Shown in pieces: positions 1 to 64,000 of a stretch of 64,000 nt of DNA; position 1 is the stretch's first letter, and each line of letters starts with the position of its first letter. The position numbers and the translations under genes were made by a program. The stretch lies in sequence record CP033547.1; one strand, given 5' to 3'. This DNA comes from a plasmid. The notes beneath the pieces were generated by a model. The model ran no database searches, was not told the DNA's origin, and worked only from the letters and a program-made list of their open reading frames with translations.

Positions 1-1
1 T

Positions 2-298
2 CAAAATAAAATCTGGGCAACCAGAAAGCGTCCTTGGGTTGACCGTTTGGCATCGGCATGGATCATTCAGAAATTTGTAGACCCTCAGGCAAAATTTATT
101 TGGTTAGAGCATCCCAATGATTGCCCCAAAGATACCTTAGGTTTTGATTTTGATGATGCCCAATTTACCCATATCAATCATCTAGTCACTTTTGAAGTGT
201 TAATGCATAGCTTTGAATTACAAAACCCTGCTTTAAATAAAATCGCTGAAATTGTTCATTTTTTAGATGTTGGGGAAATGAGCCTGCCGAAGCCTTAG
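2..298 (+). CDS. chrB: ChrB-family chromate resistance regulator, C-terminal part (5' end lies outside window)
   Basis: Frame 2 from position 2 reads ...RPWVDRLASAWIIQKFVDP..., the conserved ChrB C-terminal motif; directly upstream of chrA. Confidence 0.6.
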   Translation, partial: QNKIWATRKRPWVDRLASAWIIQKFVDPQAKFIWLEHPNDCPKDTLGFDFDDAQFTHINHLVTFEVLMHSFELQNPALNKIAEIVHFLDVGEMSLPKP

Positions 299-413
299 GC
301 ATTGAAAAAATCTTGCAAGGCTTAAGAAGCACGATCACAGATGATGATCAATTACTCCATCTTTCAAACCATATTTTTGATGGCTTATATGCAGACTTTC
401 AAAGGAATTTAAC

Positions 414-1750
414 ATGAATAATAAGCCATCTTTAATAGATGAAACAGAAATTGAATCTATCAGCTTTTGGCAAGCATTCAAATTTTGGTTAAAACTGGGA
501 TTCATTAGCTTTGGTGGTCCTGCCGGGCAAATCGCTGTTATGCACCAAGAGTTAGTTGAAGAAAAAAAATGGATTTCAGAACAGCGTTTTATGCACGCAT
601 TGAATTATTGCATGCTCTTACCCGGCCCCGAAGCTCAACAACTTGCAACTTATATTGGCTGGTTAATGCATAAAACCAAAGGTGGCATCGTTGCAGGGGT
701 TTTATTTATTCTACCTTCTCTTTTTATCCTCATTGGGCTGTCTTGGGTCTATGTGAAATATGGCAACGTCCCGATCATTGCCGGTTTGTTTTATGGCATT
801 AAGCCCGCAGTTGCCGCAATTGTATTTCATGCCACGTATCGTATTGGCAGTCGTTCATTAAAGAATAAATTTCTATGGGCGATTGCAGTTATCGCTTTTC
901 TTGCAATATTTATTTTTAATATTCCTTTCCCTTTAATCGTTTTATGTGCAGCGATATCGGGTTATTTGGTCGGTAAAAGTATCCTGATTTATTTAAGCTA
1001 AATGCACATCAGTCCAGTCAAAAATCCTATGGACGTGCAATTATTGATGATGATACCCCTACACCTGAACATGCTGTTTTTAAATGGTCTCATCTGATCA
1101 AAATAACTGTAATTTCAGCACTTTTATGGGCAATTCCACTCATCTCTTTAACAGCAGTTTTGGGATGGAGTCATTCTTATACTCAACTGGCTTGGTTCTT
1201 TACTAAAGCTGCACTTCTGACATTTGGTGGTGCTTATGCTGTTCTGCCTTACGTTTATCAAGGCGCTGTCGGTTTTTATCACTGGCTCACCCCAACTCAA
1301 ATGATCGATGGTTTAGCCCTAGGTGAAAGTACTCCCGGCCCATTGATCATGGTGGTGGCTTTTGTCGGCTTCTTAGCAGCTTATAACCATTCGCTGTTGG
1401 GTGCTGAATATCAATTTATTGCAGGTGCATTAGGTGCAATCATCGTCACGTGGTTTACTTTTATTTTCTCATTTTTCTTTATCTTAGCCGGAGCACCTGT
1501 TATAGAGTCCACACACAATCAAATTAAATTTACTGCCCCTTTAACCGCCATTACCGCTGCCGTGGTGGGCGTAATTTTAAATTTGGCACTCTTTTTATGT
1601 TACCACGTGCTTTGGCCACAGGGTTTTGAAGGGAATTTTGATTATATCTCTGCCATTATTGCAATTTTAGCTGTAGTCGCATTATTTAAATTTAATCAAA
1701 GTGTGCTCAGAGTCATCATCGGTTCTGCTTTTAGTGGGTTTAACGATTAA
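414..1750 (+). pseudogene. chrA: Chromate efflux transporter ChrA; the two homologous CHR halves are in different frames with an apparent frameshift near 977-1000
   Basis: ORFs 414..1001 and 1160..1750 both have chromate-transporter signature (FGGPAGQIAVM..., LTFGGAYAVLPY...). Frame 2 is open from 977 and encodes a plausible linker (...TPEHAVFKWSHLIKITVISALLWAIPL...). Confidence 0.8.
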
Positions 1751-1871
1751 AATTTTACTATAAAGAATGAACACTAGAGGTATGGATAAAAAATCTATGC
1801 TTCTTTTGACACGATTCAAGGTATCTTCTTTCATATAAAAAATTAAAGAATATTCCACTAAATCACTCACC

Positions 1872-1899
1872 ATTTAACATAATGGTGGTTATGCGAAGT
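1872..1899. other. pdif site (XerD arm-spacer-XerC arm): ATTTAACATAA TGGTGG TTATGCGAAGT
   Basis: 11-6-11 architecture matching Acinetobacter plasmid dif consensus (ATTTCGTATAA-N6-TTATGTTAATT). Confidence 0.75.
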
Positions 1900-1956
1900 C
1901 GACTTGTAATGCAATTTGCATTACAATATTCCTAGTACATTAAATACTTGGGAAAT

Positions 1957-2206
1957 ATGATGGCTACTGTTAACTTCCAGGATCGATGAAGCCCTTAAAG
2001 AAAAATCTTATTCAATCCTTAAAGAGCAAGGTATTGCACCTACTGATTTCTTCACTAGTATTCTTGAGTATGTTGCTACGACTGGGAAACTGCCTGTCAA
2101 AAAGCTTTGCTTTCGGAAGAAGATGAAGAATTATTAGCTCTTGTCCGTAAGCGCATTAATGATCCTAAAGAGATGTTTGAGGAAGTCACATTAGATGACT
2201 TATAAG
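1957..2206 (+). pseudogene. relB: RelB/DinJ-family antitoxin, disrupted (in-frame TGA at 1987 and frameshift); C-terminus ...LLALVRKRINDPKEMFEEVTLDDL overlaps relE start
   Basis: ATGATGGCTACTGTTAACTTC... then stop; downstream frames encode typical DinJ C-terminus; 4-bp overlap with toxin start. Confidence 0.6.
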
Positions 2207-2488
2207 CTTTTACGTCACAAGGACTTTACAGCAGAATGGGAAAAACTCCCTGTTGCTATACGAGATCAATTTAAAAAGAAACTAGCCAAAGTCATAGAGC
2301 AGCCACATATTCCAAAGAATATGCTTAGAGGCGATCTTGCAGGTTGCTATAAAATCAAATTATTAAAAGCTGGTGTCCGACTTGTCTATCAAGTTAAAGA
2401 TGATCAGGTAGTTATCCTGCTCATTACCGTCGGAAAACGAGCTGATAGCATAGTTTATGACGAAGCGAAAAAGCGAATTAAAGACTAA
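2195..2488 (+). CDS. relE: RelE/ParE-family type II toxin
   Basis: 97-aa ORF MTYKLLRHKDFTAEWEKLP...GDLAGCYKIKLLKAGVRLVYQV, typical RelE/ParE fold signature; followed by terminator hairpin GGGAGCTTATAGCTCCC. Confidence 0.8.
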   Translation: MTYKLLRHKDFTAEWEKLPVAIRDQFKKKLAKVIEQPHIPKNMLRGDLAGCYKIKLLKAGVRLVYQVKDDQVVILLITVGKRADSIVYDEAKKRIKD

Positions 2489-2647
2489 AAATGGGAGCTT
2501 ATAGCTCCCATTTTTGTGTAGAGGCAGCAAGATTATGCTGTTTTGATCAGAACTCAGTTAACCATCCCGGGATTCTGCTCTGGCCCATTCAGCGCAGTTT
2601 TTTACTTTGGATGAAGTTAACCCATGTTATATTGCACAAGATAAAAA

Positions 2648-3467
2648 GGCACTGTTGCAAAGTTAGCGATGAGGCAGCCTTTTGTCTTATTCAAAGGCCT
2701 TACATTTCAAAAACTCTGCTTACCAGGCGCATTTCGCCCAGGGGATCACCATAATAAAATGCTGAGGCCTGGCCTTTGCGTAGTGCACGCATCACCTCAA
2801 TACCTTTGATGGTGGCGTAAGCCGTCTTCATGGATTTAAATCCCAGCGTGGCGTTGATTATCCGTTTCAGTTTGCCATGATCGCATTCAATCACGTTGTT
2901 CCGGTACTTAATCTGTCGGTGTTCAACGTCAGACGGGCACCGGCCTTCGCGTTTGAGCAGAGCAAGCGCGCGACCATAGGCGGGCGCTTTATCCGTGTTG
3001 ATGAATCGTGGGATCTGCCACTTCTTCACGTTGTTGAGGATTTTACCCAGAAACCGGTATGCAGCTTTGCTGTTACGACGGGAGGAGAGATAAAAATCGA
3101 CAGTGCGGCCCCGGCTGTCGACGGCCCGGTACAGATACGCCCAGCGGCCATTGACCTTCACGTAGGTTTCATCCATGTGCCACGGGCAAAGATCGGAAGG
3201 GTTACGCCAGTACCAGCGCAGCCGTTTTTCCATTTCAGGCGCATAACGCTGAACCCAGCGGTAAATCGTGGAGTGATCGACATTCACTCCGCGTTCAGCC
3301 AGCATCTCCTGCAGCTCACGGTAACTGATGCCGTATTTGCAGTACCAGCGTACGGCCCACAGAATGATGTCACGCTGAAAATGCCGGCCTTTGAATGGGT
3401 TCATGTGCAGCTCCATCAGCAAAAGGGGATGATAAGTTTATCACCACCGACTATTTGCAACAGTGCC
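2648..3467 (-). mobile_element. IS26 (IS6 family), 820 bp, 14-bp IRs GGCACTGTTGCAAA; no flanking 8-bp duplication
   Basis: IR at 2648-2661 and inverted copy at 3454-3467; encodes Tnp26 identical in sequence pattern to IS26. Confidence 0.95.
2700..3404 (-). CDS. tnpA: IS26 transposase Tnp26
   Basis: MNPFKGRHFQRDIILWAVRWYCKYGISYRELQEMLAERGVNVDHSTIYRWVQRYAPEMEKRLRWYWRNPSDLCPWHMDETYVKVNGRWAYLYRAVDSRGRTVDFYLSSRRNSKAAYRFLGKILNNVKKWQIPRFINTDKAPAYGRALALLKREGRCPSDVEHRQIKYRNNVIECDHGKLKRIINATLGFKSMKTAYATIKGIEVMRALRKGQASAFYYGDPLGEMRLVSRVFEM. Confidence 0.95.
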   Translation of the reverse strand: MNPFKGRHFQRDIILWAVRWYCKYGISYRELQEMLAERGVNVDHSTIYRWVQRYAPEMEKRLRWYWRNPSDLCPWHMDETYVKVNGRWAYLYRAVDSRGRTVDFYLSSRRNSKAAYRFLGKILNNVKKWQIPRFINTDKAPAYGRALALLKREGRCPSDVEHRQIKYRNNVIECDHGKLKRIINATLGFKSMKTAYATIKGIEVMRALRKGQASAFYYGDPLGEMRLVSRVFEM

Positions 3468-4452
<985 letters not shown>

Positions 4453-4482
4453 AGAATTAGAAGTTTGAGGTTAATCTATTTT

Positions 4483-5285
4483 TGGTAGTGTTTCAAAAAG
4501 TATGCTGGAAGAAAAAAGCCGATTGGATTTTGATAAAATAGAGAAATGCAAATAACTCTAGCAATCAAATGTCCAACCTGCCTCAGTGATAGTATAAAGA
4601 AAAATGGTATCAAAGTAGATGGGAAACAAAACTATCAGTGCAAAGACTGTAAACGTCAGTTTATTGGTGATCATGCACTGAGCTATCTAGGATGTAAGTC
4701 AGGTATTACTCGTAAAATATTACAGTTGATGGTCAGAGGCAGCGGTATACGAGATATTGCTGAAGTTGAGCGCATCAGTATCGGTAAAGTTTTACGTACT
4801 TTAACTGAATCAACCTATGAAATTCAGCCTCAGCAAAGTCATTATGAATCTCTCGAAGTAGATGAGTTCTGGAATTTTGTTGGAAATAAAAAGAATAAAC
4901 AATGGCTTATTTACGCCTATCATCGAGAAACAGGTGAAATTGTTGCTTATGTTTGGGGTAAACGAGATTTAGCTACAGTCTAACAATTGAAGACAAAGCT
5001 TAAACAATTAGATATTCACTACACCCGAATTGCAAGTGATCATTGGGACAGTTTCATCACTGCTTTTTAAAAAATGGTAAGCAAAGTATTGGTAAATTTT
5101 TTACTGTAGGTATTGAAGGCAATAATTGCAAAATAAGGCATAGAATTAGGCGTAGCTTCAGAAGAAGCTGTAATTTTTCAAAAAGCTTGAAAACCATTTT
5201 AAAGCTTTTGATTTAGCCTTCTTTTCTTTTACATCAATAATGGCTTCATTTAAAGGCAGCATACTTTTTGAAGCACCACCAAAAT
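4483..5285 (+). mobile_element. ISAba3 (IS1 family), ~803 bp, IRs TTTGGTAGTGTTTCAAAAAGTATG / TTTGGTGGTGCTTCAAAAAGTATG
   Basis: Terminal inverted repeats at 4483 and 5262-5285; classic blaOXA-58 flanking element. Confidence 0.85.
4546..4983 (+). CDS. ISAba3 transposase (IS1-family InsA-like N-terminal ORF with zinc-finger CPTC...CKDC)
   Basis: [53 protein letters not shown]...; remainder of Tpase in other frame to 5260. Confidence 0.85.
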   Translation: MQITLAIKCPTCLSDSIKKNGIKVDGKQNYQCKDCKRQFIGDHALSYLGCKSGITRKILQLMVRGSGIRDIAEVERISIGKVLRTLTESTYEIQPQQSHYESLEVDEFWNFVGNKKNKQWLIYAYHRETGEIVAYVWGKRDLATV

Positions 5286-5336
5286 TTTATGTTAAGTAGA
5301 GACTAAAAATGCCCTTGATTAAGGGCTTACAAGGGC

Positions 5337-6821
5337 TGTTATTCCCAAGTAGAAATGTCCTACCTAATAACCAAATAGAAATGTCCTATATGGACATTTC
5401 CAAGTCAAGCACAGGATTTAGATTTCGTTGTTCAATCGCTGTTTTCTGTGCTTGTCTACGTGGCATCTTTTGAGAACGATTGCGTTTGTTTTGGTGTTCC
5501 AGTTGTTCATGCTGTTGTTGAATATGTGCCAGCACAGAACCCAAACGTTTATTCTCAACGATCTCTCGCTGGTTGAGCTGACTTAATTTATCAAAGATGC
5601 TGTAATTGATTTTTCTTCCCTGATATTCAATGGCTACAGTACCATCCGGATATTCCAAGGAACTCAAGATACTTGCCGCCCAATCTTTGATTTTCTTCGC
5701 TGTTTTCCAAGATATATACGCATTTATCATAAGTAATCGTCAAGCTGTTCGTGACCCTGCGGGGTTCACGCCAGGTAAAAACATCATCTAATTCTTCGGC
5801 TGTTTCAGCGATAGGCCGATGTAGATCCTTGGAATTAAAAGCCATCTTGGCGAATTTACGATTAAATTGCTCAATAAAAGCACGGCAGCCACTTATTGGC
5901 ATCTGCAATTGAACTGATGCCTTCTAGACGCATCTCCTTAATCAGACGATCCTGAAGTGTTCTATTCGCTCGTTCTACACGACCTTTGGCTTGAGGGGAG
6001 TTAGCGAAAATGATATCGATATTGAGAGTGCTCAGAACACGTCCAAACTGGGTAATCTTGGTGTCTTTCTTGCTACTTTGATTCACCCTAAAAACTGAAT
6101 GTTTGTCACTGTAAAATGCCAATGGCTTACCATGCTGTTCGATATATAAACGTGTCGAAATCATATAGTCAAAGGCTGACTCTGACGCACAGAAGCGTAA
6201 ATGCTGCAATTTTCCTGTGGCATCATCGATGAATACTAGCAGACAGCATTTAGGTGCTCGACCTTCAAACCAATCATGGTGTGAGCCATCAATTTGGATC
6301 AATTCACCATAACAATCTCGGTTATAACGAGGCTGATATGGTCGTTTCAGGCGCTTGCAGCGAGGGATCCATAAATCGGCTGCAATCATCCAAGGAACGC
6401 AGGGTTTCTACTGAAAGATCGAATCCATGCACGGTGGTGAGCTTTTCATGCGCTAAAGTGGGTCCGAAACCATAAAGTTGATCTGAAACAATATTGAGAC
6501 ACTTAAGTCTGAGTTCTTCAGGAAGTTTAGAATTGCTGATTTGGCCACGACCGGCATGGGCTAATGCAGCGGGACCTTGAGCTTTGTATTTCTGCAGTAA
6601 GCGTCTGATGTGACGTTCTGAGATATGAAGTAGCTGAGCAGCCTGGGATTGAGTTATACGTTGATCACAGATTTCTTGCAAGACCGACAATCGTTTAAGT
6701 TCTTTATCCGACATAGACACCAACATATCAAACCGTCCGCTAAGGAAATTGCAAAAGCGCATATTCTAAAAGCGGACATTTTTACTTTGGAGAAACCGGA
6801 CATTTCTATTTTGGGCTTACA
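5337..6821 (-). mobile_element. IS copy A (ISNCY/IS1202-group-like, ~1485 bp), transposase split into 4 ORFs (5386..6762), flanked by 5-bp duplication AGGGC
   Basis: Ends TGTTATTCCCAAGTAGAAATGTCC (5337) and GGACATTTCTATTTTGGGCTTACA (6821), shared with copies at 14854 and 21647; AGGGC at 5332-5336 and 6822-6826. Confidence 0.8.
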
Positions 6822-6826
6822 AGGGC

Positions 6827-6854
6827 ATTTTGTATAAGGTGTATTATGTTAATT
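6827..6854. other. pdif site (XerC-spacer-XerD): ATTTTGTATAA GGTGTA TTATGTTAATT
   Basis: 11-6-11 dif-like architecture; immediately follows TSD of IS copy A. Confidence 0.8.
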
Positions 6855-6916
6855 TTAGAATTTCTTCATTAGATAATTTTTGATAAGCTAAATCCATTAG
6901 GACTAATTAAGTAAAT

Positions 6917-7733
6917 ATGAGCAATTGGGTCAATGTCACACAGGATAAGTCTACAGGTATAGAACTAATTCATGCCCACTTCAAAGGCTTTGCATACGAT
7001 CCTCATCTACACTCAAGTTATCTTATAGGGGTAACAGAGTTAGGACATCAACAATTCAATTGTAGAAAAAAAAAATTATTGATAGCTATCAAGGTCAAAC
7101 TTTCATGCTTGAACCTGAAGAAGTTCATGATGGTAATGCACCAGATCCTCTCGGCTTCACTTATAAAATGATGCATTTAGATCCAGCATGGTTAAAAAAA
7201 AAGCTATGAAGGAATATTTAATGAGCCTATCGAACTTGCTATCGAATCAACCCTACGTTCTGATCCTCAACTTTCACATTTGATACTTTCAACCTACAAT
7301 ATATTGAATAACAATGAATCTCAATTGATGAAAGATACGTATTTAGATCTTTTATTAGAAAACTTAGTAAATAAAAAAATTTTATATAAACGTGAAAAGT
7401 CTATCCAGACATTACCTAATATTGCATTAAAGCTAAAAGAAATTTTACATGAAAGTCTCTTTCATGATTTAGACTTACAAACACTCTCAACATTGGTGAA
7501 AACAGATCGTTTTTATATTAACCGTGTATTTAAAAAAACTTTAACTGTTCTCCACATCAATATCTGATCCAACTCCGTTTAAATAAGGCAAAAGAATTGT
7601 TAAGAAAAGGATTATCAGCAACAACTGTTGCTTCATATCTTTGTTTTTCTGATCAAAGTCATCTAGGTCGATGGTTTAAACGTTGTTATGGCATAACATT
7701 GAATCAATATCAAAAGCGTGCACAAATGTTCTA
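6917..7733 (+). pseudogene. araC1: AraC-family transcriptional regulator (araC1 of the blaOXA-58 region), multiple frameshifts at A-runs (7070-7079, 7194-7203)
   Basis: N-terminal cupin-like MSNWVNVTQDKSTGIELIHAHFKGFAYDPHLHSSYLIGVTELG...; C-terminal HTH ...LKRCYGITLNQYQKRAQMF in other frames. Confidence 0.6.
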
Positions 7734-7789
7734 GATATATCTTGAAGATATTTATCAAACTAGCCAAATAGTTTATTAATTTTTGGATT

Positions 7790-8399
7790 TTATTTTGGAA
7801 ACGATTTTAGCTTTTTGTGCCTTTTCTTTTGTTGCATCAATTACTCCTGGACCAACCAATTTCCTTATTCTTAGTACAAGTCATCAATTCAGTATTAAAA
7901 AACATTAGGCTTAATCTTCGGTGGAAGTATTGGTGCTGCATCATTAGTCTTAATTACAGGACTTGGAATTGGTACAACACTCAATGAATACCCCAAGATT
8001 CAATTAATATTAAGTTTCACTGGCGGCATTTGGTTAAGCTATATTGGATGGAAAATTTTTAATTATAGACCTGATCTAGAATCTAAAATCCAAAATCAAA
8101 ATAAGAAAAATGGTTTTTTTACAGGCTTCTTTTTACAGTTTATCAACCCTAAAAGCTGGTTGATGGCTATTGCTGTTATTACTGTTTATACAGCACAACT
8201 AGCTAACTACTATCAGTCACTCATTCTATTTTCATTCATCTTTATGCTGATTTCTCTACCTTGTTTATTTATTTGGGCTTATTTAGGAAAAATCACAAAA
8301 AAAATACTTTCTACAGCTCATCATATGGTGCTCTTTAATCGAGTATTAGGTACTGTTTTACTTATTTCAGTATGGTATCCAATATTGCATGCTATTTAA
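7790..8399 (+). pseudogene. lysE: LysE/RhtB-family amino-acid exporter (lysE of blaOXA-58 region), frameshifted
   Basis: Hydrophobic ORFs 7790.. and 8160..8399 (MAIAVITVYTAQLANYYQSLILFSFIFML...) typical LysE translocator; ends at pdif. Confidence 0.55.
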
Positions 8400-8421
8400 C
8401 ATAATGGGCGTTATACGAAAT
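8394..8421. other. pdif site (XerD-spacer-XerC): ATTTAACATAA TGGGCG TTATACGAAAT
   Basis: dif-like 11-6-11. Confidence 0.8.
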
Positions 8422-8632
8422 GCAGCACAAATTGAAAAATATAAAAATCAAAAACTTATGATATAAATTATTTGCTCGATGATGTTCAAAAGCCGACTTG
8501 GAAACAAGTCGGCTTTTTTTATGAGCAGTTTTGATAGTTCTTGCCAATAAATTTGACTAAAAATTACGCTTCTCAACTTGAGTTATACAATTTTGTGATA
8601 CATTATTGTATATACAAATTTGAATGTTTTTT

Positions 8633-8921
8633 ATGGAACAGTATTTTTGAATGGGATGAGGCTAAGAATCGAAAGAATCAGAAAAAGCATGATATCTCTT
8701 TCGAAACTGCAAGCCTTGTTTTTGAAGATCCATTACGGATCTCAATCCAAGACAGACATACCGATGGTGAAGAACGTTGGCAAACCATTGGACGAGTTAA
8801 AGGCGTACTAATGTTATTGGTGGCTCACACCATTTTTGATGAAGATGACTGTGAAATCATACGAATCATTAGTGCAAGGCAAGTGACTAAAGCGGAGCGA
8901 AACAAATATGAGCATGGTTAG
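8633..8921 (+). pseudogene. brnT: BrnT toxin (DUF497), +1 frameshift in T-run just after ATG
   Basis: ...FEWDEAKNRKNQKKHDISFETASLVFEDPLRISIQDRHTDGEERWQTIGRV... BrnT signature; ATG at 8633 out of frame by one T. Confidence 0.7.
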
Positions 8922-9249
8922 ATACTCACGCAAAGAGCTGAATGAGAAATTTGGTGAGAAGCAAGATGCTGAAATTCAACGCTTGCTTGCTAAAGGCACG
9001 GTTCCTGATGATCAGCTAGATCTATCAGATATTCCTGAAATTACCGATTGGAGCAGTGCTGTACGCCAAAATCAATTTTACCGCCCAGTGAAGCAACAAA
9101 CTTCAATTCGGTTAGATGCTGATGTACTTGCTTGGTTCAAAGCACAAGGCAAAGGTTATCAAACACGAATGAATGAAATTTTACGGGATGCTATGCTGAA
9201 AGAATTAAAAATCATCAATAAAAATGGGAGCTTAAGCTCCCATTTTTGA
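8908..9249 (+). CDS. brnA: BrnA antitoxin
   Basis: 113-aa ORF overlapping brnT end; ...YQTRMNEILRDAM... ; stop abuts pdif. Confidence 0.7.
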   Translation: MSMVRYSRKELNEKFGEKQDAEIQRLLAKGTVPDDQLDLSDIPEITDWSSAVRQNQFYRPVKQQTSIRLDADVLAWFKAQGKGYQTRMNEILRDAMLKELKIINKNGSLSSHF

Positions 9250-9276
9250 CTTCGCATAACGCCCATTATGTTAATT
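9249..9276. other. pdif site (XerC-spacer-XerD): ACTTCGCATAA CGCCCA TTATGTTAATT
   Basis: dif-like 11-6-11. Confidence 0.8.
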
Positions 9277-9309
9277 TTAGTTTTCCTTAATACGACAAAA
9301 ATATCTACT

Positions 9310-9841
9310 TCATTTCACGAGAATTTCTTTTGCTAAAAGTTCTTCTTTCGTTACACCGAAATATCTTATTTCTAATTTAGGCCTGCCTAACATCTTTAAA
9401 AGATTGTTTTCATCATTTATATTTTTTATAGCTTTGCTTACACAATCAATTACGTCATTAGTTTTAGAAATAGCTTCTTTTTCAGATACTTGATCGCTTA
9501 CTTTTCGAGATATTAAGTCATCAAAATATATCCTATATTCTTCACAAACTAGATAAAAATAAGGGTCTAATCTATCTAAATCATATTCAGATTCAAAGGG
9601 TTTACGATCTAATAAATCTTTTTCAGGATAAATAATCAATTGTCCTGCATCGAACCAAAACTCCACAGAAAAAATTATCAAACTCAATTCCATTTAAATC
9701 ATTACTAAAATTTTGAAAATACTGTAATAAAAGATTTTCTATATCCTCTAAAAACTCTTTATTCTTAATATCAAATATTAAAGATTCATTAGAAATAGCT
9801 TTGATACAATCTTCTTGAATATCTAACCCCTTTAAAGTCAT
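9310..9841 (-). pseudogene. Hypothetical protein (~175 aa) forming its own dif module; frameshift in A-run near 9665
   Basis: ORFs 9623..9841 and 9310..9693 contiguous on minus strand; no recognisable domain. Confidence 0.35.
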
Positions 9842-9890
9842 TTTTACTCCATTTAAATTTTTAGGTTTTGGTGCATTAAGAATTTTGATT

Positions 9891-9918
9891 AACTTAACAT
9901 AATGGCGGTTATACGAAA
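9891..9918. other. pdif site (XerD-spacer-XerC): ACTTAACATAA TGGCGG TTATACGAAAT
   Basis: dif-like 11-6-11. Confidence 0.8.
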
Positions 9919-9989
9919 TTCACCGTTTCGAGCCCCAAATATCAAGTTTATTTCTTGCATAAATGTATCCTATAGGATACATTCTACTT

Positions 9990-10292
9990 ATGTACTCAAT
10001 ATATACCACTGAAGTCTTTGATGACTGGTTCACCAAGTTAAAAGACCAGCAGGCAAAAAGACGCATACAAGTCCGAATTGATCGGGTTGAAGATGGAAAC
10101 TTTGGAGATACTGAGCCGGTCGGTGAAGGTGTTTCTGAATTACGTTTCTTCTTTGGGCCAGGCTATAGGATTTATTACTGCAAGCAAGGGCAAAGGGTTG
10201 TTATTCTTTTAGCAGGCGGAGATAAGTCTACGCAAAGTAAAGATATAAAACTTGCCCTGCAATTGGCACAAGATTTAGAGGAGGAGCTATAA
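9990..10292 (+). CDS. RelE/ParE-superfamily addiction-module killer protein (HigB-like); alternative start 9963
   Basis: MYSIYTTEVFDDWFTKLKDQQAKRRIQVRIDRVEDGNFGDTEPVGEGVSELRFFFGPGYRIYY...; immediately followed by HTH antidote. Confidence 0.65.
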   Translation: MYSIYTTEVFDDWFTKLKDQQAKRRIQVRIDRVEDGNFGDTEPVGEGVSELRFFFGPGYRIYYCKQGQRVVILLAGGDKSTQSKDIKLALQLAQDLEEEL

Positions 10293-10574
10293 ATGGCTAT
10301 TAAACTTCGCAAATGGGACAGTGCTGAGCATCTTAAAACAGAGGATGATATGCAGGCTTACTTACAAGCATGTATTGAAGAATCTAATGGCGATGCCGCA
10401 TTCATTGCAAAGGCTTTAGGTAACATTGCAAAAGCTAAAGGAATGGCTCAATTATCACGAGATACAGGCTTAGGCCGAGAAAGTCTTTATAAAGCACTTT
10501 CTGGTGATGTTAACCCTAGTTTTGATACTGTGATTAAAGTTGTAAAAGCACTGAATTTACGCTTAGCAATTTAA
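10293..10574 (+). CDS. Addiction-module antidote, HTH DNA-binding protein (HigA-like)
   Basis: MAIKLRKWDSAEHLKTEDDMQAYL...SRDTGLGRESLYKALSGDVNPSFDTVIKVVKALNLRLAI. Confidence 0.65.
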   Translation: MAIKLRKWDSAEHLKTEDDMQAYLQACIEESNGDAAFIAKALGNIAKAKGMAQLSRDTGLGRESLYKALSGDVNPSFDTVIKVVKALNLRLAI

Positions 10575-10615
10575 AAAGTTATTAAAAAATGGAGCTTTAG
10601 GCTCCATTTTTTTAA

Positions 10616-10643
10616 TTCTCGTATAAGGTGTATTATGTTAATT
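10616..10643. other. pdif site (XerC-spacer-XerD): TTCTCGTATAA GGTGTA TTATGTTAATT
   Basis: dif-like 11-6-11; preceded by terminator GGAGCTTTAGGCTCC. Confidence 0.8.
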
Positions 10644-10653
10644 TTAGAAATTC

Positions 10654-11079
10654 TTAATTTCCATCTATCCAAACTTGCTTGATCCAATCTGCTAAATCTT
10701 CCCACTGCTCATCGCTATATCCATCTGCTGTCCAATATCTAATTTTATGATTAGGAGATAGGCAATAATAACTACCATTATCTTCACAAATAGGTAGCCA
10801 ATCTTCTGGCAGACCTTGCTCCCTAGCATCATTTAATATCTGAGATAGCCCTCGATAGCATTCTTTCTCATCTGTAAGAGACGCTAATTCAATTGTTCCA
10901 TAAAAGATATTGCTAATCTCTTTCAAAACTTTTTTATAATCTTTTGGAAAAATAAAACCTATTTTTCGTTCATAAGCAGATATGAAAATATCATCAGGTA
11001 GTTCTATGTTTAGACGACTATTCCCAGATAGTTCTTTTAATTCTTGAATAATGTTATCAAGCTTATTTTGCATATACAT
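10654..11079 (-). CDS. SMI1/KNR4 (SUKH-superfamily) family protein
   Basis: 141-aa ORF ...DEQWEDLADWIKQVWIDGN with SUKH-like features; alone between two pdif sites. Confidence 0.5.
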   Translation of the reverse strand: MYMQNKLDNIIQELKELSGNSRLNIELPDDIFISAYERKIGFIFPKDYKKVLKEISNIFYGTIELASLTDEKECYRGLSQILNDAREQGLPEDWLPICEDNGSYYCLSPNHKIRYWTADGYSDEQWEDLADWIKQVWIDGN

Positions 11080-11110
11080 TCTGCTCTATCGCATTAAAGT
11101 TCTTACTACA

Positions 11111-11138
11111 ATTTAACATAATGGCTGTTATGCGAAAC
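11111..11138. other. pdif site (XerD-spacer-XerC): ATTTAACATAA TGGCTG TTATGCGAAAC
   Basis: dif-like 11-6-11. Confidence 0.8.
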
Positions 11139-11211
11139 GAGATCTACCAGCTCTCGTTTTTGTTATGGAAACTGCTAAAATTCAAATACGCCATTGACGT
11201 ATAAAGAGTCC

Positions 11212-11533
11212 ATGTTATTTATTGAAACCAGCATCTTTACCAAGCAAATTAAAGACCTTGTATCTGATGAGGAATATCGTCAACTTCAGCAAGATCTTTT
11301 TGGTACAGCCTGATAGAGGTGACCTAATCAAGAATGGCGGTGGTATTCGCAAAGTACGTTGTGCTCAAGGTAACAAAGGGAAAAGTGGTGGGATACGGGT
11401 GATTTATTATTGGGTCACCGAGGATGATCAGATCTTTTTCTTAGTGGCTTATCCAAAATCAGTAAAAGATAATTTAACAGATAAGGAAACCGCCATTCTG
11501 CACCAACTCGTGAAGGAGCAATTTCATGGATAA
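11212..11533 (+). pseudogene. higB: HigB toxin (RelE/ParE superfamily), +1 frameshift in T-run near 11290
   Basis: MLFIETSIFTKQIKTLVSDEEYRQLQQDLL / VQPDRGDLIKNGGGIRKVRCAQGNKGKSGGIRVIYYWVTEDDQIFFLVAYPKSVKDNL... Confidence 0.7.
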
Positions 11534-11798
11534 CAACTTATTTGATGACTTGGTTGCTTCAATCAAAGAAGCTGGAGCTATCAAACGTAAAGAAGTTAAA
11601 GCAAGCCGAGTTACAGAACTCGAATTGCCTGATATTAAAGAAGTACGTGAAAAAACTGGCTTGAGCCAAAATGAATTTGCTGCACGTCTACATATTAGCC
11701 CCCGTACCCTGCAAAATTGGGAACAGGGACGACGCTATCCAACTGGACCAGCAGCTACATTGATTCGAATTTTAGATGCTCACCCAAGCCTTATTTGA
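11526..11798 (+). CDS. higA: HigA antitoxin (XRE-family HTH)
   Basis: ...KTGLSQNEFAARLHISPRTLQNWEQGRRYPTGPAATLIRIL...; overlaps higB stop. Confidence 0.75.
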   Translation: MDNNLFDDLVASIKEAGAIKRKEVKASRVTELELPDIKEVREKTGLSQNEFAARLHISPRTLQNWEQGRRYPTGPAATLIRILDAHPSLI

Positions 11799-11838
11799 AA
11801 AATTACTTAAAAAATGGGAGCTTAAGGCTCCCATTTTT

Positions 11839-11866
11839 ATTTCGTATAAGGTGTATTATGTTAATT
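11839..11866. other. pdif site (XerC-spacer-XerD): ATTTCGTATAA GGTGTA TTATGTTAATT (perfect consensus)
   Basis: dif-like 11-6-11; preceded by terminator GGGAGCTTAAGGCTCCC. Confidence 0.85.
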
Positions 11867-12290
11867 TTAGAAAATCTTCACTACTATTATTTTAAAATAA
11901 GCCTTATATCCAAGCATAAAACAAGGTTGTCTAGACTTCTTTTAACAGTAAAGTTATCATAAAACTGAATTTTTATTTTTTAGGTAAGTTTATGCATTCT
12001 ATCCGCATTCGTTAAGACACAACTATTTGCATAGTGACACTATTTTATAATGGTGGGCTTTTGTTGTGTCTTTAAGAATATATGCGGATATATAAAGTAA
12101 AAGTATGCTTAATTTATAAGTATGCTTTTAGTGCATAGTTTCCAGTTATAACTTAATTGACTAGCTATTTGTCCACCCTGTGGATGAATAGCTTTTTTTT
12201 GGGAGGACACTGTGATGCTAGCTTTTGTTTTTCACCTAAATCCTGTTTGCTGCATAAAAAATTTCAAGAGCTAAACAGGAGTAAATAAAA

Positions 12291-13765
12291 ATGAGTTTAA
12301 TTATTAAAGCGAGAAACATACGCTTGGATTATGCTGGGCGTGATGTTTTGGATATTGATGAATTGGAAATTCACTCTTATGACCGTATTGGTCTTGTGGG
12401 TGATAACGGAGCAGGAAAGAGTAGTTTACTCAAAGTACTTAATGGCGAAATTGTTTTAGCCGAAGCGACATTACAGCGTTTTGGTGATTTTGCACATATC
12501 AGCCAACTGGGCGGAATCGAAATAGAAACGGTCGAAGACCGGGCAATGTTATCTCGCCTTGGTGTTTCCAATGTACAAAACGACACAATGAGTGGCGGAG
12601 AGGAAACTCGTGCAAAAATTGCTGCCGCATTTTCCCAACAAGTACATGGCATTCTAGCGGATGAACCAACCAGCCACCTTGATCTCAATGGAATAGATCT
12701 ACTTATTGGTCAACTTAAAGCATTTGATGGAGCATTACTTGTTATCAGTCATGACCGATATTTTCTTGATATGGTTGTAGACAAGATATGGGAGTTAAAA
12801 GACGGTAAAATTACGGAATATTGGGGTGGTTACTCGGATTACTTGCGTCAAAAAGAAGAAGAGCGACAACACCAAGCCGTAGAATATGAGCTGATGATGA
12901 AGGAACGGGAGCGATTAGAATCTGCTGTGCAAGAAAAACGCCAGCAAGCTAATCGATTAGACAATAAGAAAAAAGGAGAAAAATCCAAAAACTCTACCGA
13001 AAGTGCTGGACGACTTGGGCATGCAAAAATGACTGGCACCAAGCAAAGAAAACTGTATCAGGCAGCTAAGAGTATGGAAAAGCGTTTGGCTGCATTAGAA
13101 GATATTCAAGCACCAGAGCATTTGCGTTCTATTCGTTTTCGTCAAAGTTCAGCCCTAGAACTGCACAATAAGTTCCCGATTACGGCAGATGGTCTGAGCT
13201 TAAAATTTGGTAGCCGTACTATCTTTGATGACGCTAACTTTATAATACCGCTTGGCGCTAAAGTCGCTATAACTGGATCGAATGGAACAGGGAAAACGTC
13301 CTTGTTAAAAATGATATCAGAACGTGCTGATGGATTAACCATATCTCCAAAAGCTGAAATTGGCTACTTTACACAAACAGGATATAAATTTAACACGCAT
13401 AAATCTGTGCTCTCCTTTATGCAGGAAGAGTGCGAGTACACAGTTGCGGAAATTCGTGCAGTATTGGCTTCAATGGGGATCGGAGCGAATGATATTCAAA
13501 AAACTTATCCGACTTATCGGGAGGTGAAATCATCAAACTGCTTTTATCCAAAATGCTTTTAGGAAAATATAATATTTTGCTTATGGATGAACCATGAAAC
13601 TATCTTGACCTAAAAAGTATTGCCGCATTAGAAACAATGATGAAGTCCTATGCAGGAACTATTATCTTCGTATCTCATGACAAGCAATTGGTCGATAATA
13701 TTGCTGACATTATCTACGAGATCAAAGACCACAAAATCATCAAGACTTTTGAGAGAGATTGTTAA
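12291..13765 (+). pseudogene. msr(E): ABC-F ribosomal protection protein Msr(E) (macrolide resistance), disrupted: 1-bp insertion near 13510 and in-frame TGA at ~13596 in LLMDEP-G motif
   Basis: [50 protein letters not shown]... two ABC domains; C-terminus [38 protein letters not shown]...KTFERDC readable in other frame. Confidence 0.9.
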
Positions 13766-13820
13766 TGATAGCCAATCTAATCCGAACATTAATTATTGAA
13801 CTCTTTAAAGGAAATTAAAA

Positions 13821-14708
13821 ATGACAATTCAAGATATTCAATCACTTGCTGGAAGCACACGGCTTGTTGCTTACGGACAAAATGAATTTCAAATGAAATG
13901 GGCATTGATTTTAAGGTCGTTTTTGCTCTTGATACAAAGGGGCAACAATGGTTGCTGCGTATTCCTCGTCGTGATGGCATGAGGGAACAAATCAAGAAAG
14001 AAAAACGCATTTTAGAATTGGTAAAAAAACATCTTTCTGTAGAGGTTCCTGATTGGAGAATTTCATCTACAGAATTAGTGGCTTATCCCATACTTAAAGA
14101 TAATCCTGTTTTTAAATTTGGATGCTGAAACCTATGAAATAATTTGGAATATGGACAAAGATAGCCCGAAATACATAACATCTTTGGCAAAAACCTTATT
14201 TGAAATCCATAGTATTCCTGAAAAAGAAGTTCGGGAAAATGATTTGAAAATTATGAAACCTTCAGATTTAAGACCTGAAATAGCAAACAATTTGCAGTTA
14301 GTAAAATCTGAAATTGGTATAAGTGAGCAATTGGAAACCCGCTACAGAAAATGGTTGGATAATGATGTTCTATGGGCAGATTTCACCCAATTTATACATG
14401 GCGATTTATATGCTGGGCATGTACTAGCTTCAAAGGATGGAGCTGTTTCAGGCGTTATTGATTGGTCAACAGCCCATATAGATGACCCAGCGATTGATTT
14501 TGCTGGGCATGTAACTTTGTTTGGAGAAGAAAGCCTCAAAACTCTAATCATCGAGTATGAAAAACTAGGGGGTAAAGTTTGGAATAAACTATATGAACAG
14601 ACTTTAGAAAGAGCAGCGGCCTCTCCTTTGATGTATGGTTTATTTGCCTTAGAAACTCAAAATGAAAGCCTTATCGTTGGAGCAAAAGCTCAGTTGGGAG
14701 TTATATAA
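13821..14708 (+). pseudogene. mph(E): Macrolide 2'-phosphotransferase Mph(E), two homopolymer frameshifts (~13885 and ~14108)
   Basis: MTIQDIQSLAGSTRLVAYGQNEF.../...GIDFKVVFALDTKGQQWLLRIPRRDGMREQIKKEKRILELV.../...HGDLYAGHVLASKDGAVSGVIDWSTAHIDDPAIDFAGH... Confidence 0.9.
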
Positions 14709-14819
14709 TTTAAAAATATGATTGCTGAGAACTGCCTTGTTTTGAAACTTGGTTGGCTTTAATTAGTTTTTAGTATTCTTTATAGAAAATGCCTCGATCA
14801 AGGGGCATTTCTAACAATC

Positions 14820-14847
14820 ATTTAACATAAAATTTCTTATGTGAAGT
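14820..14847. other. pdif site (XerD-spacer-XerC): ATTTAACATAA AATTTC TTATGTGAAGT
   Basis: dif-like 11-6-11; closes the 2.95-kb msr(E)-mph(E) dif module (11867-14819). Confidence 0.75.
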
Positions 14848-14853
14848 AACCTG

Positions 14854-16340
14854 TGTAAGCCCAAAATAGAAATGTCCGGTTTCTCCAAAGTAAAAAATGT
14901 CCGCTTTTAGAATATGCGCTTTTGCAATTTCCTTAGCGGACGGTTTGATATGTTGGTGTCTATGTCGGATAAAGAACTTAAACGATTGTCGGTCTTGCAA
15001 GAAATCTGTGATCAACGTATAACTCAATCCCAGGCTGCTCAGCTACTTCATATCTCAGAACGTCACATCAGACGCTTACTGCAGAAATACAAAGCTCAAG
15101 GTCCCGCTGCATTAGCCCATGCCGGTCGTGGCCAAATCAGCAATTCTAAACTTCCTGAAGAACTCAGACTTAAGTGTCTCAATATTGTTTCAGATCAACT
15201 TTATGGTTTCGGACCCACTTTAGCGCATGAAAAGCTCACCACCGTGCATGGATTCGATCTTTCAGTAGAAACCCTGCGTTCCTTGGATGATTGCAGCCGA
15301 TTTATGGATCCCTCGCTGCAAGCGCCTGAAACGACCATATCAGCCTCGTTATAACCGAGATTGTTATGGTGAATTGATCCAAATTGATGGCTCACACCAT
15401 GATTGGTTTGAAGGTCGAGCACCTAAATGCTGTCTGCTAGTATTCATCGATGATGCCACAGGAAAATTGCAGCATTTACGCTTCTGTGCGTCAGAGTCAG
15501 CCTTTGACTATATGATTTCGACACGTTTATATATCGAACAGCATGGTAAGCCATTGGCATTTTACAGTGACAAACATTCAGTTTTTAGGGTGAATCAAAG
15601 TAGCAAGAAAGACACCAAGATTACCCAGTTTGGACGTGTTCTGAGCACTCTCAATATCGATATCATTTTCGCTAACTCCCCTCAAAGCCAAAGGTCGTGT
15701 AGAACGAGCGAATAGAACACTTCCAGGATCGTCTGATTAAGGAGATGCGTCTAGAAGGCATCAGTTCAATTGCAGATGCCAATAAGTGGCTGCCGTGCTT
15801 TATTGAGCAATTTAATCGTAAATTCGCCAAGATGGCTTTTAATTCCAAGGATCTACATCGGCCTATCGCTGAAACAGCCGAAGAATTAGATGATGTTTTT
15901 ACCTGGCGTGAACCCCGCAGGGTCACGAACAGCTTGACGATTACTTATGATAAATGCGTATATATCTTGGAAAACAGCGAAGAAAATCAAAGATTGGGCG
16001 GCAAGTATCTTGAGTTCCTTGGAATATCCGGATGGTACTGTAGCCATTGAATATCAGGGAAGAAAAATCAATTACAGCATCTTTGATAAATTAAGTCAGC
16101 TCAACCAGCGAGAGATCGTTGAGAATAAACGTTTGGGTTCTGTGCTGGCACATATTCAACAACAGCATGAACAACTGGAACACCAAAACAAACGCAATCG
16201 TTCTCAAAAGATGCCACGTAGACAAGCACAGAAAACAGCGATTGAACAACGAAATCTAAATCCTGTGTTTGACTTGGAAATGTCCATATAGGACATTTCT
16301 ATTTGGTTATTAGGTAGGACATTTCTACTTGGGAATAACA
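14854..16340 (+). mobile_element. IS copy B (same ISNCY/IS1202-like element), transposase in 4 fragments (14914..16291); 6 bp (AACCTG) from XerC arm; no TSD detectable
   Basis: Ends TGTAAGCCCAAAATAGAAATGTCC (14854) and GGACATTTCTACTTGGGAATAACA (16340). Confidence 0.8.
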
Positions 16341-16391
16341 ACAGATGCTTTTTAAATTGTGTTATAATTCAGTATGCTAACACCTAGTTTA

Positions 16392-16425
16392 CAGCCCACT
16401 CACCCTCGAGTGGGCTTTTTTTATG
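16392..16425 (+). terminator. Rho-independent terminator hairpin CCCACTCACCCTCGAGTGGGCTTTTTTT
   Basis: Perfect stem CCCACTC/GAGTGGG followed by T7 run. Confidence 0.5.
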
Positions 16426-16726
16426 ATTTTTCACGTTCCACGCCTATTCTTTAATCAATGTTCCACGGTTTTATTTAATGTTGCTGAACAATCAATGGAT
16501 ACCAGTAAAGCCCTTTAGGTCTTCTGTTGCTTCAAATATAAAGTCTCTACGATCAAGGATTAGACAATCTTTATTGTGTCGTCTGACTGATCTTGTGGCT
16601 TTGCTAATATCATGGCAATCCCAAGATTTGGGATAATACTTTATTAAAGAACGGACAATCTTGTTTTTATATTCTGAGGTTTTCTATAATCTTAATTATG
16701 TTACATAATCAAGATTGATAATAAAA

Positions 16727-17290
16727 ATGACGCAAAATAAGCATGGTGGTGCACGCAAAGGTTCTGGCCGTCCTTTTTGTCTATAACGAACCGACCAAGG
16801 TCATTCGGGTGCCAGAGTCTCGTGTATTGGAAATCAAGAAATACCTGAAAAAAAATGACACTCCAAAGTTTAACGATATTTCCTCTATTACATTGCTTGG
16901 AGACAAAAACACATTATGAGATTCCTGTTGCTTTGCAAAAAGTTGCTGCAGGCTTCCCTTCCCCTGCTCAGGACTATATCGATAAGACCCTTGATCTAAA
17001 CGAGTTTCTTATTCAAAACCAACAGGCAACCTTTATCGTTGAAGTGGAATCCTTATCCATGCGTGATGCAGGGATTGATCTGAATGACAAGCTAATCGTT
17101 GACCGTAGTATTGAAGCCAAGCATGGGGATATTGTTCTGGCATTGATAGACAATGATTTTACGATTAAACGTTTAATGATTGAGGGTAATCAATGCTGGT
17201 TGCAGGCGGCTAATCCTGATTTTGCTGATATCTATTTGAAAGATAATCAAACCATGCTGATTTGGGGTGGGGCAAGTATGTACAGGATGC
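16727..17290 (+). pseudogene. umuD: UmuD-like S24 LexA-family peptidase (UmuDAb-like), frameshifted N-terminus
   Basis: MTQNKHGGARKGSGRP... ; ...VAAGFPSPAQDYIDKTLDLNEFLIQNQQATFIVEVESLSMRDAGIDLNDKLIVDRSIEAKHGDIVLALIDNDFTIKRLMIEGN... Confidence 0.7.
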
Positions 17291-17741
17291 GGTCATACGT
17301 TTACGAGCAGACGCTTCCTTATGTGGATGTGTCATTGCTTTTGTGCAATCGAATCCTTTTGATTCAAAGGTTCCCTATTACAGTAAATCGTTGGCTTTTG
17401 AGTTTCCTGAACCGACGGATTGTGTTTTGGATCTGATTAAAACAGCTATGCAACTGCTGGAACACATTTATAAATCTGACGTGAAATATAAAAAGTGTGG
17501 TGTAATTCTGACGGATTTAATTGCTAAGCAGCGCTTTACTCCTGACCTGCTGACGGACCACAGCCAGCGTGAAAGTAATGAAAGCCTCATGCAGACTTTA
17601 GAAGCGGTACAGGCGAGATATGGGAAAACTAAATTAGCTGTTGGCAGCTGCTACTTGCCACAACGAAAGTGGTCCATGAATCGTACCCATTTGACCCAAA
17701 ACTATTTCAGCTGGCAGGGATTATTAAAGATCAGCCATTAA
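17262..17741 (+). pseudogene. umuC: Truncated umuC (C-terminal ~160 aa of Y-family DNA polymerase V), fused directly after umuD
   Basis: ...KYKKCGVILTDLIAKQRFTPDLLTDHSQRESNESLMQTLEAVQARYGKTKLAVGS... aligns to C-terminus of full umuC at 41371..42668. Confidence 0.65.
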
Positions 17742-17994
17742 ATTAATTAGCCTCACCTATTTGGTTTAAGTCAGCTTAATGAAGAACTCGACACATAAGC
17801 CGACACAGGCTTGATCCTCAGTCAACCATTTAACAACGTAAGTATGTTGTTTGGGATCCATGTAACACCTCTCGAGGAAAAGGTGGTTAGTAATAAAACT
17901 CTGCTCAAGCAAATTTATTGGGTTAACTGTCAGTTTTCACCATCTCATGTCCTTTATTTCTAGAACATTCTAGACTTTTCTCGACCTAGAATTT

Positions 17995-18189
17995 TTATTC
18001 TTTAAAGGTGTCATTCAACGCCTGTTGCACAGCATCAATACGTAATTTGCAGGCTTTATAGGCAGTCATGGACTCTTCAACGATCGCCATAAGGTTATCA
18101 ATATCCGGTTCTTCCTGAGATTCAAGAAATTCGGCATTTTTCTTGAGAATTTCATAACCTTTCTTGAAACTTAGTTCTTCATTGTTCAT
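17995..18189 (-). CDS. xseB: Exodeoxyribonuclease VII small subunit
   Basis: MNNEELSFKKGYEILKKNAEFLESQEEPDIDNLMAIVEESMTAYKACKLRIDAVQQALNDTFKE. Confidence 0.8.
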   Translation of the reverse strand: MNNEELSFKKGYEILKKNAEFLESQEEPDIDNLMAIVEESMTAYKACKLRIDAVQQALNDTFKE

Positions 18190-19446
18190 GTGCGTTTACC
18201 TGTGTCACGGTGGCATCAATGGTGCCATCCTTAAGTTCAATCTGTAATTGCTGGTCAGTAATCTGCTGTATGGAACGGATGGCTTTGCCTTGGCTACGGA
18301 CAATTGCATAGCCCTTGGCCATCACATTACGTGGATTCTGTAGCAAGGTTTCCCTCATCAATGACTCTACCTGCTGTGAAGCTAGTTTAATCTGTTGTTG
18401 AGCAAGATACTTAGTATCACTCTTCAGCATATCAACTCTACGTTGGGCTTCATTGATCTGGTTCTGTGTCAGAGTTTTGATAGTTTTCAGATACTGATCA
18501 CTCTGGCTCTGGTAGGTGATCAACTGGTGCTGTGACAGTAGCTTGATGGTCTGCAAAGCAGTACTAACTTCATTGACTCGCTCCACAATCAGGTTACGGA
18601 TCCCTGCGATCACTTTACTCGGAGTATCAAAGGAACGGTGTGCAATTTCATCCAAAATAGTGTGGTCTTTCTCGTGGCCAATACCGACCCAGATAGGCAC
18701 AGTTCTTTTTACACAGCAGTGCGGCCAGATCATAATCATTCAGGTAAGCTAGGTCATTCACGGCTCCACCACCACGGATAATCACAATAAGGTCTGGTGC
18801 TATCAAGTAATCTTGAGCCCACTGTCTTAAGGCACGGCCCAAAACCTGAATGATGCTGGCAGAAGCAGTATTACCCTGAAAAGTTGCTGAATGATAAACG
18901 AAATGGCAGACACCAGCCTGAGCCAGGGCATCCGCATCTTTTTAAAGTCACCTAACCCTGCAGCATTTTCCGGTGCAATGACCAAGACATTCTGAATATC
19001 AAAGGGTACCGGCAACTGTTTATTGTTATTGAGCAGGCCTTCCTCAGTCAGTCGCAGCAGAATCTGCTGATAGCGTTTGGCGATGTCTCCTAGAGTAAAG
19101 CTAGAGTCGATATCTTCGATATTGACCGAGAAGCCATATTGCGGATCAAATCTAGCTTTGACCTTGATCAGTACATTCAGGTCTTTCGACAGTTCAATAC
19201 CACTTTCTCGTTCAAACTTTAGAACTATTTTTGTGCCGTAAATTTCCAAATGGTGCCTTTACAACTAGCGATCACCTTATGGCTTTCTTCATCTTTCTCA
19301 GCCAACTCAAGATAATAGTGACCGCCTTTAATACTTAAATTACGGATCTCAGCCTTGACCCACACTGCCCCATCAAAAGTCAGATGGATGACTTCCTGTA
19401 CAGTGGCAAGGTATTCACTAAGGCTGAGTTGTTGACGTTCTGACAT
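18179..19446 (-). pseudogene. xseA: Exodeoxyribonuclease VII large subunit, split into 4 ORFs by frameshifts
   Basis: N-terminal OB-fold ORF MSERQQLSLSEYLATVQEVIHLTFDGAVWVKAEIRNLSIKGGHYYLELAEKDEES...; catalytic region ...NDLAYLNDYDLAALLCKKNCAYLGRYWPRERPHY...; C-terminal coiled-coil ORF. Confidence 0.75.
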
Positions 19447-19662
19447 GATGTAAAGGATAGCTAAAATATAAGGAGGTGAGATTTAACCTAATATTGATCA
19501 ATTCTACTGCAAATCAGATGAGTTTATTGCAATTTTGAGAAATGTATAAGTTCTTCTTAGACACCTAGAGTGATCATTGAGATTTTTAGTTTAATTATAC
19601 TTTTATATTAAAATAGATATATAATCAATAAAATCATTATATTTTACTATTTTAATAAAATT

Positions 19663-20967
19663 ATGAAGCAATACTGTACACTGCAAATCTACCAAGACTA
19701 TGAATGGCATGACTGTGCTTTGGTTGAGGTTACGGATGATCAAAATGCTGGATGGCAGGCAGCTACACGTACATCATATTTGTTCGAATATGCTATTTCA
19801 TATATGGATCTAAGAGATGGTCATGCGCTTGCTTATGACTTACCAGTGAACGTTCAAAATAGATTGGAATCAACTTGGCCAGCATTTCTTATGGATCTAT
19901 TACCTCAAGGATACGGCCGCAAAGAATTACTAATACAGCTTGATTTTTCTGAGAATGTTCAGGAACAAGCGGACTGGGCGCTTTTAAAAGCAGGCGCAGG
20001 AAATCCAATTGGGAATCTGCGAGTCAAAGAGGCTCATGAGTGGTTACAAAGTCATTTCCCAAAGCTGCAGAATCAGGGATTTAGCCTAAGCCAAATTATT
20101 GAACGTAAAGAGAAGTTTATTGAATCGCTCGCATCTTATGGACTTTTTATTGCTGGTTCATCTGGTATTCAGGGTGAGTGGCCAAAATTGTTGTTAACAC
20201 AAGGTTATGATGATCTTTTCTATCTAGATCATACTCTTCCAGATGATCAAGTTAAGCAGCATTGGTTGGTTAAATTTAGCCGCGGCAGTGATCAAAATTT
20301 GAATAAAATCCTGATGAACGAAGCTTTGTATATGAAAGTCGCTCAGTACTTGCAACTACGTGTACACCGGGATCTTGAGCTACATGGCAAGACTTTGTTT
20401 ATTCCAAGATTTGATCGCAAAGTAATTAATGGCAAAGTTGAAAGAATTGCTCAGGAAAGCCTTGCATCTCTAGGTGGGAAGGCGGGCTTTGGGGTTAGAA
20501 TGACCCATAATCAAATATGTACCCTGCTTATGGAGGCTTGTACCGAACCAAAGCAGGAAGTATTTGAGTATTTGAAGCGTGATCTCGCAAATGTTGCCTT
20601 AGGCAATAAAGATAACCATACTCGCAATACAGCAATCCAACGCTTCAATAATGGTAAAATTCAGCTCACACCATTATTTGATTTTGCGCCAATGTGGTTA
20701 CATCCTGATGGTATTGCACGTACTACTCGTTGGGAAAGAGATGATCATGGTGGTATGCCACTTTTGAGTTCTGTGATTGAGCAGATAGCTGAAAGCACTT
20801 CGATTGGTCCACAAGAAATTAAAACTTTATTAATTGAACAGTTACCAATTTATCGGGGATTGTTAGAAAAGATGCAGGCTCTTCAAGTAGCGGATGAAAT
20901 TCTGGAAAATAGCCAATATCGAATAATCAATATTTGCCAGCAGTTGGAGGAGATCAGCCATGGATAA
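19663..20967 (+). CDS. HipA-like Ser/Thr kinase toxin (HipA_N + HipA_C)
   Basis: 434 aa; ...DLLPQGYGRKELL..., ...ALGNKDNHTRNTAIQRFNNGKIQLTPLFDFAPM... (HipA catalytic-loop-like). Confidence 0.65.
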   Translation: MKQYCTLQIYQDYEWHDCALVEVTDDQNAGWQAATRTSYLFEYAISYMDLRDGHALAYDLPVNVQNRLESTWPAFLMDLLPQGYGRKELLIQLDFSENVQEQADWALLKAGAGNPIGNLRVKEAHEWLQSHFPKLQNQGFSLSQIIERKEKFIESLASYGLFIAGSSGIQGEWPKLLLTQGYDDLFYLDHTLPDDQVKQHWLVKFSRGSDQNLNKILMNEALYMKVAQYLQLRVHRDLELHGKTLFIPRFDRKVINGKVERIAQESLASLGGKAGFGVRMTHNQICTLLMEACTEPKQEVFEYLKRDLANVALGNKDNHTRNTAIQRFNNGKIQLTPLFDFAPMWLHPDGIARTTRWERDDHGGMPLLSSVIEQIAESTSIGPQEIKTLLIEQLPIYRGLLEKMQALQVADEILENSQYRIINICQQLEEISHG

Positions 20968-21237
20968 ACGTTTTAAACCATTGACCCCTATTCAACAAAT
21001 GGAAAAAAGACTATCTGTGCTTGAAACCATCAATAATCATCCAGACTGGTCTTTTTATCAAGTTGCTCGATTTATTCGAACAGAGCTACATTTAACACTG
21101 AATGATATGGCTAAAATTACTAAGATTGCGCCACAGACACTGCAAAAATGGAGCAACCAGGGAGCAATCCTACTTTGAAATCCATGCAGAAATTACTCGA
21201 TACTTTCGGTTTACAATTACAAATAAAAGTTAAATGA
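20960..21237 (+). pseudogene. Small HTH DNA-binding protein (putative HipB-like partner) overlapping hipA-like stop; frameshift near 21165
   Basis: MDKRFKPLTPIQQMEKRLSVLETINNHPDWSFYQVARFIRTELHLTLNDMAKITKIAPQTLQKWSNQG... then ...PTLKSMQKLLDTFGLQLQIKVK in +1 frame. Confidence 0.5.
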
Positions 21238-21331
21238 TTTTTAATTCTGAGCCATCGGTTTTTCTAAAATCTTATCCGTTTAAGGATACAAAGAGGAAAT
21301 AAACAGGCTCTAGGTTGTTTTATGATTATTT

Positions 21332-21553
21332 TTAGACAAACGACTCCAAAACCTTATGTAGCAAGGGTTTTGTCTCTACAGTAATTAATTTATTTTTGAA
21401 AAAATGGAGTAGAGTGTTTGAAATATGAATAATCGAATTCCGAGTTTCTGTAAGCACAGCAATTTCATCTGCATGTGCTTTATATTCATCTATATTTTCG
21501 AGTAATTCATCCTCTGAGAATGGGAGTTTTTTTTGATTTTCAGTGTCGTTCAT
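21332..21553 (-). CDS. Hypothetical protein (73 aa)
   Basis: ORF only. Confidence 0.25.
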   Translation of the reverse strand: MNDTENQKKLPFSEDELLENIDEYKAHADEIAVLTETRNSIIHISNTLLHFFKNKLITVETKPLLHKVLESFV

Positions 21554-21646
21554 AGAGTCATATCCTGAGAAGTTATTTAGATCATCATAAACCAGACATT
21601 TTTAATGGTGAGAATACAGACACTTTAAATGGTTTCTAACAAGATT

Positions 21647-23130
21647 TGTTATTCCCAAGTAGAAATGTCCTACCTAATAACCAAATAGAAATGTCCTATA
21701 TGGACATTTCCAAGTCAAGCACAGGATTTAGATTTCGTTGTTCAATCGCTGTTTTCTGTGCTTGTCTACGTGGCATCTTTTGAGAACGATTGCGTTTGTT
21801 TTGGTGTTCCAGTTGTTCATGCTGTTGTTGAATATGTGCCAGCACAGAACCCAAACGTTTATTCTCAACGATCTCTCGCTGGTTGAGCTGACTTAATTTA
21901 TCAAAGATGCTGTAATTGATTTTTCTTCCCTGATATTCAATGGCTACAGTACCATCCGGATATTCCAAGGAACTCAAGATACTTGCCGCCCAATCTTTGA
22001 TTTTTCTTCGCTGTTTTCCAAGATATATACGCATTTATCATAAGTAATCGTCAAGCTGTTCGTGACCCTGCGGGGTTCACGCCAGGTAAAAACATCATCT
22101 AATTCTTCGGCTGTTTCAGCGATAGGCCGATGTAGATCCTTGGAATTAAAAGCCATCTTGGCGAATTTACGATTAAATTGCTCAATAAAGCACGGCAGCC
22201 ACTTATTGGCATCTGCAATTGAACTGATGCCTTCTAGACGCATCTCCTTAATCAGACGATCCTGAAGTGTTCTATTCGCTCGTTCTACACGACCTTTGGC
22301 TTGAGGGGAGTTAGCGAAAATGATATCGATATTGAGAGTGCTCAGAACACGTCCAAACTGGGTAATCTTGGTGTCTTTCTTGCTACTTTGATTCACCCTA
22401 AAAACTGAATGTTTGTCACTGTAAAATGCCAATGGCTTACCATGCTGTTCGATATATAAACGTGTCGAAATCATATAGTCAAAGGCTGACTCTGACGCAC
22501 AGAAGCGTAAATGCTGCAATTTTCCTGTGGCATCATCGATGAATACTAGCAGACAGCATTTAGGTGCTCGACCTTCAAACCAATCATGGTGTGAGCCATC
22601 AATTTGGATCAATTCACCATAACAATCTCGGTTATAACGAGGCTGATATGGTCGTTTCAGGCGCTTGCAGCGAGGGATCCATAAATCGGCTGCAATCATC
22701 CAGGAACGCAGGGTTTCTACTGAAAGATCGAATCCATGCACGGTGGTGAGCTTTTCATGCGCTAAAGTGGGTCCGAAACCATAAAGTTGATCTGAAACAA
22801 TATTGAGACACTTAAGTCTGAGTTCTTCAGGAAGTTTAGAATTGCTGATTTGGCCACGACCGGCATGGGCTAATGCAGCGGGACCTTGAGCTTTGTATTT
22901 CTGCAGTAAGCGTCTGATGTGACGTTCTGAGATATGAAGTAGCTGAGCAGCCTGGGATTGAGTTATACGTTGATCACAGATTTCTTGCAAGACCGACAAT
23001 CGTTTAAGTTCTTTATCCGACATAGACACCAACATATCAAACCGTCCGCTAAGGAAATTGCAAAAGCGCATATTCTAAAAGCGGACATTTTTACTTTGGA
23101 GAAACCGGACATTTCTATTTTGGGCTTACA
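21647..23130 (-). mobile_element. IS copy C (same ISNCY/IS1202-like element, 1484 bp), flanked by AAGATT duplication; least damaged copy
   Basis: AAGATT at 21641-21646 and 23131-23136; same terminal sequences as copies A/B. Confidence 0.85.
21696..23071 (-). CDS. IS transposase (~470 aa; N-terminal HTH, DDE/rve integrase core), one frameshift at ~22000 (extra T)
   Basis: MRFCNFLSGRFDMLVSMSDKELKRLSVLQEICDQRITQSQAAQLLHISERHIRRLL...IQIDGSHHDWFEGRAPKCCLLVFIDDATGKL... Confidence 0.8.
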
Positions 23131-23136
23131 AAGATT

Positions 23137-23164
23137 GCTTCACATAAGAGATTTTATGTTAAAT
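23137..23164. other. pdif site (XerC-spacer-XerD): GCTTCACATAA GAGATT TTATGTTAAAT
   Basis: dif-like 11-6-11 immediately after TSD of IS copy C. Confidence 0.7.
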
Positions 23165-23762
23165 GTCTTTTTTCATTGCTCTCTGAACTGTTGCAATACC
23201 TACAAACAAAATAAACGCAATCGTTCTCAAAAGATGCCAAGCAGACGTGCACAGAAAACAGTAATCAAAGAACGAAATCTGAATCCTGTGCTTGACTTGG
23301 AAATGTCTGTATAGGACATTTCTACTTGGGAATAACATCATCATGCTATATAAGTATTTAACCGTATTCTTTTATTTTTTGGCGCACCATGTATATAGAT
23401 ACAAAAAAAAGCAATTATTGGATAAATTAATATAGCTCCACCTGCTCGACCATCTACGGATGGAGATAAGGACATGCTTAAAACAATAAATACAATAAGA
23501 TATAAAATATAACATGTTCCCCAAGTTAATAATCCAAAGAGTATAGGGAAACAAAATTTTGAAATAACTCCAAAGGGCTTCGATCTTTTATAGAGATGCT
23601 TTTCAAAAGATTATTCGAAATATTAACAGCAACAATTGTCATAAATAGATTAAAAAGCAGAAAATAAAGCATACTAAAAATTAAATATGAAAAATAATTT
23701 ATTATATATTAGTTGATTAAATTTAACATTAATTAAAATATACGTTTAAAGATAAGCAATAA

Positions 23763-23790
23763 AAAACCCCGACATCCTGTCGGGGTTTTT
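23763..23790. terminator. Bidirectional rho-independent terminator AAAAACCCCGACATCCTGTCGGGGTTTTT
   Basis: Perfect GC-rich stem flanked by A-run and T-run. Confidence 0.55.
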
Positions 23791-24193
23791 CGTGTTTGGT
23801 TGCAAGGTATAACTCCTGTCGTACCTAACCATCCTTGTGCTGATCTTTCTTATTCTTATTGTTTGGAGCTTCCTGCTCTCTATGACTTCATCATAAGAAA
23901 TAACGCTTTGATCAGCTAGAAGCAGATTCCTTAAATTACTGTACGTCAAAGCGTACAAAACTGGCTTAAAAATAGCCCCCAGATTTATCCGCAGAAATTG
24001 TGGATTTTTTTCAGGCTGAAAGCCTTATAGATTGTAGGTGATTTTCTGTTTTGAGTGTTTTTAAGCAAAACTGTTGGCAAAAATATCAAAACCGCTCACA
24101 AAAAAAGCCGACTATTTCAAAGTCGGCTTTTTGGGCATTTTGGATTTTTATGATTTAAATAAGTATCTGATTTTTATATTAATATACGAGTGT

Positions 24194-24221
24194 ATTGCGT
24201 ATAAGCACCATTATGTTAAAT
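24194..24221. other. pdif site (XerC-spacer-XerD): ATTGCGTATAA GCACCA TTATGTTAAAT
   Basis: dif-like 11-6-11. Confidence 0.7.
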
Positions 24222-24290
24222 AGACAGTGAATTAGTGGAAAAATCCAGTTATTGTGAAGCGTGGATAAGAGATTTTATGTCGAGCAATGA

Positions 24291-24776
24291 TTACCTATCA
24301 ACAAAGTATTCAGATAAAGTCTGTTTCCATTGAGATTGTATCTCTTTATTCTTATCTCTATATTTCTCAATACATTTCATAAGGTTATATCTATTTTTTG
24401 TACAAATAGTATCTGCTATTTTACTTAATACATCTATTTGATAAGGAATAGTTAGGCCAAATTTCTCAAGGAGAATATCTATTTCTGGTAAAAATAATCT
24501 GACTAATTCTTCATTAGATTTATTAAATTTGTTTTTAAATTCTTGAGGAATACATGAATTTCCTATGCGATCATAAATTTCAGGATTTTGAACATAATGC
24601 TTATTTTCCAATATAAGGCCTTTGTATCTAAGATACTCAATATCAATTTTTGATAAATCTTGCTCAAGAAAATAATAACAAGTCCATTTTATTTGTGATA
24701 AATGAGTTAATTCAACAAATTGGAATGGTCTCTCAATATATATTCCCGTATTATTTATTATTTCACTAATAAACAA
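24291..24776 (-). CDS. Hypothetical protein (161 aa), downstream of and co-oriented with the CBASS-like operon
   Basis: ORF only; no recognisable domain. Confidence 0.35.
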   Translation of the reverse strand: MFISEIINNTGIYIERPFQFVELTHLSQIKWTCYYFLEQDLSKIDIEYLRYKGLILENKHYVQNPEIYDRIGNSCIPQEFKNKFNKSNEELVRLFLPEIDILLEKFGLTIPYQIDVLSKIADTICTKNRYNLMKCIEKYRDKNKEIQSQWKQTLSEYFVDR

Positions 24777-24814
24777 TATAAAATTAATATGATTCTTATT
24801 TAGATATTTTAGAG

Positions 24815-24918
24815 TAGACCTCTTGCGAAAGTATTATTTTTGACTATTTTAGACTTTGATATTTATTTAAAAATCAACGTTTATCACTGATTAAATTTTG
24901 ACTAACGCAAGAGGTCTA
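24815..24918. repeat. MITE-like 104-bp element with 13-bp terminal inverted repeats TAGACCTCTTGCG...CGCAAGAGGTCTA; same left end as IS5-family remnant at 31033
   Basis: TAGACCTCTTGCGAAAGTA at 24815 and 31033; inverted copy at 24903-24918. Confidence 0.6.
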
Positions 24919-25093
24919 TATATTATTGGGGATATTAAAGTGAAGAGAGTCGCTGAGACTTATACAACTTAAAAAATATTTATGTATGCCGACCTTATTT
25001 AAAACAAAAAGACTCTTAATTAAAAAAAACAATATATTTATTTTAACAATTAACTGCTTCGTTAATTAGTCATTTAATCTAACTAAAGAATAT

Positions 25094-26167
25094 CTACAAA
25101 GTCGGTTTCTCTTCAATAGATGAAGTATTAGAACTTTCTGAAAATTTACCATTATGTAATTTTTCAAAGCAATGTGGACAGGTGTCTCGAGCCACTAATT
25201 TCATATCATTAATTTTTCTACCAGTGTAACCAATACTGTAACGAGTAAAATAGTTATTTTCTAATTGATTAGAATTTCTCCATTCTAAAAGAAGATCGAT
25301 TGCTAAACCCGCCACAGATAGACTGGATGAAACTGAATAAGGAGTATATGCAGCGCAAGGTCCCAAGCCCATAACTTTTTTATAGTCCTTATTCCCTAGA
25401 GGGTCTAAATCATCTTTATAATCCTGTATTCCAGATTGATGCAAACAACTAATACATCCACCTTTACTCTCATAATCGGAAGGAGTATTCATCAATGCTT
25501 GCACACATTCTCCATTGCCATATATCCATAAATGTAAAAGGTGTGGCCTATCATGTGCAGGTATTTGAATTATCTTTTCATTTAAATACTCTGCGATTTC
25601 AACTTGTCCAGTAGAATCTACTATTAAATCATATTCGTCAAAATTACTAATTGTATTTACACTTTTTTCTACAGAGTGAATGAAAAGTCCATTATTACCA
25701 ACCTGCTCTTTAATATATTCGATTATTGCATTTGCTTTATTTAATCCAATATACTTTTTCCCTAATATATGTCTTCCTATATTTTCAAGTTTAAGGTCAT
25801 CATAATCACAAACACTAAAACAACCTGTTTCCATACCAGCACCAATTTTAACTAATGCATCTGCAACATATCCTCCGATTGCACCTGCTCCAATTTGTAA
25901 AATTTTCAGATTCGTTAAATTATTGTTTTTAATACCTTCTATATTTCTATTAATTAATTCTTGCATACAGTAACTCTTTATATAAACAGGTAACACCATC
26001 TCCCTCAATATTTCCGATAATATTCTCACATTCCCTTTTAACAATTTATAATATTTACTCTTCCATTCTACAAAAAATGAAAAAAAATGATTCTCAAAGA
26101 CCAAAGAAACGAATATTTTTTTATCGGATTTAAATTTATTTAAATTTCTTTTTAAAACAAAAAACAA
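25094..26167 (-). CDS. cap2: E1-like (ThiF/MoeB-family) adenylyltransferase, Cap2-like
   Basis: Rossmann GAGAIGG, two CxxC (GCISCLHQ, CPHCF); 357 aa; ORF 26271..26570 upstream may be its N-terminal (E2?) part. Confidence 0.7.
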   Translation of the reverse strand: MFFVLKRNLNKFKSDKKIFVSLVFENHFFSFFVEWKSKYYKLLKGNVRILSEILREMVLPVYIKSYCMQELINRNIEGIKNNNLTNLKILQIGAGAIGGYVADALVKIGAGMETGCFSVCDYDDLKLENIGRHILGKKYIGLNKANAIIEYIKEQVGNNGLFIHSVEKSVNTISNFDEYDLIVDSTGQVEIAEYLNEKIIQIPAHDRPHLLHLWIYGNGECVQALMNTPSDYESKGGCISCLHQSGIQDYKDDLDPLGNKDYKKVMGLGPCAAYTPYSVSSSLSVAGLAIDLLLEWRNSNQLENNYFTRYSIGYTGRKINDMKLVARDTCPHCFEKLHNGKFSESSNTSSIEEKPTL

Positions 26168-26270
26168 TTAGGATCAATATCATTAATAAATAAAAACATT
26201 TTCCCTAATGTTATCTCCCCCTCCCTATTAAAGTAATTTGACAATAAAGGAATATTATCTTTAAAAACTT

Positions 26271-26570
26271 TCAACAAAATAAAATCAAAATCAATCGTTT
26301 TTGACATTTATTATCTTTAGTAGAAATATATGTTAAAGGTAGATTCTGAAAACTCCCATTATTATTTAACTCCACAAATAAGTTTTCAGAACTATACTTT
26401 TTCTCAAACTCATTTGAAAATATCATCCACATTGGAATTATTTCTTTTCTCAACTCTTTCATAAAAATTGAGGGATTCATTAATTCTAATATTACATGTT
26501 TAAATTGGCTTTCCAGAAAACATATAACATCTACCAGATTCTTTCTATTAATTTCTATTTTGTCATGCAA
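26271..26570 (-). CDS. Hypothetical 99-aa ORF between JAB and E1 genes (possibly N-terminal portion of Cap2 separated by frameshift)
   Basis: ORF only; contains Cys (DVICFLES) but no clear UBC motif. Confidence 0.3.
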   Translation of the reverse strand: MHDKIEINRKNLVDVICFLESQFKHVILELMNPSIFMKELRKEIIPMWMIFSNEFEKKYSSENLFVELNNNGSFQNLPLTYISTKDNKCQKRLILILFC

Positions 26571-26882
26571 GGCATAGCAAAAATTATAGGCTTTTTATTC
26601 AAATAAGTAAAATGAGAATCAATTGAAAAATGAGGCAAAGGGAAAATAAAATGTTTAATCCTTTTATTTACTTCCAATTAAATCATCTTCAAACAAATAC
26701 ACTCTTGGAGGATTAATAAAATCCCAATCCAAAAAAAAATACACCTAATCTTATATTGAATCCAGATACAACAATATTTTTCACCCATAAACTATTGTAA
26801 AACCGTTTTTTTAAATTTGTATCATAGGGATCCACTAGATTATAACCTAGCTGTGTAAGATATTGAGCACATGAAGCGGGAA

Positions 26883-27383
26883 TCAAAGCGTATCCCCCTC
26901 ATAAACTCTTAAAGCATAATATTTTTTATTTAAAAGTAAACTAAACCAATCTTCTTTATAACTTTTGTTTCCTGCTATCCATAGTAACTTAGGAAGCTCA
27001 TTAAATTTCCCATTACTAATAAGTTGACTCCACCCTTGATAATCACAATTAGAAGGCCGTGGTTGTGGTTCTGGATGAGTATGCCATTCGCCTATATATT
27101 GTAATATCCCATTTGAAATTTCATGTACCTTGTTTAAATAACTTTGATGTTTTGTAGACTTTCTATGAAAGCTATAAATAGTTCTTTCATCATCATCTGC
27201 TGGAGAACTAATATCGATTACCCTTAATGATTTACTACGTATTTCACCAATAATTATTCCACACGCCTCAGCTTTTTGAGCATCTGCAAACTGTCTGTGA
27301 AGATGAATTAAATGAAGTGCACTATCTGTTAAGTGCACTTCAAATCTTAGTTCATCAGAATAAAGATGCAAGCCCAACTTCAC
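26883..27383 (-). CDS. cap3: JAB/MPN+ (JAMM) metallopeptidase, Cap3-like
   Basis: JAMM motif E...HTHPEPQPRPSNCD (HxHx7Sx2D); GTG start overlaps upstream stop (GTGA). Confidence 0.8.
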   Translation of the reverse strand: MKLGLHLYSDELRFEVHLTDSALHLIHLHRQFADAQKAEACGIIIGEIRSKSLRVIDISSPADDDERTIYSFHRKSTKHQSYLNKVHEISNGILQYIGEWHTHPEPQPRPSNCDYQGWSQLISNGKFNELPKLLWIAGNKSYKEDWFSLLLNKKYYALRVYEGDTL

Positions 27384-28563
27384 CCACCCCTTGTAGGTTC
27401 AATTATTGCTGGGGACGTAGCTTGATATGGCAATTCCTGATTAGCATTCTCAATAACCACATAACTTTCATTGTCAGGAATTCTTTTTCCGAATTGGCTT
27501 CGCAGAAAACCAATTGAAGTTTTAGGTGATTCAATATCAATAGCTACTGAAACTGCGCTAAGTAAATCTTTAGCTAAATCATGCGCTTCTTGTCTTTCCT
27601 CTTTAGGAATTCTATTGAAGTCTTCATCTGTATGTTCAGGAATAGAAGGTTCTTTGACTGGCCCAAGTAATGCCTTTGGGAGATGTCTTAAAACATGCAA
27701 TAAAAGCAAGATCATCTCTATCTTTAACATATTGATAATTTTGATTTGCTATAATCATCAGCAATATTGAGCTTGGCCCTCCACCATCTTTATATTCTTG
27801 ATCTCGCCAAGCTTTAAGATAACGAGCAATATATCTTAATTGCCGACCATTATCTTCTTGATCAGCCAAAAAATCTGCATACCATTTACGAATTAACTCA
27901 CAGTCACTATCTTTCCAATTACCATCACGTAAAGCCATATGGATTTTAGTAATGTAATGTAATTCGATGATTTTCGCTTCACTTTCAAAGCTTTCAGTTG
28001 CGTAGTGATAACCCTTGAATACATATTCATCTTTGGCAATTGTTGCTTTTGCCTCATCTAGAATCATATTGTTTCTTTCAACTAAGCTATCGAACATTGG
28101 ATCAGGTACAATATAAAGAGGTACATCCATATGTGCATTGCCTTTCAATATAAGTCGGCAACAAGTATTTTTATCTTTACATAGTTTCCAACCCTCACTA
28201 TCAGCCAAAGGTTGCAATAACGTTTCCACTGCCAAATAATATGATTTAGCTACCTTATCAGAACGTCCCTGAGCTAATAAAGAATTTGGAAGGTACACAC
28301 CATAATCAACATCCATTTCTTGTGTAGGGTATGCTGGCTGGTTACAAGTACCATAAGCCCAAGATCCTTGAAGACGGAATTTTGGCTTAACAAGATTTGG
28401 ATCGCCTCCATTCTCTACAATGAAATTTGCCATACCTTGCTTCCAGCGTGGCTCTTACCTTTTGACGACACGCATTTAAATAATCACGCTGATCATTTGT
28501 AGGCTTAATTTGTGTAATAAAGCCGTCATCTCTAGCTCTAAAAGTTCTGTGTAAATTACTACC
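27380..28563 (-). pseudogene. cdn: cGAS/DncV-like nucleotidyltransferase (CD-NTase/SMODS), two frameshifts (near 27700 and 28440)
   Basis: GS...DxD motif: RLQGSWAYGTCNQPAYPTQEMDVDYGVYLP, third acidic HMDVPLY; N-terminal MGSNLHRTFRARDDGFITQIKPTNDQRDYLNACRQKVRATLEA in adjacent frame. Confidence 0.7.
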
Positions 28564-29583
28564 CATTTAATTTATCTCCCCCTACATTTTTTTGTGGCCC
28601 ATCAAACCATTCTCTTTTTCTAGAAGGCTGATTAAAATAATTTCGTATAAAATCTTTGCCCAATGCAACTTTTGCAGATTGAATTCCATTTCCTTCAAGT
28701 ACTTGCTTAGCAGCATCACTTGTTTCATCTAGTCCAATAAATTGGGCTGATGCTTGCACGATCTGTTCGTCGATTTTGTAAAATTGGTTTGGAAATGGTT
28801 CCATTCTATGCTTAACCATTTGTTCCATAAATTGTTGCTGGCTACTCAAAACTAGATCAATAATATTTGGAGCTGCCTTAAGGATAGACCCCTCACCCCA
28901 ATCTAGGTATCCACCATCTTTTTTTTGTACTTGGATTAAGCTGCTTTTTTGACGATAAAGTACCAATCGAAAGAATGTGTACATCTTGAATATTCTTTTT
29001 AAACATATAATCAGCTTCATGTAAGCCAATCAAGCTAGGATCATTAGCAAAAAGCCCACCATCTACATATTCATTTGGACCAATCGGATGTCGTGGAAAA
29101 TAAGTAGGCGCTGCAGATGTAGCTAAAGCTACATCAACTATTTTTAATTTCCAATCACGTTTCAGATTTGGATTATGTGGTGTTTTCAGGGTTACAGGAC
29201 TGCCTCGTGTGAAATCAATTGTAGGAATAACTACAGGACATTTGAGATCTCCTAAAATTGAATCTCCGAACCACTCTTCTAAGACAGTTTTCAATGATTC
29301 ATTAGAGTATTTTGAACCTGTAAATTTAAGAAAAGGCTTAGGCTGAAATATTTTATCACCGTGTGATTTAAACAAATCAACGATAGCTTCAACTTTTATT
29401 CCATAAGCAATTGCCAACGCGACTATACCACCGACAGAGGTACCGGTTATTAGATCAAAACAATCAGCTATAGAGTCGTGTCCATTTTCTTTAGCTTCTT
29501 GCTCTAATTCTTTTAAAACTGTTGCAGTGAATAACCCTCGATATCCCCCCTCCTGATAGAGCTAGGATTTGAAATTTTTCCAT
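28559..29583 (-). pseudogene. capV: Patatin-like phospholipase effector (CapV-like), frameshifts (G6 run ~29555; ~29025)
   Basis: MEKFQILALSGGG(Y)RG oxyanion motif, GTSVGG (GxSxG), DGGLFANDP (DGG). Confidence 0.75.
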
Positions 29584-29932
29584 TTTTGTTGAACTTATAA
29601 TATGAATTACTTTTTTTTTATGAGGCCATTTGTGTGAATTTCAACCCATTTTTTGAAAAAAAATTTATATTTTTGTTGGTTTTGTTGCATAAACATTTTG
29701 CAAGGTACTGATTTTTTAAAGGTTTGCGCAGAATTTCAACCTAAGAATAAATTTAATAAAATCATATTCTTAGGTATTTATGCAACAAAGCCTTTTTGTT
29801 TGCAAGAGCTACTTATATGCACTGCTATTATATTGAGTAATATATTTCTAAAAATTAAGATGGAGTTTTACTCTTATAACAAATAAAATTTAGTAACAAT
29901 ATATTTTTTATAATTTAATTTAGGTATATCTA

Positions 29933-30379
29933 GTGACACATTCAGTCGATCGACTCATACATAACTCACTTAAAGAAATATGTAAAAAATGTAAAGAAGA
30001 TTTTTCAGGCTTAGCGATAGTTTGTTATGAGGATTTAAGTCACCTTCCCTATATAAGCTTACATAAAGAACAATTTTTTACCGATTTTGATTTAAAAAAT
30101 ATTAATGAAACCTTACTGAGAATATCTACTTATTCTTCAGCCTACCATGATGGATTTCATTTCTATGATATTAACTCTAAAAAATTAACCCATATTTCTC
30201 AATTCATCTCCCCTCCGTTAGAGTCTGTAGCATATATGAATATTGAAAATATCATTCCTTGCGGTGCTCGTGAGATGACAGCTTACTTAACATCGAGTAT
30301 TCAAGGAATATTTTGTGTAGGCCTGATCAGTGCCAATAAGACTATAAAAGTTTTTAAAAACAACTCAATTGTTAAATAA
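29933..30379 (+). CDS. Hypothetical 148-aa soluble protein, divergent from CBASS operon
   Basis: ORF only. Confidence 0.35.
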   Translation: MTHSVDRLIHNSLKEICKKCKEDFSGLAIVCYEDLSHLPYISLHKEQFFTDFDLKNINETLLRISTYSSAYHDGFHFYDINSKKLTHISQFISPPLESVAYMNIENIIPCGAREMTAYLTSSIQGIFCVGLISANKTIKVFKNNSIVK

Positions 30380-30390
30380 CGGGTAAGTGC

Positions 30391-31032
30391 ATGAGTTTTT
30401 TAGTACTAAAATTTAATGAGCTAACAAAAATAATTTACTTATTTGTAGGACTTACTGGTGTATTTATTGGATTAATACAATTTGTTAATTGGCTTGTTGC
30501 TGGAAGTCTAACTTTACTCCAATCTCTAACCCCTTCCATTACCGTATCACTTTTTATCTTAGGCTTACTTCTTAGAACAGTTACAATTAAGCATAAGTTT
30601 TTAAGTATTATTATTGGCAAGCCAATTATACATGGATTATGGAAAGGGAATTTGACGAGCAATTTTGAGGTAAATGGACAAAAAATTCCTCCAATTGAAA
30701 TCTATTTCTTCATAAAGCAGACTTTCTTAATAACCACCATCAAATCTTACACCTCACATCAGGCATCTGAATCAATCATTACAGCTTTGTCCCACAATAA
30801 AGACAGTGAAATTTCTGATTTTATCTATATTTATAAGTTTTATCGGACAAAACATAGTGAAAATAAGGTGACTTTCGGTAGTGGAAATTTAAGACTAATC
30901 AACCAAGGACAAACTTTGGAAGGCTTCTATTGGACTACTGCAAATACATGCGGTGAAATCGAGTTAAATTTGATAGAACGTAATTGTGAAAGCATAGACT
31001 CCTATCAACTAGCAAAGCAACATGATAAATAA
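30391..31032 (+). CDS. Hypothetical 213-aa protein with two N-terminal TM helices and beta-rich C-terminus (Cap15/S-2TMbeta-like architecture)
   Basis: IIYLFVGLTGVFIGLIQFVNWLVAG and ITVSLFILGLLLRTV hydrophobic helices then soluble domain. Confidence 0.4.
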   Translation: MSFLVLKFNELTKIIYLFVGLTGVFIGLIQFVNWLVAGSLTLLQSLTPSITVSLFILGLLLRTVTIKHKFLSIIIGKPIIHGLWKGNLTSNFEVNGQKIPPIEIYFFIKQTFLITTIKSYTSHQASESIITALSHNKDSEISDFIYIYKFYRTKHSENKVTFGSGNLRLINQGQTLEGFYWTTANTCGEIELNLIERNCESIDSYQLAKQHDK

Positions 31033-31316
31033 TAGACCTCTTGCGAAAGTAAAAAATGCCTCAATATAGATTTCATGAGATATGAGAAATTAAACCGTTT
31101 TTCAGATTCTGAATTTAAGCGCTTGGTTGGTGTACCTCGACCAGTTTTTACTGGAAGTGGTCGATGTTTTAGAAAAAGCAGAATCACTTAAAAAGAAATC
31201 AGGTCGTCCTCATACTTTAGCTATAGAGGATCAATTATTATTAACGCTCAATTACTTACGCAACTACAACACTCAACTAGAATTGGCGGCATACTACCAT
31301 ATCGCTGAAAGTAATG
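31033..31316 (+). mobile_element. Truncated IS5-family element (IRL TAGACCTCTTGCGAAAGTA plus transposase N-terminus 31075..31316), cut by IS3-family insertion
   Basis: MRYEKLNRFSDSEFKRLVGVPRPVF...LEVVDVLEKAESLKKKSGRPHTLAIEDQLLLTLNYLRNYNTQLELAAYYHIAESNVNR typical IS5/DDE_Tnp_1 N-terminus. Confidence 0.6.
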
Positions 31317-32650
31317 TGAACCGTACCGGGTTTGTCGGAGAGTCAATATTCTGAGAGACTACCCCCGATGACAAAATTAAAATACACCCCTGAAATCAGA
31401 GATAGAGCGGTTCAATTATTGATTGAATCTGAAAAAGATTATCCTTCTACTTGGGCTGCAATCACAGCAATTGCGCCTAAGATTGGTTGTACTCCTGAAA
31501 CACTTCGTGCCTGGCATCAAAAGCATTTAGATCAGCAAAATCCAGTTAAAGTACAGCAGCTTTCAGACCAAGAACGTATCAAACAACTCGAACGCGAAAA
31601 TAAAGAAATAAAGAACTGCAACGCACCAATGAGATTCTACGTAAAGCAGCCGCTTTTTTCGCCCAGGCGGAGCTCGACCGCCCACACAAATAATGGTGGA
31701 TTTCATCCATAACAATAAAGATCGATATGGTGTTGATGCGATTTGTAGGATTTTACCGATCGCAGCTTCAACCTATTACCGAACTTTAGATCTCGCTGAC
31801 AATCCAGAACATCGAGCGAAACGAGATCTACATGATGAGTATCATGCTGAACAAATTCAACGAATTTGGAAAGAAAGTTCAGGTCGATATGGTGTGCGTA
31901 AGGTCTGGCAACAATTGAAACGTGAAGGTTATGTTATCGCACGTTGTACAGTTGCTCGATTGATGCAGAAGCTAGGTATACAAGGTGTCTGGCGTGGTAA
32001 GAATAAACAAACCACCCGTAGCCGAGATGATCAAAAACGAGCAGCTGACTTAGTGAAACGGAATTTTAGTGCAGATCAGCCCGACCACCTTACGAAACAG
32101 TGTTTCTCAGGTCACTGATTTTACGTATATTCAAACCCATTCAGGCTGGGTCTATACCGCCTTTATTATTGATGAGTTCTCACGAGCAATTGTTGGATGG
32201 AAAGTATCGACACGGATGAATACAGATATGGTGCTCGATGCATTAGAGCAAGCATTACATGATCGAGGTATACCCAAGAATGTGATTCATCATTCCGACA
32301 GAGGTGTGCAATATCTTTCCATTCGTTATACCAATCGTTTAGAAGCAGCAAATTTACGAGCTTCCAGTCGGTACAACTGGTGATTCATACGATAATGCTT
32401 TGGCTGAAACGGTGAATGGCTTATACAAAACAGAGGTGATTGAATATTTAAAAGCAGATTGGCGTGGTTTAGCAGATGTACAACTTGCGACATTAAACTG
32501 GGTAGATTGGTTCAATAAAGAGCGTGTACATAGTGCACTGGGTTATGTGTCACCTGTTGATTTTTGGAAGCAATGTACTATGATAAAATTAATCCGTTAG
32601 GTCAGGTAGCCTAACTTAAATAAAGTCTCCGACAAACCCGGTACGGTTCA
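31317..32650 (+). mobile_element. IS3-family IS copy 1 (1334 bp; IRs TGAACCGTACCGGGTTTGTCGGAGA), orfA/orfB heavily frameshifted; no TSD
   Basis: Terminal IRs at 31317 and 32622-32650; orfA MTKLKYTPEIRDRAVQLLIESEKDY..., orfB rve-domain fragments. Confidence 0.8.
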
Positions 32651-32710
32651 GGTTGATTTATCCAATAGCCTGCAATTAGTTGAATATTCTTATCTAAATA
32701 TAAAATTTTC

Positions 32711-33890
32711 CTTTGTACACGACAAAAAAAGATAACTCATTGAAATAATGGCATAATACTTGTTTTCTGACGACGAATATGATGACACATTTCAATGAGT
32801 TACATCTCATCTTAAACAAATATCTAAAGTGGAACAAGTCACATGCAAAATGTTTTACACTGATTATGCTTGCATTAATTGTAAAACAGACATGTAATCT
32901 TTCTTCTGCATCTAAAGCCTTACCCATCAAGTGCTTACCACAATCATTTTATCGACGTATACAACGCTTCTTTGCAGATCAGTATTTCGATTATCGTCAA
33001 ATTTCTCAGTTAATTTTCAATATATTTTCATTCGATAAAGTCCAATTAACTTTGGATAGAACCAACTGGAAATGGGGAAAACGAGATATCAATATCTTGA
33101 TGTTAGCCATCGTCTATCGTGGAATAGCGATACCTATTGTTTGGACATTGCTCAATAAACGTGGCAATTCAGATACAAAAGAGCGTATTGCTTTGATTCA
33201 ACGCTTTATCTCCATTTTTGGTAAAGATCGTATTGTGAATGTGTTCGCAGACAGAGAATTTATCGGTGAGAAATGGTTTACATGGTTAATTGAAAATGAC
33301 ATTCACTTCTGTATACGTGTTAAAAAAAACTTTATTGTGACCAATCACTTAGCCAAGAATCATAAAATTAGTGATTTATTTCGTCATCTTCAAGTTGGTC
33401 AAACAGAATGTCGTAAACGACGTATTTGGGTTGGTCGAGTGAAACTGTATATTAGTGCGCTACGATTAGAAGATGGAGAACTTTTACTTGTTGTTTCTCC
33501 TATGTTTAATGCTTCTGCTATTCGTGATTATGCATTACGCTGGGAAATCGAAACCTTATTTAGTTGTCTCAAAGGACGTGGATTCAATCTTGAAAATACT
33601 CGTTTAACAGACCCTAGACGAGTTAAGAAATTGATAGCAGTGCTAGCTATCGGTTTCTGTTGGTGCTATTTAACAGGTGAATGGCAACATGATCGAAAAA
33701 AGCGATAAAAATAAAGAAGCATGGACGACTTTCAATAAGTTTATTTCGCTACGGTTTGGACTATGTTCAAATGGTTATTCTACGTTTGATTGGTTTTGGA
33801 AAAAAAGAAGAATTTAAGAAAGTGCTCGCAATTTTAAGAAAGAAAAAGCCTGATAGAACAAGGGCCCTATGAAATTTGTCGTGTACAGAG
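32711..33890 (+). mobile_element. ISAba1-family IS4 element (1180 bp) with perfect 9-bp TSD AAAATTTTC; inserted at stop codon of integrase gene
   Basis: IRs CTTTGTACACGACAAA / CTCTGTACACGACAAATTTC; TSD 32702-32710 and 33891-33899; Tpase MTHFNELHLILNKYLKWNKSH... Confidence 0.85.
32782..33708 (+). CDS. IS4-family (ISAba1-like) transposase, C-terminal 50 aa in other frame
   Basis: 309-aa ORF; ~85% similar to the ISAba1 copy at 56356. Confidence 0.8.
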   Translation: MTHFNELHLILNKYLKWNKSHAKCFTLIMLALIVKQTCNLSSASKALPIKCLPQSFYRRIQRFFADQYFDYRQISQLIFNIFSFDKVQLTLDRTNWKWGKRDINILMLAIVYRGIAIPIVWTLLNKRGNSDTKERIALIQRFISIFGKDRIVNVFADREFIGEKWFTWLIENDIHFCIRVKKNFIVTNHLAKNHKISDLFRHLQVGQTECRKRRIWVGRVKLYISALRLEDGELLLVVSPMFNASAIRDYALRWEIETLFSCLKGRGFNLENTRLTDPRRVKKLIAVLAIGFCWCYLTGEWQHDRKKR

Positions 33891-33897
33891 AAAATTT

Positions 33898-35097
33898 TCA
33901 CTGAGCAGCACTTAAATAATCTCCCCACCACTGCATCATTTCAGTTCGTTGAATTAAATAATCCGCATGATTATAGCTAGCACGTGTACGATTCTTATCA
34001 ATATGCGAAAGTTGAGCCTCAATCCAATTATCTTGGAACAATCCTGAGTCATTCAAAATAGTACTGAAGGTAGAACGTAATCCATGGGAGGAAAGTTGAT
34101 GTTTTCCATACCCCATCTTACGTATAGCCATATTTAATGTATTAAAATGAATCGGGTGATCCTGCTTTCGCGGACTAGCAAAAATGAATTTTTCACCCAA
34201 TGACCATTGCATCGCATCTTTTAAGATCTCTAACGCCTGATCTGAAAGTGGAACTAAAAAATCTGGAATTTCATGTCCTAGGATAACTTTACGTCGAAAC
34301 TGTTTAATATGTAAGGCTGGAATTCTCCAAATTTTATCTTTTATATCAAAATGATGAGGTTCAGCCATTAACAACTCTGCCCCTCGCACGCCAGTATATA
34401 ATTTAAACATGAGTGCTTTTTTTAATAATGGGATGTGCATCCAACTTTTTTAATTTATGCATAAAATCTGAGATGTCTTCAGCTTTTAAATAAGGATAGT
34501 TCTTCTTGATTTTATTGTTAACAGCAATTTTATTTAAACCATGCGCGATATTATATTCACAATAGCCCATTGCTACAGCATAGTCAAAAATTTGGTTCAA
34601 ATAACTACAAGCTTTTTGACAGGTTCTTTAACTTGACGTGACTCTATTTTTCTAATTATTGAAACTAGGTCATAGCGCTTAATATCTTGAAAAGGGATAT
34701 CCTGAAGAACTGGATAAATATCATGCTGTAAACATTTTTCTGCTAACTGGAGAACACCACAGCGTGGTAAATCATTGAATGCATTTTTAAGTTTGAACTG
34801 TAGCCACTCCTCTGCTACCTGATGAAAAGTAATTAAATTAGAAACAGTTTCATTTTCAAAACAGAAATTATTATCTCTAAAATCATCCCTGACTTGTCGT
34901 GCCTTTTTCAGGGATAAATCAGGATAAAGCCCTAACTGAATTCGGCGGCGTTTCTTGGTTTTTGGATCTGTATATCGATAACTCCAAGACTTCCTTCCAT
35001 TTGGTTCAATTTTTAGACTAAGTCCATCTTCATCCGATAAAAAACAAGTTTTTTCCTTGCAATGAGCTTGGCGAACTTTAATTTCAGTAAGACTCAT
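33898..35097 (-). pseudogene. int: P4-type tyrosine integrase (~400 aa), two frameshifts
   Basis: N-terminal arm-binding ORF, core-binding ORF, catalytic ORF with HGLRSTFST (HxxR) and RASYNHADY (Tyr). Confidence 0.75.
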
Positions 35098-35491
35098 GAG
35101 ATTTGAATGAAACCTATCAATGGACTGATCAAATTAATTATACCAAAATAGAAGGACTTTCATATGATGCGTAGACTACGCATCATATATATTCTGTAAT
35201 ATATTGTTTTATATATTTAATATTTTAAGTATTTGTATTTTAGTAACCATTATAAGTACCACCTCTTCTTTAAGTTCCCAACAACTCACTTTTTCTGTCA
35301 TCAATGTTAAATAAGTCTTGTGCTTTAAATTCTTAGATGACCTCCTCTACCCTTTATTATCATTTTTATAAAAGTAACTATATGTACTCATTAAAATTTG
35401 TAGAGCTCAAAAACAAAAAAGACCGCTATATAGCAGTCTTTTAACTTAATTAAATAATAATTAATTCATTTTCATCATAAGTGCATAAGCA

Positions 35492-35746
35492 TCACGTTTG
35501 TTTTGACGCAATGATTCTATCTCGGACTTCGTCAGCTGTTTTACGAGAGTTGAGGATATACTTTGCTTCCCACTCTGTGAGCCTTTCGAAATCGTACCCG
35601 TAAATCGATTTCCACCATGCTTCAAGATTACCATATACATCCCTCAATTGCTGAAGAGTTTCTTTACTTAGAGCTAATTGTGATGAGTATTGTTTACCCG
35701 TCAGTGCATATGCTCCAATAACTTTATTCGTCCCAGTTGTTTCCAA
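35492..35746 (-). CDS. Hypothetical protein (84 aa)
   Basis: ORF only. Confidence 0.25.
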   Translation of the reverse strand: METTGTNKVIGAYALTGKQYSSQLALSKETLQQLRDVYGNLEAWWKSIYGYDFERLTEWEAKYILNSRKTADEVRDRIIASKQT

Positions 35747-36080
35747 TATGACCTTTTAATGATGGCTAGCATTAAATTTTACACTAAATTTACCGCTAGC
35801 ATCTCTTGGATATTATTTTTCGTATCAGGCAGCACTCTCAAAAGCCGTTTGTTTGGACAGTCCCCATGATCATACACGAGGCAGCTTCAAATACTTATGG
35901 GCCCATCCTATCCAGTTGTATCTTCTTGCATCACATGAATATTGTATACTCATTTTGACTACTTGAAAATTATGGAACAACGTCAATAAAAACAATAACT
36001 CTAGAGTCTTTAGTCGACATTCCTAAAAAGTGAACCGTACCGGGTTTGTCGGAGAGTCAATATTCTGAGAGACTATCCCG

Positions 36081-36398
36081 ATGACAAAATTAAAATATAC
36101 CCCTGAAATCAGAGAAAGAGCGGTTCAATTATTGATTGAATCTGAAAAAGATTATCCTTCTACTTGGGCTGCAATCACAGCAATTGCGCCTAAGATTGGT
36201 TGTACTCCTGAAACACTTCGTGCCTGGCATCAAAAGCATTTAGATCAGCAAAATCCTATTAAAGTACAACAGATATCTGATCAAGAAAAAATGAAGCAAA
36301 TGGAACGTGAAATTAAAGAATTAAAGCGTGCCAATGAAATTCTACGTAAAGCAGCCGCTTTTTTCGCCCAGGCGGAGCTCGACCGCCCACACAAATAA
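36081..36398 (+). CDS. IS3-family transposase OrfA (HTH, leucine zipper)
   Basis: MTKLKYTPEIRERAVQLLIESEKDYPSTWAAITAIAPKIGCTPETLRAWHQKHL... Confidence 0.85.
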   Translation: MTKLKYTPEIRERAVQLLIESEKDYPSTWAAITAIAPKIGCTPETLRAWHQKHLDQQNPIKVQQISDQEKMKQMEREIKELKRANEILRKAAAFFAQAELDRPHK

Positions 36399-37300
36399 TG
36401 GTGGATTTCATCCATAACAATAAAGACTTATATGGTGTTGATGCGATTTGTAGGATTTTACCGATCGCAGCTTCAACCTATTACCGGACTCTAGATCTCT
36501 GCGAAAATCCAGAACATCGAGCAAAGCGAGATTTACATGACTTGCATCATGCTGAGGAGATTAAACGAATTTGGAAGGAAAGTTCAGGTCGGTATGGTGT
36601 ACGTAAAGTCTGGCAAAAACTGAAACGTGAAGGCTATATTATTGCACGCTGTACTGTTGCTCGATTAATGAAAAAGCTAGGTATACAAGGTATTTGGCGA
36701 GGTAAGAACAAACAAACCACCCGTAGTCGAGATGACCAAAAACGAGCACCTGACTTGGTGAAACGGAATTTTAGAGCTGATCAGCCTAATCACTTGTGGG
36801 TTGCTGACTTTACCTATATTCAAACAAATTCAGGCTGGGTCTATACCGCCTTTATTATTGATGTGTTCTCACGAGCAATTGTTGGATGGAAAGTATCTAC
36901 ACGGATGAATACAGATATGGTACTCGATGCACTTGAGCAAGCATTGCACGATCGAGGCATGCCAAAGAATGTGATTCATCATTCCGATAGAGGTGTTCAA
37001 TATCTTTCTATTCGCTATACCAATCGTTTAGAAGCTGCAAATTTACGAGCATCAGTCGGTACAACTGGTGATTCATACGATAATGCTCTGGCTGAAACGG
37101 TGAATGGCTTATACAAAACAGAGGTGATTGAATATCTAAAAGCAGATTGGCAAGGTTTAGCGGATGTACAACTTGCGACACTAAACTGGGTAGATTGGTT
37201 CAATAAAAGCGTGTACACAGTGCACTGGGTTATGTATCGCCTTTTTGAGTTTGAAGCAATGTACTATGATAAGATTAACCCGTTAGGTCAGGTGGCCTAA
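36398..37300 (+). CDS. IS3-family transposase OrfB (rve DDE integrase core), C-terminal frameshift
   Basis: ...HLWVADFTYIQTNSGWVYTAFIIDVFSRAIVGWKVSTRMNTDMVLDALEQAL...HSDRGVQYLS... Confidence 0.85.
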   Translation: MVDFIHNNKDLYGVDAICRILPIAASTYYRTLDLCENPEHRAKRDLHDLHHAEEIKRIWKESSGRYGVRKVWQKLKREGYIIARCTVARLMKKLGIQGIWRGKNKQTTRSRDDQKRAPDLVKRNFRADQPNHLWVADFTYIQTNSGWVYTAFIIDVFSRAIVGWKVSTRMNTDMVLDALEQALHDRGMPKNVIHHSDRGVQYLSIRYTNRLEAANLRASVGTTGDSYDNALAETVNGLYKTEVIEYLKADWQGLADVQLATLNWVDWFNKSVYTVHWVMYRLFEFEAMYYDKINPLGQVA

Positions 37301-37561
37301 CTTAAATAAAAAGTCTCCGACAAACCCGGTACGGTTCAAAGGTAAATTCAACATTTCTTTCCATATCATTTCTTTGTGTCTCTGGATGAACAAAAGAAAC
37401 ATAGCTTATTTCAAAGAATCGGGCTAGGGTTTTTATGCCAATGATTTTGTTCTCTTCATTAGCAATTAAAACATCTAATTCCAGATCAAACTCTTCTAAT
37501 TATTTAATTAAATCTTTAACTTTCATTTTACTATCAACCTCTATGAATTATTTAAAAATTA

Positions 37562-37831
37562 TCACAATGAAACTTGTGAAAAAAAATGGATTTGAACAAA
37601 ATTTTTTAGCAAAAAAAGCATAGCAACCAGAAAAATCTTTCCAGCAATCAACAAAAATATCCCCGTGTGCTTCCAGTTTACAACATTTTGACTACCACAC
37701 TGCCCACAGTAGTAATAATAGCCTTTGATACGGCCACCGCATTCAGGACAATTTTTATGATTAATGAATAAGTTACTCAACGTCTCTTCTCCAAAATTCT
37801 TATTATCAAGTTGTAAGTGAAGATAGCACAC
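37562..37831 (-). CDS. Zinc-ribbon domain protein with C-terminal TM helix
   Basis: CPECGGRIKGYYYYCGQCGSQ four-Cys ribbon; hydrophobic tail. Confidence 0.4.
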   Translation of the reverse strand: MCYLHLQLDNKNFGEETLSNLFINHKNCPECGGRIKGYYYYCGQCGSQNVVNWKHTGIFLLIAGKIFLVAMLFLLKNFVQIHFFSQVSL

Positions 37832-37907
37832 ATTTATAAAAATGTCTTTTTTTAAAACATCAAAAGATGTTATAAAAAGACATTCGCTACTTTAGGATAA
37901 CTTTTAA

Positions 37908-38618
37908 GATGAATTTAAACCTCCTTGATGAAGAATCAATCCAACCTTCTGAACCCACGCCATGTGATTTTTTCAAAGGTGAAAATGCTATCAAAAAGCT
38001 AAACAGTTAGGATTACCTGATCTCGAGTTAGTCAGAAACGCAATTATGATCGGTGATGCTGACTATAGAACAAATACTCACTATAACCGTGCACGCTTTA
38101 TTGCACGATGGGGAAAAATTGGAGAACAGATTGCTTTACTGCTTCGACAATCTGATCCTGCTTGGATATTCCACAATGACAGCCAGCCAAGAATTGAGAA
38201 TACAGTAAAGAAAATACAAATTATCTTTATGAGCGGGAATATTGCATTGGGGTTAGCTGATCAAGTTGTATCAGCACACTGTGAAAAAGGATTAATGACA
38301 TTAAATAATATTAAGGAGAATCAGTCTGCTTATGATGATGAGACAAAATTGAGAACATGGATTTTATACTTTCCTTCAGCATCACATCCAGCCTATAAAG
38401 ACATTGATATCCCAAATATTCCTTTTGAATTTGCATACCCAACTAGCTTCGTACAGGACTTAAAAGCGAAAAAAATTTCAATTTTACCAAGTGACCATAC
38501 TTGCAGAATTGCATTTGAAATAGATAATACAGTTCCTGTAAAAACTGATCCTAAGCCAGTATTGGAACCATCTAATGAAATTAAACCAGATGATTTTGAT
38601 ATTCAGCTTGTAGTTTAA
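37908..38618 (+). pseudogene. Hypothetical protein (~236 aa), frameshift near 38010; upstream partner of HTH-ImmA/IrrE gene
   Basis: MNLNLLDEESIQPSEPTPCDFFKGENAIKK / ...LPDLELVRNAIMIGDADYRTNTHYNRARFIARWGKIGEQ... Confidence 0.4.
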
Positions 38619-38630
38619 TCTGAGGTTAAT

Positions 38631-39736
38631 GTGTTTAATAAAGATCGTTTACGTATTGCTAAAGAATTACGAGGACTTAGCAATACCGATTTCGCAGAAA
38701 AATTGAGTTGCTCTATCTCTAAGGTAAAGCAACTTTTAGACGTGGATAAAGAAATCAATGAAAATGATCAAGATGATATATGCCGTGTATTAAATTTACC
38801 CAAGTCATTCTTTGCAGGTAATGACACACAACCACATGAAACAGACCAAATCTTCTATAGATCGGTTGCTCGTATTAAAGCACAGCATAGAAAAGCTAAT
38901 GAGGCATATACTCTTTTAGCAATAAATATTAACAAGTACTTAAATCAGAAAGTAAAGTTACCTACTTTTCACCGTCCTGATTTAGATATTACTGAGTTTT
39001 TGGGTGAATCTAAGTATGCCGATCACCTAGCGTCAGAGTTGAGAGGTTTATGGGCTTTAGGTAATCAACCTATTAATAACATTGTTTCGTTGTGTGAGCT
39101 AAAGGGAATCCGTGTCTTTAGATTACCGACTGAAATTCGAGAAATTGATGCACTATCTTTTTTTGATGATGAAAGTGGTAGCCCTTTCATATTTCTAAAT
39201 ACATTTAAGTCTGCCGAAAGAGCCCGCTTCGATTGTGCACACGAACTTGGTCATATCGTTATGCATACGCATAACAAAAATTCGTGTCGAGAAAGATAAT
39301 CGTGTTCTCGAAACTGGAAGCAGATCAATTTTCATCTGAATTTTTAATGCCAACAGATGCATTTCTTTCTACTGCTCCACGCTATTTTTCACTAGAAAAT
39401 ATGATTGAATATAAAAAGATTTGGCGAACATCCCTGAAGACTATTAACTATAAAGCTCACAAGCTTGGATTAGTTAGCGATTGGGTTAATCGTAGTAACT
39501 CTATAAAGATCAATTCATTGGGTTACAATATTAATGAACCTGAAGAAACTCATCGAGATGAGAGTTTGATGTTGCCTAAAATTATCTCTGTTTTAGCCTC
39601 ACAACCATCATTTGATAAAAATCAAATGCTTGATGAAATTGGAATCGCTGAAGAAGATTTTAATCAATTAACATTTGATGCCTTAACTAAAGTTGAGCCT
39701 CCTAAGAAAAAACATAAGTTATATATTGTCGAGTAA
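38631..39736 (+). pseudogene. Fused XRE-HTH / ImmA-IrrE (COG2856, DUF955) zinc metallopeptidase, frameshift near 39290
   Basis: N-terminal HTH LRIAKELRGLSNTDFAEKLSCSISKVKQL; HEXXH motif CAHELGHIVMH. Confidence 0.7.
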
Positions 39737-39975
39737 TACAAACCTTCCTTAAAAATAATGCGCCTCACGGCGCACTATTTATGCAAAATCCTGAATAAAT
39801 TTTTATGACTTCACGCCCAACGTAGTTTTGCATCCCATAAGTCATACTGAAAATGTAACTTGCCCCATCATGACTTTTTTCATATAGCCTACTTGAACTG
39901 ACACCATAAATCCCATGTGTTCCATGAAGCATCGTATACAATTTCAGATAAATTCTTTAGTTATGTGATCATACA

Positions 39976-40617
39976 ATGTGCTCAAATTACCTATTTCCAA
40001 GTAAAAGAAATTTGACACTTTTAGGTGTCGATACCAGCCTGTTCAATCTTGAGCTTAAGGACCATGTGTTCCCTTCTTACCATGCCCCGATCATTTTAAA
40101 TGGCTCTGAACATTTGGAACTTGATATAGCAAAGTTTGGCTTGCTCCCGAGCTGGGCAAAAGAGTTGAAATTCAGTAGTCATACCTATAACGCTCGTACC
40201 GAGTCTGTAGCAGATAAGCCCAGTTTTCGACATGCTTGGAAGTACAGCAAGTTTTGCCTTGTGCCTGTACAGGAGTTCTATGAACCCAAATACATCAATG
40301 GCAAACCACACTGGTACACCATCAAGCGTAAAGATGAACAGCCTTTTACAGTTGCTGGTATCTATGACGATGCTGTGATTAATGGCAATAAGGTACGTTC
40401 ATTTTCAATGCTCACCATCAATTCTGATCATCACCCATTCATGAAGCAGTTCCATGCACCGAAGGATGAGAAGCGATCCATCATCGTGATTCCAGAGCAG
40501 TACAGAAAAGACTGGCTAACAGCCGATCATGAACATGCGCATGAATATTTCTTTCAAATGCCCGATGAATTCGTCACATTTCCACGCGATGAGCAGAAAC
40601 AAAACGTCTTATTCTGA
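39976..40617 (+). CDS. yedK: SOS-response associated peptidase (SRAP/YedK family, abasic-site processing protein)
   Basis: N-terminal Cys2 (MCSNY...), ...LLPSWAKE...YNARTESV... conserved SRAP core. Confidence 0.7.
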   Translation: MCSNYLFPSKRNLTLLGVDTSLFNLELKDHVFPSYHAPIILNGSEHLELDIAKFGLLPSWAKELKFSSHTYNARTESVADKPSFRHAWKYSKFCLVPVQEFYEPKYINGKPHWYTIKRKDEQPFTVAGIYDDAVINGNKVRSFSMLTINSDHHPFMKQFHAPKDEKRSIIVIPEQYRKDWLTADHEHAHEYFFQMPDEFVTFPRDEQKQNVLF

Positions 40618-40729
40618 CGCATCCTTGTTTATCCACAACTTTTTTAAATTTGAATTTTAAACGCTGTTAGTAATATCCTATTTAAACAAATTCTACTTCC
40701 AAACACGCCTCGTAGCGTAGGAGTATCTC

Positions 40730-41356
40730 ATGTCTAAGAAGTTGCCTATTTACTTCTCTGACGACGCATGGTCATCTTTACAAGAGCTCATGGGTCCAGA
40801 GGGTAAACCAAGTCCTACCATCAACACCGTGCTTGAACAAATCGCTGTTCAAAATGAGCTTGTTGAAAAATTAGGGCTTACTGCTGTCCTACCCAAATCC
40901 AAAGTATCTATTCCCGTCTCTTTAGAGCGTATTTCTGCAGGTCCGGCCTTCAGCACCAAGGATGAGCAAGACAAAGCACTCGATCTGAATGAGTTCCTGA
41001 TTCACAACCCTATTTCTACTTTTATTGCCTATGTAGACAGTGAATCCATGCTCGATGCTGGCCTAGAGATTAATGATCCAATCATTATTGATCGCAGTAT
41101 TGAAGCCAAGCATTACGATATCGTGGTTGCCCTGATTGATGACAATGCCTCGACCATTAAGCGGCTGATGATCACCAATAAGATGTCCAAGTCTGAAATC
41201 AAAGAAATATTTGGAGATGAAGATTATCCGCTTCCAGAACTTTGGTTGAAGGCTGAAAATTCGAATTACAATCACATCATTCCTGATGATAGTCAGACCA
41301 TATCAATCTGGGGTGTGGTGACTTTTAATTTAAAGCGTATTTATCACCGCTCATAA
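40730..41356 (+). CDS. umuD: UmuD-like S24 peptidase with long N-terminal extension (UmuDAb-like)
   Basis: ...ISAGPAFSTKDEQDKALDLNEFLIHNPISTFIAYVDSESMLDAGLEINDPIIIDRSIEAKHYDIVVALIDDNASTIKRLMI... Confidence 0.8.
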   Translation: MSKKLPIYFSDDAWSSLQELMGPEGKPSPTINTVLEQIAVQNELVEKLGLTAVLPKSKVSIPVSLERISAGPAFSTKDEQDKALDLNEFLIHNPISTFIAYVDSESMLDAGLEINDPIIIDRSIEAKHYDIVVALIDDNASTIKRLMITNKMSKSEIKEIFGDEDYPLPELWLKAENSNYNHIIPDDSQTISIWGVVTFNLKRIYHRS

Positions 41357-41370
41357 AAAGAAGAATAACC

Positions 41371-42668
41371 ATGCAAAGTGAAAATGAAATATTCGCGTTA
41401 GTCGACGTGAATAATTGCTACGTCTCGTGTGAGCGTGTGTTTAATCCTGCCTTGAATGATCGCCCAACCATTGTGCTCAGCAACAATGACGGCTGTGCCG
41501 TGGCCAGAAAGCCAGGAAGCGAAAGACTTAGGCATCAAGATGGGTGTTCCTGTATTCCAAATTAAAGAGCTGATCAAACAACATAACATTCAGGTGCTAT
41601 CCAGTAATTTCTCCTTATATGGCGAAATGTCCAAGCGCTTTATGGAGCTGCTTGGGGACTATGTTGCACCAGGAGATCAAGAGGTCTATTCCATTGATGA
41701 ATGCTTTCTGGAAGCTCACAGCTTACGAGCATCTATTTGACCTGACTGTATATGCTCAAGACATGAGGGCTAAGGCTTGGCGTTGGTTAGGCCTACCCTG
41801 CTGTATTGGAATTGGTCGCTCTAAAACCGAAGCCAAGATTGCCAATCATCTCGCCAAGAAAAACAAGTTCTTCAATGGGGTCTGTAATCTGGCCCATATG
41901 GACCCATGCTCTACAGAAACGCTACTCGCGCAGGTTGATGTGTCTGAGGTTTGGGGCGTAGGCAGACAGAACTGTAAGAAGCTCAATACTATGGGTGTTC
42001 AATCTGTGCTGGATCTGATCAATGCCAATCCTAAAGAAATCAAAAAGCAGTTTAGTATCGTGATGGAAAAGACGGTGCTTGAGCTACAGGGCCTTTCTTG
42101 TATTGACCTTAGTGATGATACTGTAGCGAAGAAGCAAATCATCAGCAGCCGTTCATATGGCAACCCAGTGTATGAAATGGATGACATTAAAGCTTCGGTT
42201 CGGCTTTATGTGGCCAGAGCCGTGAAACGAATGCGGGAAGATGGCTCAATCTGCAAGATGATCGGCGTGTATATCCAAACCAGTCGCTTTGATAAGACAG
42301 AGCGCTACTCGCCTTACATCGTCGTTCAAATGCATGAGCATACGGATGATCTACTGCTCATCACCAAGGCCGCGATGAAAGGCATCGATCAGATATTTAA
42401 GAAAGGCTTTAAGTATAAAAAGGCGGGAATCGTGCTGCTCGAAATTACAGATCAATCCAAGTTTGTGCCCGATCTATTCACGGACTATTCACATAAGCAA
42501 GAGCGAGAAAGGCTTTCAGATGCCATCGAAGCCATCAGTGAACGGTTTGGGAAGAATCTCGTCACGCTAGGCATTGCCAACAATAAAGAAGCCACATGGC
42601 ACATGAATCAAAACCTTAGATCACCTTCGTATTTAACCAAATGGTCTGACTTACCAAGAGTAGGATAA
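41371..42668 (+). pseudogene. umuC: Y-family DNA polymerase V subunit UmuC, two frameshifts
   Basis: MQSENEIFALVDVNNCYVSCERVFNP...; ...KDLGIKMGVPVFQIKELIK...; ...GIGRSKTEAKIANHLAKK... GVGRQ... Confidence 0.8.
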
Positions 42669-42672
42669 AAAC

Positions 42673-42891
42673 ATGCACTTATTTAAATTAACTGACGAAC
42701 AACTCGCACAAATTCTTATCCCGAAACGATTTGTACCACCTACTCCACCTGAACATGAAGGCAAGAATATGGTCTATGTATTTGATAGTGAGGATAAGTT
42801 TGAACTGACTTATGATGAGCTGGTGGAGATCATTAGCAAAGCAAGGATGGCTGGTCCGAAGTTGATACCTGTCTTAGGCACCGTGAATTAA
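42673..42891 (+). CDS. Hypothetical 72-aa protein downstream of umuC
   Basis: ORF only, 4 bp after umuC stop. Confidence 0.3.
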   Translation: MHLFKLTDEQLAQILIPKRFVPPTPPEHEGKNMVYVFDSEDKFELTYDELVEIISKARMAGPKLIPVLGTVN

Positions 42892-43604
42892 ATTGTGCAG
42901 TGTTCGCACGCCACTTGAAACATAACTTGATTGGAAATGAATTTGGGCTGAGAAAAATTCAGTTCAAATTTAACCTGACGGGCACACTAAAAAATGGGTA
43001 ATTGTCAGATCGAGTTTGGACTACAACACTTTAGCTCATCGATTTACCAAAGTGCTAATCTTTACACTATTGTCTAAAATCCAGTGACCAAATTGTGATG
43101 CTAAAGCTTTTAAATTCCCTTTATTATGAATCAAAGTTAGTATGATGCTTTTCATAAAGACAGTTTACTTATAACCAGAGAGATTTTTAAACAATTCCCC
43201 TTTTCAGTTTGCTTAGGCTATTTGATCCAGAGTTCATCTTTTTGCATCATTTTTAACATTAAATTAAATATAACCAGCGGAGTAACATTTTTTTTTGTTA
43301 GAGCCGACAACTCTTTGAAAACTAAATTTAACGGTTCGCTCAGGAGCATCCAAATTAACTGGGTAGTTTTGTTTTTCTAAATACAGATGATCTCCTAACA
43401 TTGGCTCTATACCAGTAATAAAATTAACAATTTGTTGCTCATCACCTTTCATTCGGCATTGAAAATGTAGAAAATTCTTACGCAGTTTTCCAAATAATAA
43501 TAATATTTTAAGCGCCTTAACCATGTTCTTTTCTTTCAGTGCATCTTGCTGCCTATCATCTTTATAATGAAAATCAAGGAGAGGAATTATTTCATCTGGA
43601 CGAG

Positions 43605-44959
43605 TCAGTTTTTAGCCTTTTCGTAAAGTTCATCAAACCAACTCTCTTCTAAATTCTTACTATAAACATAATTCGTTTTTAAATTAAATTTTTGGCGATC
43701 CATCCATTTAGTGCTCATCCATTGACATCGTTGCATCCATTCTTGAGCTTGGGTATCTTCGCTTAAACGACCTTCTCTAAAACTTATCAAACGTTGAAAA
43801 GGTGTCAGAGTACTCTTCTCTATACTAAACTTCTTTTCTTGTCGGCCAGCCATCGTAACTGGCTGTGTTTGCTGATAAGAATTAAACCATTTCTGTTGCT
43901 GAGTATAACGATTTAGGTTTATGTAGTCTGTACTTGACTTCACTGGACTAAAACACTGTTCTAATACTTTTTTTGAAATGATACACGGCGAATTATAAAT
44001 TCGATCGACTGCTAATAAATCCAAAACATGAAGGTAATTTGAAGCCGTTTGCTCAATACTGCTATGCCCCATCCAAGAGGCGAGCACCTGCCATTTATGT
44101 TGAATAATCTCTTCTTGAGCACGTGCTTTCATACCAAACAATAAATCCCTCATCTTTTTGCTTTTACCCAAGGACAATCTGTGTAGGTCTTGATCATTTC
44201 TTTTGAACCGAGCAAAGTTATTGCTAGATAGTTAGCAGCACTGTGGCGTAATGTATGAAAACTAAAGCCATGATGCATACCTAATATTTGACTAAACAAA
44301 TCTACTGTAATTTTGCTGATACATTGATCAGTTAATACACGATGATTCACACTAAAAAGTTGATCATCCTGCTGATTAACCAAATATTGCTCATAACGAT
44401 GTTGTATGTAACGTTGTACTACTAAAAACTCATGTTCTGACAATGCAATTTTCAATGGTATTTGACGATTCGCACTTCGCGTTTTCAGACGGCGATATGA
44501 ATTGTCTTGGATATGAAGCGTGATATTATTAAAAACTGTATTTTTCTTTTTCTTTTATAAAAGTAGCTCTGGGCAAATAATATCTTGTATTTTAAGACAA
44601 CGAACTTCATTTAATCGAAGTCCAGTTCTATAACTTAGTAAATACATCAGCTTTAAACAACTCAGATGATCGACCCACTCTGATGCCGTTGGCTCTTGAC
44701 TTAAATTTTCTAGTTTTTCCAATAATTTGCCAAATAGCAAAGGACTCACTAGCCGTGCATTGCAAATTTGTAAATGCTTAAAACTTGAATTCTGTAACAC
44801 CAATACCCCTGGAGCATCATAATTCTCTATACAGAATTGATGAAAATCTTTTAGGCGACCAAAACGGTATTCTGCGCTTTGGTGCATCTTACGAGAGGTT
44901 TTTCCTTTCACCGAATCTCGTTGAACTGCTTTTTCATCACGTTCACTGCTGTATTTCAA
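43605..44959 (-). pseudogene. Tyrosine recombinase catalytic region split over 3 ORFs
   Basis: YRTGLRLNEVRCLKIQDI (Arg I), HTLRHSAANYL (HxxR), MGHSSIEQTASNYLHV (Tyr). Confidence 0.6.
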
Positions 44960-45057
44960 TAGCTGCCGATATAAATCCTCATAGTCATCTATGGATTGTT
45001 GCTTTAAATCTAATTTATTGAGCCAAATCTCAAATATAAATTCTTTGCCAAACGATC

Positions 45058-48000
45058 CTAAGTAGCTTTCAATAGTTGATAATTGAAGCCCTCGTTTTTT
45101 AAATGCATTAACCAGTGAATTAAGCGTAGTTGAGCATCAATTAAAGACTTTTCCTCCGTATTAGCATCAACTATCTTCTCCTCTAACACCCTTCTAGTTT
45201 CTTGCCAAAAACGTAGCGTGCGTTCTTCTTTATTCCTCTTTTTATCTAAACGCTCAACTTTTTGACCTTTACGTTTCTTTTGACCAAACAACATCAACTC
45301 ATACGGAATCGTTTGTAATTTGCTTTGAACAGTCGGAACTTCAGGAAGTAACTGCTCTTGTTCAAAATGAATAGGGCGATTATCTGGTTCTGTGACTTGA
45401 TTGTAATCATTATTCCACAGCAATCTAAATTCGGATGGCCTTAAAGCAACAGTATTAATCTCTTGCTGGAAGCACATTACTCAAAAATATATCTATGCTG
45501 AGGTTTGGATTAAATTCGAGTACCATTTGCACATCATTAAATGCACGAAATCCACGGCGTTTAATTTGATATTGCAGATCCCCAAGACTTTTTTTCCTGC
45601 CTATCTTACTCAAGCTTTCTAAAATACAATCTTCAACTGAATGTTGCAGACAAAATTCTTTCTGAGTAGCTTTCAACTTTTTAAATATTGCAAAATGAAC
45701 TGCGCATATGGGTTAAAAAAAAACATGTTTCCATTGGTACAACTTTCCCTGTTCTACATCGTTGCCATATTGAGAGTTTTCAACACGATAATGTAGTAAC
45801 AATGGATTAGTGATTTTTGTAGTCCGAATGGTATAACCGAAAACAATTCAGATCTGTACCAAGCTCAATGGCCTCCTGCAATTGCTTCTGAATAGCAATC
45901 AAATGCTGTTCATCTGCACAGCCTGAAATATATATAAAACTTAAGCATAAATTTCCCCATAAGTACTTTGGTTCATTCCAATATTCAAATGAATCTTGCC
46001 AATACTGCCTTAATTCCTTAAGTACATGGATATGTAGATGCCCCTGTTCTAACCGTGACTCTGTACTCTCAATTTTTCTAGGCAGTACGATCCGTTTAGT
46101 ATGTGGATTTAGCTTAATTCTGTATGATTTTTTATCTACATTCTGGTTGAATTGCTTCCTTCTTTTATTAAATTCATCTTCAGTAAATTGCATCAGTTTT
46201 GATTGTTCGTCTCGGCTCAACTTTTGACTCAAACAATCAACACTATCTTTAATGTCATGCCATTTTTCAGCGATCTGCTGATCAAGTTTTTGCTGCATTT
46301 CTTTCGTCAATACTTCCAGGTGGAGAAGGCTGTCTATCTAGCGACTTTTTCACCATTTTATGAATATCAACAAATAGATCATCTAGTTGTGGTTTTATTA
46401 GTTCTTTGATTTTTGCATACAACTATTTTCGCTCTAAGTGTTTAATCGATAAAGATTTGACATTATCTTGCAATTGCTGGCGGGCTTGCTGTACATAGAC
46501 ATTCGGGATAAGTGAAGAATGCGGATGAAAAGCCTCTCGGTCACGTTGGTCATGACCATACAGGGCCTGAATTAAGTGAAAAGCTAATGCTGGTTTACCC
46601 TCTTGCTGCTCATGCATCAAAAAGTTCATGTCAAAATGACGTAACCAATTCGAATACATATTCTTTGGAAAGACTCCTTGCATATATGAATTCACCCATT
46701 TTCTCGATAAAGGGATTAACTTAATTTTCCTGCTCTGCCATTCTTTGACAGTTATCGGCAAGATATCTTTACTAAAAATGACCTTACCAAAAGATCATTT
46801 ACAGTTATCTTCTTCTTTGCAAAGACTTGTCTAAAAAATGAACCGTACGCTTCAATAATTTGTTCTAAAAAGGCAGTGTAATTTTGCAGTGTTTTTATGA
46901 AAAAAATCAGATAATGGGATAAAGCGACCATCCTTTCTTGCCTTACTATTTTTCTTATCATTCACATATAAAAGCTTGAGCTCAACACAATAATCATCCA
47001 AATTCCCCAACAGGTTTTTTTTAGGCCGACTTGCCAAACTCAACAAACTGATATGCCACATCCAACACGCATATGCATTAAGTTGATTAATAATGTGCTT
47101 ATCTTCTTGGATGTTTTCGTGACAATGTCTATGTAAAATATGGAATTGCTCTTTCACAAAATTGGGTTCAAGTGCCAGTTGGCTCCCTATCCTTCCTATA
47201 GATAATGCAGATTGCACTTTGAATTGTTGTTGCAATATTTTTAGTTCAGCCGTGTCTTCAGTAAAATGTGTGGAATGTGGTGTAAGTGCTTTTTTCTAAA
47301 AAGGCTAGATATGTGCTACTGAGTTGAGTTTTCGGTAGCCCGCCATAATAGATACCAGGCATGTGATGCTGACTATCCCGCCCAGCAATTACATGAGCAA
47401 GATATTCATTATATGTTTCATAATATATATGAAAATATAATTGAGCCTGCAGTTTTTCTACAGTGATCGAACCTACAAACCGATTATCAAGCCAATTCTT
47501 AAGCTTGGTATTAATATAAGCTGAAGATATAGATGGATTATCTCCTTGCTCGATGTAGTCAAACCATGCCGCAGGTAGATGTAGTTGATGCGACATCTCT
47601 TCATTCCATCGCACATGATTAAGACGCTGTATTTTCTGCTCTGAAATTTTTAAATCTAAATTGAGTAAATATTCCCGTCGTTTTCGTGAACCTTTTTGGA
47701 TCAAAATTCCATCTTGAATAAGCTCGTTAAAATTCATCAGTGCAACGGGTGATAATCCTGTCAACAGTGATAATAAACATGCTGCAGCGATTGCAGCATC
47801 TTTCCAGTTTCCAAATAATTCGGCTCTTAGTACATATACAACTTGCTTCCAGTACGTCCGGCGCTAAATAATGAGGATTTGTAATAAATGGAGCATGCCG
47901 GCGTTGGCGATGACGCGTGTAATGCGCAACATAATCACTAATTATATGATTAAATTGTTTAGTCTTTTCATCTTCTGAATATAACTCTACTTCCAGCGTC

Positions 48001-49244
48001 TGCAAGCTCAATTTCACCATCTTCATCTTTGTGAAGAGCGGCATCATGAAAACTGATTTTTGCGTTATATCCGACATCTTCTTGCTTACCTGATTTTATT
48101 TCACGAAATATTCTGACTTCGTTTTTAGTTGGCCATTGTAAAGCTTTCCGTTCTTTTGACTTACGTTGACGAAGAACAACACTACGATCATCTAGTCGTA
48201 TAAATATGATCAATAGTGCCGATAAATATTCAATTACTTTTATTTCTTGAAAATCATTAATATTAAAAAGTTGATTACGATCCTCGTTTTTCAAGCTACG
48301 TTCGTACATGACATAACGATTTAATAGCTTACTGCATTCTTCAAATAATTCAGCATGATTAGAATGCAGCACATATCGTGATACATAACGCAAGAGATCA
48401 CAGACCTGTTTTTTCTTATTCTCACCTTTAGGAATTTTTGAAAAATCTTGGTAATGTCGATAAGTTAAAAAACTTGCTTGCAGAATCAGATAACGTTGAG
48501 ACGACAGCTCTTGAGTATTACTAGTATCAGGAGATGCAAAATAACTTAAACAAGCTAGCAAATAATAATTACCAATTTGCCTCGTACTAGATATATAGCC
48601 GTATATCTGTTGCGCCTTCTCATATAGCGCATGGGCTTTTTTCACGTAAATCATCTGATAGATCGACAAATTGTGTATTCACAACATGATTGCGTAATAA
48701 ACAATAATCTTTTTGGAATTTTTCTGCTAAATCTAAGAATTGCTCTTCTGTTTCAATCTTTGGCATATTCGCTTTCGCTTAATTTTTTATCAAATTGCAT
48801 TGGTTAAATTCATTACGATCTGAACAATTTGGTAAAAGTTGATCTTTTATTGAACTCTTTGTCAGCTTAAAAAATCTAGCAAAAAAATTTAGCATCCAGC
48901 TCTTTCTGAGCTTTTCTCTCAAAGCACAAGTGTTGCTGTGATTTTTCGATAAAATCATCAAGATTATGTATCAACTGTAAGATTGCAACATAATTAGAAT
49001 GTACACGTAAGCATGGCTCCGTTTGCATTAATAGCAATATTTTTTGCCAAATTTTCACATAGATTATTTTGAACTTTGCTTGTACTACTACTTTCTGGCT
49101 CTGTTTAATCTTTTTGATTTTCAGTAGTTCTGAGTTAATTTTTACTATCTTAAATTGAACATTTTGTCGCTCAAAGCAAAAGGGCATGATAAATTGCCCC
49201 ATAAATATCTCTATATTTTTTACTAAATAGTCAAATTTTAACAT
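45058..49244 (-). pseudogene. Co-oriented run of >=11 abutting/overlapping frameshifted ORFs of unknown function upstream of the tyrosine recombinase (one or more large genes)
   Basis: ORFs 45058..45477 through 48876..49244 all on minus strand with minimal gaps; no recognisable motifs. Confidence 0.3.
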
Positions 49245-49516
49245 TTTTATCGATATAAAAAATGAGCATATCTTTGTATATTAAAATTCATTTAATTTAT
49301 CAACTAAATTTTCTCAAAATTACAATTATCAACAAATACATATGGTTTACTTATCATGGGTGGTCTAAATTTTAAGAATTCTTCCACTTTTTTTAGTTTT
49401 CTGTTATTACATGAAATAATACTGTTGCTTTCTATTTTGAAATATTAGGTGCAAGGCATTGATCAAATGATTCTCTGCTATACTTATTTCACGTATAGCA
49501 TCAATGGAGTTTAGAA

Positions 49517-49690
49517 ATGCTCAGAACCACTGAACAGAAAAAAAAAAATATATTCAAGCGACACGTGCGCAAAACTATCAAGCCAGCCTAAAGCTTGAAG
49601 GCATTACAACGACAGCTCAAATAACTCAACAGAGTAAAGCTGAAATCTTGCAAAAATATAAGAAATATTCGCAACCCGAATCTTAGTCAG
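49517..49690 (+). pseudogene. YhfG-like antitoxin of Fic, frameshift in A11 run
   Basis: ...ATRAQNYQASLKLEGITTTAQITQQSKAEILQKYKKYSQPES resembles YhfG NFQASRRLEGV. Confidence 0.45.
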
Positions 49691-49698
49691 GTGCATGT

Positions 49699-50297
49699 AT
49701 GGATAAATATGGGGAAATGGGTGATAGCCTATATTGTTACCCTGGCACAAACACCCTAAAGAACAAACTCAATATCCGCGATGAACATATTTTAGAGCAA
49801 GCCGAACTGGAACTCTCTGGATTGGCGAGCAGCCTAATTGAATATGCTGAACCACCCTACGACTTAAAATACTTAAAATCAATTCATTCACAGCTTTTTG
49901 GCGACTTATACGACTGGGCAGGAAAGTTAAGACAAATCGATATTTCCAAAGGTGACACCCGTTTTTGTAATTTTTCCCGTATTGAAATTGAAACCAATAA
50001 ACTACTCAAACCGCTTCAAGAAAAAAAAAATACTTTCAAGGCTTAGCACCACAACAACTGATTCCTCAACTTGCCGACTTGTATTGTGAGCTTAATGTCA
50101 TACACCCATTCCGTGAAGGTAATGGACGTACACAACGGATTTTCTTTGAGCATCTGATTGCTCATTGTGGTTATGGTATTGATTGGTCTCGCATTGACTC
50201 TCAACAACAATGGATTCAAGCCAATATTGAAGGTTTTTATGGTAATTTAAATCCATTAATTAAGATTTTTGAAATATGCTTTATTCAAAATACCTAA
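49699..50297 (+). pseudogene. fic: Fic-family AMPylase toxin, frameshift in A10 run (~50024)
   Basis: Fic motif HPFREGNGRTQR at 50100-50135. Confidence 0.8.
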
Positions 50298-50598
50298 AAT
50301 TTAAGTAGTCGAAGCCCACAATCCTTAATGAGCCATCATCTTTGCTTCAATCCACTGATTAATTTCCCAAATAAACCAACAATCACGATTCTTAGAAATC
50401 TCAATACTCTTCGGGTAATTTAGGATCGTAATATTCAGATTACTTATCCAGAATTGAATAGATCGTTAACTTAGATAGACTTTTAAGCAATGTAACTTGC
50501 CGCATGTTTATCAACATATGTCTCAAAAAGTCTGCCCATACATAGATTTATGGCGTTTAGTGCTTAAATTTCAGATTAATCTTCGTCTGATGACCTGA

Positions 50599-50904
50599 AT
50601 GGATGTTACAGATTACATGCAGGTGAATTACTCTGTGGCTGTATCATGGCTTTTGTGCAATCCAATCCATTTGATCCGAATGTTCTCTTTTTGCAATAAA
50701 GCAGCCTCTTCTGCTTTTCCTGAACCAACGAACTATGTCATTGATTTGATTCAACCGACAACAGTGATGCTGAATCAAATCTCCAAAGAAGGGATTAAAT
50801 GCAAGAAATGTGGTAAGAAAAAGATAGGGGATGGAAGTTATTATCCGTCTAATTTGAACCAGCCCATGAGTCGAGATCAGTTGAGTAAGAATCATTTTAA
50901 ATGA
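50599..50904 (+). pseudogene. umuC C-terminal remnant
   Basis: ...FPEPTNYVIDLIQPTTVMLNQISKEGIKCKKCG... parallels 17262..17741 and C-terminus of 41371..42668. Confidence 0.45.
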
Positions 50905-51129
50905 ATAAGAGAAGGATGGCTTACCTCACTTCTCCGAATAACAATGCTATGCTTTTCAACCAAGGTTATAAATTGGCAACTACATTTCATTCTTCTTCAT
51001 GCTGGTCCTATAGCCTGTAGACAATTACTACATCATTTGCATTCAATGCTCAATACAGCCTGTCAGCAGAACCGCAGCGATACTCTTTTTCGTGCATACA
51101 TGTAGTGTTTAAATCCATTCATTTTTCAA

Positions 51130-51365
51130 TGATCCTCTGCCGTTTATCACATTTATGGTCGATCTTTAACCTTGTGAAAAATGCACATACCGATCCCTTC
51201 AAACTGTCAAATTTATGTATGCGTGACATTTAAAGAAAATTATCTGATCAATTTTTTAGGTAAAATTCATCAAGAAAAAGTTATTATTATTCATAACATC
51301 ACCAATAACCACATAAAAACAATAATTTAATAAATTATTCTTCCAATTTTTTATATTTAGTGTTA
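51130..51365 (+). repeat. ~235-bp direct repeat copy 1 (diverged, ~75% identical to 53740-53975) flanking hipBA
   Basis: Shared blocks TGGTCGATCTT, CTTGTGAAAA, TAAAAACAATAA, TAAATTATTCTT, TTATATTTAGTGTTAT. Confidence 0.5.
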
Positions 51366-51904
51366 TTACCTCTAAATCCATGTTTACCACCTTCTATTAC
51401 ATAAGTAATTTAGAAGTATCCACGATATAAATTGCTTGCCCTCACACCTCTCCCCTCTCACGCCCAAAAAATTTATACTGAAAGGCAGATTAAGCCCGTT
51501 CGAGTTACATATAGCCGCATGCTATATTGAAAGCATTAAGAAAATATCCTCAATATTTATAGGATTTTTTAAAGTATGAACTAATTTTCGAAGAACCCTT
51601 TCTAAGTAATGTGACCTATTAGGAAAAATGAAAATACTGAAATCTCCGTATCAACAATCAGTCAAAGTACATCCTGATGATTTTCTGTAACCGATACCCA
51701 AGGACTATACCTACCCTTCTGATGTGCTGTGCAACAAAGCCCTCCTTAGCCACACTATAGCTATAGATTAATTCCATTATTTTGTGATTTAATTAAATTA
51801 TTCATTCTTAAGACCCAATTTAATGGATTTATATTTCACTAAACCAGAAGAAGTTGTGACTCTTTTTAGGTGAGCGTTTACGTAAGCAACGACTCTTTCT
51901 GGAG

Positions 51905-52129
51905 ATGTCTCAAACTGAGGTAGCAGCACGCGCTGGTGTCGGCGTGAATACAGTTTCGAATCTTGAAGCGGGACGAAATGTATCTGTTGAAAATTTAGTC
52001 CGTATTGCAATGGTCTTGGGTCGATTAAACGAACTTCAGGAACTATTTAAACCTCAGCTTAACAGTGTGAATGACATTCTTCGCTATGAGAGTCAAAGTA
52101 AGCGCCACCGTATTAAGAGGAAGGGATAA
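51905..52129 (+). CDS. hipB: HipB antitoxin (XRE HTH); reading frame extends upstream to ~51860 without ATG
   Basis: MSQTEVAARAGVGVNTVSNLEAGRNVSVENLVRIAMVLGRLNELQELF... Confidence 0.7.
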   Translation: MSQTEVAARAGVGVNTVSNLEAGRNVSVENLVRIAMVLGRLNELQELFKPQLNSVNDILRYESQSKRHRIKRKG

Positions 52130-53397
52130 TGCTCAATAGACTTAATGTTTATTACAACGGTTGGGACGAATCATGGTTATGGGGAACGCTGATTAGTTCA
52201 ACAGCCACGACAGGTAGACCCACCATTGCTTTTGAATATAGTCCAGAAGCAATACAGCAAGGTGTTGAGCTCTCTTCTTACTTGCTGCCTTTAAAAGGTC
52301 TACCATTCAGACAAGGTTTTCCTACTCATCAAATGGGACTCCCAAGGTCCAGTCTATGACGCTTTACCAGATGGTTGGGGCATGATGTTGATGGATCGAT
52401 ATTTCAAAAAAATTGGCTTAAATTCAGCACGAATTGGACCTTTGGAGCGTCTGACCTATATTAGTAGTCACGCAATGGGTGCCCTCTCCTTTGAACCTTG
52501 TGTTGCTGACATGCAAACCTCAGAAAATATCCCTTTACAACAACTGGCCCATGGGAAGTTCAAGAAGTACTCAAAGGTGAAGGTGGTGAATTTCTACAGC
52601 ATTTATTGGTCATGGGTGGCTCCCCTCAAGGTGCCAGACCAAAAGCGTTGGTTTACCGAGATCCTGTCAATTTAGAGTTTTCGACTCAAGATTCTGATCA
52701 ACATGAAGCCTGGCTGATTAAGTTTCCTGCTCAGCAAGAGCATCCTGAAGTCTGCGCCATTGAAGCCGTCTATGCAGAATGTTTGCGACTTTGTGCAATT
52801 GAGACTCCAGATACCCATTTCTTTAATTTGCCCAATGGTTTAACGGCTTTTGCTTCTAAACGATTCGATCGTCAAAATGGTATGCGGATTCCAATGCAGA
52901 GTTTGGCTGCATATACAGGAGCAGACTATAAAGTTCCAGGTAGCCTAGACTATCGCAATTTTCTCCGGGCAACCTTGATGTGTACGCAAGATGTACGAGA
53001 AAGATTGCATGCTTTTAAACGTGCTGTGTTTAATGTGCTTTTCAATAATCGGGATGACCATACTAAGAACTTTTCATTTCTCATGGAGAAAAATGGTCAA
53101 TGGAAATTGGCTCCAGCCTATGATGTGACCTTCTGCGAGGGTCCAGGTGGTTATCATCAAATGGACATTATGGGAGAAGCGCTCAATATTTCCCGAAGTG
53201 ACATACATAAACTCGGTACTTCAGAAGCTAATCTGACTACTCTAGAAGTCGATGAGATCATCTTGACCATGCGTGAAATTGCACTTCAATTTAGTCAAAT
53301 TGCGCAGCGCCTGTATCCCCATCAAATTCGAGAATCTACCCTACAGATGATTCAATCACGGATTCAACAGAATATTGATTTTTTAACTGAAACCTAA
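52129..53397 (+). pseudogene. hipA: HipA kinase toxin in 3 frames
   Basis: ...VMGGSPQGARPKALVY..., ...NVLFNNRDDHTKNFSFLMEKNGQWKLAPAYDVTF... Confidence 0.8.
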
Positions 53398-53739
53398 GCG
53401 TAAATATAAACTAAGCGCCAACCATCAACTGCAAATAGACTTTTGATATAGTTAGTCGCTACATAATCTGTAGAACCTGTGAATTAGCTCTCTTTATAAT
53501 CACGAATATTAGATGGATCACCGCCAAGATATATTCTGCAAACGTGAAATCACTACATCCAGATCGAAAATCACTAAGAAAAAACTGTCACTTAAAAAAA
53601 GGTCTGCACTATGGATAGATGCAGACCAAACTCTGGATAACTACCAGCACGAGAAATATGTCGCAATTTTGCATAGACATGAATTTGATAAAATCAGCCC
53701 AGAAAGCCAGAAATTCATAAAAACTATTTCATCAATCCC

Positions 53740-53975
53740 CTATAACTTAATCACGTTCATGGTCGATCTTAAATCTTGTGAAAAGTACTCATGCTGACCT
53801 AGCCAAACTGTAAAACTCATGTATTTATAGCCTTTAAATGAATCTTTCAATCGGTATATTTAAGGTAAAAACTAGTAATCAGAAGTTATTATCACCCCCA
53901 TATAAAACAAGGATCAACTTAAAAACAATAACTTAGTAAATTATTCTTTCATTTTTTTTATATTTAGTGTTATCC
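53740..53975 (+). repeat. ~235-bp direct repeat copy 2; ends exactly at junction with high-GC Tn5393 tnpA remnant
   Basis: see copy 1. Confidence 0.5.
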
Positions 53976-55469
53976 GCTCCGGAGATGTCTGGCTTACTAG
54001 GTCCCGGCGCTATGGCGATCTGAAACACGCACTCGTTCCGGCACAATCCATCGCGGAAGGCGGTCGTCTCGCTGTGCCATTGCGGCCGGAGGAATGGCTG
54101 GCAGACCGGCAAGCTCGCCTCGACATGCGGTTGCGCGAGCTTGGCCGTGCCGCTCGCGCAGGCACGATCCCGGGCGGGTCGATTGAAAACGGCGTTCTGC
54201 ATATCGAGAAACTCGAAGCCGCCGCGCCGACAGGCGCCGAAGATCTGGTGCTCGATCTCTACAAGCAGATCCCGCCCACGCGCATCACCGATCTCCCTGC
54301 TGGAGGTGGATGCGGCGACCGGCTTCACCGAAGCGTTCACCCATCTGCGCACAGGAGCACCCTGCGCTGACCGGATCGGGCTAATGAACGTTATCTTGGC
54401 GGAAGGGATCAACCTCGGCTTGCGCAAAATGGCGGATGCGACAAACACCCACACCTTCTGGGAATTGATCCGCATTGGACGGTGGCATGTCGAGGGCGAA
54501 GCCTATGACCGGGCGCTGGCCATGGTGGTCGAGGCACAGGCAGCGTTACCCATGGCCCGGTTCTGGGGCATGGGCACGTCGGCTTCGAGCGACGGACAGT
54601 TCTTCGTCGCTACAGAGCAAGGTGAGGCCATGAACCTGGTCAACGCGAAATATGGCAATACCCCGGGCCTGAAAGCCTATAGCCACGTCTCCGACCAATA
54701 TGCGCCGTTCGCAACCCAGGTGATTCCTGCAACGGCAAGCGAAGCGCCTTACATCCTCGATGGCCTGCTGATGAACGATGCTGGACGCCATATCCGCGAG
54801 CAGTTCACCGACACGGGCGGCTTCACCGATCACGTCTTTGCCGCATGTGCCATTCTCGGCTACCGGTTCGCTCCGCGCATCCGCGACCTGCCATCCAAAC
54901 GGCTCTACGCGTTCAATCCGTCGGCCGCCCCGGCGCACCTGCGAGCGTTGATCGGCGGAAAGGTCAACCAAGCCATGATCGAGCGCAATTGGCCCGACAT
55001 CCTGCGCATCGCCGCCACCATTGCTGCCGGGACCGTCGCGCCAAGCCAGATTCTGCGGAAACTCGCCTCCTATCCGCGGCAGAACGAGCTCGCGACAGCC
55101 CTGCGGGAAGTCGGTCGCGTCGAGCGCACCCTGTTCATGATCGACTGGATTCTGGATGCCGAACTCCAACGGCGTGCCCAGATCGGGCTCAACAAAGGCG
55201 AAGCTCATCATGCGCTGAAGCGGGCAATCAGCTTCCACCGCCGCGGTGAAATCCGCGACCGTTCCGCCGAAGGCCAGCATTACCGCATCGCCGGCATGAA
55301 TCTGCTCGCCGCCATCATCATCTTCTGGAACACCATGAAGCTCGGCGAGGTCGTTGCAAACCAGAAACGCGATGGAAAGCTGCTATCGCCCGATCTCTTG
55401 GCCCATGTTTCGCCGCTCGGATGGGAACACATCAATCTCACCGGAGAATATCGCTGGCCAAAGCCTTAG
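53976..55469 (+). pseudogene. tnpA: 3' ~1.5 kb of a Tn3-family transposase gene (Tn5393-like tnpA), high GC
   Basis: 442-aa ORF with Tn3 TnpA C-terminus ...MIERNWPDILRIAATIAAGTVAPSQILRKLASYPRQNELATALREVGRVERTLFMIDWILD... Confidence 0.8.
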
Positions 55470-55507
55470 CGTAGGATTCCGCCCCTCCCGCAAACGACCC
55501 CATCCAG
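55470..55507. repeat. Tn3-family terminal inverted repeat (Tn5393-type: GGGGTCGTTTGCGGGAGGGGCGGAATCCTACGCTAAGG, on minus strand)
   Basis: GGGG...ACGCTAAG 38-bp IR architecture abutting tnpA 3' end. Confidence 0.7.
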
Positions 55508-56355
55508 AGTTAGCTGTAGAAATGATTATGCCAGTCAAGGCTTTTGAAGAATTCTGCGCACACCATCAAGTACAGCACCTAAGTACGGATGATTTTGCAA
55601 AGATTGAATATGACCGCATGAAGTGGCGATTTGGACAGGCCGGTATTAGAGAATAAAAACTCTAGTCTTTATTAAAAATCAGGAAGATTTATATGCAAAT
55701 TGATATTACAACATCTTCAGTTAAGCCTTTAAGAAATACTTATGCTTATATTGAAAAAGATTTGGTGATAAACCAGCTTCACGTTATCAAGAAGCGACCT
55801 ACGATATTCAGGAAGAAATTAATTTTCATTACAAACCTTTATGGCAGCCTGAATTTGATCTTTACGATAAGGGCCGTACTGTAATCCAAATGAAAGATTG
55901 GTACGTGCTTAAAGATCCTCGTCAATTTTATTATGGGGCTTATACCCAAACTCGAGCTAAACAACAAGAGATTTTAGAAAGTAATTTTACGCTTGTTGAA
56001 AAACACGATTTATTAAGAAATATTTCTGAAGAAATTCTAAACAAAGTAACGAAATTACTACTCCCACTTTATTGTAAACAAGACATTTTTATCTTTTATA
56101 TTCAATGGCTTATTTTCCTGCTAATTGGTAATACCATGAAAAATACCATGCTCAGAAAAGGCTTAACAATATTTTGAAAAATTGCCTACTGAGCGCTGCC
56201 GCACAGCTCCATAGGCCGCTTTCCTGGCTTTGCTTCCAGATGTATGCTCTTCTGCTCCTGCAGCTAATGGATCACCGCAAACAGGTTACTCGCCTGGGGA
56301 TTCCTTTTCGACCCGAGCATCCGTATGAGACTCATGCTCGATTATTATTATTATA

Positions 56356-57533
56356 CTCTGTACACGACAAATTTCACAGAACCCTTATCCTATCAGGATT
56401 CTGCTTTCTTAAAATTGCCAAAATTTCCTTAAACTCTTCTTTTTCCCAAAACCAATTAAACGCTGAATCGCCATTTGAACATAGTCTAAACCATAGCGAA
56501 ATAAACTCATTGAGAGTCGTCCATGCTTCTTTATTTTTATCGCTTTTTTTGATTATGTTGCCATTCACCCGTTAAGTAACACCAACAGAAGCTTATAGCT
56601 AACACCGCAATCAATTTTTTCACTCGTCTAGGGTCTGTCAAGCGCGTATTTTCAAGATTAAACCCGCGTCCTTTGGAGACAACTGAATAAGGTTTCAATT
56701 TCCCAGCGTAATGCATAATCCTGAATAGCATTGGCATTAAACTGAGGAGAAACGACGAGTAAAAGCTCTCCATTTTCTAACTGTAGTGCACTTATATATA
56801 GTTTCACCCGACCAACCAAAATCCGTCGTTTACGACATTCAATTTGACCAACTTTAAGATGGCGAAATAAATCACTAATTTTATGATTCTTTCCTAAATG
56901 ATTGGTGACAATGAAGTTTTTTAACACGAATGCAGAAGTTGATGTCTTGTTCAATTAACCATGTAAACCACTGCTCACCGATAAACTCTCTGTCTGCGAA
57001 CACATTCACAATACGGTCTTTACCAAAAATGGCTATAAAGCGTTGAATCAAAGCAATACGCTCTTTCGTATCTGAATTTCCACGTTTATTAAGCAATGTC
57101 CAAAGGATAGGTATCGCTATTCCACGATAAACGATTGCGAGCATCAGGATATTAATATTTCGTTTTCCCCATTTCCAATTGGTTCTATCTAAAGTCAGTT
57201 GCACTTGGTCGAATGAAAACATATTGAAAATCAACTGAGAAATTTGACGATAATCAAAATACTGACCTGCAAAAGAAGCGCTGCATACGTCGATAAAATG
57301 ATTGTGGTAAACACTTGATGGGCAAGGCTTTAGATGCAGAAGAAAGATTACATGTTTGCTTTAAAATAATCACAAGCATGATGAGCGCAAAGCACTTTAA
57401 ATGTGACTTGTTCCATTTTAGAGATTTGTTTAAGATAAGATATAACTCATTGAGATGTGTCATAGTATTCGTCGTTAGAAAACAATTATTGTGACATTAT
57501 TTCAATGAGTTATCTATTTTGTCGTGTACAGAG
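56356..57533 (-). mobile_element. ISAba1 (IS4 family) with perfect 9-bp TSD ATTATTATA; outward end abuts sul2 start (18 bp)
   Basis: IRs CTCTGTACACGACAAA at both ends; TSD 56347-56355 and 57534-57542; Tpase fragments MTHLNELYLILNKSLKWNKSHLKCFALIMLVIILKQTCN... Confidence 0.85.
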
Positions 57534-57551
57534 ATTATTATAGAAGCCCCC

Positions 57552-58366
57552 ATGAATAAATCGCTCATCATTTTCGGCATCGTCAACATAACCTCGGACA
57601 GTTTCTCCGATGGAGGCCGGTATCTGGCGCCAGACGCAGCCATTGCGCAGGCGCGTAAGCTGATGGCCGAGGGGGCAGATGTGATCGACCTCGGTCCGGC
57701 ATCCAGCAATCCCGACGCCGCGCCTGTTTCGTCCGACACAGAAATCGCGCGTATCGCGCCGGTGCTGGACGCGCTCAAGGCAGATGGCATTCCCGTCTCG
57801 CTCGACAGTTATCAACCCGCGACGCAAGCCTATGCCTTGTCGCGTGGTGTGGCCTATCTCAATGATATTCGCGGTTTTCCAGACGCTGCGTTCTATCCGC
57901 AATTGGCGAAATCATCTGCCAAACTCGTCGTTATGCATTCGGTGCAAGACGGGCAGGCAGATCGGCGCGAGGCACCCGCTGGCGACATCATGGATCACAT
58001 TGCGGCGTTCTTTGACGCGCGCATCGCGGCGCTGACGGGTGCCGGTATCAAACGCAACCGCCTTGTCCTTGATCCCGGCATGGGGTTTTTTCTGGGGCTG
58101 CTCCCGAAACCTCGCTCTCGGTGCTGGCGCGGTTCGATGAATTGCGGCTGCGCTTCGATTTGCCGGTGCTTCTGTCTGTTTCGCGCAAATCCTTTCTGCG
58201 CGCGCTCACAGGCCGTGGTCCGGGGGATGTCGGGGCCGCGACACTCGCTGCAGAGCTTGCCGCCGCCGCAGGTGGAGCTGACTTCATCCGCACACACGAG
58301 CCGCGCCCCTTGCGCGACGGGCTGGCGGTATTGGCGGCGCTGAAAGAAACCGCAAGAATTCGTTAA
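57552..58366 (+). pseudogene. sul2: Sulfonamide-resistant dihydropteroate synthase Sul2, frameshift(s) near 58085-58120
   Basis: MNKSLIIFGIVNITSDSFSDGGRYLAPDAAIAQARKLMAEGADVIDLGPASSNPDAAPVSSDTEIARIAPVLDALKADGIPVSLDSYQPATQAYALSRG...; C-terminus ...LRFDLPVLLSVSRKSFLRALTGRGPGDVGAATLAAELAAAAGGADFIRTHEPRPLRDGLAVLAALKETARIR. Confidence 0.9.
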
Positions 58367-58452
58367 CTGCACATTCGGGATATTTCTCTATATTCGCGGT
58401 TCAGCAGGCATGTCCCCTTTGAGGGCGACCCGACGACAGGATAATCGACCTT

Positions 58453-58680
58453 ATGGTGCGCAAATATTTCGGCACAGACGGTATTCGTGGCAAAGCCAAC
58501 GAAGGCGCGATGACGGCGGAAACCGCCTTGCGCGTCGGCATGGCGGCTGGCCGTGTCTTTCGTCGCGGTGACCACCGCCATCGTGTCGTGATCGGCAAGG
58601 ATACGCGCCTGTCGGGCTATATGCTTGAACCCGCGCTCACAGCCGGTTTCACCTCGATGGGCATGGACGTATTCCTTTTG
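58453..58680 (+). pseudogene. glmM: Truncated glmM (phosphoglucosamine mutase) 5' fragment, the usual partner downstream of sul2
   Basis: [76 protein letters not shown]. Confidence 0.8.
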
Positions 58681-58954
58681 GCCCGCTGCCGACAACGTAT
58701 AGGAAGAATAAACGCCCTTTTCACCCAAGTCCAACAGCTTTGGACCGCAGTTGACTCTTTCGACACCCCTGCGATGCAACCCAATCCGGCTGACGGGGAG
58801 CCAGCAACGCTGAAAATTTACCCTCCTCTTTCCCACTAGCGGCTCCTTTTCCGACAACCAGCACGGCGGATCCCTGCCGCGGCGCTGTGAACGCAGCATT
58901 TTGATTGGTATCGTTGGCCTTCAGGCTCGTCAGTCAAACAGACCCAGGAGCAGC

Positions 58955-59761
58955 TCAGCCGGTGGCGCCCGGCTTTCGGGTAACGCCCTGGTCCCGCTGG
59001 TTTCGGCTTTGTGCTTCCAGGTGATCAAGGATCTGCTTGATCACTATAGGGTCTTCAATGCAGGCGATGACTTTCATGGCGCCGCCGCAGCCGCTGCAGG
59101 TCTCGATGTCGATATTGAAAACACGCTTGAGCCGTTGCGCCCATGTCATCGACGCTCGCCGTTGTGCTGGTGTTGCCGGTTCATCAGCCACCCTGACCTT
59201 GTTGCCCCTGCCCCGTTTTGCCGGCGTGACCAACGCCCGGTGCCGACTGTTGGGTGCGAACACCCCGTGGAAGCGGGTTAGGTTGACTCTGGGCTTCGGT
59301 ACCAGGGCGGCCAGCCTTGCAATGAAATCCAATGGTTCGAAAATGACGTGCGTGGTGCCGTCCCGGTACGGCGTCTTGAGCTGGTAGCGCACGTTGCCGC
59401 CTCGTGTTAACGACAGCCGCTTCTCGGATACCGCCGGGCGGCTGATGTACCGGCACAGCCGTTCGAGCTTCTTGCGTTCATCGGCCCTGGCCGCCACGCC
59501 GGCGTGCAGGCTGGACCCGGCTACCTTGCCAATCCCGTCACCGAACGGATCACCACTGGTCGGCAGAGTTTGCAAAGTGAACACCTTTCGCCCCGCCTGT
59601 GAACCGACAGCGATACGGTAAGTGATCGAGTGCCCCAGCAGGGTGTCATCGGGTCGTCATCCACCGCATCCGAGGCCAGATAGCTGTTTTCGACATCCCG
59701 TTCCAGCAGGCCTTGCCGTTCCAGATAGCGACCCACCCGGTGGGCGATGGTGTGCGTCAGC
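58955..59761 (-). pseudogene. rcr2: Truncated ISCR2 rolling-circle transposase (3' ~55%), cut by IS6-family element
   Basis: ...TRFHGVFAPNSRHRALVTPAKRGRGNK... HUH/Y2 transposase C-terminal region; sul2-glmM-ISCR2 context. Confidence 0.7.
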
Positions 59762-60580
59762 GGCACTGTTGCAAATAACCACGAATGGTAAGCTGAAGAC
59801 TGTTTTAGCTAAAGGTGCAGCATATGAATCCTTTCCATGGTCGGCATTTTCAGGGCGAAATCATTCTTTGGGCTGTGCGCTGGTATTGTAAATATGGCAT
59901 TAGCTATCGTGAACTGCAGGAAATGCTGGCCGAACGGGGTGTGAATGTTGATCACACGACTATTTACCGTTGGGTTCAACGTTATGCTCCTGAAATAGAA
60001 AAACGTTTACGCTGGTATTGGCGTAATCCTACAGATCTGAGCTCGTGGCATATTGATGAAACCTATGTAAAAGTGAATGGACGATGGTCTTATCTGTATC
60101 GTGCAGTCGATCAACGTGGCGATACCATTGATTTTTATCTTTCTTCTAGACGTAATACCAAATCAGCATATTGTTTTCTTGGAAAAATTTTAAATAATGT
60201 GAAGAAGTGGCAAATTCCACAAGTGATCAACACGGATAAAGCACCCACATATGGACGTGCTTTATCACGGTTAAAACGGGAAGGTAAATGTCCACCAGAC
60301 CTTGAGCACAGGCAGATTAAGTATAAAAATAACGTGATTGAATGTGATCATGGCAAGCTAAAGCGGATCATCAGGGCCACATTAGGATTCAAATCTATGA
60401 AGACGGCTTATGCCACAATTAAAGGTATTGAAGTCATGCGTGCACTACGTAAAGGACAAGCATCGTCATTTTATTATGGTCAGCCTCAGGGTGAAGTGTG
60501 TCTAATCAACAGGGTTTTCGGTCTCTAAGTACTTTTTAAAGGGAACATCATCGACTCAAATCTCTATTTGCAACAGTGCC
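59762..60580 (+). mobile_element. IS6-family element related to IS26 (IS1006/IS1008-like), 819 bp, IRs GGCACTGTTGCAAA; no TSD
   Basis: IRs at 59762 and 60567-60580. Confidence 0.85.
59824..60528 (+). CDS. IS6-family transposase
   Basis: MNPFHGRHFQGEIILWAVRWYCKYGISYRELQEMLAERGVNVDHTTIYRWVQRYAPEIEKRLRWYWRNPTDLSSWHIDETYVKVNGRWSYLYRAVDQRGDTIDFYL... (~85% to Tnp26). Confidence 0.9.
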   Translation: MNPFHGRHFQGEIILWAVRWYCKYGISYRELQEMLAERGVNVDHTTIYRWVQRYAPEIEKRLRWYWRNPTDLSSWHIDETYVKVNGRWSYLYRAVDQRGDTIDFYLSSRRNTKSAYCFLGKILNNVKKWQIPQVINTDKAPTYGRALSRLKREGKCPPDLEHRQIKYKNNVIECDHGKLKRIIRATLGFKSMKTAYATIKGIEVMRALRKGQASSFYYGQPQGEVCLINRVFGL

Positions 60581-60987
60581 ATACGGTGCATGTTCATAGT
60601 ATTGACCGTCTGGCACGTAATACAAATGATCTAAACAATCTTGTGAACAGTCTCAATGATCGTGGGATAACTATAATTTTCCATAAGGAGAATCTGATTT
60701 TCAGCCATGATATAGCCCAATCAGCAATGAATAAACTAATGTTTCAGATGCTTGCAGCATTTGCTGAATTTGAACGCTCAATGATTCGTGAACGTCAAAA
60801 AGAAGGAATTGCTAAAGCTAAAGCAAAGGGTTTATATAAGGGTAGAAAGCGAAAAGTAGACTATTCAGAAGTACAAAACGCTATGCGGAAAGAAAGGGCA
60901 ACATTTAGAAGTGTAGCTAGACAGTTTGGAGTAGGGGTGGCAACAGTTCAAAGAGCCTTAAAAATAGATATTAAAAATGGTGATTGA
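60581..60987 (+). pseudogene. Serine recombinase (resolvase/invertase) lacking N-terminal catalytic ~60 aa, truncated by the IS
   Basis: ...HSIDRLARNTNDLNNLVNSLNDRGITIIFHKENL...AEFERSMIRERQKEGIAKAKAKGLYKGRKRK... C-terminal HTH. Confidence 0.7.
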
Positions 60988-61067
60988 ACTCTATTAATTT
61001 ATGTATGCACATATAAAGTTTGTTAACACATTTTTAATGTGATAGATTTTACAGAGAGGTGCTATAT

Positions 61068-61271
61068 ATGACATATCAAGAATTTCAGATTGAACTTATT
61101 AAAATTGGTTTAACAATTAAAGAATTAGCTACCTTGATAGGTATGAATCCGAATTCTATAACTAACTATAAGAGCAAAGAAATTATTCCTTTAAATTTAG
61201 CAATTACAGTCTCATTGATATCTAGCTTAAAAGTAATGGCATTGATCCAGAATTGGCTATCAATGAAGTAA
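61068..61271 (+). CDS. Small HTH protein, candidate controller (C) protein of the downstream R-M system
   Basis: MTYQEFQIELIKIGLTIKELATLIGMNPNSITNYKSK... Confidence 0.35.
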   Translation: MTYQEFQIELIKIGLTIKELATLIGMNPNSITNYKSKEIIPLNLAITVSLISSLKVMALIQNWLSMK

Positions 61272-61521
61272 AAAGAAACCATTTTAAGGACTTTCTACAG
61301 TCCAACAAAAATAAGGAAATTTGATTGTATGTAAAAATTCTAATTAAAAATAAAGGTCAAGAAATTTTTGGATTTCTTTTAAATGTAACTCTTACAAATT
61401 CGAAATAATTCCCATTTCAATTTATAAGAATCTTTATTAATTAATATTTAGACATATAAACGTCGTGTTAAGCGAGCGATTGTAATATTATAGTCTTTGA
61501 TTTAAAAACTTAGATAACATA

Positions 61522-64000
61522 ATGAATAGCTTAGGAAATTTAAAAGGTCTAATTGAGAGATATAATCAGGATATCGAATTTTACCGTTCTACTCGATATA
61601 ATGAAACTCAACTACGTACTGATTTTATTGATCAATTTTTTTGCCATTTTAGGCTGGGATATAACCAATGTTACTAGAAAAAGTACTCATGAACGTGAGG
61701 TTTTGGTTGAAGAAGGAATTCGATTTAAGTCTAATGAAAATACAAAAAGCCAGACTATACCTTTCGTCTCTTTTCAGAGCGTAAATTTTTGTAGAAGCTA
61801 AAAACCAAGTGTTCATATTGATATCGATCCTGAACCAGCAAAACAAGTCCGTCGCTACGGATTTACTGCAAAGTTGAAAATTTCAGTCCTTACCAATTTT
61901 GAATATATAGCGATATATGACTGTTCGAACCCTGTTTCTGAAAGTGATTTAGCATCAACTTCTCGAATCAAGCTTTACCATTACACAGAACTTGTCGATA
62001 ACTTTGATGAAATTAAGAAATTAATTGGGAGAGAAAGCGTTTACTCGGGCCAATTTGAAACAGAATGGTCAGATATTGAAAGTAAGATATCTCGTTTTAG
62101 TGTAGACGATTTATTTCTACAGCAAATCAATAATTGGCGGGTAATGTTGGCGAATGATTTTATTTCTATAAAACCAGAATTAAATGAAGAACAGCTTAAT
62201 GATCTAACTCAGGACTATATAAACAGTATTGTTTTTCTTCGAGTTTGTGAAGATAGAGAGTTAGAAGACTATGAGACACTTTATCACTTTGCCAAAAACA
62301 AAGATTTTAAGTCACTAGTTGATAAATTAAAATTTTCCGATAAAAAGTATAACTCAGGATTATTTTCCTTATCATATATCAATCAACTGATAAATAACCA
62401 AGAATCATATATTTGGACTATTATTGAGCAACTATATTTCCCTCAAAGTACTTATTCATTTTCGGTATTTTCTTCCAGATATTTTTAGGAAATATTTATG
62501 AAGTATTTTTAAGTGAAAAGATTCGTCTCAATCAATATGGGAAAATCGAAATTAAGCCCAAGGCGGAACACCTTGATAGAGATGTCGTCACAACCCCTAC
62601 ACACATTATAAAAGAGATAATACGAAATACTGTTATAGAGTTCTGTCAGGGCAAAACAGATAAACAAATATTAAACTCAAAATTTGCAGATATTGCTTGT
62701 GGTTCAGGAGCATTTCTTCTAGAAATATTTCAGGTCATACAAGATATACTAATCGATTATTACATCGAACATGATCGTTCGAAATTGCAACAACTTACTG
62801 AACACAGTTTCAAATTAAAGTTTCCAGTTAAAAAGGAGATTTTAAATAATTGTATTTATGGAATCGATAAGGATTTTAATGCTGTAAAAGCATGTTCGTT
62901 TGGATTACTATTAAAACTTCTTGAAGGTGAATCAAAAGAAACTATTACATCAGATATTCCAATTTTACCGAAGACTGATGAAAATATTTTGTTTGGTAAT
63001 AGCTTGATAGAACTAACAGATAATGTAAAGAGTACTGACGTTTTAGCGATTAATCCCTTCAATATTGATCTTAAATTTGATGTAATCGTAGGTAATCCGC
63101 CTTATATGGCAACTGAGCATATGAAGCAGCTCACTCCTTTAGAACTACCACTATATAAAAAGAAATATAAATCAGCATTTAAGCAGTTTGATAAGTATTT
63201 TCTTTTTGTTGAGCGGTCATTACAGTTACTTAAAGACAATGGTTATCTAGGTTATATCCTACCATCAAAATTTGTAAAAGTAGGTGCAGGTAAAAACTTG
63301 CGACAACTACTAGTAGATAGTAAATCTCTTTGTAAGTTAATTTCATTTGGTGCAAACCAAGTTTTTAAAAAATAAGACGACTTATACTTGTTTGTTATTT
63401 TTAAAAAATCACAACAAACTGAGTTTTCTTTTTACGAAGTGAAAGACTTTAAAAAATGGCTAGCTCGGGATGAAGACGTTGTAAATACTAGTACCTATGA
63501 AATTGCTAATCTTGATGCAGATACATGGATTTTAGAAAATGAAATAAATCAAATTCTAGAACTAATGTATAGAAACTCTCAACCTTTAGGTAATATTTTA
63601 GGTAAAAAAAGCAATTGCTAACGGTATACAGACAAGTGCTAACGAATATTACATTCATAAGGAAATTAAAACCGAAGATGGGTATATTTACTTTGAGTAC
63701 CAAGGCAGTATTTACCACGTAGAAAAGGAGCTTACGAGACCTTACTTTGAAACTCAACGCTCAGGTGATGATCACTTTTACACATATAAAGATGTTGAGC
63801 CTAATGCTTTTGTGATTTATCCATATAAGAAAGTAAGTAATCATATTGTTTTTGTAGAATACGAAGAGCTAAGGACTACATATCCAAAAATGTTCGACTT
63901 TCTCCATCTAGTGAAAGAACATCTTGATAACGACAAACGTTCTATAAAAACCAGATCCTACGACATCCAATGAATGGTATAGATATGGACGTAGCCAAGC
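61522..64000 (+). pseudogene. Type IIG-like fused restriction endonuclease / gamma-class N6-adenine methyltransferase (MmeI/Eco57I/BREX-PglX-like), several frameshifts, continues past window end
   Basis: N-terminal ...LRTDFIDQFF(A)ILGWDITN... motif; NPPY motif IV (VIVGNPPYMATEH); ORFs 61874..62488, 62785..63375, 63388..63621 contiguous. Confidence 0.55.

Follow-up and report, generated by a model that had tools for sequence, protein, structure and literature searches.

Once its indels are corrected, a minus-strand block of broken open reading frames (ORFs) on the plasmid of sequence record CP033547.1 becomes an operon of three genes, whose products are 154, 779, and 1066 amino acids (aa) in length. 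The largest product is a giant, uncharacterized tyrosine recombinase. Together with an asymmetric DNA site, this trio probably constitutes a heteromeric site-specific recombination system that would join, delete, and exchange plasmid modules. The features of the 64,000-nucleotide stretch that was analyzed (hereafter, the window) are collected in Table 1.

Table 1. Coordinates of the three-gene operon, its sites, and the neighboring modules in the window
Feature	Position	Strand	Basis or remark
Non-coding DNA downstream of recombinase gene	42987–43217	.	Multiple alignment of 35 loci and BLAST extents
1066-aa tyrosine recombinase gene, third in operon	43218–46418	-	Mapped from L001 6220–9420
779-aa partner gene, second in operon	46423–48766	-	
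154-aa small basic protein gene, first in operon	48779–49244	-	Alignment to L001
AT-rich leader, presumed promoter region, from small gene ATG to site	49245–49378	-	Direct sequence reading
Site 1, operon-proximal, TTCTTCCA-N15/16-TGTTAT|TAC	49379–49410	.	Junction point after 49407; unrelated flanks, crossover comparisons, clade conservation
Module 1: yhfG (55 aa), fic (198 aa), 85-aa ORF	49408–51366	+	Inter-site segment in 18 loci
Terminal element of module 1 (~225 nt), carrying site 2 (51338–51366)	51143–51366		Motif match
Module 2: HTH (hipB-like, 101 aa), hipA (421 aa)	51367–53973	+	Inter-site segment in 14 loci
Terminal element of module 2 (~225 nt), carrying site 3 (53944–53973)	53747–53973		Motif match

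The ORF listing (40-aa cutoff) contains co-oriented minus-strand ORFs of 41–233 aa that overlap or abut from 43218 to 49244. A first-pass annotation had described such a run of frameshifted ORFs and expected all but its last three ORFs to collapse into two or three large proteins; correction yielded three genes, two of them large. Frames were corrected against the 99.7%-identical plasmid pOXA58_005069 (L001), with an aligned length of 15.8 kb over which the two sequences differ by 1 substitution and 39 indel events. Homopolymers of four or more nucleotides account for 27 of the indels, CTGAAG/CCWGG-like motifs for 8, and shorter runs for 4. Such clustering in homopolymers and at a CTGAAG-type motif is what basecalling errors at methylated sites typically produce. 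Density is 3.3 indels per kb in the trio versus 2.5 per kb overall, and umuC, fic, hipA, and intergenic DNA are likewise broken by indels of the same type at similar density. Because a single substitution stands against 39 homopolymer and motif indels spread window-wide, and because RefSeq relatives carry three intact annotated coding sequences of the corrected lengths, the fragmentation is an artifact of long-read-type assembly errors and not biology. A genuinely decayed, pseudogenized element would account for the ~20 frame-disrupting indels that the three genes carry in the window as given, but it is highly implausible in view of the equally affected neighboring genes and intergenic DNA, the lone substitution in 15.8 kb, and the clustering of indels where basecalling errors are typical.

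The third gene, which appears in the window as about 8 ORF fragments, encodes a member of the tyrosine recombinase superfamily, as evidenced by its domain, its catalytic R-K-H-R-H/W-Y residues, and a Cre/Xer-like two-domain fold. The first-pass annotation had rebuilt a recombinase catalytic domain from the last three ORFs of the block. The motifs are indeed where it placed them (YRTGLRLNEV in ORF 44555–44959, HTLRHSAANY in ORF 44150–44455, and MGHSSIEQTASNYLH in ORF 43605–44177), but the gene itself occupies over half of the block. The catalytic domain spans residues ~590–800 and is followed by a further ~270 aa. Residues 589–731 match Phage_integrase (PF00589) at 31.5 bits (Pfam cutoff, 27.1), and the protein matches the phrog_1 integrase at 1.2e-16 (PHROGs). 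All 18 homologs compared, with identities as low as 35%, share R602, K645, H721, R724, H785, and Y795 without variation. When a structural model (mean pLDDT, 69) was searched against the PDB with Foldseek, the leading matches were XerA, Cre, MRSA Int, and Tn1549 Int; probabilities were ~1.0 over 290–378 aligned columns, and E-values lay between 0.006 and 0.1, except for Tn1549 Int (0.7).

The 779-aa partner combines an N-terminal helical domain with a C-terminal half that resembles a cryptic tyrosine recombinase or topoisomerase IB. Across 64–70 sequences at 14–25% identity, R579 (LxTGxRP), K603, R613 (RxIPL), W706-x-R708-H709, and G736-H737 are invariant or >90% conserved, and Asn replaces the first HxxR His in 51 of 64. 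The family alignment contains no conserved nucleophilic Tyr ~9–11 residues past the last His, where position 748 is Tyr in 33%, Phe in 30%, and His in the protein's own clade, nor any other conserved Tyr beyond H737. No Pfam domain was found. The fold assignment is weakened because the model has pLDDT <50 in the recombinase-like region and the sequence statistics are non-significant (hhalign; PDB profile E-value, 0.13). We regard the partner as putatively recombinase-like, with moderate support.

The 154-aa protein, presumed to be a DNA-binding accessory factor, has no family match in Pfam, NCBIfam, PADLOC, or PHROGs. Clades 1–3 have homologous small genes in first position (BLASTP, 1e-11 to 1e-29), and all their products have pI values of 9.0–9.6. 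The gene order, small gene, ~780-aa gene, and ~1060–1270-aa gene, is kept at ~40% identity in unrelated contexts and at ~19% identity in chromosomes. Stop and start codons within the trio abut or overlap, and fused forms exist, including the 1924-aa protein P0283, which is preceded by an abutting small gene, as well as P0278 and P0306. The three genes form a conserved, co-evolving operon. The first-pass suggestion of a multi-gene system around a tyrosine recombinase stands. The upstream ORFs that it took for a large cargo are not cargo: they belong to the recombinase itself, as an N-terminal extension of ~590 aa, to the putative recombinase-fold partner, and to the small basic protein, and the three proteins co-evolve as a single operon. 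Matches to ordinary plasmid replication, partition, or transfer genes, which that annotation had named as the outcome that would count against it, were found for none of the trio proteins in Pfam, NCBIfam, PADLOC, PHROGs, or the PDB. The trio is present in 219–226 plasmid records, all from Acinetobacter, and divergent forms extend across the Moraxellaceae. The leader is conserved alongside the trio in every context, and a consensus promoter scan of it was uninformative.

About 135–165 bp upstream of the operon lies an asymmetric motif, TTCTTCCA-N17-GTTAT|TAC. A conserved arm of ~35–40 bp, (T)AAnAATTnTTCTTCCA-N17-GTTAT, occupies one side, and the opposite side holds just a short core, TA/TAC. 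Three copies occur in the window, all on a single strand, versus 0.06 expected, and 0 of 100 shuffles reach three. Sites 2 and 3 end the yhfG-fic and HTH-hipA modules in the same orientation as site 1. Attachment-site repeats flanking 43.2–49.5 kb, which the first-pass annotation had proposed to look for, are absent; instead, a single asymmetric site is found upstream of the operon, with further copies to its right at 51.3 and 53.9 kb. The terminal elements of the two modules are 72% identical, and the 225-nt site element is found in 200 records, all Acinetobacter, a plasmid distribution near-identical to that of the trio. Comparison of the motifs across clades indicates that the site sequence tracks the recombinase clade: TTCTTCCA..GTTAT is kept in clades 1 and 3, and clade 2 has ATTCTGCA-N18-GTTA, with the break at the equivalent place. 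A motif search of the loci of the most divergent chromosomal clade did not recover the motif, and the break there is ~260 nt upstream of the small gene.

Repeated co-oriented sites are accompanied by a diversity of junctions with core microhomology. Across loci, at least 12 unrelated flanks abut the junction nucleotide of site 1, homology breaks recur at 51366/51367 with alternative flanks past site 2, and at least 13 different flanks lie past site 3, directly beyond which the window diverges from the 99.7%-identical L001. At least 35 different right flanks begin at the identical nucleotide (59 unique site contexts). Three parental/recombinant reconstructions place the crossover at the site, where the partners share cores of 5–7 nt (TATTACA, TG(T/A)TAT, and GTTATTA). 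Sites were also found joined to the hipA interior and to truncated IS3 and IS30 transposase genes, joins that show secondary-site events. Because the modules seen fall into just two principal types, fusions and deletions, and not a rich cassette pool, account for most of the junction diversity. Locus comparisons revealed no circular module or clean two-ended insertion, and two empty-site tests gave one replacement and one adjacent deletion.

These junctions bear on whether the trio has anything to do with the sites. The trio could instead serve a umuDC-linked DNA-damage or defense function, or a topoisomerase-like one, with the motif being regulatory or the target of another recombinase. We regard this as very unlikely: PADLOC finds nothing, a purely regulatory motif would not account for core microhomology and the meeting of at least 35 unrelated sequences at one nucleotide, and the motif co-varies with the recombinase clade. 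Nor do the junctions contain pdif sites. Although pdif-like sites are plentiful at 1.8–24.3 kb (28 matches versus 7.6 expected), the window scan located none at the trio and module junctions (42.9–43.3, 49.4, 51.37, and 53.97 kb).

On the other side of the operon, the DNA downstream of the recombinase gene has no defined second end; homology breaks at alternative positions (43163, 43095, 43029, 43018, and 42987), and contexts downstream of the trio assort independently of those on the site 1 side. A sharp operon-proximal end and variable downstream DNA are also what one border of a larger integrative island would present, in the style of Gamma-Mobile-Trio (GMT), SE, or GInt elements, whose recombinase operon sits at one end with an attachment site overlapping the promoter region. 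Cargo such as umuDC would then lie downstream of the recombinase gene, and umuD-umuC does adjoin the trio in three divergent clades, defense and toxin–antitoxin genes follow it in two loci (L053 and L006), and in another (L031) the trio and 2 kb of cargo are bracketed by two co-oriented sites. We nonetheless judge an island to be quite unlikely. Left of the trio, the window lacks a far end, a terminal inverted repeat, and another motif copy; loci sharing a common downstream backbone of >3–6.8 kb differ only at the upstream site; the empty-site tests did not yield clean insertions; and the additional site copies, being on the promoter side, would fall beyond the island.

Independent assortment of the two sides would fit cointegrate formation and resolution between plasmids. 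The trio might perform multimer or cointegrate resolution, as do Cre-loxP, ResD-rfsF, and TnpS/TnpT-rst, with the operon-proximal copy acting as the resolution site and the odd junctions as rare side reactions. As in many resolution systems, a site adjoins the recombinase operon, and some plasmid lineages, GR13-type p3ABAYE among them, carry the trio almost without exception. One paper (PMC9455709) reports a putative tyrosine recombinase, tyr13, among the core GR13 genes, but it is only putatively the gene described here: in p3ABAYE the large recombinase gene is split, and a 400-aa arm-type integrase is encoded as well. A multimer-resolution system would be expected to have a single site per replicon beside the recombinase gene and to affect plasmid stability; here, a site does adjoin the operon, and two to three co-oriented copies per plasmid are the rule. 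In the window, three copies within 4.6 kb of a single replicon bracket toxin–antitoxin modules, an arrangement that resolution does not call for and in which an efficient system would delete the modules. Related trios reside on chromosomes, and proteins of 1066 and 779 aa are far above the sizes of known resolvases. We therefore consider a resolution role unlikely.

We do not place the trio system among pdif modules, GMT, SE, Tn554, or integrons, although it shares features with each. SE (IntA-Tfp-IntB-Srap) and GInt (GinA-D) elements of Gammaproteobacteria encode one or more recombinases, a nucleophile-less protein of the tyrosine recombinase fold, and a small auxiliary protein, in an operon that occupies one element end and has the attachment site beside its promoter (PMC10214605). 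The trio likewise pairs a multi-protein tyrosine recombinase operon, including a nucleophile-less partner and a small protein, with a site near the promoter. Membership was rejected, however, because SE and GInt have four core genes and two RHRY recombinases, whereas the trio has three genes and one Tyr-bearing recombinase, and its partner retains R/K/R/H residues, unlike Tfp and GinC, which lack the RHRY residues. The trio operon also opens with its small gene and encodes proteins two to three times the size; neighboring modules are bracketed by co-oriented site copies, and neither a two-ended element nor a circular form was seen. GMT, too, has three genes, for recombinase-family proteins plus a small protein that putatively binds DNA, and is found on gammaproteobacterial plasmids and chromosomes with defense and toxin cargo; its order is Y-Z-X (GmtY, DNA_BRE_C; GmtZ, Phage_Integr_2; and the small, StbA-like GmtX), and it is a mobile island whose circular intermediate integrates at a naive inverted-repeat site (bioRxiv 10.1101/2023.03.28.534373). 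Set against that description of GMT, through which the comparison was made, the trio has the wrong gene order (small, 779-aa, recombinase), its second protein has no Pfam domain, and no trio member matches Phage_Integr_2 in Pfam; GMT membership was thus rejected. Locus comparisons delimited no two-ended island around the trio.

Tn554 offers two recombinase-family proteins with a small third (TnpA/TnpB/TnpC), asymmetric ends without terminal inverted repeats, and short-core junctions, all reminiscent of the trio, yet it is a two-ended transposon of Firmicutes whose large proteins both have RHRY and whose target, att554, is specific (PMC10214605). A Tn554-type assignment was rejected given one catalytic recombinase, no second end, and many junction partners. 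XerC/D pdif modules occupy the same Acinetobacter hosts and plasmids and likewise consist of segments between recombination sites (PMC9455709). The pdif module (28 bp: XerC arm, 6-bp spacer, XerD arm) was rejected on its absence from the junctions; moreover, the site sequence is unrelated, and the trio is a dedicated plasmid-encoded recombinase operon adjacent to a site. Integrons and CIME/ICE accretion also feature a recombinase gene beside a primary site, followed by co-oriented sites each ending a module, with toxin–antitoxin modules in the array and secondary-site recombination. An integron-style array is present here (three sites, yhfG-fic, and HTH-hipA), the likeness being in layout only, and integron membership was rejected (NCBIfam NF040815, XerA/integron integrase, 16.8 bits versus a cutoff of 220). 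Unlike integrons, the site elements are ~225 nt with one conserved arm and not folded attC, the modules carry their own multi-gene operons, and there are two main module types only. The R64 shufflon is governed by Rci, a single ~380-aa tyrosine recombinase acting on asymmetric sfx sites with one conserved arm next to a 7-bp crossover core, and inverted sites drive pilV segment inversions. Likened through this general description of Rci only, the trio site has the same one-arm asymmetry, but the trio comprises several proteins and its sites are co-oriented.

In the recombination system that we favor, the 1066-aa protein would supply the nucleophile, Tyr795, and the 779-aa partner would keep an Arg/Lys/Arg/His pocket lacking the conserved Tyr; the small basic protein would presumably serve in DNA binding or directionality. 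We infer this division of labor between subunits. The cognate DNA would be the asymmetric site, with its arm on one side of the crossover and its short core on the other. That the trio is the enzyme acting there is suggested by adjacency, co-variation, and co-distribution of genes and motif. Because a site lies upstream of the operon and co-oriented copies end the adjacent toxin–antitoxin modules, the locus would be an array of modules, each terminated by a site. Several observations count against this reading. Many plasmids stably retain three sites in direct repeat, which an efficient recombinase would not be expected to allow unless it is weakly active or regulated, or toxin–antitoxin loss is counter-selected. 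The small number of module types, the lack of any circular module or clean two-ended insertion in the locus comparisons, the low-confidence fold of the partner, and the missing motif in the most divergent chromosomal clade also weigh against it. Recombination between two sites, or between a site and a look-alike core elsewhere, could produce replicon fusion, adjacent deletion, or module exchange, and would yield many sharp junctions among Acinetobacter plasmids. The trio and its sites may thus have a biological role in module accretion and plasmid remodeling.

A first-pass annotation had described a series of minus-strand ORFs, overlapping or abutting and all in one orientation, with no recognizable domains and a tyrosine recombinase at the end. 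The series is present at 43218-49244, and the recombinase motifs it claimed were found in the window ORFs (see table). In RefSeq-annotated relatives, the same region comprises three intact minus-strand genes (hereafter, the trio) encoding proteins of 154, 779, and 1066 aa, the last labeled "site-specific integrase." Over 15.8 kb, alignment with pOXA58_005069 (L001), a 99.7%-identical relative, gave 1 substitution and 39 indel events: 27 in homopolymers of at least 4, 8 in CTGAAG/CCWGG-like motifs, and 4 in shorter runs. Indel density was 3.3 per kb in the trio versus 2.5 per kb overall, with umuC, fic, hipA, and intergenic DNA equally affected. Because the indels lie mainly at homopolymers and motifs, are accompanied by a single substitution, and spread equally over neighboring genes and intergenic DNA, the frameshifts bear the signature of long-read basecalling error and not of gene decay. 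Besides the homopolymer errors, single-base insertions recur at CTGAAG/CTTCAG within 38211-53975 (e.g., 39316, 41710, 45468, 46316, 47849, and 47993), and 6 of the 18 such sites in the stretch aligned to L001 bear an indel. This recurrence suggests that the motif is methylated in the sequenced host, possibly by an Eco57I/AcuI-like methyltransferase, and that this disturbs basecalling. The case also carries a caution: an apparent pseudogene block is a basecalling artifact, and annotation pipelines miss all three genes in such assemblies.

Features of the trio locus and of gene pairs that recur beside trios (window coordinates unless a locus is named)
Feature	Position	Strand	Remark
ORF with YRTGLRLNEV motif	44555-44959	minus	
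ORF with HTLRHSAANY motif	44150-44455	minus	
ORF with MGHSSIEQTASNYLH motif	43605-44177	minus	
Recombinase gene (1066 aa)	43218-46418	minus	indel-corrected coordinates
779-aa gene	46423-48766	minus	indel-corrected coordinates
154-aa gene	48779-49244	minus	indel-corrected coordinates
Site 1 (operon-proximal)	49379-49407		
Site 2	51338-51366		
Site 3	53944-53973		
yhfG-fic and 85-aa ORF	between sites 1 and 2, 1957 bp		same segment in 18 loci
HTH-hipA	between sites 2 and 3, 2600 bp		same segment in 14 loci
umuD-umuC	40730-42891		convergent with recombinase gene
TehB-like methyltransferase and HNH pair	L053 16666-18250; L064 6095-7734; L065 and L066 7209-8854; L040 and L041 ~+5700		

The gene order (small, ~775–833 aa, ~1060–1270 aa) is retained at ~40% identity in unrelated contexts and at ~19% identity on the chromosomes of A. 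lwoffii and A. sp. WY4. Stop and start codons of the trio genes abut or overlap, and in other lineages the partner and recombinase are fused (P0283, 1924 aa; P0278; P0306), with a 207-aa gene abutting the P0283 fusion gene upstream. The window's 6.6 kb matches 219 plasmid records, all from Acinetobacter, 185 of which cover at least 80% of the query. Named relatives, including the most distant, all belong to the Moraxellaceae (Acinetobacter, Psychrobacter, and Moraxella) and are essentially always annotated as "hypothetical protein." A scan with one genome per species returned 45 trio loci, nearly all in Acinetobacter; a third homology search, using a diverse alignment, gave Acinetobacter and nothing new among the matches listed. 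Trio sequences also occur on short contigs assigned to Kineococcus (L052), a Chlamydiae MAG (L055), a Thiotrichaceae MAG (L042), and a "Proteobacteria" MAG (L038). This DNA is 76–99% identical to Acinetobacter copies and most likely reflects contamination or mis-binning, not true host range.

The 1066-aa protein matches Pfam Phage_integrase at residues 589–731 (31.5 bits versus a threshold of 27.1) and the phrog_1 integrase family at 1e-16. Residues R602, K645, H721, R724, H785, and Y795 are invariant in 18 homologs with identity down to 35%. Its AlphaFold model (mean pLDDT of 69) has XerA, Cre, MRSA integrase, and Tn1549 Int as top PDB matches, with ~290–378 aligned columns, while the ~590 N-terminal and ~270 C-terminal residues around the catalytic core gave no matches. 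PDB sequence and profile searches with the trio proteins returned nothing significant. PHROG family 33072 covers the recombinase end to end (L001 6220-9420, 2374 bits); despite this full-length match, a phage origin was rejected, as a tblastn search of 50,697 phage records was empty, and the source of the PHROG entry was probably a predicted prophage or a plasmid-like record. A known defense system was likewise discarded, with PADLOC empty for the trio.

No match to the 779-aa protein was found in Pfam, NCBIfam, PADLOC, PHROGs, or PDB sequences, and a profile search of 1.84 billion representatives retrieved 216 relatives at E ≤1e-3. Conservation lies mainly in the C-terminal half. In alignments of 64–70 relatives at 14–25% identity, Y473, G526, R579, D602-K603, R613, R708-H709, and H737 are invariant, and W706, G736, and S749 are each >90% conserved. 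The resulting consensus, LxTGxRPV ... SDKExRxxxxxRxIPL ... NWxRHFxR ... GHE, appears to comprise the box I, β-hairpin Lys, and box II signatures of tyrosine recombinases. Conservation is lacking at the nucleophile position: residue 748 is Tyr in 33% and Phe in 30% of the aligned relatives, and His in the window's clade. Profile-profile and PDB-profile statistics for this recombinase likeness were not significant, and the predicted model has low confidence across the recombinase-like region. Paralogy of the 779-aa and 1066-aa proteins was also considered and rejected, the profile-profile comparison being not significant. The 154-aa protein is basic (pI 9.6), and the first gene encodes a homologous basic small protein in trio clades 1–3 (BLASTP E of 1e-11 to 1e-29).

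Upstream of the operon, plasmid homology repeatedly ends at 49407-49411. In junction alignments, ...ATTCTTCCACTTTTTTTTAGTTTTCTGTTAT is invariant, and at least 12 unrelated sequences come after it. The asymmetric motif TTCTTCCA-N17-GTTAT is also found at the operon-proximal break in clade 3, where it adjoins truncated IS3 and IS30 transposase genes, and the clade 2 break carries a co-varying version, ATTCTGCA-N18-GTTA. Three copies lie in the window, all on one strand, versus 0.06 expected by chance, and none of 100 shuffles reached three. Copies 2 and 3 end two ~225-nt repeats that are 72% identical to each other; a search for a structured RNA in these elements gave no Rfam match. The 225-nt element is found in 200 plasmid records, typically in two copies per record, and its distribution mirrors that of the trio. 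A consensus promoter/terminator scan was uninformative, with 17 found versus 26.5 expected. We infer from adjacency, clade-specific site co-variation, and co-distribution that the trio encodes the enzyme acting at these sites; a rival, rated unlikely, is that the trio has an unrelated function.

Related loci usually carry two to three co-oriented copies of the motif, and in locus L031, two sites bracket the trio itself. A rival account, rated less likely, is that the trio is a multimer or cointegrate resolution system. Among 59 unique site contexts, at least 35 different right-hand flanks begin at exactly one nucleotide, the canonical junction being GTTAT|TAC. Site 3 alone has at least 13 different flanks; even L001, otherwise 99.7% identical, departs from the window there. 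In the window, high-GC foreign DNA begins exactly past site 3, at 53974 (GTGTTAT|CCGCTCCGG), with a GC content of 0.62 at 54-55 kb and 0.57–0.61 at 58-60 kb; L001 continues at the same point with CCCATATACG... and on to a Tn3-family transposase gene.

When parental and recombinant loci were compared, three cases revealed one-sided events at the site, with short cores in common. In L008, the site has become joined to internal sequence of a PPC-domain gene (shared core TATTACA); L010 has a 4-kb adjacent deletion (shared core TG(T/A)TAT), and L026 likewise has an adjacent deletion, a GTTATTA look-alike lying near the partner. Junctions between a site and internal hipA sequence are further examples. 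On the L008 plasmid (NZ_CP121376.1), the trio at 90.1-96.5 kb and a 225-nt element at 52.2 kb lie ~38 kb apart; a rearrangement at site 1 has apparently divided the site array.

A two-ended transposon was rejected: terminal inverted repeats were not above chance, and downstream breakpoints are multiple, assorting independently of upstream flanks. The terminal 14-mer of the operon-proximal end has no second copy left of the trio. A clean insertion into an empty site was likewise rejected, the two usable cases being one replacement and one adjacent deletion; the p3ABAYE transporter cluster was too divergent for this comparison. Plasmid pAS967-1-2 was uninformative, as an IS66 element occupies the expected trio side. 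As candidate far ends, the 3′ remainder of L053's truncated IS30 transposase gene was absent within the locus, and the +5811 break in L041 proved to be only an IS26-family insertion. Loci differ in whether they contain a ~90-nt segment just past the recombinase stop (~43125-43210) that is flanked by the imperfect direct repeat AAAGGGGAATT(G)TTTAAAA. A pdif/XerCD module was discarded, with no pdif site at any trio or module junction. Elsewhere in the window, 1874-24283 is a typical dif-module region, with 28 pdif-like XerC/D sites (ATAA-N6-TTATGTTAA) versus 7.6 expected, often in closely spaced opposed pairs.

Another rival, also rated less likely, makes the trio one border of a larger island of GMT/SE/GInt type with umuDC as cargo. 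Three highly divergent trio clades have the umuD-umuC pair (S24 peptidase and Y-family polymerase) directly beside the recombinase gene; the pair is convergent with that gene in the window but runs in the trio's direction on the A. lwoffii and A. sp. WY4 chromosomes (L064–L066, 15572-17469). A trio of only 42% identity sits at this position, between umuDC and hipBA, in L043 and L047, where homology of the flank sets in within the recombinase gene, ~40 nt from its 3′ end. Other neighbors recur as well: a TehB-like SAM methyltransferase and an HNH-domain protein lie upstream or downstream of trios of different clades, and a type I-F CRISPR-Cas locus (cas1, cas2-3, csy1, and csy2; L064 1-5937) lies ~3 kb from the trio on the A. 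sp. WY4 chromosome (CP053947.1). The trio of L006 is surrounded by AbiEii, a UvrD-type helicase with a Zn ribbon, GmrSD, and HicB.

The SE, GInt, GMT, and Tn554 elements resemble the trio as multi-protein recombinase operons, and integrons, dif modules, and site-specific accretion resemble its locus in layout, but the trio departs from what defines each of them, be it gene number and order, domain content, site type, or integrase family. A study of GR13 plasmids names a core putative recombinase "tyr13" and gives no description (PMC9455709). Equating the trio recombinase with tyr13 is ambiguous, because p3ABAYE holds both a trio with a split recombinase gene and a separate 400-aa arm-type integrase. 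On this GR13 reference plasmid (NC_010404.1, L059 3156-5900), the large recombinase gene is broken (longest ORF, 914 aa) and omitted from the gene table, in which the 154-aa and 783-aa genes are entered as hypothetical proteins. A literature search by protein accession found no paper mentioning the trio proteins.

The best-supported reading of these sequence comparisons is a heteromeric tyrosine-recombinase system with a cognate one-armed site, copies of which lie upstream of the operon and terminate neighboring modules. Recombination between two sites, or between a site and a secondary site sharing the short core, would then yield fusions, adjacent deletions, and module exchange. More tentatively, and at somewhat under an even chance in our estimation, the plasmids and chromosomes of the Moraxellaceae may carry a class of site-specific recombination platform that has not been described before. 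In this platform, a giant heteromeric tyrosine recombinase (a catalytic subunit and a Tyr-less, Topo-IB-like partner, fused in some lineages), assisted by the small basic protein, would act on one-armed sites to capture, accrete, delete, and exchange modules, including toxin-antitoxin modules. Such a platform would be integron-like or dif-module-like, evolutionarily unrelated to IntI/XerCD, and would rank as a second major force behind the mosaic structure of Acinetobacter plasmids.

Resistance genes, OXA-58 and NDM among them, are carried by Acinetobacter plasmids of these lineages, whose mosaicism is currently attributed mainly to IS elements and XerC/D pdif modules. If this reading is true, a plasmid-encoded recombinase with its own repeated site in >200 sequenced plasmids is an additional, unrecognized engine that would drive plasmid fusion, deletion, and module exchange, and the sharp junctions give a direct sequence signature for tracing these events. 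A two-subunit tyrosine recombinase in which one predicted subunit has a phosphate-activating pocket without a nucleophile, acting on a one-armed site, would be unusual, and the trio could inform the evolution of composite active sites and target promiscuity.
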